DNA of 62,981 nt, filler included, from Folioceros fuciformis (taxonomy: Eukaryota), in NCBI GenBank assembly GCA_049999805.1. It is 21 parts of 21 records of this genome, joined end to end, with 100 filler letters (N's around TTAATTAATTAA, not from the genome) between each part and the next. Parts side by side here need not be neighbours in the genome. Positions count along the whole stretch, not along the records: positions 31,918 to 35,458 come from JBNGIO010004681.1; 20 more parts are not named here. One strand, given 5' to 3'. A program made the position numbers and the translations under genes. This document shows, one piece after another, positions 1 to 62,981 of this stretch. A model generated the notes under the pieces. It was not told the origin of the DNA. It made no database searches and worked only from the letters and a program-made list of their open reading frames with translations. Every line of letters starts with the position of its first letter. Within the stretch, counting starts at the first letter, position 1.

Positions 1-40
1 CCGGGAACGCGAAGAGTAGATCTGACCTCGCACCGAAAAT

Positions 41-3000
41 ATGGCTCATAATTTTGGAGACACGGTTTCCGATGCAGATGACCTGGGGCTCCTTACTGGA
101 GATCCTGAGACTGTTGAAGGTTTTGCTCCGGGTACAGGCGCCTTCATCAGGGCTGGCTCATCCGCAGCCACGGGCGACTCAACTACCCCAAACTCTCCGA
201 CACAGGGATCGTTTGGCACCTTTCTTCCTGCGACAAGCACAGTAGGAAACGCAGGCACCACAAGTCAGAGTTATCCTGGCACTTACGGCAACTTTGCCAC
301 AACACCATACTTTACCTTGATTGGATCCGGAGCAGTCTTTGCTTCTGTCCAAGCTTCTGGTACCTCATCCTACCCAAGTTTTTCCACTGCACGGTATTTC
401 AACCCTCTGCCACCTCTCGGAGCGGGATATGGGAATCCTTTGCCTATGACAGGAGCATGATTCGCCAATCCCCTGCCAGGATATGGAGTCGGGTATGGAA
501 ATCCCGTGAGTGGGCAAAGACCTCAATTTGGACAAGGACTTCCTCCACCACCACCTCCACCTCAACCAAGCATCTCTTCGACACAGCAGACCGCCTTGTT
601 GCCATCTTTCTCTGCATACCAGCCAACCTATACAATAGAGTTCAAGGAACGTGATAGGTTCAATGGAACTAAATACCCTGTGTGGAGCGTCCGCATGCGT
701 GCCGCCCTTGATGCTCGACATGTGTGGAGCGTCGGGCAGTTCCAACAACCAGCTGTTAATTCTCCACAACCTGATCAGGACAGATGGGAGAATGCAAACA
801 CCGTCGCACGCGCACTAATAATAAGTGGCCTGGACGAGGTGTTAATACCTGATGTTGCCTTCCTCACTAGGGCTGAAGACATCTGGGCACAATTAGCACA
901 GACATACGACGTGAAGAACGTGCTTACCCTCTGTGCTGTTAGGAGCGAACTCTTCACTCTTCGCATGCGCGAAGGAGACAAGGCTGCTGTTTTCGTGATG
1001 AAGTTCAGGCAATTGCGAGCCAACTTGATCTCCCTCGGTTTTCCCATGCCCAAACTTGATGCTGTTGTACAGCTCCTGACCATTCTTCCTCCTAGCTATC
1101 AGTCTTTCGTGACCAGCTATGGTGCAACACTTCGAGATGCTGGTGAAGCTGCCACAGCAGGACAACCTGTCATGATTAGCTTTGCAGATGTGGTTGGGGC
1201 CCTCTTCCAAGAAGAGCAATCCCGTCAACCTCATACCACTTCTAATCGCACTAAGAATGACAAAGTGCTTGCTACCACAAGATTCAAACCACAAGGCAGA
1301 ACTAAAAACTTATCTGTAGCTGAGTCTTTGAGAGAATCAAGGCTAGGACAGATCAAGAGGCTAGGTTCCTGCAATTGGTGTGGTTCTCTCAGTCATTGGG
1401 AACGAGAGTGTAGGAAGAAGAAATCTTGAGAACCAAAGAAGGCCGAGAAAACTAACAGAAAGTTTGAGGCCCACACGGTTTCCAAGGACAAACCAACAAG
1501 AGCTTCCTCCACTGTCAAGCAACTAGTGATTCTGACTGTCTGCCTGTCTGCAACTTCCAGGCTTGATGATGCCTGGTATCTCGATTCAGGAGCAACAGCA
1601 CACGTCTGCCACAACAGAAAGTTGATGAGTAACTTCATTCCTCTCCACACAGCTGAAAAAGTATTGTTGGGAGATGAACTCACAAGAACAGGTCTGAAAA
1701 TCCTTGGTCGAGGTTCCTGTTCTTTCAGGCAATCCAATGGCCAGATCTTTCTGCTTGACAATGTCCTTTTCATACCTGACATGGCAAAGCACCTAATTTC
1801 AGTTAGCCAGTTAATGCAACTCAAGCGCTTAGAACTTAAGTTCACTGCAAACGGATGCACACTTAGCAGTTCTCAACCTTCCTCTGTTGTTGCATAGGGC
1901 TTACTTGAGCAGGATCTCTACAGGCTAGACATGCAGTGCCTTCCTGCTAAAAGTGTACATCTTGTTGGTAGATCTCAAGCTACTCTAGCTCAACTCTGGC
2001 ATGCTCGTCTTGGTCATGCTAATAAGGACAAGCTGATTAAGATGTCCAATTTAGAGTGTTATCGGGAGTCCCCTCCCCAAATGCTTCAGAGATCTTCCCC
2101 TTTGTGATGCATGCATAGTAGCCAAGCAAAAAGAGTTACCCTTTCCTGCTACTTTGGCTCATAGGTCTTCCTCCATTCTTGATCTAATACATGTAGACAT
2201 CTCTGGGAAGCTCCATGTTCCTTCTTTGGGAGGTTCTCTTTACTATCTCACACTTACCAACGATTTCAGTCGGTATTCATGGACATACCCACTCAAGCGT
2301 AAATCTGATACTTTCCTGCTATTCAAAGAGTGGCTTACTATGATACAGAGACAGACAGGGACTCACCTTCGCTGTTTAAGATTAGACAACGGTACCGAGT
2401 TTGTGAATGCTGCCTTCGATGAATATCTCTCAACTCAGGGTGCAGTCCGCCAGCTCAGTATCCCATATCAGCAAAATGGGGTAGCAGAATGCCGGAACCA
2501 GACTTTACTCAGCATGACACGGAGCATGTTGGCCTGGTCAGGGCTCAACAAAGCCTACTGGGTAGAGGCCGTTGTTACTGCTACCTATATTCTCAACAGG
2601 CTTCTCACTTCTACTGTTCTTGACCAAACTCCTTTCGAGATGATTTGGAAATGCAAACCTAGTTTGCTTCATCTTCGAGTATTCGGCTCCCCTGCCTATG
2701 CGTATATCCATGATGAACAACGCAGGAAGCTGGAGGATAGGGCCAGACCCCTTGTGTTTGTGGGCTATGGTGAGGAGACTAAAGCTTATAAGCTTTACAA
2801 CCCTCACTCCCGGTCTTCCATCTTTGCCCGTAGTGTAACTTTTAAGGAATTGCTGGCTCGTGCTTCTTCAGCTACCCCTCCTTCAGTACCCTCTTTCTCG
2901 GATGTTGATGACTTCGATGAGTTCCCTTCTGAATATCCCTCAGATGCTACTTATGAACCGGCTCTTGCTTCACAAGCTGCTGGTTCAGGGGGTGATTATG

Positions 3001-5057
3001 CAGCCACTCAGTCGTCATCACAATCTGTCTCAGTGCCTGAACGGCCTGCCTCTATGCCTGTACAGGCAATACAACCTGTATTGCCTATAATATCTGCACA
3101 GTTTACACCACAAGATCAGAATCATGAACTTCCAATTCCTGATGCTGAGGTGGTGGACTCCCTACTAGCTGAAGAACATCGATCTGAGGATATCTCACAT
3201 TCACATCAAGACCCTTTGCTTTCACCCCTTGATACTCAAGACGATACTGACGAGTTGGAATCTGCTCAGCAAACAACTTTTGAATCTCACGAGCTGGATA
3301 CTGCTGAGGAAACAGCCGCAGAGCTAGAACCAATTGCTGAGGAGCGAAGGTATCCCAGTAGATCCCGTCCATCAAGGGAAAACTGGAACACAATACCCTA
3401 TGTACCTGAAGATTTCAGGATCCCTCGATCAGCTCGACTCTGTGAAGCCCTCTCCACTAATACCCTTTCTCCAGCAGAACCTTGCACATATCAAGAGGCT
3501 ATAAATGGTTCGGACAAGCATCATTGGATCCCTTCAATTCAAGACGAGTATAATTCATTGATTAAGAACGAGACATGGGAGCTCTGCCCCTTACCTGCTG
3601 GGAGGAAAACAGTGAGCTGCAAATGGGTATTCAAACACAAGCTAACTGCTTAGGGAGAAATAGCACGATACAAATCACAATTAGTTGCTCGAGGCTTCTC
3701 CCAAGTTGCTGGTGTGGATTTTCAAGAGACATTCAGCCCTGTTGTCAAGACATAGACAATCAGGATGATCCTGGCCCTTGCACCTGCTAAAGACTAGGAT
3801 CGTGAACAGATGGATGTGTCAACCGCTTTTCTATACGGAGAGCTTGAAGAAGATATCTACATTGATCAGCCTGAGGGCTTTGTGGACCCCGAACATTCAG
3901 ACTGGGTTTGCAAATTGAATAAGACACTATACGGCTTGAAGCAAAGTGCTCGTGAGTGGTACAGATGCATAGATAAGTACCTCAAGTCAATAGGCTTCAT
4001 CCAGAATCCAGCTGACTCTAACGTGTATATCTATTCCAAGGGTGGTCGCCTGGTTGTCCTAGCACTCTACGTGGATGATGTTAGACTAGCATCCAATAAC
4101 AAAGAATTATTGGACTGGGTGAAAGGTATGCTGCACAATAAATATGATATGAAGGACATTGGACAACTTACCTTTGTCCTTGGTGTTCAGCTGTTGAGAG
4201 GTAGGCCCAATCGCATACTAATTTTGCATCAGACCAAATACATTGGTGAGACTCTTCGACGCTTCAACTTGCAGGATGCTAAAATTGTAAGCACACCAGG
4301 CAGCATTGGGGTTAAACTCTCTGCTCAACAATGCCTGCAAGTCGATCATGAACGCGAAGTCATGAGCTAGATCCCTTACCAGCATGCTGTGGGCTGCCTT
4401 AACTACATAAGCTGTTGGACTAGGCCTGATATCCAGCACTCTGTAAGCGCCTTTTCCCAATACCTCGAGAATCCAGGCCCCGAGCATTGGATGGCAGTTA
4501 AAAGGATTCTCCGGTACCTTAAAGGCACATCTACTTTTGGGTTATGTTTCCAAGGTAGTGCCCATGCACTCACCCTTGAGGGATACGCAGATGCCGACTG
4601 GGCCACAGACCCATATCAAAGGAGAAGTATTTCCGCATACTGTTTTCTGCTTTCTGGTGCAGCAATCAACTGAAGTTCGAAGAAACAAACTTCCATAGCT
4701 CTTTCATCAACAGAACCAAAATACAAAGCTCTTACTGACTCAGCCAAAGAAGCTGAATGGGAGCGCACCTTCCTAGCTTGCTTGGGCTTTTCTCAGTCGA
4801 TTCCCACAACTATCTTCTGCGACAACATCTTGAATATTGCTTTAGTTGGGAATCCTCACTTTCATGCTCGGACCAAGCATATCGAAATTCAGCATCACTA
4901 CGTTCGACATTATGTGGAGCGCAAGGTGATCAGAATTGAACATATCTCGACAGAGCTAAATACAGCTGACGTGCTTACAAAATGCTTACCAACAAGCAAG
5001 CATGTTTTTTATATGGAGGCTTTAGGCTTGGTTGAATACTCTCTCTACTTGCCTTGA
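41..5057 (+). pseudogene. Disrupted copia gag-pol polyprotein (family A)
   Basis: ORFs 41-460, 506-1429 and 1526-1897 share one frame; after a frameshift near 2080, ORFs 2154-3653, 3810-4370, 4389-4673 and 4782-5057 share another. Motifs: CNWC-x4-H-x4-C knuckle, WYLDSGATAH protease, DNGTEF integrase, LYVDD RT, YADADWA and HARTKHI RNase H. Confidence 0.93.
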
Positions 5058-5265
5058 CTGCTGCAATTCTACATTCAAGTTGCTGGACTGATGAAGCTCC
5101 CTTGTCTACTTAATTGTCTAGCACTTGGTTGATATGTTTCTTCATCTTCTACCCAGTCAGAATGTAGGTTGAAATCACCAGGGTGCACAGATTCCCTGAC
5201 AACAGCCGTGATTTCTTCATCACATCCTCAGTCTCATTTCAAAGGCTAACCAGCATTTCGTGGTT

Positions 5266-5274
5266 AAGGGGGTG
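5266..5274 (+). promoter_or_regulatory. Polypurine tract of family A element
   Basis: AAGGGGGTG immediately before the TGTT LTR start. Confidence 0.8.
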
Positions 5275-5468
5275 TGTTAAGCCCCAAGGGTTATTAGTAA
5301 CCACGGCCGCTAGTTACCTAGTTACTTAGACTAGGGTGATACATATATATACTGAAAGATTATGATCTAACCTCTAGGGTTTAGTATATAAGGACCTCTT
5401 TGTAAACTTATTAATAATAATCATCTTGTTGTTGTCAAGTTTGCTGTCTCTCTCAAGTAGTATTGACA
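5275..5468 (+). repeat. 3' LTR of family A (about 194 bp)
   Basis: Begins TGTTAA after the PPT, has a TATA-like GTATATAAGG, ends TTGACA. The right end is inferred from the terminal motif only, as no second LTR is visible. Confidence 0.7.
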
Positions 5469-5589
5469 GGTTAGCATATGCACCTTGGCCATAAAGATCG
5501 AAGGAGGATCGCGGGAGAGGCGAGAGAGAGATTCAAGAAGAGAGTAGTTGATAGCTTAGGCTGTGTGGCCTTAAAAGGTGTGCAGGGCA

Positions 5590-8500
5590 ACCGGTCTGGT
5601 CCAGTTCCTAAAGTATATTAGTATGCCTACAGCAGGTCTGTAGGGCACCAACTCCATTTGCTGTCTCTCTTGCTCAGTCATGGGACATTGATCTACTGAC
5701 AGCTTTTCCCCTGTTGCCATGGGTGTAGGTGCAGGCTTTGCATTTTGGAGTCTAAACCTAGCCAAAACTTGATGTACAAATTGTGTCTGATGGATGAAAA
5801 TAGTATGCTTTGCAAGGTTTTGGTGAATGCGTATTCCTAGGAAGAAGGTCAGCTGCCCTAAATCAGTCATGGAAAACTCTGACGTCAGGATTGACTTGAC
5901 TTTGGTCATCAACTCTGGGCAGCTGGCTATTATGACAGCATCGTCTACATATAGTGCAAGGTAAGCGACCCCTTTGCTATCATGTAACTTGTATACATTT
6001 GAATCAGCTTCACTTTGAACGAAACCGCAGCTTTTAAGGTATGTGTCTATCCGCTTAAACCATTCTCTGGGTGACTGCTTTAGACCATAGATAGTTTTGA
6101 CTAATCTACATACCTTATGAGGCTGCTTTGGGTCTACGTACCCCTCAGGCTGTTGCATGTAGATTGTTTCTTCCAAATTGCCATTTAGGAAAGCAATCTT
6201 GACATCCATGTGTTGTAACAGGTAATCATGCTGGGCTGCTATAGCAAGAAGAGCTTGGATGGAGGTCGCACGTACCACTGGTGAGAATGTCTCAGTGTAA
6301 TCAAGACCCTCTACCTGGCTGTAGCCACGTGCTACCAGACGAGCCTTGTATCTTGCTATGTTTCCATCTGCATCCAGCTTCGTTTTAAATACCCATTTGC
6401 ACGTGACGGGTTTCCTTCCTAGTGGCAAGTCCTCAAGCACCCATGTTTTGTTATCAGTCAAGGACTGGTACTCAGATTCAATGGCCTCCGTCCATTTCTG
6501 TCTGTCCTTGGAAGTAATAGCCTCCTGATATGAATGTGGGTCTCCAACATCTATGGGTGTGCTGTCCTCTTGAACTAAGAATGACTGATATGTGAGGGGT
6601 GGCTGTAGCCATTCAGCCGGAGATGATGTATGACGCCGTGGTCCCAAATCAGTTCCTCTCCTCAGATTAACTGGTTTAGGTGGCGGAACAGCTACTGGTG
6701 CTGGTATCTCCTCCTCCTCACTGTCAGCATGGTTTTCATCCGCTGAAAATTCGTTCTCTGTATCATCATGTATGTTAGACTCACCCTCATCATGGTTGTT
6801 TGCAGACTCCTGAGTGTTTGCCTCTGCCTCATCCTCACTGTCATTGTTCGGGAACTCGCTTGGTTCTTCATCTGACTCACTGTCAGGGACTGCGTTACTT
6901 GGTTGTGGCATACTAGAATGGACAGGTGGGTATGAGACGGATGTATGGTCAGGGCGAGTTTCCTCATTATCAACCAACTGGCTAGAGGATGCATCGTCTA
7001 ACAAGGTACGACTAGGTGATGGATTCAACAAGAGTTGTTCATGGAATACTACACTGCGGGCATGTGTAGTAAACCTAGTAGTGGGGTCATACAGTTTATA
7101 GCCCTTGACTCCCTCTGTGTACCCTATGAAGACGTATTTCCTAGCTTTGTAGTCCATTTTAACACGTTGCTTTTCTGCAAGATGTGCATAAGCAGGGGAA
7201 CCAAATATTTTTAGGTGATTGATCCTAGGCCTGTGATTTGTCCACCTCTGAAATGGTGTTGCTCCATCAAAAGCTTTAGTGGGAAGCCGATTTTGAATAT
7301 AGACAGCAGTAGCAACAGCCTCAGCCCAGTAAGTTTTAGGAAACCTGCTAGCTTCAACATAGATTTGGCGGTTTCTTGAACATGCTTGTTGTGGAGCTCA
7401 GCAATAGGATTTTGGGAGGATGTGTACGGCATAGTAACCTGCCGGGCAATCCCCAGCTCCTTACAATAATCCTGAAACTGGTTCGAAGTGTACTCACCTC
7501 CACCATCACTGCGCAGGGCTTTGAGAAGTTCACCAGTTTGACGCTGAGCATAGGACAGGTATTCCTGCAAACAGCCGAAAGTTTGGCTTTTCTCCTTGAT
7601 AAGATAGATGACGGCGTATCTGCTCCAGTCGTCCACAAAGGAAAGCATGTAGAGAGCACCGCCAAGAGATGGAACAAACATAGAGCCACACAGGTCCGTA
7701 TGGACCAACTCCAACAGTTTTGCGGCTTTGGTAGGATTCTCATCCTTGTATGGGAGTCGGTGATGTTTGCCAAAAACGCATGCCTCACAGAACTGTTTTT
7801 CAGCAAATTGAAGCATAAACTTCTCCCTGTATAAAGTATTGCTAGCCACCATGGTCTGCAACTTGTCAAAGTTGACATGACCAAGACGGCAATGCCACAG
7901 CATGGACAGATCCTTTTGCTTGGAGTTGTGAGTAAAATGAACACGTGCTGCTGTGGACTTGAGACCTAGCTTAGAAGTGATGTTAAGCTGATATAGGTCA
8001 TGAAGAGGTGTCCCCTTAGCCAATATTTTATTTTTATACTGTGGGTCTGTGATGACACAGTGCAGCCCAGAAAAGGACACATCAAGCACATGTTGAGAGG
8101 TAAGTTTGCGGACAGATACTAGATTCTTGACCATAGAGGGTACATGCAGGACATCTAGTAAATGCAAAGTGTTTCTATTCGCTAACTGAACAGGGACAGT
8201 GCCTATACCAACAATTTGTAGTCCACTGTCATCTCCAAGCAAGACAAACTGACCAGGTGGGACATGTCGGTACTCAGCAAAAGCATGTTTGTCATGACAG
8301 CAATGTGCTGATGCTCCATTGTCAATGTACCAGACACGCTTGTTGGTGGCCGTGGAGACCATGCATACAGCGAGAAGAGTGGCTGTCTTGCGCTGTGTAA
8401 TGTTTGCTTCAGTAGGTGGTGAAGTTCGTCTTGGTTCACCAGCCTTCTTCTTACGGCATTCTGCTTCCCAATGACCTGGAATGAGGCACCAATTACAGGG

Positions 8501-8876
8501 CCCCTTCTTCTTCGCACCACCAGCTGGAGGACGCTTTTTGTAAGAGTTGCTGACTCCCGGATTGTGTTGTTGCTGCCAAGGCTAACGAGGCTGTCTTTTT
8601 GGGCCTCTGTTCATGTAGAGCGCCCTATTTGAAGACTCTCCCTTGTGGGAGGTACCCCTGCTTGCTTTGCGGGTTGACTCTTCCTCGAGAAGAGCACCAA
8701 TAACATCCGAGAGTGTAACAGCTGGTTGAGTTCCAGGTGGGGCAGCTTGTGCTGCTTGCCGAAGTGACGAGCTTTGATTGCTCACGAAAGTGCGATAACT
8801 TTCTGGAAGAGAGAGAAGCAAAGCAATTGCTGCCTGCATCTCTGTGGTCTTCGTTCCGCTTGAGGTAAGATTAGAT
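5590..8876 (-). mobile_element. Ty1/copia element (family B), gag interrupted by element C, RNase H missing
   Basis: gag (8582-8876), CNWC knuckle near 8460-8500, WYIDNGASAH protease, SDGGGEY integrase, LYVDD RT. Homology stops abruptly after NWTRP near 5590. Confidence 0.92.
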
Positions 8877-9169
8877 TGTCAATAGGATCGACTCCAATCT
8901 ACATGCAAGTGTAGGAGAGGAGAGGAGAGAAGAGAGGGTGGTATTGATGATCACAACCATGAAAACAATACACATCACCACTGTCTTACTATGGAGGTCC
9001 GAGGTCTCCATTTAAGTAGTACATTTAGGGCTACACAACTTCCAGGTTCAATATGGGATAATCTACACTATCCTAAGTTCACTAATAACTAGAACTAGTC
9101 TAGTATGAACCCAACTGGGATAACTAACACCACATGAGTTTAGCTCATATAGAGCTCGATAACTCAACA
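8877..9169 (-). repeat. 3' LTR of family C (293 bp)
   Basis: TGTTGAG...TTGACA on the minus strand, preceded by PPT GGAGGGGGAG (9170-9179). Near-identical copies at 54152-54456, 57329-57426 and 30337-30381. Confidence 0.93.
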
Positions 9170-9182
9170 CTCCCCCTCCAGC

Positions 9183-12100
9183 TCAACATAGCATCTGTAC
9201 GCCTAACATAGCTCGGAATTTCTTCAGCTTCTCTGCTCCCATTGGCTTAGTAAATATATCGGCTATCTGCTCGTCTGTGTTGACATACACAAGATCAATA
9301 GCTCCAGATAAAATCCTTTCGCGAAGAAAATGATAATGTATTTCAATGTGTTTTGTCCTGGCATGAAACACTGGGTTTCGCGCCAACTGTATGCTGCTAA
9401 GATTGTCACAGTAGATAACAACCTTGTCGTTGACCTGCAATCCAAAATCTCCGAGTAACTTACAAATCCAAGTCACTTCACACGCTGCCATTGCTGCGCC
9501 TTTGTATTCAGCTTCTGTACTAGACAAAGCCACTGTAGGCTGCTTCTTGCTACTCCATGTAATTGCTGCACTCCCAAGTGAAAAAATGAATCCACTTGTA
9601 GATCTACGATCAGTAACACTGCCTGCCCAATCTGCATCTGTGTACCCACACAGGTTTATTTCTAAATCTGCAACATAAAAGAGAGCATGATCCATAGTTG
9701 CCTTCACATAGCGCAACGTTCGCCTTACTGCATCCAAATGTGGCTTTCTTGGCGCCTACATAAACTGACTTTGCAATCCCACTGTATAGTTCAAATCTGG
9801 TCGGGATAGAGTGAGATATATCAAGCTACCCACAATCTTCCTGTACATTGTTGGATCTTCAAGTGCATCACCATCATGAGCACTGAGCTTTAGATTTTGA
9901 TCCAAAGGAATCGAGATTGGCTTGCACTCAACCATACCATACTTAGTTAGTACATCCGACGCATACTTCCGTTGTGACAGCCAAATGCCTGTGTTTGTTC
10001 GTATAATTTCAATGCCCAAAAAGAACCTCAGTTCACCTAGGTCCGCCATCTTGAACTCTTGTTGTAGAAGTTCCTTGATCTGCTCCACTTGATCCAACTG
10101 ATTACCTCCAATGATTAGATCATCCACATAAATGGTCACAAAGACCAGTCGTTTTGTACTTTTGCACACATACAACGAATGATCCGCATCTGCCATGTTG
10201 AATCCGATGTGAATCAGATGCTGAGCAAGACGCTCATGCCAAGCCCTCGGGGCTTGCTTCAGTCCGTACAACGTTTTTTTCAGCTTGCACACATGATTTG
10301 GATGATCCAAATCCTCATAACCTGGTGGCTGGTCCATGTATACTTCTTCCAGCAATTCTCCATGTAAAAACGCATTCTTCACATCCATATGATGTAGGAC
10401 CCAACCTTTCGATGCCGCTAGTGCGATCACGGTTTGAATTGTTGCCATTTTGGCAACTGGGCTGAACGTCTCCTCAAAATCTATTCCATATGTCTGGGCA
10501 TATCCCTTGGCCACAAGCCTTGCCTTGTACCTGTTGATACTACCATCTGCGTTGTGTTTGACCTTGTACACCCATTTGCAACCTATTGGTTTCTTGCCTT
10601 CAGGTAGTTGTACTAGGTCCCATGTTGCATTCTGATTTAACGCATTCATTTCTTCATCCATAGCATGTTCCCACTTTGTGTCTCCAATAGCTTCTTCAAA
10701 GCTTCTTGGTTCCACATCCTGTACAACCTTTGCCATATAGGCATGGTGCCTAGCTACATAGCTATCATAGGTCAACCGCTGTATTGGAACCTTCTGCCTT
10801 CCAGATCTCCGTGGGATTGAACCACTTCCAGGGGCTGATTGAACCTCTTTTGCACCAGGTGTTTCGATTTTCGGTACACCGAATTCCTCATCCAAGCTCT
10901 GCTCAGAGTCGCTTGAATCATCCGCACCTGCACTTAGGTCTGGTATCTTTGAATCCTGGACTTTTTCCTTCCCTTTGCGAGACACAGCTGTGGAGCTCAT
11001 AGGACTCACACTACCTCGCAACCTGCCACTCCATGGATTCTGAACATTTGTCGAGTTTGATGATGCTTGCGGTCCACTCAACACTTGTGATTGTTGACCT
11101 GCATTGCTTGTTACCTCAGTTTCAAGCACATCAGCTACACTACTTCCTTGTACTTCAAAGTACCAGCTACCCATTTCATCAAAGACTACGTCTCTGCTTA
11201 CTCTCATAGTCCGTGTACTGGGATTGTAGCACCTGTATCCTTTCTGTGTAACAGAATACCCAATGAAGACACACTTTTCTGCTTTTGGATCAAGCTTAGT
11301 CCACAACTCATCCGGAATATGGACATAAGCAATGCAACCAAATACCTTTAAGTGTGACAAGTCAGGTTTCTTCCCTGTGAACTTCTCCTCCGGTGTTACA
11401 CTGTGCACCGCTGCTGTGGGAGTTCTGTTCATGATGTACACTGCTGTGCTTACAGCTTCAGCCCAATAGTAGTGAGGCATCTTCTTCTCTGTCATCAATG
11501 CTCTCGCCACTTCTGCTATGTGCCTGTTCTTGCGCTCTGCAACTCCATTTTGTTGTGGCGTATAACGACATGAGTACTGCCGTTGAATGCCCTGTTCTGA
11601 TAAGAATTTGCTGAACTCTCTGGAGAAGTACTCTCCCCCTCCATCAGATCTTAGGCATTTGATGTGCCTACCTGTCTGCTTCTCAACCATCGCCTTGAAA
11701 GTATGAAAATGAGTGATCACTTCACTTTTTTCTTTCATAAAATAGACCCACACCTTCCTTGTGTGGTCGTCAATGAAGGTCACATAGTACTTGCAGCCTC
11801 CGATTGATGCAGTCTGTGTAGGACCCCATACATCTGAATGCACAACATCCAACACATATCTGCTGACATGTTTGTCATGGGGGAACGCATTCCTAGGCTG
11901 TTTCCCAAGTTGACATGCTTCACATATACCTTGCAGTCCATTTTCTGTAAGCTTGGGTATGCCTGTGACAACCTTCTGATGCTGCATGGACTTCAACTTC
12001 TGCACATTTACATGTCCAATGCGTTTGTGCCACATCTCTAGGTCTGTCACTACCCTTGTACCCTTCGCAAACATGGCTGACTTCAGCTTAGGAACCTCCA

Positions 12101-13490
12101 CGTTCAAGGTGAACATCCGTCCAACCTTCTGTCCTTGAGCAATCAGGCGACCGCCTTTCTTGCACTCTTCAACAAAGAGTCCTGCAGGTGTAAATCTAAC
12201 CTGCAGTCCTTGCTCAACCATCTGCCCAACTGACACCAAGTTCTTTGTGATGTTGGGTACGTGAAGAACATCTACCAGGCACTTCACTTTGCCATCCTGC
12301 ATCTTCAGAGGTACAGTTCCTGTATGCACAATTGCATGTGTTGTGTCATCTCCAGTTTCTACATATCCAGGTTTGTCAAGCACTTGCATTTCTTTGAACC
12401 ACTCCCCATGGCATGTCATGTGGTTCGAAGCTCCTGAGTCCACATACCACACAATCTCACCATTGTTGGATCCATTAGCAGACACAGAGTTAAGCATATG
12501 CTGCATGACAAACAAGTTTTCTGAGTCATTCTGACTGCTGCTAGAGGCATAATTGTTCTGCTGCCTCCTGTTGCCTTGATTTCTCCTTGGACAGTCTCTT
12601 TCGAAGTGGTCTAACCTACCACAAGTCCAGCAACCACTATTGTCTGCATTTGCATCATTTTGTTGTTGATTTCCACGTCCTCTTTGACTCCCCCAGCCTC
12701 GAGAATTTTCTCCTCTTCCACGTGTACTCTTGTACTGGGACTCCTGATTCTGTTGTTGATTTTGGTAGGGATTCCGACCTCTACCACCTCTTTGCCCTCT
12801 GCCACCTTGGGCTCTACCTCTGCCTCTACCAAAGTAGAAGGCCTGCTCAGAGTTTTCCTTAGGCTTAGAGGATGATTCCTCGCCTAGGTTTTTCTCCTCT
12901 ATGATCAACATAGAAATCAGGTCTGAGAAATTGGGAATGTTTTCCCGAGTCTGTATGGAAGTCTTGAACTGCTTGTAGGCAGGTGTTAACCCGCGCAAGC
13001 AAACTTCGACCTTGTCATCATCTTCCACACTGACACCAATGGACGCAAGGGATTCCACTATCCCTTTGATCTTTAACGCGTACTCATTGATTGATAAGTT
13101 CTTCTTCATAACTGTGTTGAAGTCATTCTTCAACTGCAGTTTTCTCGCCTTCGTGTTAGTCTCATAGAGTTTTACCAACTCATCCCATGCTTCTTTGGGC
13201 GACTCTGCATCCTGTATGTGCCCAATCATGGTGTCATGAATGTTGATTGACAGCCAATACATGACCTTCCGAGATCCTTGACTCCAATCCTTCAGCGCCT
13301 TAATCTGCTCCGCTGTTGCATTCCGTTCAAGTACTACAGGGGGTTTTTCATGCTCCCCCTCAATGTAGTCCCAATAACCCTTTCCCATAAGAAAGTTTGT
13401 AAAACGAAACTTCCAGGCATGGAAGTTGTTTTTGTCCAGCTTCTCTTGTACGATCTGGTTAATACTGTCACTGGCCATTCTTGCCACCAC
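9183..13490 (-). pseudogene. Copia gag-pol polyprotein, about 1435 codons with a single premature stop
   Basis: ORFs 9756-13490 and 9183-9737 are in frame and separated by one TAG (9756-9758), which is CAG in the sister copy (58013-58015). CCHC knuckle, WYVDSGASNHM, SDGGGEY...QNGVAERKNR, YVDD and YTDADWAG are all present. Confidence 0.95.
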
Positions 13491-14012
13491 TCAAGGTTGA
13501 CACTCAATCCTTTCTTGAGTACTCACACCTGATAAATGTCTGAAAGAACCAGACTGCTTCTGACTGGAGTTTTACTCACAAGACCTTAAGTCTCTTCTTC
13601 CTAAGAGCAATCTGGTGCGGAATCACGCTGCCCTGCGTGAACCAGATTGTCTCAAGCTCCGTGTCCTTGCAGACTCTTGACTGTCTGCCCACAAAGCTCC
13701 CGTGAGATTTCCTGTCAATTCCTTCCCTGCTGCCAAGCTAGGGTTAGCACACTTTCTTGCAGCTGCTGAGGCTATTGCAGCTGTTGCCTCCACTTGTCAG
13801 CCCTTCCACAGAGCTCTGGGGATCAACAGCTAGTCCAGTAAGCTGATAGGGCCTTATCGCCCTTCTCCTCACTTCCTGCACACACCGATATGAGAGTTAG
13901 CTGCCGGGACGCTTGCTGCCGATCTCCCTCCAAGCTGCTCCAACTTCTCGTAGCTGCTCTAGCTTCTGGTGTGCACTCTTGCTGCCTCTTGCAGCACCTC
14001 CTACGCCGATCT

Positions 14013-14112
14013 NNNNNNNNNNNNNNNNNNNNNNNNNNNNNNNNNNNNNNNNNNNNTTAATTAATTAANNNNNNNNNNNNNNNNNNNNNNNNNNNNNNNN
14101 NNNNNNNNNNNN
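14013..14112. other. Artificial contig linker (first of 20)
   Basis: 44 N + TTAATTAATTAA (stops in all six frames) + 44 N. Same linker starts at 14013, 17413, 18638, 19838, 28573, 30237, 31818, 35459, 37066, 38709, 46140, 47713, 49674, 50947, 52464, 54666, 57229, 58670, 59982 and 61318. Confidence 0.99.
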
Positions 14113-16432
14113 CAGCTGCTGAGCGAGACAGGGATAGCATAGGGGTCGACCAACCAAGCGAAGACAAGCGGGACGAAGAGGAGACAGGGAAGGATGAAGA
14201 AGGAAAGGTCTACTGTAGAGTTGGTGCCGGCGGGCGTAGCCAGGGATGAGGAGCAGGTCCCTGTGCCTCAGGTCGAGGTCGCCTTCTGGCCGAATATGGA
14301 CCATTGGAGGGCCACAGCCGGAGGGCTGGTGGAAGAGCTAGGCCTCGGGTTCATGGCCCAGTGTTGGAACCACGCAGTGCCTAGCTTGGTGCAGGAGTGT
14401 GCTCAGTGTCTGAGGAGCCCGGCAAAGGAGGAAGGAATCCAAGGAAACCCACAGGACTAGAGCGTTGACCTGGTACGAACGGTGTATGGTCGCAGCCAGG
14501 AGGAGACATGCGGAATGGTCCTCGAATCGATGAAGAAACGCAGCACCACAGCAACAGCAGCGGCGTTGTTCAAGGCGGGGATCGGGAGAGAAGCCAACGG
14601 TTGGTTGGCAAGGGAGATGGCAATTGCCCAGCTAATGGGGCTTGCGAGGTGGCTCGTGTGCTTCCTTCGGAACTGGAAGCAGGACTACCTCTCTGATCAA
14701 ATGATTTTATTCCTACACGAGGTGGTCAAGGTCAGTCGAGTTGATTGGGGAAAAATCCTATATGATCGATTGAATGAGGAGAGGCAGAACCTGACCTACC
14801 TCACTCCCCGCCCGTTGATGATCTCACCATTTCTTGTTCACTTGTATTGTCACGCTAACGTCTTGCCCGAGATTGAAGTTGTTGCCTCCTTTCACATGTG
14901 GAAGCCAATTCGAGAGGTGAAGTGGAAGCCAGAGGAGCCGAAGGAAGAGGCTGACTCCAGCAATTGGGAATCAGGAGCCACAGGAAGCTCAGAGGAGGAA
15001 GCCCTGACCATCAGGAAGCGGAAGGCAGGAGCAGGGCGGAAGACCCCTGCCTAGAAGAAGGTTGGTGGGCGAGTTGCCAAGGTGACGGGCGAATCAGCGC
15101 AACAGGAAGTCGTTCAGAAACTGGTCGACACAGCACTGGAGGCACCTCAGGAAAAAGTGCCAAGGGAGGAAGCGGGCCCAGCTGAGGTGGCGTGTGAGTT
15201 AGGGCAAGTGCAAGAGGAGGAACCCTTTCCAAGATGGGAAGGGATTTTCAAGAGCATTCCTCTGGAGACCAAGCTACAGAAGGAGGATTTGGCCAGAGTA
15301 CGCACGTTGCTGGGGAGGCAAATTTTAGACGGAAGGATGGCTTTTGGGGGCGAGCCACAACAGATGGACTTGCCAGGCCTGATTGCGGCCATGGTGCAGG
15401 CACAAGCGGATATGTTTAACCAAGCTGCCAAGGAACTGACCTGGTTGAGAATGCAGGGGTAGAAGGAAGTAGAGGCGTAGGAGAAGCTGACCGACGCAGA
15501 GGCAAGTCGGCAGCAACTAGAGGACATTCGGCAGACCCTGAGTACAGCCAAGGAGCAAGCAAAAGAAGAAGCCCGCCGAGCTCGAGAGGGAATGCAGACG
15601 TTGAAGGAGCAGCAGGAATTGCTCCTAGCTTAAGTTAGAGAGGCCCATGGGACCAACCAAGAAATGCAGCAGGAACTGCTAATGGCTTAGGAACAGGAGG
15701 CGGCTGTACTAGAGAAAGTGCAAAAGCTGGCGGACAAGTACAAGCACGAATGGGACGAAGCCCGGAGCCGGGTGAAGGGAAAAGGCAAGGCCAGGCGGAG
15801 TAGTCGAATCACGACGGAGGTAGCCGAAGAGGTTTTTGATCGAAGAGAGCTAGGCTGGTAGAGGAGAGCCCGACCAAGGTAGAGGAGGCAACAACCATCG
15901 AGGAACCCGCAACGCGCAGAGCTGGAATGGCAACCCGCACCAAGAGGACGGAGCAGGGCAGAGCGGCAGCTGGGGGAATGAAGGATCTTCCAGTGCCACT
16001 GTAAAGCTGAAGGCAGGCATTCGGGATAGCCCACGGGAGGAGGAGGTAAGCACCTCATCCGCAACAGAAGATCAGATTGTATTGTAGTACCCAGATGAGG
16101 CCACTTACGTTCCTGGCCTTTATGTGGATGGAGACCGTGTGTTAAACTTAACTGTCCATGTGCGTGTGGAACTAGGAGAGACAAGGGCCTACTGCCTGCA
16201 ACTGAGGACTCGTAGGGGGTCCTTCTTCCACTGTTGTTGAGTGTGGGGGCTGCCTCCCTACTATTCAGAGGGAGTGCTGGAAAAGTTGACGGAGGAGGAG
16301 GCACGGGCATGGATTGAGCGAGAGCCTGTGTTGATCCTCAGCAACAGGCGACGGGAGGAGAGAAGGAGTCGCGCTCGACGGGACCCACCCATGCCGCCAC
16401 AGAAAAGTCAAGCAGCAACAGTGGCGAGGTAG
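14113..16432 (+). pseudogene. Decayed long ORF, probable retrotransposon accessory (extra) ORF with coiled coil
   Basis: ORFs 14194-14460, 14482-15054 and 15082-15462 are one frame broken only by point stops and continue as an E/Q/R-rich coiled coil to about 15850. The segment VDWGKILYDRL...LMISPFLVHLY resembles plant Ty3/gypsy extra-ORF proteins (judged by eye). Confidence 0.55.
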
Positions 16433-17055
16433 AAATCCTCTGGGAGGATTTGCCTAACCAACGGCGAGGGAGGAGGACTCAAGGCTGGAGGGCAAGAGGA
16501 GGAGCGCAACGGCCGGACGCGAGGCGGGCGCGGTGATAAGATAGGCCATAGTAATTGCATCCTAGATTAGAATCCTATAGGATCTGGAGGAGATGCTTTT
16601 CTTGGATCTGATGCCGCTCATAATTAAGAGCACACCCTGTCTGCAGACCAGAATTAATGGCGGCTGCAGACCCGCCATCGTGTACAAGAGGCCTGTTGGT
16701 GCCTCTCTGAGTAGCAAGAACGTGACGTTCCAATTTTGAGGAAGCTTAGCGACAGCCGCTGCCAGGTAGGGAGATCTGGCAGGTGAGTGTGTGCAGCATT
16801 CCTGGGTGGTGGGGTGCGAGGTTTCTCTGCTCCACGATGGGTGGCTCCGAGGACGAATCGGGAGGAGTATCCTCATCGAGTGGAAGGCAAAATTCCCTGC
16901 TATTCCTGGTACCTTGCGTTGTGTGTCGCAGCAGGAGTGAAGGGGGACAAATCCGCTAACTGCGAAGTGGAAGCGGGGTACCCACTTCCCTTATTCCCTG
17001 GCGTTCCATCTGCTCTACAAATATCGAAATGAGAAGTGAGTTGAGGTGAAGACGG

Positions 17056-17412
17056 TGTGGAGTATTTCTTGCACACCCAAGAACCACCAAGGGGCCACAC
17101 TTCCCCTTATTATCGTTGCAATCTTATGATTCGCTCCCAAGGGAGTGAACTAATGTCAAGGTTACCTACATCTCCCTAATCTCACCCTATCTATCAGCAT
17201 ATACCAAGTGCTACAGCAATAGGTCAGAATTCTCGGTCTTGTCTTCGGCTCCTACCACAACACCAACCCCAGCCTCAACAAAATGAGAACTCTAGCATTG
17301 TCTTCAACCCTCGTTTCCAACTCCAAGTATCAATCACTTCAGTGCTAAGAGGAGGCTCCAGCCCCAAGTCTGGCCTCCAACTCTCAGCACCTAGTGCTAG
17401 CTACCTCCGCAG
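17056..17412 (-). repeat. 3' end of a diverged family G (Athila-like) LTR
   Basis: 17056-17160 aligns with the LTR ends at 53909 and 29639. No PBS is adjacent, so it is a 3' or solo LTR. Confidence 0.75.
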
Positions 17413-17512
17413 NNNNNNNNNNNNNNNNNNNNNNNNNNNNNNNNNNNNNNNNNNNNTTAATTAATTAANNNNNNNNNNNNNNNNNNNNNNNNNNNNNNNN
17501 NNNNNNNNNNNN

Positions 17513-18637
17513 GACTGAATCCATTAACAAGGTGCTTCAACGTTTCAATATGGAGAAGGGGAAGGTATTAAGTACTCCGTTGCCTCCATATGTGAAACTG
17601 TCGAGCAAGGATTGCCCAAGCTCTGCGGAGGACAAAGTTGAAATGGAGAACGTTCCATACTCATCAACTGTAGGGAGTTTGATGTATGCAATGATTGCCA
17701 CACGTCCTGACATTGCCTTTGCAGTGGGAGTGGTTAGCAGGTTTATGTCAAACCCTGGCAGGAAGCATTGGGAGGCAGTGAAAGGAGTTATGAGGCACTT
17801 GAATGGTACGAAAGCTTTGTGCTTATGTTTTGGTAGTGAAGGTGCATCCGTCGTGGGATATACGGATGCTGATTATGCAGGGGATATGGACAAAAGGAGG
17901 TCCACATCAGGTTACGTCTTCATGTGCACAGGAGGGGCAGTCTCATGGCGATCTCGTTTGCAATCATGCATAACGCTATCTACCACAGAGGCCGAGCATG
18001 TTGCAGCAACTGAGGCATGCAAGGAAGCCATATGGCTTGCTCGTCTAGTGGGCGATTTAGGGATCAAGGTTGACCTGCCAGTGTTGCATTGTGATAGCCA
18101 AAGTGCTATTCAATTGGCAAAGAATCCAGTGTTTCATGCGAAGACCAAACATGTGGAAGTGAAGTATCACTTCATTCGAGAGGTGTTGGAAGACAAGAGG
18201 GTACAACTTGTCAAAGTTCACACCAGTCAAAACCCTGCAGATGTTCTTACCAAGGGGCTCTCTTCGGAGCAAGACGGTCGAATAGGACCATCCAGGAGCG
18301 GATGCGTAGTTTATTGTCAAACTCTGGATTGCCTAACGGATTTTGGGCCGAAGCAATGGCTACTACGGTGCATCTTATTAACAGATCTCCTAATAGGGCT
18401 GTGGATGAGCAGGTTCCGGAGGAGATGTGGTATGGAAAGAAGCCATCATACAAGCATCTACGAGTGTTTGCCTGCGAGGCATACTACCATGTTCCTAAGG
18501 AGTTTCGGGACAAGTTGGCACCCAAGTCCAAGAAATGTATTTTTCTTGGCTATGGTGAATCTGGTGAGATGGGATACCGTCTGTGGGATCCAGAGGCCAA
18601 GAGAATGGTTCGCAGTAATGACATGTTCTTCAATGAG
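17513..18637 (+). mobile_element. Rearranged Ty1/copia fragment: RT end and RNase H joined to integrase C-terminal half
   Basis: TRPDIAFAVGVVSRFM, YTDADYAGD and HAKTKHVEV to about 18270, then NRTIQERMRS...FWAEA...KCIFLGY in another frame. Confidence 0.9.
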
Positions 18638-18737
18638 NNNNNNNNNNNNNNNNNNNNNNNNNNNNNNNNNNNNNNNNNNNNTTAATTAATTAANNNNNNN
18701 NNNNNNNNNNNNNNNNNNNNNNNNNNNNNNNNNNNNN

Positions 18738-19837
18738 GCGGTCTATGGTGTGAGGTCCCCGGATTTTGTGGGTAGAACTCCTGGCTTAGGGCGCTGAGCC
18801 GGTTGAGGTCGACCCAAAGTCCTGATTCCCTTGCCACTAGGGGAACGTGGGGATCCCGGGGCTGTCAAGATCCGTGTGGCCGGATCCGCAAGGGCTACAT
18901 GATTCGCAGGTTGGCTGAAGTGAAGGAACAGGACCGTGAGCTGAAGGGCTATCCAGTCCTAGATCCACACTATGCTTGAAGGCTGCAAGGAGTGAAGCCA
19001 TTGTGCCTAATTTCCAGGGAGGAAAGCTGAAGAAAAGAGAGGAAGAGTTGGAGTGGGATGCATAGAAGTGAAGAGTGAGCTGCTGAAGAGTAGGAGTGTG
19101 TGTTGAAGTGGAGGGTGGGGACTGAAGTGAAGAGGAAGGGACTGAAGTGGGAATCTTGAAGCGCTGAGGTCAAGGAGAAAGTGGCTGAAGTGGGGAACAA
19201 GAAGGGCTGGAGGGCTGAAGAACAAGAGTGTGAGTTGGGTGAGCTGACCTAGGGGGTAGGCTAGGCTTCTAGCCCTTTTGTTTGAGTGTATGAACAGACC
19301 TATAGACCGGCTGATAGGTAGAAGTGCGATAGGTAGCGTTCCTTGGCACTAGTTCACTCCCTTGGGAGCGAACCATAGGACTACAACGACAATAGGGGAA
19401 TGTGTGGCCCCTTGGGTGGTTCTTGGGTGTAAGAAATCACTCCACATTTTGGCGCCGTTGCCGGGGAGTGATAGTGCTGCCAAGGTTTGGAGAAGACTGA
19501 CCGGGATAGTGGACTGAACAAGGGAGAGTGGCAGGGCTGATGGATGCCCCGCATAGGAGTTGAAGAGTTCAGCTCCAGCTGTGAAGGGGGAGCTCAAGTT
19601 CAAGCAAGGGAGCAGCAGCAAGCACCGGAGCGTAGGCAAAGAGCAATAGAGAGGGAGCTGAGGCGGGCACGACCAAGGAGTGCAGGGGTTGAAGGAGTCA
19701 GCAACATCAGCCAAATTCCAAGGGTTGGAGCTGCAACTGTAGGAGGGAGAGCAAGCACCATGGCGACACCAGCTGTTGCAATGTCCACCTAGCAGCCGTA
19801 CCCCTTGTATGGGGAGAAGAGGGGGTATGAGGACCCG
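18738..19837 (+). mobile_element. Athila-like Ty3/gypsy element (family G): 5' LTR end, PBS and start of gag
   Basis: LTR ends TCCACA at 19446, PBS follows, and the ORF from 19544 is homologous to 53811-53392. Confidence 0.88.
19450..19467 (+). promoter_or_regulatory. Primer binding site, tRNA-Asp
   Basis: TGGCGCCGTTGCCGGGGA, complementary to the 3' end of plant tRNA-Asp(GUC) plus CCA; typical of Athila elements. Confidence 0.92.
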
Positions 19838-19937
19838 NNNNNNNNNNNNNNNNNNNNNNNNNNNNNNNNNNNNNNNNNNNNTTAATTAATTAANNNNNNN
19901 NNNNNNNNNNNNNNNNNNNNNNNNNNNNNNNNNNNNN

Positions 19938-21324
19938 CTTCTTCGAGCCCTACCATCTCATCATCGTGCAGGACGGCGATCCGTCCAAGGTGATCAAGGT
20001 GCCCGAGGGCTTCGACTACGAGCTTTACAACCGGAATGACATCAACCGGATCCTGGGCCCCAAGGCATCCTGCATCTCTTTCAAGGACAGCGCCTGTCGC
20101 TGCTTCGGGTACATGGTCTCAAGGAAGAAGTACATTTACACCATCGACGACGACTGTTTTGTGAGTTTGAGCTGCGGCGGTTTCGTTTCCGGGGGCTGGG
20201 ATTTTTGTGGGCAAGCTGGTTGAGTGGGTGGTTTGGCTGACTGGGGTGGGGTGTGGTGGATCTGGCGGGTGCCGCTCAGGTGGCCAAGGATCCTTCCGGG
20301 AAGGACATCAACGCTCTGGAGCAGCACATCAAGAACCTGCTCTCCCCCTCCACCCCCTACTTCTTCAACACTCTGTACGATCCGTACAGAGAAGGTACCG
20401 ACTTCGTTCGCGGCTACCCCTTTAGCCTCCGGGAAGGCACGCCCACCGCCGTCTCCCACGGCCTGTGGCTCAACATCCCGGACTACGACGCTCCCACCCA
20501 GCTGGTGAAGCCGGCGGAACGCAACAAGAGGTTTTTCACTCGGGCCCAGCGCTCGGCATGCTTGTCGTCCTGTTTTGGGGCTCTAGGTTCTGCGCTGGGT
20601 CCCAACTGGGTGCTGTGCTGGGACTGGGGCCTGGGTGTTCTCGACCTGCGTCTGATGTCCCCTTGCCGTGCCTGAACTGGACCCGGCAGGTATGTGGATG
20701 CCGTGCTCACCATCCCCAAGGGCACCCTGTTCCCCATGTGCGGGATGAACCTGGCCTTCAACCGAGATCTCATCGGCCCGGCCATGTACTTCGGGCTCAT
20801 GGGCGATGGGCAGCCTATTGGGCGATACGACGACATGTGGGCTGGATGGTGCATGAAGGTGGGCTTCTCTCCATGCCCTGTCTGTGGAGGCAGGTATTGA
20901 TGGGGCCAGCCTTCACTTTTCCCTATCTTTGTAGTGACCCGGTTGCCCTCCTCCCCGGCTGTTTCAGGTCATCTGCGACCATCTGGGGATCGGGGTGAAG
21001 ACGGGCCTGCCATACATCTGGCACAGCAAGGCCAGCAATGCCTTTGTGAACCTCCAAAAGGAGTACAAGGGCATTTTCTGGCAGGAGGAGCTCATCCCCT
21101 TCTTCCAGCAAGTGCAGCTGACCAAGGAAGCTGTCACTGTGGAGCAATGCTACCTCGAGCTCTCCAAGGCCGTCAAGGACAAGCTCAGCAGCGTCGACCC
21201 CTACTTCACCAAGCTGTCGGATGCCATGGTGACATGGATCGAGTCCTGGAAGCTTCTCAACTCCCCGGACAGCAACGCCCTCTTGTCGAACGGGCCTTCC
21301 AAGACCGGCAGCAGAAACAAGTAG
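19938..21324 (+). CDS. RGP: UDP-arabinopyranose mutase / reversibly glycosylated polypeptide (GT75), 5'-truncated by gap
   Basis: Exons <19938-20160, 20280-20530, 20690-20858, 20968-21324 with GT-AG introns that keep the frame. Motifs [55 protein letters not shown]. Confidence 0.96.
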
Positions 21325-22456
21325 AACAAAGTGGCTAGTGTGGAACACGATTCAAGAGTGCCGAAACTCCTTGAATCGTGACCAAATTTTGCAGCCTGGT
21401 TTTTTTCATCTTTCAACCAGCATTAGCTCCAGTCTCGCCTCGCGGTGTTGTGGGCCTCGCTGGTCGTTTAAAGCTTTTCTGTTTAGTTTTAGTGAGTTAC
21501 TGCCGTAGTCCTTACAGGACGTCTGCAATCGAAAGGAGTCTTTGAAGCTGTTTCTACAACCATCCGGTCCGTTCGCTCTTGACGAGGTCAGCACCTTGTC
21601 ACTGACGTACTGGTCTTCGGAGACCCGCGGTTTTCAAGAAGTTCCGACGCTCCTTCTTGTCACCAGTTGGCATCATGGGATCCAGGGCATTAACTACCCC
21701 GTGCGTTTCATCTGCTGCTTGCCTTGTCAGAAAACAAGTGCTCGAAAAGGAGAACACATGTAGACCGACGGAAAAGCAGTAGATAAAAGCAATCTTCGTC
21801 TAAAGAGATCGCTTCATGGGGCTACAGCTGGAGTCCAGAGTCCAGACTGCTGGCACAGATGACAACGAGTATCTTCTGAGGGCCGTTACAGCTAGGCCAG
21901 CACCAACATAATTGAACACGAATCTGTACAGCACAATGACTTGGTCAGTCTCGGAATTCCTATAAGAGGTACATACGTGCCATAAGTTCCGACACAGGCT
22001 CTGAACACAACATCCAGGAAATTGGTAGGCAAACTTTGTCCAACAGTGGACACGGGTAGGTCAAGAAGTTGCACGAGCAGCTTTAGATTTTTTTTTTTTG
22101 GGCCACAATGCAAAGCCTCACCAGGCTCATGAACACAATCAACTCGTGCAACCGCCATCATTCTCAGTTCTCTAAACATGAATCAGGAGTGCAATCCCAT
22201 TTTTGCTGAGATGGAAGCAGAACACAATTGAGGGAACCAGAATACGCTTTACATGAGAGACTTCTTCCACAGCTTCCACGCCTATGTCCCCATACTCTGT
22301 GCGAGTTAACTAACCCTGGCTCCTCGTGCACCCGCTATCATTCCCAGCAATTTGAGCCCCCGATCTCAGAGTCAGATGCCGAGTACCGTCCCCTCTTTCG
22401 TGGGATCGCAACAAAAATAAATTTCAAAGAACTAGTCGGACCACGCTTTGTACCTC

Positions 22457-23250
22457 TCAACTGGCCTGATTGAGAGGATTGTCTGGAGACTTTTTCCACA
22501 GCTTCCACACCATGTCCTTATACTGTGTGTGAGTTAACCCTGGCTTCTCTTCCTTCAGCTTCGGCAGTTCAGCATCCTCAAAAGCCTGCACAGTTTTGCC
22601 CTCTCATCAGCACCGAACACGCTATACCATTCTTTTTCCGAGAAGCTGGAGGTGCGTGCTGGCAAAGAAAAAACTGCAGATCCTACCTTGAACGAAGCCT
22701 TGAGCCGTCTTTCAGGATGCCGATCGGGAGGAAGCTCAACGCCAGACACAGCGCTGATTTGAGCCAAGGCAGTGTCCAGATCCCTAGCATCCAAAAGAGT
22801 ATCATCCCTATTGGTATTCTCCACAGCAATTATCCGCTCGTACTCCTCCGAATCCGCAGTCCGAGCCTCCTTCCGCTTGGAAACCACAGCCTGAGCCGCC
22901 AGCTGCTGCCGCTCTTCCTCCTTCTGCTGCGCAAGCTGCGCTGCTGTCACCTTAGGCACCGGCGCCGAAACCCTGCCAGCTCTCTTATCCACCGCCTTGC
23001 CATACTTCTCCAGCTCCTTGGCCTCCTGCTCCGCAAGCTTCTTGGCCTCCGCCCTCTTGGCTGCCGCCTCAGCCCGCCTCTCTGCCTCCTCCTCCTTCTT
23101 CTTAACCGACTTCAACTTGGGCCCCTCGGCCTCCTGCCAGTACTGCTCCTCCTTGCGCCTGGCCTCGGAGGCCTTCTTTTCCGACTCTGCCGTCGCCTTC
23201 CGCACTCTGGCCTCCTCCGCCTTGCTATTCACTCCCATCTTCTTCGGCAT
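22457..23250 (-). CDS. CCDC124: Coiled-coil domain-containing protein 124 / Lso2-Oxs1 homologue, 230 aa
   Basis: Exon 1 23250-22687 (MPKKMGVNSKAEEAR...DRHPERRLKASFK), GT-AG intron 22686-22586, exon 2 22585-22457 (AFEDAELPKLKEEKPGLTHTQYKDMVWKLWKKSPDNPLNQAS*). Confidence 0.93.
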
Positions 23251-24571
23251 CTTGGTCCTCCCTTGAGCAAACGGACAGAACTCGTCTAACCTCCGCCCGA
23301 TTCCCCAATCCTCCTCATCAATTTCCCACGCACACCGATGTTGCTGCAGGCGAAATCCGGCGACAGGCAGCAAGCTCGGGCACAAATCATCCTACGGAAG
23401 TCACACGAAGAGCAGGCCCTGTCGGCAGGAGCATTTCCGCAGAAGCCTGTAGGAGGTTCCAGGCATGCAAAACTCACGGAAATGCAACAATCCAGCGGGA
23501 CACGCGCAGAAACAGAATGGCCCCGACACGCCCGGATCACAACAAGCTAAACACCTGGAAGGACAAGTCGAATCAGGCTCTGCCAGGGCCGAGCCTCATC
23601 AGGCTCGATGAGCGCTCATCCACGGCGCCACAGGTCGGTATGTACATATATCTGAAGAGAATACGGCACATTACCCATATTAACACAGTAAGTACTACAT
23701 ATTCACTCTAAACGTGAAGACGCACACAAGTGAATTACTCGAAACATAGCCTGAAGCATTTGCTTCTGCGTCCGCCATACCCGTCCTAGTCTGCCGAGCT
23801 TCATCGACCATGCATACTCTTCCGCCATATCCCTGAAGCACTCATTCCCAGACAGACACAACTGCAAGCGACTCAGATCCAGTCCGTCCATGTGCTCGCT
23901 CGTCTTTGATGAATTCAACCTTGGAATCGCGGCAATATATTACCTGCCACCACAATCTCCTGAGAGCGGCAGCAACCTTGCTTCCGAGAGCCATCTCAAG
24001 ACGGACCAGAGCATTGAGATCTCGTTGTGTAGATTCTTGGAACGACATCGGCCAGAAGGTGCAACAACAAGGAACTGGAACGGGGCAACGACACGATGTG
24101 GGGTGCGCGATACCGATAGAGTCCGAACAAAGTGTGGATCTCGCATACAACCGACCTCAGCGATGAGGTCCCAGGGGTAATACGCACATCGCTTGCAAGC
24201 GTCATGGCCGAAGCTCAAACAATCAAATTAATGGAATAAAGTTGGTACAAACCAATGCGATCCACTGCGTCCAACACGCAAATCGGTAAACGGGACTCAC
24301 CGATTGAGCGAATCACACAGAGCGGACATGACCAACTCATGAAAGAGCCTAGACAGCGTACCGTAACGAGGCTCTAGGACTCCAGACGAGCATGCTGGAG
24401 TCCTGTTTCTCTACTCTAACGTTGGTCCATCTAACCTAGAGACAACAACTCCAGTAGACCGAGTCTAACACTACAGCTGCGAACCACATATGCTACCATA
24501 CCTTCCAACAATCCTGAGTGCATCAACCTTACCCTTCGTGTGCAGTCACGCGAGAAGCCTAGGATGGAATA

Positions 24572-25129
24572 TCATCGGATCCCGCGCGCGAGCTGGTTCC
24601 GTCGAAGCCGGCTCCTTATCCGGCCTTGGCGCAGGCTATGAAGCAGGAGCTGATAGGCGGGGCGAGGCCTGCTGGCCCTGTTTGAAACGAAATCAGTGTA
24701 GTCCCTGGACCTAGCCAAAGGCCTGGGCCTAGGCCTTGATCTTTCAATCCTCCTAGGTCCGGGGATAGGCAACGTAGACTCCCTACAATGCCAGATGAGA
24801 TGGAAGAGATGAAGCTGCCGTGCCACCATTGCCGTGGTCTGATCCTCACCGTCCTCCACAACATAATCCCCCGAACAATCATCCTCCACCACTTCCTGTG
24901 CCTGCGCTTGCTCCCTCACCTCCTCCTTGTGATGCTGCTCCTCCGCCAGCGGCTGCGGCAATGACGCACGTTCCTCTTCTTGTGCGTCCTCCCCGTGCGG
25001 CTTCTCACCGGCTGCGACCTCTCCCACCTCGTTTGCAAACGCCTCTACCTGGTGTTCCTCCATATCCACGTCCATGTCCGTGTCCACGTTCATCCCCACG
25101 TCCAGGTCCATGGCCACGGCGATGTCCAT
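24572..25129 (-). CDS. Hypothetical orphan protein (185 aa from ATG 25129; frame open from 25297)
   Basis: Intronless open frame with (M/V)D dipeptide repeats, acidic middle and Arg-rich C-terminus; TATA-like TATATATGTATA near 25279-25290. No family recognised. Confidence 0.4.
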   Translation of the reverse strand: MDIAVAMDLDVGMNVDTDMDVDMEEHQVEAFANEVGEVAAGEKPHGEDAQEEERASLPQPLAEEQHHKEEVREQAQAQEVVEDDCSGDYVVEDGEDQTTAMVARQLHLFHLIWHCRESTLPIPGPRRIERSRPRPRPLARSRDYTDFVSNRASRPRPAYQLLLHSLRQGRIRSRLRRNQLARGIR

Positions 25130-25560
25130 GTCCGGACCACTTGCTTGCTTCTTGCTCCTCTGGATTCTATCAGACTTTTCACTTCCGGCGATGTTGCCTC
25201 TTTGACAAGAGTCGAGTCGCCAGAAAACGCCGTTCTGCAAGTCTGTATGCGCTACCCGCTTTAGGGGTCTGGAGAGCATATACATATATAGCCACATCTA
25301 TAACTTGCAATTTATTTCAAACTAAATCCGAGTATCGGTAACGAAACCAAATAAGGAGGCTACACGATTGATTAACACGTTTCCTGCAACAAGGTACCCA
25401 ATTCATTCAACAGTTTCCCATCCTGGTTGCGTCTGGCCATTCTTCTCGGATTGGACGGTTGTTATGGGTCTTAAAGGCCGAACATGGAGATTAGGGAGAT
25501 GGCTCTGATGTTTTACATATAACATTTAATATTAAAAAAATATCCACAAGTGATCACCAA

Positions 25561-25641
25561 GTGGACGTGCCGGAGTGGTTATCGGGCATGACTAGAAATC
25601 ATGTGGGTTCGCCCGCGCAGGTTCGAATCCTGCCGTCCACG
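25561..25641 (+). tRNA. tRNA-Ser (anticodon AGA)
   Basis: Acceptor stem GTGGACG/CGTCCAC, anticodon arm CATGA-CTAGAAA-TCATG (AGA at 25594-25596), long variable arm, GGTTCGAATCC T-arm; upstream AT-rich tract and CAA typical of plant Pol III tRNA genes. Confidence 0.97.
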
Positions 25642-25645
25642 TTTT
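25642..25645 (+). terminator. Pol III terminator (T run)
   Basis: TTTT directly after the tRNA discriminator base. Confidence 0.7.
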
Positions 25646-26255
25646 GGACTTAGCTCAGGAAACTGTCCTTGGTATCCCGGGAAGGGGTCGTCGAGGGAGA
25701 CGCTGGAACGTTGGATTGTACAAGAGAGGGAAGCGAGTTGAGGTGGATAACAGGTTCATGGACGGTCTATAGAAGATGTTTGGCCAGATCCAGAGCTAGA
25801 TCGAGCTTTTCGAGGGGGACGCATTACTTTCGGATGGATGACTGCAGCAAGCAAGCAACCATGTCGTGTGGGAAACTGGAAGACGTGAGGGAAGAGCTGA
25901 CGCTAGAGCCTTCTTGTTGTAGGCCAGGCAAGGTTGCTCACCACACGGCCTTGGGCTTGTTGGGTGGTTCGCACCACCAGGGCGTCATACCTTTTTTTCT
26001 AACTTTTCCTCCATTTTCTATCTTTTCATGAAGCCCCGGCAGCACGAATTCCAGAATTTTCGTTTCAGACGAACGGTATGGGGGCACGGACAGCAAAAAA
26101 CCAGGAGAGGACCGGCTCCGTTGGCAATGTGACAATCGCGACGATTGGAAAGCGCTCGGGCTTAGTGTCACTGATTTTTGGTCATCGGGCTCGTGGCAGC
26201 TGCGAGGCTCTCTGCCACGCCTGTGGTGTTTGTTGCTCCACAGCCGAATTGCACC

Positions 26256-28527
26256 ATGGCGGAGCAGCTGCAGCAACAGCGGGTGAAGAAGACCAGTATT
26301 CCTGTTTACGGCACCTTCCTCAGCAGCGCCTTCGCCGCTTGCGTGGCTGAGGTGAGTTGCCGCTTCTGTGCCGGAGTATCTAGGTTGCGGATTTCTGGTG
26401 TGGATTCTGCGAGTTTGTTGACTGGTGGCCTGAATTTTGTGAGTACGCGGCGCGCTCTTGCTGCGGGGGAGGATTGTAGCTGGTTTAGCTGGTGGCGGGA
26501 GATCAGTGGAGTGATCGTGTTGCGCGGTAGCTGTCAGGCCTGGTTCAGTGTTTGCGATTCGAATTTCTGTCTGTGCGGCGACTGTTTTAGTGCGCATGAC
26601 GCTGATCAGCTGGCATGAGCCTCCCGAAGGACTCTGAAGATCTTTTCTCTTTGAATCTGGTTGTTTTGTGGCACATGCTCACTGAGTGCATGCTGTCAGC
26701 GTCGGCGCTCCTGCCAATTGAAGTGTCGTTGAGTCTGGTTGGTCGTTCCATGGTCTGAATCGGGCAACCCTAGGCTGTGGGAGAAGTAGCACGAGGGAAG
26801 TCGAGGAGCCTGACAGTGTCGCAGCCGCTGTTGGAGCAGTTTGTAGTTTGGCATTCAGCATGGTTTCTGACTTTGCAGTTGCGTTACAGGTTTGCACCAT
26901 CCCCATAGATACAGCCAAGGTGAGGTTGCAGCTTCAGGGCAAGTCGAGTGACCCTTCCGTGAAAGCAAAATACCATGGGATGCTTGGTACTATGCGTACT
27001 GTGGTGGCTGACGAGGGAGCGACAGCTCTTTGGAAAGGCATCGTGCCAGGTCTTCATCGCCAAATTCTCTTCGGCGGCCTACGTATTGGTCTCTACGATC
27101 CTGTAAGTGTGTATCACCAGCTTTAATGCTTGCCCTGCACTTGCGAAACCCTGATCATTTCCCTCAATTCTGCACGTGACTGCCGCCGATTGCTAGCTTT
27201 GGCCATGTTTGGCGGCTGATAATTGTTCCTTTTGCCGGAGCTGCAGGTGAAGCAGCTTTATGTCGGTAAGGACCATGTTGGCGATGTTCCACTCTTGAAG
27301 AAGATAGCTGCAGCTTTGACTACAGGTTGGACATGCTTTCCCTGTCCTTGTGTCTTTAGTTAAAGCTGCATTTTGAGGTGCTCGTCCAGACGACCTCATT
27401 CTCCTCTGGCGTGTCTTCTCATTTGGGCTACCGTAAGGCAGTATGTAATGAGGTATTTGGTGTTACTGGAACCAGGGGCACTTGCTATCACTGTTGCGAA
27501 CCCAACGGATCTGGTGAAGGTTCGACTGCAGGCTCAAGGAAGAGATCCTGGTGTCCCATTACGGTATTCTGGCGCCATGAACGCTTACTCCACGATTTAC
27601 AGAACGGTGTGCTTTCTTCTGGGCCCTCTCTTGCGTTGCTCTGGAATGACATCTTCATCAGCTATTTTGTCCTACCTTTGTTTTGTATTGCTGTTGGCAG
27701 GAAGGTGTGACGGCCTTGTGGACTGGCCTAGGTCCAAATGTGGCGAGGAATGCCATAATCAACGCTGCTGAGTTGGCTAGCTACGATCAAGTGAAACAGG
27801 TATGATGAATAAGACCAGGAAATTGGCAAACAAGGAATGCCGTTGTTGGTTTAGGCGGAGGTACGAATAATCTGGGTGCTTGGATGCGGCAGACTTTACT
27901 TAAGGCTGGATTCAAAGACAATGTAGTGACCCACATCTTATCTGGTCTTGGAGCCGGGTTCTTTGCTGTGTGCATCGGCTCTCCTGTGGATGTGGTAAGC
28001 TCCAAGACTGGCTAAGGGCTTGACGAGTTCATCGTGTTTCTTGTCGTTCTACTCTCAATGTGTGTGTGCGTGTGTGTGTGTGCGTGTGTGTGTGTGTGTG
28101 TTGTTTTTGCAGGTGAAGTCAAGGATGATGGGCAACTCGTCAGCATACAACAGCACCCTTGACTGCTTCGTACAGACGTTGAAACACGATGTAAGACATT
28201 TCTCCGGATCAGCTCGGCTTACTCCTGACGTTGCAGCCTATGAGCAATGCTCTAAGTCCGTGCGAAAAAGCTACTTAGCCTTGTTGTGTGGCTTGATTGT
28301 GTCTCCTGTAGGGGCCCACTGCCTTCTACAAGGGGTTCATTCCCAACTTCGCGAGACTGGGAACGTGGAACGTTATTATGTTCCTGACTCTGGAGCAGGT
28401 ATCTGTCTACGTCATCGTCCTCCGTTTGCCGTGAATTGATGTGTGTGGCGTCGGAAATTGATGTCACCCTCTGACGTCCTGTCTGCATGTTACGCAGACA
28501 AAGAAGCTATTTATACGGGAGGAGTGA
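26256..28527 (+). CDS. UCP1: Mitochondrial uncoupling protein (plant UCP1/UCP2 type, SLC25 carrier), 304 aa, 9 exons
   Basis: Exons 26256-26351, 26890-27102, 27247-27325, 27476-27606, 27701-27799, 27893-27994, 28113-28190, 28312-28398, 28498-28527 (915 nt, all GT-AG, frame kept). Three carrier signatures: [27 protein letters not shown]1 versus UCP2 orthology is not resolved. Confidence 0.95.
28059..28100. repeat. (TG)n microsatellite in UCP intron 6
   Basis: About 21 dinucleotide units with two CG interruptions. Confidence 0.95.
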
Positions 28528-29023
28528 AAGTTCGTGGGAGTCCCATGCCCTGCAAATTCAATATTACTTCTTNNNNNNNNNNNNNNNNNNNNNNNNNNNN
28601 NNNNNNNNNNNNNNNNTTAATTAATTAANNNNNNNNNNNNNNNNNNNNNNNNNNNNNNNNNNNNNNNNNNNNGTATAAATACCTTGGCCTACTCACAACT
28701 TGACTCTATTTCACACCAAAATTAGCAAAAAAAACAAAAAACCACTCCAACGCACACCTCAACAGGGAGTTCCTAGTCATTCAATTGTTCACAGCACGCT
28801 CAAAGAGAACCCTTCGGAGCACATCGACCCTGTACCAACAGGAGATCAGGCAAGAGGAGCAGACTTGGGGACCGGAGGAGAGCTGGACACACCGGTCCTA
28901 GGTGATTACTAGATCGATGAGGAGGACCCTCATGATGGGGATACCCACAAAGAAGTAGCACCTCACACCAGCAGAAGCACAAGAGAGTAGAACGGTCAGG
29001 CTACATGACCTGCCCACACAAGC

Positions 29024-29497
29024 TTGGCCACAGGATGGGAGAGACGATCTTGGAAGCCATCCTTAAAGATGCTAGAAAGCATGGACTCGGCGTTGAAGTG
29101 TGCGGTGGAGGAAGAGCCCTCAACCCTAAAGGAGGCTTTGGAAGCAGAAGATAGGGAGAAATGGTTGAAGGCCAAACACTTCGAGTACGACACGTTGATA
29201 AAGAACAGAACTTGAGACTTAACCGAACTCCCTCCCGGACGAAGGCCAATTGGCAGCAAGTGGACTTTCAAGCTGAAGCACAAGGGAGATGGGAGCATCG
29301 AGCGGTACAAAGCACGATTGGTCGCAAAGGGCTATGACCAAAAGTATGGGGAAGACTACAGTAAGACATTCTCACCCGTCGTAAACTTCACAGCGATCGA
29401 AGACATGGAGATCCACCACATGGACGTCTGCAACGCTTTCCTCAATGGCGACCTGGAGGAAGCAATCTTCATGACACAACTTGAAGGGTTTGAGAAG
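29024..29497 (+). mobile_element. Ty1/copia RT fragment
   Basis: EPSTLKEAL, KARLVAKGY, HMDVCNAFLNGDLEE; cut near 29497 by GC-rich family G LTR-type sequence. Confidence 0.88.
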
Positions 29498-29638
29498 CGG
29501 TCTGGCTGTGGCTGGTCGGGCTGGAGGCAGGTGGGCAGCGCTGGATCCGCCCCGGCTGGCTAGATGATCACGGCTGGCTAGCAGATAAACCTGCAGGCGG
29601 ATCCGGCACTGCTTAGCAGGTGGTCCAGGCAGACGCTG

Positions 29639-30236
29639 TGTGGAATGATTTCTTGCACCCAAGAACCACCCAAGGGGCCACACATTCCCCTATTGTCGTT
29701 GCAGTCCTATGGTTCGCTCCCAAGGGAGTGAACTAGTGCCAAGGAACACTACCTATCACACTCCTACCTATCAGCCGGTCTATAGGTCTGTCCATACACT
29801 CACAACAAAAAGGCTAGAAGCCTAGCCTACCCCCTAAGTCAGCTCGCACAACTCACACTCCTGTTCTTCAGTCCTTCAGCTCTTCTTGATTTCCACTTCA
29901 GCCACTTTCTCCTTCACCTCAGCTCTGCAAACTTCCCACTTCAGTCCCTTCCTTTTCACTTCAGTCCTCCACCCTCCACTTCAACATGCCAGCCAAGCAA
30001 TCAGCCAGCCTATCGTCAGACCCTGACCCCTGACACTGACATACCCAGATACCCGTTCCTATGTTCAAACCATTATTATATCATTTTTATTATTTAATAT
30101 TATTATATTATTATTTAATCATTTAATATTATATATCTTTAATTAATATTAAACTAATCACCCAACCCTATGGCCTGGTACCGAACCTAAACCTTCCCAG
30201 GTCTGGGACCAAACCTATACCCACTCTTATAACCAA
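29639..30236 (-). repeat. Family G LTR, internally deleted
   Basis: 29639-29986 matches 19446-19100 (reverse complement); 29987-30236 matches 38865-39095. Confidence 0.85.
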
Positions 30237-30336
30237 NNNNNNNNNNNNNNNNNNNNNNNNNNNNNNNNNNNNNNNNNNNNTTAATTAATTAANNNNNNNN
30301 NNNNNNNNNNNNNNNNNNNNNNNNNNNNNNNNNNNN

Positions 30337-30381
30337 TCCTCTCCTACACTTGCACGTAGACTGGAGTCGATCCTATTGACA
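30337..30381 (+). repeat. 3' end of a family C LTR
   Basis: Reverse complement of 8877-8921, ending TTGACA; inserted into a gypsy protease region. Confidence 0.9.
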
Positions 30382-30689
30382 TCCCCTACTAGTTGCATCT
30401 TGGGCATGTCAGCCAGCCTCAAGACCTTGGTTGTATGTTCTATCTCCAATCCAAGCTTCTTGGCAATGTCCTTCATCATGATAATCACTCCTAAGCCCGT
30501 GTCCAGGGGAACCCTCTTAATCACCCAACCAACAATCTCCACTTGCAACTCAGTTGGCCCTTGATCCACCATGGACACCATGTTAACCATGGGAGCCAAC
30601 ACCCTTGGCCCTGGCTTAGGAAGTCGCTTCTTCTTCTTGGGTTGGGCTTCTTGCAAGGCCTTATGGACTTGCTACCTATACTTGGGGTT
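30382..30689 (-). mobile_element. Ty3/gypsy aspartic protease fragment
   Basis: VEIVGWVIKRVPLDTGLGVIIM...IAKKLGL...LRLAD retropepsin pattern. Confidence 0.7.
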
Positions 30690-31817
30690 TGTGGACTCCA
30701 CATGCTGAACAGACCCCTGGGAAATGATAGGTTTTCTTTTGGATTTGTGGGTGAGTGTTGTAGAGGAAAGGTTGAAAGGTTAGGTTAGAATAATAGCTAG
30801 ATTGATGGTGAGTCGATAGGGTAGGTAGGTTGTGTGGTGGATGGGACATGGGCTCTGGTTCCTCGGGGTAAGGTAACGGGGGAATAGGAAACCTGGGACG
30901 TCGTGGAAAGCGAGCTGGGGGGTCTTCTGGCTGTCGCTGGTGGAAGTTGGGGACAGAGATGGAGGTGTCGGGACGCGGCCCTGGTGCGTCGGGTGGATAG
31001 GGATCACCAGAGCACAGGTGGCCAAATTAGCAGACCGGCGGGATAGGGCGGTGGCCTAGATCTGGCCGGATTCAGAAGGCAGGAGCTAGGTTGCGGCCCT
31101 CGGTTGCGGCCTCCGGGCAAGCGGCCGGCAGTAGGCTGCCAGGAGGGTGGGCTGGCAGATCTAGCCGGCCAGGAGGCCAGATCGACAGACAGTCCTAGGT
31201 GGGTCAGCCAGGGGCGGAGCTGGATCCGGCCGTGATGGCTGGCCGATCCTAGAGCCAAGCGAGGGCCTGGCTAGCAAGGGAAGCCCCAGTTGGGGGCAGG
31301 CCGCTCCAGCGGGTTGTGGTAGGCCGGAGCGGATCAAGCAGGTAGGCTGCCCGACTTGCAGGAGCTGGCCGGGGTGGACCTGAGCCAGGCAGCAGAGGCT
31401 GAGTCGACCATCAGCGGCCAGCCAACCGATCGGGCTGCAGGTGGGCAGTCCGACAGCCCTGCATGGCAGGCAGCCTGGCTTGTCGATGAGGTTGCTGGCG
31501 GATCTGGGAAGCCTGGATGATTGGCAAGCCGGGCTGCAGGTAGGCGTTGCTAGGAGCAGACCCAGGCAGGCTGCGGGCTAGATCCAGCAGGCCGGAACGG
31601 ATCAGGTAGGGCGTGCGCCGCTGGAGACTGGCCAAGCGAGGTATAGAAGGCCTGGCTAGGTGGACAGCTAATCAACGGTAGGGTCTCAGCGGGTTGCCTA
31701 CAAAATCCAGGCAAGTAAGCGGAGCCAGGACGCGCAGAATTGGGCTCAACGGGATTGACGCAAGCAAGAAGCAAGCTGGGGCGGGCAGCGTCCAGGCGGA
31801 TCAGAGGTGGGCGCTGG
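30690..31817 (+). repeat. GC-rich repeat, probable 5' part of family G LTR
   Basis: Starts TGTGGACTCCACATG and resembles the reverse complement of 40652 leftwards. Confidence 0.65.
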
Positions 31818-31917
31818 NNNNNNNNNNNNNNNNNNNNNNNNNNNNNNNNNNNNNNNNNNNNTTAATTAATTAANNNNNNNNNNNNNNNNNNNNNNNNNNN
31901 NNNNNNNNNNNNNNNNN

Positions 31918-34900
31918 GCTGAATAGCAGGTCCTTCGTCAATTTCCCTTGCAGCGCCGCGACGTCCACCCCCAATTGTGGCCCTGGTCGCAGGCGTGAAA
32001 AGTGGCGGAACAAAGATGGATCAGCTGCAGCAACGAGTGCGACCCCTTCCTGGATGGCTGCCAGTTGTCGATCGGCAGGAGCCCATGCAGCTGCCTTCAA
32101 TAGGGCAAACACGCCCATAATCTCAGGGTAACAGGCCTTCATGTCCCCCTTGAAGGCCTTCTGGAGTACCAAGGATCCGAGCGCATCCTCCCAAGTTCGG
32201 TGCAGACCATACCGTTGGCTGCCCATCGCGTGCGCGATTGTGGCCGTGGTCATTGGCTTAGACACCTGCACGCCGGTCGCCAACACCATGTATAGCATGA
32301 ACCCAAAGAACCGTGCATTGTGCACCGCAAATGTCAACACGAATCCCATACATTGGCATACATTGCCGTGAACTTGGCCGTGGTTTTGAGGGCACTCACA
32401 ACTGTTTCGCTCAAGCACGTGGTATGACTCCCTTGCCTAATGTGGTACAGCAACCTGCTTGGGCCATGGCTGTCTCTTGCATCGAACACGCAGTTCAAGA
32501 ACTCGGGGTTCAGCCAAAACTGTCGCCACACCTCGCATATGCACCTCCTGGATGAACCTCCTGTGTCTACTGTATCTGCTTCCACCAACCCTCCTCCCCC
32601 TTGGCCAGTGATGTACACAACCTTCAGCTCCGGGAACACATCCATGCGCTCCTCATGGCGTCTGAAATGGTCGAACAGTGCCCCACAAAACCCTAAACCC
32701 TAAACCCTTGGCTTAGCCGCCATCCCCACCACAAACCCTGGTTGTTCATGGCGGCACCCACACCGCCGCCAAGTGCACCTCACCTTCAGCGCAGGGGACC
32801 ATTGTGCTCTTCTGCGCTGATGAGCCGCAATTGGCTGCAATGTGTGGTTGGTAAGAGAATATCTACGCATCGCACCGTCTGCCGCATCACACGCCTCCTG
32901 CGCAACATGGAGGTTCATTTCCTCAAGCTCCCTATATGGTAGTGCGACCTCCTGCGCCCTCTCCTCTCGCATGCGGAGCCACTCACGGTGGCGGGTTTGC
33001 AACCGGAGCAGATCAAACTGGTCCACCGTCTCCTGCAAATTATTTGCAGCCCAGGCATCCCATAGGTCTTCATGCGTTGCCGCTGCCAGGTCCATACAGG
33101 GTTCCACTTTGTGTAGTAGTCTAATGACCGTAGCAACTGGCGACGTCCGCTCCGATATAAACCCCTGGATGGTGGCAACGTCATAAAGTTCGAACCCCGG
33201 TATGGTTACTAGCTGGCGGACGAAGGCCCTTCCCGCGCTGTCCCCGGCTCCTGTCCCTCTGTCCAGAATGGTCAGTAGCTCGGCCAACACAACGGCGTGC
33301 TCTAGCTTTGCTTCATCCCCACCCTTCCTCTCCCGCACCTCGTCCACCATATCAAAAAACACTTTGGCCTCTACCTGTAGAGGCTTCGGCTTCTTCCGGG
33401 GCACTACGTAGCATTCTGCCTCCTTTGCTTGCTGTAGATAGCGAGTCGCCGCCTCCCAAGTCACCACCAGTGCCGCGTACGCCTCAGCAGCAGTTGCGAT
33501 TGCAAGAAGGTCCATTGCATCCGCAGCACCTGATTGACTCGGTCACCCTAAACCCGGTGCCTGAGGGGAGCTGCCTCGTTGGGGCTGCCATCGGTCCACA
33601 ATGTAACAATCGTCGTCTCCATAGCCGGAGTGCCCCCCATGACTGGGGATGACACTGCAGACCCCCCACCACGCGGGGTGTGGCTGGCCAAGCCACGCTC
33701 CATGGACCCTGTACGCTCAGAGTCGTCTTGCAAGCAATCACCACCCTCTGTGTTTGCCATACCCGCCACCAATCCAGCAACATCGACAACCCCTGCCTTT
33801 GCTCAATACGCTCTGACCATGTGTTCCGTCATCTGCACGATTGGATCCCATACATACAGCAGCATTGTCTGCAGCTGGTGAGAGCTGTGCGACACTGTGC
33901 TGCCTGGTGGGAAGATTAGCGGGTCGTCGGTGAGCAATGCTGTTGGCGAGCTTTGAGCGAATACCCGCTGGAATCGCTTGACGAAGCACCCGAGCACCAG
34001 GCTACTCCTATCCAGGTGAAAGAGACGGGCGACAGCATCCACTATCTCCGCCGCCACAGCGAGGCTCAAAGTCTAACCCATCGTACGTTGCGCCTACAGG
34101 CATCGACGACGGCACATGTAGCTCCACCACGATGCAGTCTAAGGATGTTATTTTCCTGGCTTGCAGGGGCACACCCCCATTAGGCGGCTCAATCGAGAAT
34201 TCTGGGAAGTCGAGGTTCAGAGGAACCATTATCTTCAGCTTCTTGATGTGCACGCGCACAAGCGGGCTTCCTACAACCATCGCTCGTTGCCTCCTCCTGG
34301 GTGATGGGGTGCCAATGATGTGATTTCGTCGTAGCGTCATGGGTATGTTCCCAGCCGCTGCTCTCATGGTGTCCTCCGGTGGTGGACGCGGTGAAATCTG
34401 TGGAGTTTGTGCGGGCGAGCGGGGCACTGCCCGTCCTACCACCATGGATGCACTCGCACTAGGCGGTAGGCGTCCTCGCGTTGTCGGCCAACTCCGGCAT
34501 ATTGTGCTCACACTCGGCACTTGGAGCACTGCAGGTCCATCAGGAGTGTAGCAGACCGTGCTACGAGCAGATGGTGCCGGGATTGAGGGTTCTGCTGCCG
34601 GTGTGGTAAGCTGTGGCGTTCGGGCTGCATGACGTTGGCGATTGGTCGGCGGGTCATCCTGGAACACATTGTCCTCATCTTCCTCCCCCGTTCTCCAATC
34701 AGCAAGGATGGAGTCACCATTGTCGACGACAACATTCAGACGCCGGCGGTGCTCCGGCCTCTCTTCCACGGACATATTGATGTCGATAGCAGCTGCAATT
34801 GTCCTCCCCGGGTGCCCCGTCCCACAGTGAACACGGTGTGTGCGCAGATACTGCGGAACATGGATATGGAGTGCGTTCAATTGCTGGGCGGGAGGATCTG

Positions 34901-34973
34901 AGCATGCCCCACCCTCTCTCCATACGCCCATCGCGTACGGGGAGTAGGGGTTCAATACCTGGGATATCTGCAT
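31918..34973 (-). pseudogene. Divergent HECT-type E3 ubiquitin ligase-like gene (disrupted or spliced), C-lobe lost in gap
   Basis: Chain of minus-strand ORFs ending in LKVVYITGQ...VDTGGSSRRCICEVWRQF, ARFFGFMLYMVLATGVQVSKPM and DMKACYPEIMGVFALL, matching by eye the three HECT N-lobe blocks in correct order. Confidence 0.55.
32688..32708. repeat. Interstitial plant-type telomeric repeat (AAACCCT)3
   Basis: Three perfect units, equal to TTTAGGG repeats on the minus strand. Confidence 0.9.
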
Positions 34974-35558
34974 GTGCCTACCAGCCGTGATACAGAATAT
35001 GGGGTTGCGCAGCCCTTAATACTGCCATGGAAAAGTAGGCGCTAAACACAGATGTTCAAATCCCCTCCCTCATCAACTGCAGATGCCAGCCATTTTGCCG
35101 TAATACTTCACACTCAAAGTTGCCTGTCACACCAAGCTCGAGGTCAGTGCCAAATGATGACCTGTAGATGCTAGCATATAATATTACTCCCACCCATAAG
35201 GGAATGTCTCACAATCCCGCCTCAAAAATGCTGACTAGTCGTGTGCCTCAATAGCGTTTATGGTCCCCAGGTGCACATAAGCGTACAGCCCATCGCCTGC
35301 CCACTGCAATTGGCCTCCCCTGCACTGCCACCACCTTCCATTCCCTGCAGCGGCGGCGGCTGTGGTACCCACTCACACCAACCTAAACCCCATGAACCCC
35401 CCCTCCCCCGTTCGGTCTTTACCACCACATTCCCTCCTCCTCCCACATGTGATGGACCNNNNNNNNNNNNNNNNNNNNNNNNNNNNNNNNNNNNNNNNNN
35501 NNTTAATTAATTAANNNNNNNNNNNNNNNNNNNNNNNNNNNNNNNNNNNNNNNNNNNN

Positions 35559-37065
35559 CGTTTTGACGTCCATTTGATGCACTAGGAAACCATGCTGAAC
35601 AGCGTAACATAATAAAATTTGCATGGAAGTAGGTTTTACAACAGGGCTAAATGTCTCATGATAGTTGAAACCCTGTACCTACGTATAGCCTCGAGCCACA
35701 AGGCGGGCCTTGTAGCGTGAAACTGATCCATGTGGATTAAGCTTTAGCTTAAAACCCCATTTACTGGTGATTGCTTTCCGACATGCTGGCAACTTGACAA
35801 GCTTCCATGTATCATTGTCAATTAAAGACTTGTACTCATTGTCAATCGCTTCCTGCCAAGCCTGTTTTTGAGGAGAATTAAGTGCCTCCTTATACGTGAG
35901 TGGTGTGTCAGGAGGATCCATGATTGTCATGGCTACATGGTGAGCCATATGGGCTAAGTTGATATGAATAGTATCGGATGCTGTGGACTGTGACTCGGAA
36001 CGAGAGACAAACGAGTCACCTGGTTCATATGGAGGGGCAAGCCAGGCAAATCAGGGTTTGTGTGAACGCAAAGACCTACGAAGAGGTAAGTTCTCACCTG
36101 GTGCTGGTACTGGTACTAAAGGCTGAACTGACTGTTCAGAGAGGTAAGTCCCATTTGGGGCAGACTCCTAATGAGGCGAACTTGGCCGATCAGGCAGCCT
36201 CAGTACCTCAAGCGGGATTTGCTGCTGAGGTAATGATTCAGCTAAGTCTGAAAATTCATAGGTAAAAAATGAGTCATCTTGATCAAATGTATATGGGTCA
36301 TCTTCATATGCTGAGACTTTAGGTTTGTCTTGTACAGTCTGGTCAGAGAAAAACTCGGAGGGTGTATGCCCATATACTGAAGCTGTAGGAATTGGAGCAT
36401 GAGAAGTGTTGGTGAGATAATGTGACTTCATAATGTAAGTCTCGTTAAAACTCACACTACGGGCAATAGACAGTTCCCTAGTGAGAGGGTTGAATAACTT
36501 GTAGCCTTTGATAGTGTCTGAGTATCCAACAAATACATGCTTAGATGCCCTGTTGTCCATTTTATACCATCGGTCTGCTGGGACATAGGCATATGCCATA
36601 GCCCCAAATGTTCGAAGATGGCTAATCCATGGCTTATTACCAGTCCAACGCTCATAAGGAGTTGTATCATAAAGGGGCTTGAGAGGTAGGTGATTGGCAA
36701 CGTAATTGACAGAGTCAACTGCTTCAGCCCAGTAGCCCCCTGGTAAGACCAACTAAAGTTAAAGTAGCCCGAGTTCGTTCCTGCAGAGTACGATTGTACC
36801 TTTTTGCAAAGGGATTCTGTGCAGGATGATAAGGCACAGTTACTTGATGAATAATGCCTTTCTGCTTGCAAAACTCTGTAAATCCTACTCTGAGGTATTC
36901 CTTAGCGTTGTCTGTACGTCGTCTCTTGACTGTTTTGCTTGTTTGTGTCTCAACCATGGCAACGAATTCCTGAAACTTGGCGAATACTTGATGCCGACCT
37001 TGGAGGAAAAACAATGTATAGAAGTGGCTCCACTCATCAAGGAAAGAGAGGAAGTATACTGCTCC
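35559..37065 (-). mobile_element. Ty1/copia integrase-RT fragment
   Basis: TDNAKEY, YWAEAV, HVFVGY, KARLVARGY; several stops and frameshifts. Confidence 0.92.
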
Positions 37066-37663
37066 NNNNNNNNNNNNNNNNNNNNNNNNNNNNNNNNNNN
37101 NNNNNNNNNTTAATTAATTAANNNNNNNNNNNNNNNNNNNNNNNNNNNNNNNNNNNNNNNNNNNNAGCATGAGAACTCGCCATGAGAAGAGTGTAGAATG
37201 TGGTGGTTCATTTCTTTGTGTAGCCCCTCCTTATAGAAGAGATTGGCACATGAACCCCTCTCCTACATGTAGGTGGTGGGCTACCCTTCTCTCACACTAG
37301 GCGCCACCAACTTTAACTGCACACACCTACCAAGAGGCTAAGTCCTACCAATAATTGCTAGGGCAGTGCGCGCCGATGAAGATTAGGATTGCCGGTGCCG
37401 CCATAGAAGATTCGTTGACCCCCTTTTCAAAAAGGTGTGGCTAGGAGGGCTTCTGAAGGGAGGTAGAGTCTAAAGGCTGAGCCACCAGGCCCCCTCCATT
37501 ATTGGGATTCGTCTTCTTTTGGATCTGCGAGCTTCCACCGTACCTTCCTCTATGTGGATCTTTTGGCTATCCCTTCACCACCACCTACAGGTTTGGTAGG
37601 GGAGGGATCCCCTTGTTCCTCAACTTGAGGCTCCTTCCCTACGTACGGTGGGAATGTTCTCTC

Positions 37664-37876
37664 CGTAGGTAGGGTACCTATTGCTCCCTTCGTAGGTAGG
37701 GTCCCTACCATTCCTTCCCCTCCTCTCGTAGGTAGGTTGCCTACCCCTCCTCTAGTAGGTAGGTTCCCTACCCCTCCTCTCGTAGGTAGGTTGTCTACCC
37801 CTCCTCTAGTAGGTAGGTTCCCTACCCCTCCTTTCGTAGGTAGGTTGCCTACCATTCCCACCTATTGTCGTAGGTA
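37664..37876. repeat. 27-bp tandem array with internal inverted repeat
   Basis: Unit CCTACCCCTCCTCT(A/C)GTAGGTAGGTT(C/G) at 37740, 37767, 37794 and 37821 plus degenerate flanking units. Confidence 0.93.
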
Positions 37877-38354
37877 GACAACCTACCCCATTGCTGTAGG
37901 TGGGGTGTCTGCTGTATAAGTACCTTCCCTATCTACATAGGTATCTTCCATTTTCCCACGTAGGTACTCTCTCTACGAATGTAGGTAGACATCCTACTAT
38001 GTAGGTATCTTTTTATTCTAACCTACGATAATAGAACCTAAAAAAACTCCATAAAAACCTTCACTAGCCACTCACTACCTACCATAGGCACTTGCCCAGA
38101 AACCTACCTTCCACATGCCTCCCTTTGAACTATTCTGAAATAAAAACCAAGTTAGACTTTCCTAGACCTTCCTAGACCGATTACCAAATTTTTCCTTTTC
38201 ACAACTGGAAATAGGCAATCAGGTCAGAACTAGAATCCCTGCAATCTAATAATACTTGAACCTTAATTTTTTTACCTAAAAATAAAAAACTAATAGGTTG
38301 TAAGTAAACTTTTAAGATTAAGTTAAATGTTGACGGGAGCATAGGAAGATACAA

Positions 38355-38471
38355 AGGTAGATTAATAGTTAAGTAGCGGCATCCAGAGCACCCACAGCAA
38401 CTCCAGGAAACAGGTAGATTAGTAGCAAAGTAGCGGCATCCAGAGCACCCACAGCAACTCCAAGAAACAGG
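38355..38471. repeat. 57-bp tandem duplication
   Basis: AGGTAGATTA...GCATCCAGAGCACCCACAGCAACTCC...AAAC at 38355 and 38412. Confidence 0.92.
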
Positions 38472-38808
38472 CAAAAGCGTGCACCCAGAACTTGCAAAAC
38501 TTTTAAACAGCGAGCGATTGCAACCAAAGGGCATTCTCCCCGCCTTGTCGGGGAAGTGGTCAAAGTCCATGCGTTCCCCATGTTGAGACCTTGAGTCCTT
38601 CAGCGTTCCCAGCGTCCATGAATCCTGGCGTTCCCTGCGTGCTCCGAGTGGTAGGCTTTATCATTGACAACGAAGTTCTTCGTCAACGATAAAGCCCACA
38701 ACTTGGAGNNNNNNNNNNNNNNNNNNNNNNNNNNNNNNNNNNNNNNNNNNNNTTAATTAATTAANNNNNNNNNNNNNNNNNNNNNNNNNNNNNNNNNNNN
38801 NNNNNNNN

Positions 38809-40652
38809 GCGGCTGCAACCCCTGCCTCTAGCTCTAGCTAGGGCATGGCCCCCACAGCCGTTCATGCCAGCCAAGCAATCAGCCAGCCTATCGTCAGACC
38901 CTGACCCCTGACACTGACACACCCAGATACCCCTTCCTATGTTCAAACCATTATTATATTATTTTATATTATTTAATCATTTACTATTATATTATCTTTA
39001 ATTAATATTAAACTAATCACCCAACCCTATGGCCTGGTACCGAACCTAAACCTTCCCAGCTCTGGGACCAAACCTATACCCACTCTTATAACCAAACCAA
39101 CTATTTCCTGGTCAATTAACCTAATTAACACACTGAAAAATAGGAAAAATGACCAGAAAATCAAGGAAAATTAGGGAAAATAAGTTGAAAAAGAAAACCA
39201 AACCATACCACTATTAACCCTTTTTCAACCAAAACAAACTACTACCCCAAACTTTGGAGGTTCACAGCCACGCCCACCGGGGCGTCCTCAATCACCAAGC
39301 ACCTGCCCCGGTCGACTGGCCTGAGACCCCTAGCCAGCCCCTAGCCTCCCGATCCAACCAGGCAGCCCACCTGCTTGGCCTGGCTCTTGCAACCAGGCGC
39401 TTCACCCCCAACACAGCCTGCCTGCTAATCGGCTTAGCTGGATCCGGCTCGGCCAGCCGCCATTCGACCCGCCCGACTGCCCATCTTCCCAGCCAGGGTC
39501 TCCCTTAAACCCCTTGCCTAGCCTGGTCCCTTCAGCCCCTGGCTGCCCACGTGGGTGCCCCGTCTGGCAGCCGCCTGCCAAGCCAGTCATGCAGCAAATC
39601 GCCAGCCTGCCTGGCCTGGATTCCCCCCTAGCCAACCGGCCGCCGCCAGGCTTCTCAACTACCGGCTTTCGCTGTCCAGCCACCTCCAGCCAGGCTGCCT
39701 ACCTAAATGGCTGCTCCCCAGCTTGTAGGCAGCCCACAAGACTGGCTGCCTAGAACTTGCCCCCAGCCGTGACCAGCCGGCCAACCCGACCAGCCCGGCA
39801 GACCTGCCCCCGACGAGATCCGTCTACCAGCCCTACGGTACCCTGACCTGCTACTGCTGCGGATCCAGCTCCGGTCCCGAGTCGCTCAGGCTGCCCACCT
39901 GCTCGGCATACCGACGGCCTGTGCATCCCGTTTGGCCTCTGCTGTTGCTGGACCAGTCCGGCTGCTCGCCAGTTGCCCGTGCTACTAGGGCGTATACCTG
40001 CCCCAGCCTCCTAGCTAGCTGCTGTAGGCCATCCTACCAACGCTTGATCCGGCCTCTTGGGCCTGATAGCCAGGCGCCCTTCAGCCCCGATCTAGCCAGC
40101 TCGCCGACACGCTGGAGCTAGTCCACACCACCTTCTGCCTCTAGTCGCGACTGGCCGGCTAGTGCCTTGATCCCGCCAGCCTAGTCTCCACCGTAGGCCG
40201 TGCTAGCTACTCACCTGCATCCGCCTGGCGAGGTCCGTCTATCTTGATTTGGCTAGGCCCCCTGGTGACGTCCAGTCAGGCACCCTCCAGCCCCGACTAG
40301 CGACTGCCTGGAGCCTACCACCGACCCGCCTGGCTGCTAACCCGGTCACCTGTGCTCTCGTGAGCCTTGTCTAGCCGGTGAACCAGGAGCAAGGGCTCGT
40401 CATCCCCATCCTTACCCCGAGAGCCCCGACTCGCCCCTCGCACTCGCAGTCCTAGGATCCTACACTCATCTAGACACCCTAGCCAAGGGAACCGAGGCCC
40501 GTCCCCTTTCGACCACAATCCCTAACTAGACCCTTACCTACCTTTTCTAACCTAGTTTTCCATCCACTTCCCTATGGCATTCAATCAAAAACCCCAAAAA
40601 AAACAAACACTACCCTTTTTCTAGGGGATCTCTTCGTCATGTGGACTCCACA
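38809..40652 (-). repeat. GC-rich repeat with AT-rich core, probable 5' part of family G LTR, inserted in gypsy RNase H
   Basis: Ends in palindrome TGTGGACTCCACA (40640-40652) where the gypsy pol homology stops; shares sequence with 29987-30236 and 30690-31817. Confidence 0.7.
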
Positions 40653-43600
40653 CGTCATGCATGCTGTAATTCTTCTCAACACCTTGGAGCTTTCTAGACA
40701 AAAACTCACATTTCTCCCTTCTTGTTGCAGCACAGCACCCAAGGCATAGTCTGATGCATCAGTTCTGACTATGAAGGCTTTGTTGAGATCAAGCAGGGTC
40801 AGAATTGTGGTTGATGCCACAGCTCCCTTCAACCCTTCAAATACTTGCTTTGCTAGCTCTGACATAGGGAACTTTGCATTCTTACAAGTCAGGTTTGTTA
40901 ATGGCACGACAATTCTTGCAAACCCTGGAATGAATCTCTTCATTTGGACAGCCATGCCTAGAAATTGTTGAAGCTCATTTAGGTTAGAAGGTTGCGGCCA
41001 ATCGAGGATGAGCTTCACCTTCTCCTGGTCAACTTCCTCTCCATCAGCTGAGACCACAAACCCTAAGTAGTTCACTTTGTTCTTAAAGAATTCACACTTC
41101 TTTTGTCTAGCAAATAGCTGGTTTTCCCTTAGTGCTGTGAACACTAACTCCAAGTGCTCCTTATGCTCTTCTTTGTTTTCTGAGTAGACCAAGATGTCAT
41201 CCACAAACACCTCAACAAATTTCCCTAGATAGGGCCAAAGGGCAGCACCAGGAATTGGTAATGCCCATGCCTGGTTCTGAAGGCAGACTTGTATTCATCT
41301 CCAGCACGAATTCTGATTTGGTGAAAGCCACTCTGAAGATCAACCTTGCTGAAGACTTTGTCACCCACAAGGTTATCCAAAATCTCTTCTATCCTAGGCA
41401 TTTGAAACCTATTCTTGATGGTGGATGCATTTAACCCTTTGTAGTCAACACACATTCTGATATGACCATTTCTGTGCTTGACTATGAGAATGGGAGCAAC
41501 ATAAGGTGATACTGATTCCTCAATCAGCCCCTTCTTCAACAGTCCATCCACTGCAATTTGAACTTCCATAGGCTTTGCTCCTGGCACCAACTCGATGGCG
41601 TGGTCCACTTCTCTTCTCGGTGGCAGCCCTTGCATTTCTGAGAATACATTTGCAAACTCGGACAAAAGTCCCAACATCTCAAGTGGTGCCTCTCCTTCTC
41701 TAGTTTGCTTGTCATCCACTTGCTCTAGTTGACAGCAGTTGAAAAGTATAGCAGCATACTCCAGCTTTCCCTTTTGGATAGCTCTCCTCGCATTCCTGGA
41801 TGAAAACAATTTGTTGTCTTGTCTTTGTGCAGCTTCGTGTATCTCCAACTCTCTGCCTTTCCACTGCAAGCTCATCATGTGTCTCCTAAAAGATATGTTT
41901 GGCTCTACTCTCCAGAGCCAATCTTGCCCAAGCAAAACCTCGGGAGCAAGTGCGTCAATGACCTCCAATCGAATTTGATCAGCATACCCTTGAAAACTAA
42001 TTTTTGTCATTATCTCGTGCACAGCAATTTGCTCCACTGTTCCGTTGCCCAACTTCATCTATTGCTTTGTCTCTGTGCAGTAACACATGGCTTCCAGGGC
42101 ATCTCGAGCTACCTCGAATCTCACATAGACGTGAGATGACCTGCCGTCTATGAGGAATGATGCCTTCTTCCCACCAAGCAGTCCTTCCACTATTAAGGAT
42201 TGATGCTTGAGGTTCTCACAGCTCTCCTTCTTATCGCTCTCTGTTCCAGCGACTATGGGTGGGTCCTTGCTGACAAAATTTTCTTTGTGGCTTGCTTGTA
42301 CACATGGGCTCATTTCGAACAGCTCACATGCATTGACTGTTGTCTTGGCTTGCGTCCCTACAGGATCAGCTCCCCTCCTCCCTCTCAACCATTTCCCATA
42401 CATTGATCCATACGGACACTGCCTGGAAATGTGATTAGAAGCAGAGCAAATAAAGCACAAGCCTTTTGACATGTACTCCTTCTTCTCTTTTTCTTCATGC
42501 TATCTAAATTCAATAGGCTTGAGGTCAACTTATTGACTACTGTGTGTGCAGTGGATCTTGCAACTTTACTTTTCTCATGCCTTGCAATTTGCAGACGCCT
42601 AGCAATCTCAGCAATTTTGGGATCCTCTTGCTCTTCCTGCGCCAATCCTTGCACTCAAAAATTTTTCAATGTTGTTGGTAGGATCGTGTTGATGATGGAA
42701 GTCCCAGCTGATGTGGGCAACTCGTTTGTAGAAGCGAGCCTTCCATCTCTGTTGTCATTTTGTGCACGAGTAGTCTCTAGTATGCTATCTTGTCCAGAAG
42801 CGGGTCTCTGCATGACTTGTGCTAGAATGCTTCTCCAATTTCGCTCCTTCTCTTCATTTTGTGCAAGCAAATTTGCTACCAACTTCTCCTGCCGTTCCTT
42901 TTGTGCTTGCACTGATTGATGTAGAACAGGTTGAGCTTCGGCATCCATGTCTGCTTTGAATTCAGACAAGCTTGGACCATCGCCTTTGTTCACCTCATCT
43001 CTTGGCACGTGCAACTCTTCTTGGACTAAGCCAGCGGCATGTCCAGGAAGCATCTCATGTAAGGCCTTCTCCCTCTCCACATTTTGAGCTAGAATATCAG
43101 CTAAGTGTTCAGCTTGAGCTTGCAAGGTTTGCTAGATCATAGCCATAACCTCGGACTCAACGTGGGATCTAAATTCTACTTCTCGTTATGAGTCAACATT
43201 CGCATCCATATTCGTAGTAGACTCGACCTCTGTTGCTCCATGTGTGGGTGTATGCACGGGATCGGGCACAACGTCCTCCTCCTCGACTACTTCTTTCCTT
43301 GCAACTTGGCCTTGTTTTTGACGAGCTGCCTTCCCATTTTCTACCGCAAGCCCAACGAGGGATTTGCGAGGATGGGAAATTTTCTTCTTAACGCCCTCTC
43401 TAGCTAGCAGTCCACCTCGCAACCTCGCACTTTGTCGGACTGCAGGCTCGACATCTGGAGCTGGGGCCATGTCGGCTATGGATCTCACTCGTCGGCGGAG
43501 TCGTGAAGAAACACTACTATCGTCCATCAACCTTGTGTACGCATGTAATCCAAGCTTCAATATGCAACTTATCCCTTCGTTGGAAAATTGCCGGCCCTGC

Positions 43601-44064
43601 TCTCACGTGTGCACCTGGTTTCGGATGCCGGACTCAGTTGTCTCTTCTCCTACTAGTGCTCAATGTGACCCTTGCCACCATTGTGGTCACTGGTGATCCA
43701 CGCTTTGGCTGCGATCGGAAGATCCAAGTGGTCACAATGGGGATTTTGTCACTAATGTGCTTGGAGGACTTGAACAACTAGATGTCGAGCTTCGATGGCC
43801 GACTAAGCAGCTCACGCTATTCTAGCTTTTTGCTTTTGCTAGGACTGGCACACAGCAACGCAACGACTTCTAAATTTGGACTGTGAGACTGATTTTGCTT
43901 GTAGCTATGCAGCTTTAGACCTTCCAACTTCAAGACTCTTCTGGTCTGTTAGTTCTATTCGCGCTCCCTCCACACTCAGTCCATAAGAACGTTCTTCATA
44001 GCATGAGCACACTTCTCACTTTGTCCAAGATTGTTGAATCTCACGACTATGCATCAAGAACCAC

Positions 44065-44268
44065 AAGAGCCCGAAGCGTCAAAATGCCTCTTGCATCGTC
44101 TTGGGTCCATGGCCTCACGACTGCAAGGTGACAAGAGTCTAAAGCATCAAAATGCCTCTTGCATCGTCTTGGGTCCAAGACCTCACGACAGCAAGGTGAT
44201 AAGAGCCTGAAGCATCAAAATGCCTCTTGCATTGTCTTGGGTCCAAGACCTCATAACTGCAAGGTGAC
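44065..44268. repeat. 68-bp tandem repeat x3 in 5' leader of family H
   Basis: Units start at 44065, 44133 and 44201 (AAGAG...TCAAAATGCCTCTTGCAT...GCAAGGTGA). Confidence 0.93.
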
Positions 44269-44619
44269 AGATCTCCTTAAGCTCAAATCCTCTGGCCTTT
44301 GCACACTTACACTTTCTCATTCGCAGCTAGCACACATTTTTGCACCAAGATGGGAGCGTTTGCTTGCTCAAACATCATTGCTCCGTTCAGCTCCATGTTC
44401 TTGATACTTCTTTCTCCATGAAAGCTATTTTGCTTCTCTCACCTTATTTTTCCTTGAACCTTCCGCGCGCACTCTCCATCCTTCCTGAATGACCACACTC
44501 CCACTCCCGTGATCACTCCTCCTACTGGACCGTCCATCATGAGCTTTTGTACCAACAGGCACAAATCCAATAAAGATTTGGCTATTTTTTGGAGTCATGT
44601 CTCCTACATGATCAACCGG

Positions 44620-44631
44620 GCTCTGATACCA
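44620..44631 (-). promoter_or_regulatory. Primer binding site, tRNA-iMet
   Basis: TGGTATCAGAGC on the minus strand. Confidence 0.9.
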
Positions 44632-45827
44632 GATATAAGCGGAGATGTGCCGAGACATCTTGCAAACGTGGAATTTGACTACCAGAAGCGAGTAGGCCCC
44701 CGTCCAGGAATCGAGAGAGTCTCATTAGAGGAGCCCTTAGTTCTTTGTACCCCCGCGTCCCCGGTCTGACCATTTCTTTACCCGAGCTAACTTAACTACT
44801 GGATTGGTTTGCAACTGATTGGGGTTTAGCTTAATCTTGCTCAGTCCAACCTCTAGTTCTAACCTTGTTTCCTTTGTCTAGCTCTAGCATTTATGCCCTA
44901 GGCATGCCCTGCACGTACTCTGCTGCGACCATTTCCCGTATGCCAACAACACCATCTGGACGCTGATCAAGTGTCCAGTCCTTCTCGTTGAGCTACTCTT
45001 TAGAGCACTGGCTCGCTACAATCGCTGGTTGTAGCAGATTAAATCCCATAGCTAGCCCAGGTACATGTACATGCGCATGGCACAAGTTTATCAATTGGTG
45101 CTGCGCTAGGAGAGGGCACCATGGCTAGCGAAGGAGGTGAGTGAATGCGAAAGGCATCCTACGCTTCAATGACTAGGCACCTCGCCTAAACTATAGCCGG
45201 CCAACTGCTCCATCAAGAGCGCCATGTGTCCATGTGGGCGTACTTGGCGTCGTGCACCAACCTCATCTCGAACAAGGCCGTTCGTAGTACACCTTGGAGT
45301 AGACTCCATACGAGGCACCGTGCGCACACGTGTGGTGTGCGTAGGGCTTGATTGCCCGGTATCAAAAGGGGGTTGGGCGCAACTTCTTGCACGTTCCGCT
45401 GTTGGAAGTAGTCCTCAAAATTTGAGACCTCATCGATACTCAAAGAAACCAAACCAAAGATTGCTCCTTGGCCCTCGAAATTTGGGACGTGATACTCCAA
45501 GGGCCTTGATCGTCGCAATCCCTTGCTTGTTGAAATTTTTGGCTCCCTATGCTCAAGGAGGGAGGGCTGTCGTTCCTTGGTGCTCGAAATATGCCCAATA
45601 ATGTAGGGCTAGACGATATCTCCTCGGTCTTTGACGTATCCAATAATGCAGCGAGCCTATATATACGTGTACTTCACGTCTTCCTCATAAACACCAACAA
45701 CAACTGTGGACATTGCTAGTCGGCCACAACTACTCCCAGTGCCTCAAATCGTGTACGTAACTACGTGTACCATATTAGCAAGACGTCCAATAAGAGGAAG
45801 AGTTGTTCACTCCAATTGTGCTTAGAA

Positions 45828-46139
45828 ATGAGGCGTGTGGAGGGTGAAAGTAGGGCCAAGAACATGGGACGTCCAAAGGGCTCAAAAGACAAGCCGAGGG
45901 ATTGCCGCACGACGCATGATGAGGAGGATGTGAGAGTTCACCATGATCATGCACAAGGGGGTGACGACGACGGGGAGATGATCTGATTCGCACAAGAGCT
46001 AGAGCGTGATGTAATGTTGGCAGTTGGAGATGAATGCAGTGAGCCGACCGTTACGAGCGTGTCTCTCGAGCCGCTGCCGGTGCCACCCAAGCATGGCCGG
46101 GGACGTCCAAAAGGCTCAAGAAACAAGCCACGTGATTGC
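45828..46139 (+). pseudogene. AT-hook motif-containing ORF fragment
   Basis: MGRPKGSKDKPRDC and GRGRPKGSRNKPRDC in the same frame, 234 nt apart, with one TGA (45984-45986) between; runs into gap. Confidence 0.55.
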
Positions 46140-46239
46140 NNNNNNNNNNNNNNNNNNNNNNNNNNNNNNNNNNNNNNNNNNNNTTAATTAATTAANNNNN
46201 NNNNNNNNNNNNNNNNNNNNNNNNNNNNNNNNNNNNNNN

Positions 46240-47712
46240 AGTCCGCCAGCTCAGTATCCCTTATACTCAGCAACAAAATGGGGTAGCCGAACGCCGTAAT
46301 CAAACTTTGCTCAGCATGACAAGGAGTATGTTGGCGTGGTCCGGGCTCAACAAAGCCTACTGGGCAGAGGCAGTTGTCACTGCCACTTATATTCTTAATA
46401 GGCTTCTCACTTCAGCAGTTCCTGACCGGACTCCTTTCGAGATGATTTGGATGCGCAAGCCTAGTTTGCTTCATCTTCGAGTATTTGGCTCACCTGCCTA
46501 TGCTTACATCCATGAAGAACAGCGCAGGAAGCTTGAGGATAGGGCTCAACCTCTCGTATTTGTTGGTTATGGTGAGGAGACCAAAGCTTATAAGCTTTAT
46601 GACCCTCACTCCAGGTCTTCCATATTTGCCCGCAGTGTCACTTTTAAGGAATTGACAGCTCCTGCTTCCCCTGCGACTACTTCTTCAGCACCCTCTCCTC
46701 CGGACACTGCTGACTTTGATGAGACACCCTCCGAGTATCCTCAAGATGCTGCATATGAACCGCCACCTGCTCCTCGTTCAGCCCTGTTGTGAAGATGCAG
46801 ACCATCAGGATGATGCTGGCTCTTGCAGCTGCGAGAGACTGGGATCCCAAGCAGATGGACGTTTCAACTGCCTTCCTGTACGGCGAGCTTGAAGAAGATA
46901 TATACATGGATCAGCCTGAAGGATTTGTAGACCCTGAACATCCTGATTGGGTCTGCAAATTGAACAAAACTCTATATGGCTTGAAGCAAAGTGCCCATGA
47001 ATGGTACAAGTGTATCGATAAATATCTCAAGTCGATTGGCTTCATCTAGAACCCAGCTGATTCAAACCTATATATTTACTCCAAAGGAGGTCATCTGGTC
47101 ATACTAGCTCTTTACGTGGATGACGTTATACTTGCTTCCAACAATAGAGAGCTCTTGGCCTGGGTGAAAGGTATGTTGCACAAGGAATATGATATGAAGG
47201 ACATTGGACCACTTACCTTTGTCCTTGGTGTTCAGCTGTTGAGAGATAGAGACACTCGCACACTTATCTTGCACCAGACAAAGTATATTGGCGAGACTCT
47301 TCGACGCTTTAACTTGCAGGATGCTAAACCTGTGAGCACACCAGGAAGCGTTGGGGTTAAACTTTCTGCTCAACAGTGCGCACAAGATGATTTTGAGCGT
47401 GAAGCCATGAGTCAGGTCCCTTATCGGCATGCCGTGGGCTGCCTTAACTACATAGCATGCTGGACTAGGCCGGATATTCAGCACTCCGTAAGTGTTGTTT
47501 CTCAATACCTTGAGAATCCTGGTCCCGAGCATTGGATGGCAGTTAAAAGGATTCTCCGATATCTTAAAGGCACCTCCACCTTTGGTTTATGTTTTCAGGG
47601 TAGTGACCGAGCACTCACTCTTGAGGGATATGCAGATGCAGATTGGGCTACAGACCCGGATCAAAGGAAAAGCATTTCTGCATATTGTTTCTTGCTTTCT
47701 GGTGTAGTCGTC
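46240..47712 (+). mobile_element. Second family A copia copy (INT-RT-RNase H) with internal deletion
   Basis: Aligns to about 2443-2975 and 3732-4665; roughly 0.75 kb missing near 46777. Confidence 0.93.
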
Positions 47713-47812
47713 NNNNNNNNNNNNNNNNNNNNNNNNNNNNNNNNNNNNNNNNNNNNTTAATTAATTAANNNNNNNNNNNNNNNNNNNNNNNNNNNNNNNN
47801 NNNNNNNNNNNN

Positions 47813-48920
47813 AGAGAGAGAGTTCCACGTGCAATGAGTGGACTGGATAAAAGTGAGAGACAAGAACTCGAGGATACAAAACTTAGTCAGGAACTTGGCA
47901 AGAGGCGTAAGGGGTCTGAAGGAGTTGGCAAAGGAGGAGAAAAGTTACAAGCGTCGTATGACGAATTGAGGCATTTGTGCAAGGAGAGGATTTGTGATTA
48001 CAAATTGAGAACTTGTGATTGATGTGCAGAATCGGATGGTGAAGGCTGCTCAAACACAATTACAACCTAATGGTGTAGATGAAGGGATGAAGTTGATGAG
48101 TAGATAAGAAAATCAAATGTTGAGTTTGCCATCAGAAAGAGTTTTTGGAGTAGAGAAGAAGGGAAGAGGTTGAGTAGCGTTGCCTATTAAGAGTGGAAAG
48201 TATTCGGGACACCCAAAGTCTTTAGTTTCCATGAACCAATTGATGTGTATGTTTGACATTGTTAAGTTGCAAGAGTGTGGGGGGGAGGATCCCTGTTAGG
48301 AATTTTTTTGAGTAGAGATGCTTGCAAATTTTATTTGAAAAGTTTAATTGACTTGATAGTAACCAGTAAGCATGCCGAGCTTGTGAAGAAATTTTTCAAT
48401 CAATTGGAGATGAGGTTCTCATAAGCAAATGCCATAAAGATAGAAGAGTTAGCAAACCTGAAAAGAAAACATGATGAGATGGCTCTTACGTTTTACAATT
48501 GAACTAGTCAGATTGTGTTGGATACGGGGATACATAATGAGATGAAAGTGTACTTTAAATACATTTGTAATTTAGATGAGGACATTAGGGAGGATGTTTT
48601 TAGGGGTTTGACATCATCGTATGGAAAAAACATAAACGCTTGAACAAGGTTTTCCAAGTACAGAAAAGCATGAGTAGGCAAGAGCATTGTTGAAGGCTAT
48701 GGGTAGAAAAGTTGGGGTAGATAAAAAGAAGGTTTATTTTTTGCAGTAACACCAAGATGGAGACCAGGTTGGCAATAGCATGCAAATGCCAAACGAGTGG
48801 ATAATAGATATATGAAGCCTATCTTGAAAGTGGAATCAAGCAAAGAGATCAAATGTTTGAGATGTGGAAGCGGTACACATGTGATGATAGAGTGCATGGT
48901 TAAAAGATGTAAGTTGTAAC
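47813..48920 (+). mobile_element. Heavily decayed retroelement gag-like remnant
   Basis: CLRCGSGTHVMIEC (CX2CX4HX4C) at 48854-48895 in purine-rich, stop-riddled sequence. Confidence 0.5.
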
Positions 48921-49773
48921 CATTGTGGAAAGAAAGGGCAATAAGAAGGGGTTTGTTAGCAGAAACATCTGTCTCTTCGACCTACTAAATTTGGTCAGAA
49001 AGGACATAACATTAATAATGTTCGACAAGTGCAAAGAGCTAGAGGAAGTTTGTTGGTGGGAATTGGAAAATTACAGACTAGGATCGAGAGAACAAGATTG
49101 CAGAAAAGAAAGAATTAAATTGTGTGCGGTCAAGATCGACCTTAAGGCAAGAAGTGGGTGCGTCGGTTCACGATGTCATGAACGACAGTTAGTTAGGTCA
49201 CGACTCTATGAAACGCCGCCGCGTTTCATATCTCGATGTTTTGCACCTAATGAATAAATAAAATGAATAAAATAAGGCTGGCTACTTAAAATGCTAATTA
49301 CTACGTATTCGCATTTTCCATACTCCCACTTAGACAGATCTTCATTTTAGTCTTCATTACTTTCGACTCGCCGCTAGGTTTGCTCCTTGTGCATTGAGTT
49401 TGCAAAGCTGCACAACGCCGAGGCTGAGCTGGAGACAGCGCATGCTCGATGGAGGTGGCTGTAGGGTTTTTCCTCACCTAGTACCAGATGCGCCATTCAA
49501 AATGCTTCCAAATTGCATGGACAAATTCTTGTACGCTGGGTCTCAGTTCCCAGAAGAAGGATGGCTCATCATTCGCTATGGTGAGGCCACAGGCTCTGTG
49601 AGATGACGCCTCACTGCTGTCTTTCCATTCTCTCTGCCGACCCGCTCCTGCCTTGCGCAGAACCCTGGTACAGNNNNNNNNNNNNNNNNNNNNNNNNNNN
49701 NNNNNNNNNNNNNNNNNTTAATTAATTAANNNNNNNNNNNNNNNNNNNNNNNNNNNNNNNNNNNNNNNNNNNN

Positions 49774-50946
49774 ACAACTGCGGGCTCAACTCATCAACCT
49801 CGGCTCACAATTCCCGGAGCTTGATGCTGTTAGCCAACTTCTTACCAGTCTTCCTCATAGCTACCAAACTTTTGTCTCCAGCTATGGAGCAACTGTTTGT
49901 GCTGCTGATGCAGCCAGAGCAGTCGGCCAGCCAACCAACATCAACCTGGCTGATGTGATTGGTGCCCTGCTACAAGAGGAACAAAGCCGCAGTCACTCTA
50001 CTTTTAGTAGCGGTCGAACTAAGGCTGATAAAGTTCTCTTTTCTCAAGGAAAGAATACCAGAAGGAAGCCTACCTCCGGTGCAGGTGCAAGCCCTTCAAA
50101 ATCCACCTCTATAAAAAGATCTGGCGCCTGTAACTGGTGTGGTGTACAGGGCCGTTGGGAACGGGAGTGCAGAAAAAAGAAATCCGGCGAGCCACGCAAA
50201 GCTAAGAAGTCCTCCAGGCAGGCTGAGGCTCATGTGGCGTCTAAGGATCGACTTTCCTCGTCGACTTCCTCCAAACCGCCTGTCGTCATGACGGTTTGCC
50301 TTGCATCTTCTACTCACCCTTCCTCACAGAGTTGGTATATCGATTCGGGGGCCACTTCTCACATCTGTAACGATAAGTCACTGCTTAGCCACTTTCGGTC
50401 TTCTCAAACTTCTGACAAAGTGCTTCTGGGAAATGAGCTTACGCGTACAGGTTTGAAGATAGCAGGATCTGGCTCCTATCGTTTCTGTCTTCGGGACGGT
50501 TCAGTCCTTCATCTGGACAATGTTCTTTACGTTCCTCATATGGCTAAGCACTTGTTGTCCGTCAGCCAGCTTATGTCCCTACGCACATATGATTTGCTCT
50601 TCTCCTCTTTCTGCTGTGAGCTTAAGACGAGAGGGGAGGGAGGTCAGGTTGTTGCTACTGGACATATAGTACATGATTTGTATCAACTTGATTTAACAGT
50701 CATACCTCCAGATTCTGCTCATGTTGCCCAGTCGTCGCAAGCTGCTCAGGCCAGTCTTTGGCACGCCCGTCTAGGTCATGCCAACCGTGACAAGCTGATC
50801 AAGATGTCGAATCTGACCTATTACAGAGAGCCTTTGCCAAAATGTTTTAAGGACCTGCCTTTGTGTGATGCTTGCGTGATAGCAAAACAAAAGGAGATAC
50901 CTTTTCCAACATCTAAGGCACATCGAGCTTCACAGATTCTGGAGCT
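49774..50946 (+). mobile_element. Copia gag-protease-pre-integrase fragment related to family A
   Basis: GALLQEEQSR, CNWC knuckle, WYIDSGATSH, LWHARLGH; shares VLLG(N/D)ELTRTGLKI with 1526-1897. Confidence 0.92.
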
Positions 50947-51046
50947 NNNNNNNNNNNNNNNNNNNNNNNNNNNNNNNNNNNNNNNNNNNNTTAATTAATT
51001 AANNNNNNNNNNNNNNNNNNNNNNNNNNNNNNNNNNNNNNNNNNNN

Positions 51047-52463
51047 CGCCCAACATGGCCAGCCTCGAAGTCTAACACTTCAAAGAGAGGCCCTTGCACC
51101 TGGTGCAGAATTCCTGGCCATACAGAAGCTGAATGCCGTAAGAAACAAAACGGCCAACCTAAAAGAGAGGCTCCACCTTCAGCTCATGTATCCTCAAAGA
51201 AAATTTCGGGTGCCATGCTTACAGTATGCATGGTTTCCTCGTCCCAAGATAGACATGCTTGGTATTTAGACTCAGGTGCCACAACACATGTCTGTAATAC
51301 ACGTACAGCATTCACCACGTTGATACCTTCTCCTGAGGGACAGTTTGTCCTTATAGGTGATGACAGTGGTCTATGCATTGAGGTCATGGGTACAGTGGTC
51401 CTCCATCCTGCACATGGTCAACAAATTACGTTGTCAAATGTTATCTATGTGCCACAGATGGCAAAGAACTTGGTGTCTCTTAGGCGTCTGTCTCCTTCGT
51501 TGCTCAGACTAGAGATGACCACAAAGGGCCTTGATCTAAGAGAAGCTGCTGCACCAAACAAGTTGCTGGCTACCTGTACTCTCAACAACGATCTATATCA
51601 GTTTGACTTGAAGAGTAATCCGGTGCAGCACCTGAAGGCTTCAACAGTTAATGCAGCAGTGGCTTCCCCACCTAATGAAACACAGCTATGGCACTGTCGG
51701 CTGGGCCATGTACATCTACAACGGCTTCAGTCCCTGCCTGCTTCATCCTTGTATCGGACTCCTTTGAAGTTTAAATCCGACAAGTCACTCTTCTGCGAGG
51801 CCTGCATACAAGGGAAGCACCATAAAGCTCCACATCCAAGTCAAGATGCTACCAGGGCTACTCACCTTCTACAAACTGTGCACACTGACCTCTATGGTCC
51901 TATGTCTACACGTTCACTTGGTGGAGCCCTGTACTTTATGCACCTTATAGATGACTGGAGTCGTTTCACCGTCACTTACTTCTTAAAGCATAAAAACAAA
52001 GCATTTTCTTGCTTCCTTCTGTACCTAGCGTATGCTCAACGTTTCACAGGTCAGAAACTCAAGTGCCTCCGAATTGACAACGATGGCGAATTTACCTCTG
52101 GTGAATTCATGGAGTTCTGCTCACGGGAGGGAATTTTACGGCAACTGATTGTTCCCTACAAACATGAGCAAAACCCCTTGCCTGAAAATATGAACAAAGT
52201 CACTCAGGCTGCAGCAAAGTCCATGCTTCATCTTGCGAAGATTCCTCGCAGCTTTTGGGCCGAAGCAGTCGCAATAGCTGTTTATATACAGAACAGGCCT
52301 ACTCGCGCCTTCAGTGATGCCACTCCTTTTGAAAGATGGACTGGTGTCAAGCCTCGTGTGGACCATCTTCGGATATGGGGCTGCCCTGCGTATGCACATA
52401 CACCCGATGAGATCCGACGTAAAATGGACTTTAAGGCTACCAAACATCTCTTCATTGGTTACA
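51047..52463 (+). mobile_element. Copia protease-integrase fragment related to family B
   Basis: WYLDSGATTH, LWHCRLGH, CEAC, DNDGEF, FWAEAV. Confidence 0.92.
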
Positions 52464-53887
52464 NNNNNNNNNNNNNNNNNNNNNNNNNNNNNNNNNNNNN
52501 NNNNNNNTTAATTAATTAANNNNNNNNNNNNNNNNNNNNNNNNNNNNNNNNNNNNNNNNNNNNTGCAGCCTCAGCCTCTTTCTTAACCTGCTCCACTTCC
52601 CTCTTAGCATGGGCCACCTCTTGCTTGGCCTTGGTCAAATCTTTGGCCTTCTTGGCCTCCCTCTTCTTCCTTGCCATCTCCTGCTCCTTCCTCTTCCTTC
52701 TTCTCCTAACATCCTCATCCTCCGAGGACTCCTCATCCGAGCTGTCCTCCACTGAAGATGTGGAGGACCCTGCTGCTGATCCTTCTGAAAAATCACTCTC
52801 CTCAGAGGATGATTCCTCCGAGGAAGATGCTTCCCTCGTCTTCTTCCCCTTCCTAGGTTTATTCTTCCTCTTGTCCTTCTCCTTGGATTTCCCTTTGCCC
52901 CAAGGATGAGACTCCTCGTAATTGAGAGCTGCCCTTATAGCCTTGTCTACATCCTTTTCTGCGAACAATTTCATATGGCCCCCCCTCCTCGATCCTAGGC
53001 CTCCAGCAAACCACCTAATGGCCTGTAAATTTGAATGAGGTCCACAGCGATCCCGCAGGCTGTGGAACCTCTCCACATAGGCCTGCAAGGTCTCTTTCCT
53101 TCTCCTTCTCAAGGCCTCCAGCTTGGACAGCACATAGCCTTCTACGTCTATCCCCCTGAACCGCTCACAAAAGGCCCTCTTCAGCATGTCAAAAGTTGCT
53201 GGAAATGTGCCGGTCTTGAGGTACTCCCTCCTGTACCACTTGGCAGGCCCTCCCCGCAGCACCCCATAGAACAATTGGATGCGCTGTGCATCCGCTGATT
53301 CCTGGTTAGCAAGGGTCAGCTGCTCAAACCTCTCCACAAATTCATCCGGGTCCTCATACCCCCTCTTCTCCCCATACAAGGGGTACGACTGCTAGGTGGA
53401 CATTGCAACAGCTGGTGTCGCCATGGTGCTTGCACTCCCTCCTACAGTTGCAGCTTCAGCCCTTGGAATTTGGCTCATGTTGCTGAATCCTTCAGCCCCT
53501 GCACTCCTAAGCCCATGCACAAGCCCAGGTTGAGGACCAAAGGGCAGACTCAGGTTAGGTTGGCCTAAATTAGGCCCCTCCCCCACAGCAGAAAGTTGGG
53601 GGTCTTGCTCCAACGTGACCGAATCCCCCATGGCCTGCTGATTGCTTGCCCCTCTCCTCTTCCTTGCTGGTGTATGCCTTGGTCGTGCCCGCCTCAGCTC
53701 CCTCTCTATTCCTCTTTGCCCACGCTCCACTGCTTGCTGTTGCCTCCTTGCTTGAGCTTGAGCTCCCCCTTCACAGTTGGAGCTGAACTCTTCAGCTCCT
53801 ATGCGGGGCATCCATCAGCCCTGCCACACTCCCTTGTATAGTCCACTATCCAGGTCAGTCCTCTCCAAACCTTGGCAGCACTATCAC

Positions 53888-53905
53888 TCCCCGGCAACGG
53901 CGCCA
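53888..53905 (-). promoter_or_regulatory. Primer binding site, tRNA-Asp
   Basis: TGGCGCCGTTGCCGGGGA on the minus strand, 3 nt from the LTR end. Confidence 0.92.
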
Positions 53906-54151
53906 AAATGTGGAGTGATTTCTTGCACCCAAGAACCACTCAAGGGCCACACATCCCCCTATTGTCGTTGCAGTCTTATGGTTCGCTCCCAAGGGAGTGA
54001 ACTGGTGCCAAGGAACACTACCTATCACACTTCTACCTATCAGCCGGTCTATAGGCCTGTCCATACATTCACAACAAAAAGGCTAGAAGCCTAGCCTATC
54101 CCCTAAGTCAACTCGCCCAACTCACTCCTGTTCTTCAGCCCTTCACCTCTT

Positions 54152-54456
54152 AGGATCGACTCCAGTCAATAGGATCGACTCCAGTCTACGTGCAAGTGTA
54201 GGAGAGGAGAGGAGAGAAGAGAGGGTGGTATTGGTGATCACAACCATGAAAACAATACACATCACCACTGTCTTACTATGGAGGTCCGAGGTCTCCATTT
54301 AAGTAGTACATTTAGGGCTACACAACTTCCAGGTTCAATATGGGATAATCTACACTATCCTAAGTTCACTAATAACTAGAACTAGTCTAGTATGAACCCA
54401 ACTGGGATAACCAACACCACATGAGTTTAGCTCATATAGAGCTCGATAACTCAACA
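54152..54456 (-). repeat. Solo LTR of family C inside a family G LTR
   Basis: Near-identical to 8878-9169 with no internal sequence on either side; left end rearranged. Confidence 0.92.
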
Positions 54457-54765
54457 AGGAACACTACCTATCACACTTCTACCTATCAGCCGGTCTATAG
54501 GCCTGTCCATACATTCACAACAAAAAGGCTAGAAGCCTAGCCTATCCCCTAAGTCAGCTCGCCCAACTCACTCCTGTTCTTCAGCCCTTCAGCTCTTCAT
54601 GATTCCCACTTCAGTCCCTTTCTCCTTCACCTCAGCTCTTCAAGATTCCCACTTCAGTCCCTTCCNNNNNNNNNNNNNNNNNNNNNNNNNNNNNNNNNNN
54701 NNNNNNNNNTTAATTAATTAANNNNNNNNNNNNNNNNNNNNNNNNNNNNNNNNNNNNNNNNNNNN

Positions 54766-57228
54766 TGGTCCTAGTAGGCTTCCCCACCCTTTGGCATGCA
54801 TCACACCTCTTGATGAATTCTCCAGCATCAGCATGCATTGTTGGCCACCAATACCCTGCTGCCAGAATTTTTCTACAGGTCACATGGGCTGCATAATGGC
54901 CTCCAGCCTCTCCCTCATGTAGGGAGCTGATAACTTGCTCCACTTGGCCAGGTTTGACCCACAACCTCTCCACACCATCAGCTCCTGTGCGATACAGCTT
55001 GCCCTTGTACTTAACCACCAGCCTTGTGAAGTACAAGAACAGCCGTTGCTGCTGCCGTGTGAGATGAACTGGGAATTCCCCCATACCTAAAAAATCATAC
55101 ACCTCTTGATAGGAAGGCTTACGGGACCCTCTTCTCCCCTCCTCATTTGGTGTTGCACCTTCACCTCTTGGCAACCTAACATTTGGTTTGGCCCTCTCCT
55201 TCTCCACTAGGTCTGCTGAAAATGCCTCATCCGGAAAATCATCTTCTTGGTCCTGATCCACCTTCTTCGTTTTTAGCCTGGACTGAAAATCAGCATTCAC
55301 ATGCTTGCGCCCTTCCCTTGTTTCCACGGTGAATGTGAACTCCTGCAAGAGCAAGATCCAGCGGGCTATGCGGCCCAATAGGTTTGCCTTGTTGACCAGG
55401 TGCTTGAGAGCAAAATGATCAACATGGAAGACAAACTCATAGGAGAGGAGGTAGTGGCGGAATTTACAACAAGAGTAGACCATGCCAAGTGCCTCCCTCT
55501 CGTTGTGGTGTACTTGCGTTCAGCCTCCGTAAGTTGACGTCCAACATAGTAGATTGGGTAGTCCCTCCCCTTCTCATCCCGCTGGCTGAGGACTGTCCCA
55601 ATGGCAAAGGCTGAAACATCCACATACACATGGAATTTCTTGTCCCAATCAGGCCCCTTGAGTGTTGGTGCTGTCACAAGAGTGGTCCTCAAGTCCTGAA
55701 ATGCAGCCTCCCTTGCCGCTGTCCTCTCCCAAGATTGCTCCTTCCTCAATAGCACCGTCAAAGGGGCAGCCCATCTAGCAAAATTGGGCACAAACCGGCG
55801 GTAGTATCCCACCATTCCTAGGAATGCACACAGCTCGTTGAGTGTGGTTGGCACCCTCAAGGCAGCAATCACCTTCACCTTATCCGAGTCCACTTCAATG
55901 CCTCACTCTGAAATTCTGTGACCCAGCAAGATCCCTTCAGCCATACCAAAATAGCATTTCTTCAGGTGCAAACAAAGCTACGTCTCCCAGCACCTAGCCA
56001 AGCATAGCCTTAGGTGCTCTAGATGTTGTTCCACCCTTCCAGACACACAAAAATCATCTATAAACACCTCCAGGAACTTGTGGAGGAAGTCCTTGAAGAT
56101 CTTGTACATGCTGCGCATAAAGGACCCTGGTGCCCTGTTAGCCCAAAGGCACTCCTCTTGTAGGCAAATGTCCCTCAATCAGTTGTGAAGGCTGTCAATA
56201 GCCAATCACTCTCCCTTAGGGACAGCTGATTGTAACCGGAGTAGCCATCCAAAAAGGAGTACATCATGAGGCCAGCCACCAAATCCAGGATGTTGTCAAT
56301 GAATGGTAAGGGGAAATGATCCTTCTTGGTGGCCTTGTTCAGCCTCCTCCAGTCCTGGCACACCCGAATCTTACCACGTTGTTTCTTGGGCACCACCACG
56401 ATTGGGGCCACCCACTCTGAATTCACAATGGGAAAAATCACATCTGCCTTCAAGTACTGCTCCAGCTATTCCCTTAGCTTCATGGAGTACTTTGGATTCA
56501 GCTTGTATTGTGGAATTCGGACGGGGACAGCTCCTGGTTCCAAGTCAATCTTGTGCTCCCCCCATTCTTTGGGAATTCCCTTCATGTCCGTCACCTCAAA
56601 GGCAAACACATCGATGAACTCAACCAAGAGTTGCTTCATCCCCTCCTCCAATGTGGCATCCAGCTGTTTTGCAAACTTCAGCACCTTGCCCGGCAGTACC
56701 TCCACATCCTTGCTTTCATCAGCCTGAACCCATTCACGCTCCAACGGTGCTGAGCTAACTCCAAACCCCTCCTCCGGCTCCCGGGGATCTTCCTCAACAT
56801 GGCATACGGACGGGGACAGCTCCTGGCTCTAGGTCGATCTTATGCTCCCCCAACTCCTTGGGAATTCCTTTCATGTCCGTCACCTCAAATGCAAACACAT
56901 CAATGAACTCTGCTAGGAGTTGCTTCATCCCCTCCTCCAATTTGGCATCCAGGTGTTTGGCCAACTTCAGCACCTTGCCCGGCAGCACCTCCACGTCCTT
57001 GATTTCATCAGCCTGCACCCATTCATGCTCCACGGGTGCTGAGCTGATCCCAAAACCTTCTTCCGGCTCCCATGGGTCCTCCTCCCTCATTCCCCATTCC
57101 CTGAATAGGTCTTCAGAGGTAAATCTGGTGACCTCTAGCTCATCTCTAGCAAGCCCTTCAGCCCTTGGGTCACAGCCCCCTTCCCTCATCTCACCTTCCT
57201 TCACACCTCCCTTGGCATGGAGGATTTT
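54766..57228 (-). mobile_element. Athila-like Ty3/gypsy pol fragment (RT-RNase H-integrase zinc finger)
   Basis: SEWVAPIVVVPKK, TKKDHFPLPFID, SFLDGYSGYNQ, VFIDDF, RIARWILLLQEF, H...GGHY...GYWWPTM...CDACQR. Confidence 0.92.
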
Positions 57229-57328
57229 NNNNNNNNNNNNNNNNNNNNNNNNNNNNNNNNNNNNNNNNNNNNTTAATTAATTAANNNNNNNNNNNNNNNN
57301 NNNNNNNNNNNNNNNNNNNNNNNNNNNN

Positions 57329-58669
57329 CCTAAGTTCACTAATAACTAGAACTAGTCTAGTATGAACCCAACTGGCATAACTAACACCACATGGGTTTAG
57401 CTCATATAGAGCTCGATAACTCAACACTCCCCCTCGAGCTCAACATAGCATCTGTACGCCTAACATAGCTCGGAATTTCTTCAGCTTCTCTGCTCCCATT
57501 GGCTTAGTAAATATATCGGCTATCTGCTCGTCTGTGTTGACATACACAAGATCAATAGCTCCAGATAAAATCCTTTCGCGAAGAAAATGATAATGTATTT
57601 CAATGTGTTTTGTCCTGGCATGAAACACTGGGTTTCGCGCCAACTGTATGCTGCTAAGATTGTCACAGTAGATAACAACCTTGTCGTTGACCTTCAATCC
57701 CAAATCTCCGAGTAACTTACAAATCCAAGTCACTTCACACGCTGCCATTGCTGCGCCTCTGTATTCAGCTTCTGTACTAGACAAAGCCATTGTAGGCTGC
57801 TTCTTGCTACTCCATGTAATTGCTGCACTCCCAAGTGAAAAAATGAATCCACTTGTAGATCTACGATCAGTAACACTGCCTGCCCAATCTGCATCTGTGT
57901 ACCCACACAGGTTTATTTCTAAATCTGCAACATAAAAGAGAGCATGATCCATAGTTGCCTTCACATAGCGCAACGTTCGCCTTACTGCATCCAAATGTGG
58001 CTTTCTTGGCGCCTGCATAAACTGACTTTGCAATCCCACTGTATAGTTCAAATCTGGTCGGGATAGAGTGAGATATATCAAGCTACCCACAATCTTCCTG
58101 TACATTGTTGGATCTTCAAGTGCTTCACCATCATGAGCACTGAGCTTTAGATTTTGATCCAAAGGAATCGAGATTGGCTTGCACTCAACCATACCATACT
58201 TAGTTAGTACATCCGACGCATACTTCCGCTGTGACAGCCAAATGCCTGTGTTGGTTCGTATAATTTCAATGCCCAAAAAGAACCTCAGTTCACCTAGGTC
58301 CGCCATCTTGAACTCTTGTTGTAGAAGTTCCTTGATCTGCTCCACTTGATCCAACTGATTACCTCCAATGATTAGATCATCCACATAAATGGTCACAAAG
58401 ACCAGTCGTTTTGTACTTTTGCACACATACAACGAATGATCCGCATCTGCCATGTTGAATCCGATGTGAATCAGATGCTGAGCAAGACGCTCATGCCAAG
58501 CCCTCGGGGCTTGCTTCAGTCCGTACAACGTTTTTTTCAGCTTGCACACATGATTTGGATGATCCAAATCCTCATAACCTGGTGGCTGGTCCATGTATAC
58601 TTCTTCCAGCAATTCTCCATGTAAAAACGCATTCTTCACATCCATATGATGTAGGACCCAACCTTTCGA
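57329..58669 (-). mobile_element. Second family C copia copy: RT-RNase H, PPT and partial 3' LTR
   Basis: Almost identical to 9072-10412; ORF 57440-58645 is uninterrupted; LTR part 57329-57426. Confidence 0.96.
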
Positions 58670-58769
58670 NNNNNNNNNNNNNNNNNNNNNNNNNNNNNNN
58701 NNNNNNNNNNNNNTTAATTAATTAANNNNNNNNNNNNNNNNNNNNNNNNNNNNNNNNNNNNNNNNNNNN

Positions 58770-59981
58770 CAACATCGTTAATATCAATACAGACATGTCT
58801 TCAAGGAAAAGGATAGATTTAACGGTACGAAGTTTGAGGTGTGGTCAAAGCGCATGAAGACTATGCTCAACACTCGAGATCTTCTCCCCATTGTGGAGGG
58901 AACCATAACCAAGCCCTCCGATAATCTGGCTGCCATTGATGCTTGGGTTCGTCAAGATTGATAGGCGATTCAGATGTTGATCTTTGGCCTCGACAAGGTT
59001 ACCTTACATCACACTGATGGTGCGTCCACATCTGTTGAAGCTTGGAAGCAAATCACTGACATCTATCAGTCCACGAACGTGATGACGCTGGTCACGGTAC
59101 GCCTGGAATTCTATTCTTTGCGCATGGGCCCCAATGACAACGTTGCTCAGCACGTTAGCAAGTTTCGATATTTGCGAGCCCAACTTGCTGCTCTTGGGAC
59201 AACCATCACCGAATTTGAAGTTGTTGTTCAGTTATTGGCTAGCCTCCTGGCTAGCTACCAGACATTTGTCTCCTCTCAAAACCAAACGGTGAGAAATGCA
59301 CATCAGGTTGTGCAGTTGGGTATGGTTCCCAACATCACCGTGTCCGAGATTGCTGGAGCACTCCTTCAAGAGGAGTCTACCAGGTTCAATATCGGGACTT
59401 CCAAACATGGAGGAGAGAGGGTCATGTTCGTCTCCAAAAGACGGCAATCGCAGCGTAAGAGTTCTTATAATAATAACAATTGAAGGAATAACTCTGCAGG
59501 TACTTCTAAGCCTGCTTCCTCAGCACCCTCTTTGTCGAAGACACCAAGGTGGCAAGGTACGTGCAACTGGTGCCAGTCCCCAGGTCATTGGGAAAGGGAT
59601 TGCAGGAAGAAGCAAGCTGGTGAGGCCAAGCGCGAACCTCGCACGGCAAATACCGTGGTGGTTTCGACTAAGGCCAAGAACCATTCTAACCCTGGCCTTG
59701 CTCTCACTGTTTGTCTTATGACCTTTGAGTACAAGAGTTCCTGGCTGATAGATTCTGCCGCGTCAGCGCAAATCTATAGCCACAAGTCGATGTTCGCTAC
59801 GTTTGCAGCGTCTGCTAATACTCAGCGTTCCGTACTGCTTGGGGATGACTCTGGTCTTTCTATTGCGGGACATGGTTCCATCACCTTCACTTTGGATGAT
59901 GGTTCCTTGCTATTTCTTACTTATGTGCTACACATTCCCCACATGGCCAAGAATCTTATCTCTGTTAGACATCTGTGCGGG
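58770..59981 (+). mobile_element. Copia gag-protease fragment (A/B-related lineage)
   Basis: FKEKDRFNG, GALLQEESTR, CNWC-x4-HWERDC, WLIDSAASA. Confidence 0.9.
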
Positions 59982-60081
59982 NNNNNNNNNNNNNNNNNNN
60001 NNNNNNNNNNNNNNNNNNNNNNNNNTTAATTAATTAANNNNNNNNNNNNNNNNNNNNNNNNNNNNNNNNNNNNNNNNNNNN

Positions 60082-60698
60082 GGGCCTAGCCGTGCTCTGG
60101 CAGACTGGCCAGGGTCCTAGTCGTGCCTCGGCGGGCTGGCAGCCCGAGGCACCTCGTGCCCGTGAGGGCTGCCTGGCCGGTGGGGGACCTTGTGTGCCCG
60201 GGGTGCTATGTGCGCGTGCGATCGTCCTCCTGTGAATGGGCGTACTGAGGCTTGGAGGTCGCCCCGCTCCTGGCTTCCTCTCCGGGGTAGAGGCCCTTGC
60301 ACTCCGGATGTCGCATACAGCCACTCCAATGTCTCTCTTTCAGCCACTTTGCTCGCAGCACCAGGGACATCATCCTTCTGCTCCACAACCAGGCTCTGAT
60401 ACCACTTGAAGGAACGCTCTAGGAGCTACATGGTGAAGGAAAGGAGAGGAGGAGGCAAGGAGGAGAGAAGAAACAGAGGTCACACATTCACAATAGAGTC
60501 ACACATACAAGGGAGCTCAAGGGGGTATTTATACCCTCTAGAAGAGCTCCCTAGGAAGCTTCGCAAGAAGCCCACAGGAAGCTGCACAAGAAGCTTCCTA
60601 GAGATTAGCTTAAGCTAATCTAAACTAATGATATTTAGCTAGACACTAATCTTAGACTAAACACATTAGTTTACGCACATTGGGCTTTAATACCTACA
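60082..60698 (-). mobile_element. 5' end of an LTR retroelement: LTR (60407-60698), iMet PBS (60393-60404) and leader
   Basis: TGTAGG...CCTTCA termini, TATAAATA box on the minus strand, TGGTATCAGAGC 2 nt after the LTR. Confidence 0.8.
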
Positions 60699-61079
60699 TT
60701 TGAGACAGCAAGCAGCCCTGCACACTGGTCACACGACCAATTTTAGAATCAACCTCCCCACCATTGCAGACGCACTGGAAGGCGCTTTAAACCATACGCA
60801 AACTCTATTCAAGAAATACTTTTTGAGTCTAAGGCTGCAAATTCGAGAAGAGAGCATAGACGTGTGACCTTATTGTGGCGTGTAGAAGATCTGACAAACA
60901 AGCCCAAGAATCTTATACTGGGGGTTAGATGGTAGGAACAAGGCAGCCTGATACATGCCTAGCCCGATAGGCGTGTATGTCATCAGGTCAATCAAGCGTT
61001 CCCACACCTCCACCCTTGCCTCCGAAACCAAAGCAGCAAAAGATTAAAGTTCCTCCAAAGCATCCTCCCATGGCTCATT

Positions 61080-61317
61080 AGACAACGGTCAATAATTACA
61101 CTACATTTGACTTTAAAGAGAAGGACAGGTTTGTAGGAAAGGACTTTGAAATTTGGTCAGCAAGGGTGAAGTCTATTTTATTGGACAAGGATCTCTGGGG
61201 AAATGTGTCAAGACAGGTTCCAAAACCTGCACCAGTGAACGCACAAGCTCAAACAGCAACAGAAACAGCAGCAATTGAGAACTGGGAGAAGAATGATCGC
61301 AAGGCAAGAACACTTTT
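61080..61317 (+). mobile_element. Copia gag N-terminal fragment
   Basis: FDFKEKDRFVGKDFEIWSARVKSILLDKDLW...WEKNDRKAR. Confidence 0.8.
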
Positions 61318-61417
61318 NNNNNNNNNNNNNNNNNNNNNNNNNNNNNNNNNNNNNNNNNNNNTTAATTAATTAANNNNNNNNNNNNNNNNNNNNNNNNNNN
61401 NNNNNNNNNNNNNNNNN

Positions 61418-62167
61418 ATATGGGATAAATGACCCCAACCAAACCCTACAATACTTCTTTTGCCTAACATAGCAAAGTCTAATAAGCTATATATATATAT
61501 TAATCATAACCTTAATCACTCTTACCACTAATTAGTACAAACTCAATAAGCTGGATTAGCACTAATTAATATCAACATTAATCATGCTTAACAGTTGTCA
61601 CCTCCAAACTTTGAGATAACTTGTAGAGTGATGGTCCCTTGGGTGTGTGGGCCCATCAGCCAACAACATTTGCACCTTGAATTTCCACAAGTTGAAGTTA
61701 TCACCTCCAAACTTTGAGATAACTTGTAGAGTGACAGTCCCTTGGGTGTGTGGGCCCATAACATGTTGAGATGTCACCCCCGCCATGCTCAAAAGAGGTT
61801 AAAACAAGTTAGTTGAAGCAAGATGCAGAATCCCAAAAATAAGAGCACTACAACAAGGCTCTTAAACTCAAATAAAAGGAGGATTACAAAAACAACACAA
61901 TACAAGTGAAGAGGGAGTTAGACTACAAATACTAGGTGGGTTCATCCCTTCTTTTATGGACCTATGGGTGGGTGACACTCTCATTTCGTGCCCAATATGG
62001 GATAAATGACCCCAAACCCTATAATACCTTTTTGCCTAACATAACAAAGTCTAATAAGCTATATATATATATATTAATCATAACCTTAATCACTCTTACC
62101 ACCAATTAGTACAAACTCAATAAGCTGGATTAGTACTAATTAATCTCAACATTAATCATGCTTAACA
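61418..62167 (-). mobile_element. Family D copia-derived structure: LTR (61764-62167), PBS, 170-bp internal region, second LTR (61418-61593, partial)
   Basis: LTR TGTTAAG...CTCAACA; TGTTATGGGCCCA PBS-like site at 61751-61763; gag start KFGGDNFNLWKFKV; 61418-61593 repeats 61996-62167. Confidence 0.82.
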
Positions 62168-62808
62168 TTATGAAGAGGCTAAACGAGGGGGTGAATGTAT
62201 CTAATCACTCTGATGCTAGCCGGACAAAGGCCGCAGCAAAGAAAGACTCGCGGTTGTGGACACATGAGGTGGAAAGCTTGGTGATGTGTTTAGAAAGATA
62301 GGAGGGAGAGGAGAACTTAGTGTGGAATGCTACAAGACGTCTAGCTTTTGAGCTGGTGTATTCTACACTATTTCCATGCTGGTTTGGACATAAATTAGTG
62401 TAGAAATAGAGCAGCTTTAAAAGTTATCAAACCTTTACTTGTTAATTTTGTTATTCTGATTATAAACCTTTTAACATGAGGAAACCTAAGCCCAAGGGTG
62501 TTACAATTACGTGAGCTAGTGCAAGACGAGCTTGTTTGTCAAATCATGAGATTGAGAATGGGGATGCTGAGAAACTTGATGACAGAGTGACAGGGAGTAG
62601 AAACAGAGATAAAAGATTTCAGCGCGAAAGGTGGGACGACCAAGGATGAATGGGAGAGGGGAGAATAACAAAGGAAGGGAGTCATACCTGAGGAAGTGTG
62701 CTGGAAGAGGAAGGAAGGGTTCCGCATAGGGTGAATGCCTTGAGTAGAGAAGGAGAGGAAGAAGTTGAGAATACAGTGCTTAATCAGGACTTGAGTTGTT
62801 CGCATTTG

Positions 62809-62870
62809 TAGTCATCCTACCTATCCTACATGCACGCCTTTGAGTGCATGTAGGACATGTAGGATGACTA
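62809..62870. repeat. 62-bp inverted repeat (hairpin)
   Basis: TAGTCATCCTAC/GTAGGATGACTA and TCCTACATGCAC/GTGCATGTAGGA stems with an 8-nt loop. Confidence 0.9.
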
Positions 62871-62873
62871 TGT

Positions 62874-62981
62874 TGTTAAGCATGATTAATGTTGATATTA
62901 ATTAGTGCTAATCCAGCTTATTGAGTTTGTACTAATTAGTGGTAAGAGTGATTAAGGTTATGATTAATATATATATATATA
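62874..62981 (+). repeat. 5' start of a third family D LTR, inverted orientation
   Basis: Reverse complement of 61593 leftwards, starting TGTTAAGCATG; runs off the window. Confidence 0.92.

Follow-up and report, generated by a model that had tools for sequence, protein, structure and literature searches.

Positions 31918 to 35458 of the window, which is the whole 62,981-nucleotide stretch of Folioceros fuciformis DNA analysed here, very probably hold a decayed form of the second gene in a DNA transposon of the IS3EU/GingerRoot type. About 1,050 codons in three exons make up this gene, whose product is a HECT E3 ligase with an extended N-terminal part. The window copy itself is a dead pseudogene that is unable to make a protein. 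A DNA search of its own genome identified the stretch as a complete contig of 3,541 bp (G000:C4681), and the gaps on its flanks are spacers (N44+TTAATTAATTAA+N44) that join small contigs. Because 31918-35458 is the whole contig, the sequence past the gap is not the continuation of the gene, and tblastn found no more of the ligase gene or of the element elsewhere in the window. The original prediction had described successive GC-rich minus-strand ORFs that lacked retroelement motifs and ended in three HECT-like peptides. These ORFs and all three peptides were found within 31918-35458, where a search for retroelement ORFs returned none, and the succession of ORFs is now explained by two introns and a set of lesions. 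The features are as follows.

31818..31917, no strand: assembly spacer; the adjoining contig is unrelated.
31918..32316, minus strand: exon 3, first 133 codons, the putative remaining N-lobe; truncated by the contig end.
32317..32399, minus strand: intron 2; a 4-bp deletion took out its acceptor.
32400..32687, minus strand: exon 2, the putative start of the divergent HECT N-lobe; conserved in three lineages.
32688..32783, minus strand: intron 1, placed by an 11-copy alignment.
32784..34775, minus strand: exon 1, which spans 665 codons when read in the paralogue frame and is disrupted in the window copy; its ATG is common to three lineages.
32784..33515, minus strand: conserved block preceding the HECT domain (the helical segment of the original prediction), without a family.
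33836..34256, minus strand: conserved beta-rich block that may be a divergent ubiquitin-like (beta-grasp) domain; limits approximate.
34776..35458, minus strand: probably non-coding sequence internal to the element, lying before the start of the ligase gene; contains the earlier proposed start at 34973.

Three lineages of the family share the start (window 34775) and both intron positions, with exons of 665, about 100, and about 284 codons. An upstream part of about 750 amino acids had been proposed from a start at 34973, and this is corrected to 665 codons before intron 1. The sequence upstream of the ATG is 82-90% identical to other copies, holds many stops and between-copy frame differences, and aligns poorly with other lineages. 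Exon 1 of the window copy carries a 2-bp deletion near 34059, a 1-bp deletion near 33618, a TGA stop at 33805-33803, and a TAG stop created by a TTTAGGG patch at 33555-33546. Both splice acceptors are gone, and in the case of intron 1, TTTAGGG repeats (32707-32688) stand in place of the acceptor and the first exon 2 codons; the unreplaced form of this site was seen in the DNA runs. With two frameshifts, two stops, and both acceptors lost, the window copy cannot make a protein, a state that was missed when the copy was first treated as a gene. An intact gene copy was not seen among the family contigs, where many copies are truncated by contig ends. The two telomere-type TTTAGGG patches replace gene sequence, another copy has a third patch as a loose end at 33964, and the patches resemble telomere-repeat filler inserted where breaks were repaired.

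Other contigs joined in the window hold unrelated features. These are an exon of a reversibly glycosylated polypeptide (RGP) gene at 20241-20672 (PF03214), a CCDC124/Oxs1 match at 22558-23391 (PF06244), and a mitochondrial carrier gene at 26175-28440 (PF00153). Fragments of copia-type and other LTR retrotransposons lie at 35559-37065 and in many other contigs (PF07727, PF25597). The RGP gene identifies the host as a plant, and the range described in PMC6839031 suggests a non-seed plant.

The HECT identity of the gene is assigned through its paralogues because in these (C2187 and others) exon 3, the last exon of the window copy, continues in frame into a C-lobe with the Cys. The paralogues carrying the C-lobe are about 89% identical to the window copy, whose own contig lacks the C-lobe. 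Two paralogue ORFs matched PF00632 at 40.8 and 45.3 bits (cut-off 23.9; E 2.7e-10 and 1.2e-11, respectively), and a genome profile search placed PF00632 above cut-off on seven family contigs. All 26 PDB matches of the family profile were HECT ligases, and a wider profile gave 77 PDB matches, of which the 60 best were all HECT. The prediction of a divergent HECT gene is thus borne out by the paralogues. The motif LPTSRTC aligns to LPTSHTC of E6AP, with its Cys on the catalytic Cys of E6AP. Of 12 C-lobes examined, 11 have this Cys and one copy has Ser instead; in 14 outside clade sequences the Cys is invariant. It had been predicted to lie beyond the gap, which holds for the missing part of the gene and fails for the window sequence past the gap. 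Four positions from the C-terminus, an aromatic residue is conserved as well, and the aromatic residue near the HECT C-terminus has a role in catalysis. The HECT structural model was weak (pLDDT 49.3), and its top Foldseek matches were HECT C-lobes (best E 0.024).

The Pfam HECT search proposed for the window ORFs matched none of the six, and the window exons alone gave no significant HECT match. When profiled, the two HECT exons of the window had no HECT match in PDB, and hhalign of the same profiles against conventional HECTs returned probabilities of 0.5 and 30.5, nothing significant. Exon 2 weakly resembled the start of a conventional HECT (39% across 33 aa, E 0.002 with nine sequences in the set). 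The putative N-lobe fits HECT in position, length, and motif order, with profile matches below significance, and position and motif order are the grounds for its assignment in the window. In known HECTs, the N-lobe binds E2.

The long N-terminal part did not resemble a known family. No Pfam or PDB sequence match was found for the beta-rich block (33836..34256), and 32784..33515 had no Pfam match above cut-off and a best Atlas score of 0.77. Atlas searches with two N-terminal ORFs reached 0.77 and 0.83 at best, which are leads only. Homologues among longer proteins were not found, which is weak evidence, and a search of a phage collection gave no match. A paralogue model of the beta-rich block was of low confidence (pLDDT 43.8). 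Folds of the ubiquitin-like, PB1, RA, or FERM kind made up most of the top 50 VIA matches of this model (best Z 5.1, rmsd 2.8 over 76 residues), and Foldseek also returned mostly ubiquitin-like folds (best E 0.27). As a lead only, the modelled block may be a ubiquitin-like (beta-grasp) domain.

The gene belongs to a repeat family. At the DNA level the stretch had 20 matches in its own genome, the best of them 82-92% identical, and protein searches of the genome revealed further lineages at about 60% and 40% identity. Parts of the ligase gene occur on 27 of the 54 contig stretches examined, and the copy-number check suggested earlier showed a multicopy gene. In two DNA runs of one sample, 247 and 246 contigs aligned to the stretch, and C>T and G>A were the commonest changes. 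Private changes in the window's subfamily are likewise mostly C>T or G>A, as expected for copies decaying after insertion. The pN/pS ratio inside this subfamily is mostly about 0.3 (range 0.19-0.94). Between lineages, pN is 0.19-0.24 and pS 0.67-0.79 in the HECT exons, and pN is lower than pS in every block of the N-terminal part (0.25 vs 0.82 in codons 200-340). Codons 490-600 keep 47-54% protein identity between lineages. Saturated synonymous sites together with a conserved protein indicate a formerly working gene, which by these sequence comparisons functioned in element lineages under purifying selection and is not a recent host fragment. In one distant ligase copy, a 2-kb tandem array starts directly behind the stop codon (G000:C5423:13965-15988).

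The ligase gene is followed by an rva_4 DDE transposase gene, whose integrase-like core matches PF24764 (E 9.5e-9). Seventeen ligase-bearing contigs extend for at least 1.4 kb past the gene. In eight of them, transposase parts were found 71-1,507 bp downstream on the same strand, and one of the eight was first found via its transposase. The other nine copies, including all six of the most distant subfamily, have no downstream transposase, and 22 contigs carry the transposase without ligase parts. The spacer between the two genes is 85-91% identical within a subfamily. No transposase was detected in the 1.5-kb flanks of nine host UPL stretches. An ungapped comparison of the transposase core with the GingerRoot core printed in PMC6839031, counted by eye, gave 41 identical residues out of 87.

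Element ends were recognized in related subfamilies. The element C6406:26524-34600 has IS3EU-type ends and a duplication matching 6/6, and it contains a 660-bp piece, oriented opposite to the element's transposase, that shares 87% identity with the N-terminal region of a distant ligase copy. In C6373:399151-400240, a C-lobe piece lies between TAYGG ends with a duplication matching 5/6; this end pair was chosen by eye and falls under the repeat threshold of the end-pair scan. Thus, TAYGG...CCATA ends and 6-bp duplications enclose distant-subfamily ligase pieces in two elements. The complete element C4167:4273-9426 also has IS3EU-type ends and a 6-bp duplication matching 5/6, and no ligase parts were found in it outside an internal gap. 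An element of 392 bp with such ends and a duplication occurs in C5494. The end-pair scan recovered nine pairs, five of them of the TATGG type, compared with 0-1 in five shuffles, and genome-wide the end motif had 161 matches vs 0 for the reversed control. The 161 pattern matches in G000 represent a short-element family with TATGGCATACCAAA ends, some members of which are nested inside large elements.

For the window's own subfamily, ends were not found, the copies being truncated by contig ends or interrupted by retroelement insertions. C5494:68146 is a candidate left end of this subfamily. C6165:243575 and C5494:70545 were rejected as ends, as homology continues in other copies at both, and the stretch common to C5334 and C6220 proved to be a copia element. 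Sequence in C1685, chained to the window's subfamily through overlaps, suggests that its element may exceed 13 kb. A 328-aa low-complexity ORF lies there far upstream of the ligase gene (G000:C1685:3-986, minus strand; also in C3143 and C5438), and Pfam gave no match to it. One IS3EU subfamily has another, broken ORF upstream of its transposase (G000:C6406:30395-31659; also in C3121 and C478; 71-82% identical), again without a Pfam match. The flank check proposed earlier thus yielded a transposase and the ends of related elements, and no ends for the window's own subfamily. Taken together, the linkage and the enclosed pieces support the assignment of the gene to an IS3EU/GingerRoot element with a DD35E transposase, apart from the host UPL set, and of the two options first put forward, transposon cargo is the one upheld.

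According to the available text of PMC10045372 and PMC12730594, elements of the IS3EU superfamily end in TA...TA or TAYGG...CCRTA with 6-bp duplications, and fungal members carry TET/JBP and alpha-kinase genes. The Folioceros elements share the TAYGG...CCRTA ends, the 6-bp duplications, and standing accessory genes beside the transposase, whereas the accessory gene here is a HECT ligase. With GingerRoot, as presented in the accessible part of PMC6839031, they have in common a homologous DDE core, TA...TA ends, 6-bp duplications, multi-kb size, and a plant host. The word "HECT" does not occur in the texts of PMC10045372 and PMC12730594 with one supplement, nor do "HECT" and "ubiquitin" in the text of PMC6839031 with one supplement. 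Among openly searchable paper listings and these three texts, outside Repbase entries and subscription journals, no published HECT-bearing transposon, plants included, was found. The protein is similar to HECT E3 ligases (E6AP, HECTD3, HUWE1, plant UPL) in its C-lobe sequence, the position of the catalytic Cys, and the C-terminal placement of the HECT domain. In contrast to them, it has an N-lobe beyond profile detection and an N-terminal part without a family, and it is multicopy and transposon-borne.

Among 1.84 billion representatives, a profile search picked out 15 matches. Ten outside relatives were looked up and had no informative name, the nearest being metagenome proteins, and all five tested for PF00632 carry the domain. 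A metagenome scan for the outside clade found one 2.3-kb locus. On the clade profile, clade members scored 119-211 (119 and 145 belong to two proteins outside the profile) and host UPL stretches at most 27 bits, in agreement with the early impression that the protein is unlike canonical plant UPL ligases. In the tree one host UPL falls outside the clade; support for this is weak (78/91) and the branch is long.

These results bear on two explanations that deny the gene a standing role in the transposon. One is that GingerRoot elements passively captured a fragment of a host UPL gene. Selaginella lepidophylla offers a precedent, where gene fragments of 84-1,654 bp, 79-98% identical to their parents, occur in 22 of 77 intact elements (PMC6839031, available text), and the Folioceros gene does have introns. 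However, the elements of that paper hold recent host gene fragments only, and the passenger here is an entire gene of about 3.4 kb, old and under selection, for which the matches include no parent. Purifying selection between lineages and the low host UPL scores on the clade profile point the same way, so that capture is largely refuted and very improbable. The least credible explanation is a lineage-specific HECT family of the host, whose closeness to transposases would be a coincidence of repeat-rich DNA. Many copies without a nearby transposase and the fragmented assembly would suit it, but order and strand are fixed in eight copies with a conserved spacer, rva_4 matches are scarce (at least 31 in 87 Mb), and ligase pieces lie inside elements with duplications.

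In general HECT chemistry, ubiquitin passes from an E2 to the ligase Cys and then to a substrate. The intact protein would have taken ubiquitin from an E2 onto its own Cys and passed it to a substrate picked by the N-terminal part. By analogy, it most likely worked as an E3 ligase that served the element in trans, since many derivatives have lost the ligase gene. It is unlikely that the HECT fold was kept as a scaffold or decoy of the element by a ligase no longer working, and we give this low credence. The N-lobe without a significant HECT match, Arg where E6AP has His before Thr-Cys, and Ser for Cys in one copy would fit such a loss, but the Cys is retained in nearly all C-lobes despite saturated synonymous sites and throughout the outside sequences, and the C-terminal aromatic residue is conserved. 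For an active ligase, a host silencing or chromatin factor is the leading candidate target, at somewhat below an even chance. The element's own transposase would be a weaker candidate, and some other target is less probable still. A broader proposal, which we hold to be doubtful as a whole, is that the HECT ligase is an ancient standing IS3EU/GingerRoot gene of single origin in plant and animal elements, an E3 disarming host silencing, whose plant form has a ubiquitin-like domain and belongs to a new HECT clade.

The copy in the window is without function, and dead transposon genes of this kind can inflate HECT counts in such genomes. The finding extends the list of transposon-kept enzymes to a HECT ligase in a plant. 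It suggests that these transposons once used their own ubiquitin ligase, and ubiquitylation is a possible route for elements to act on their host.
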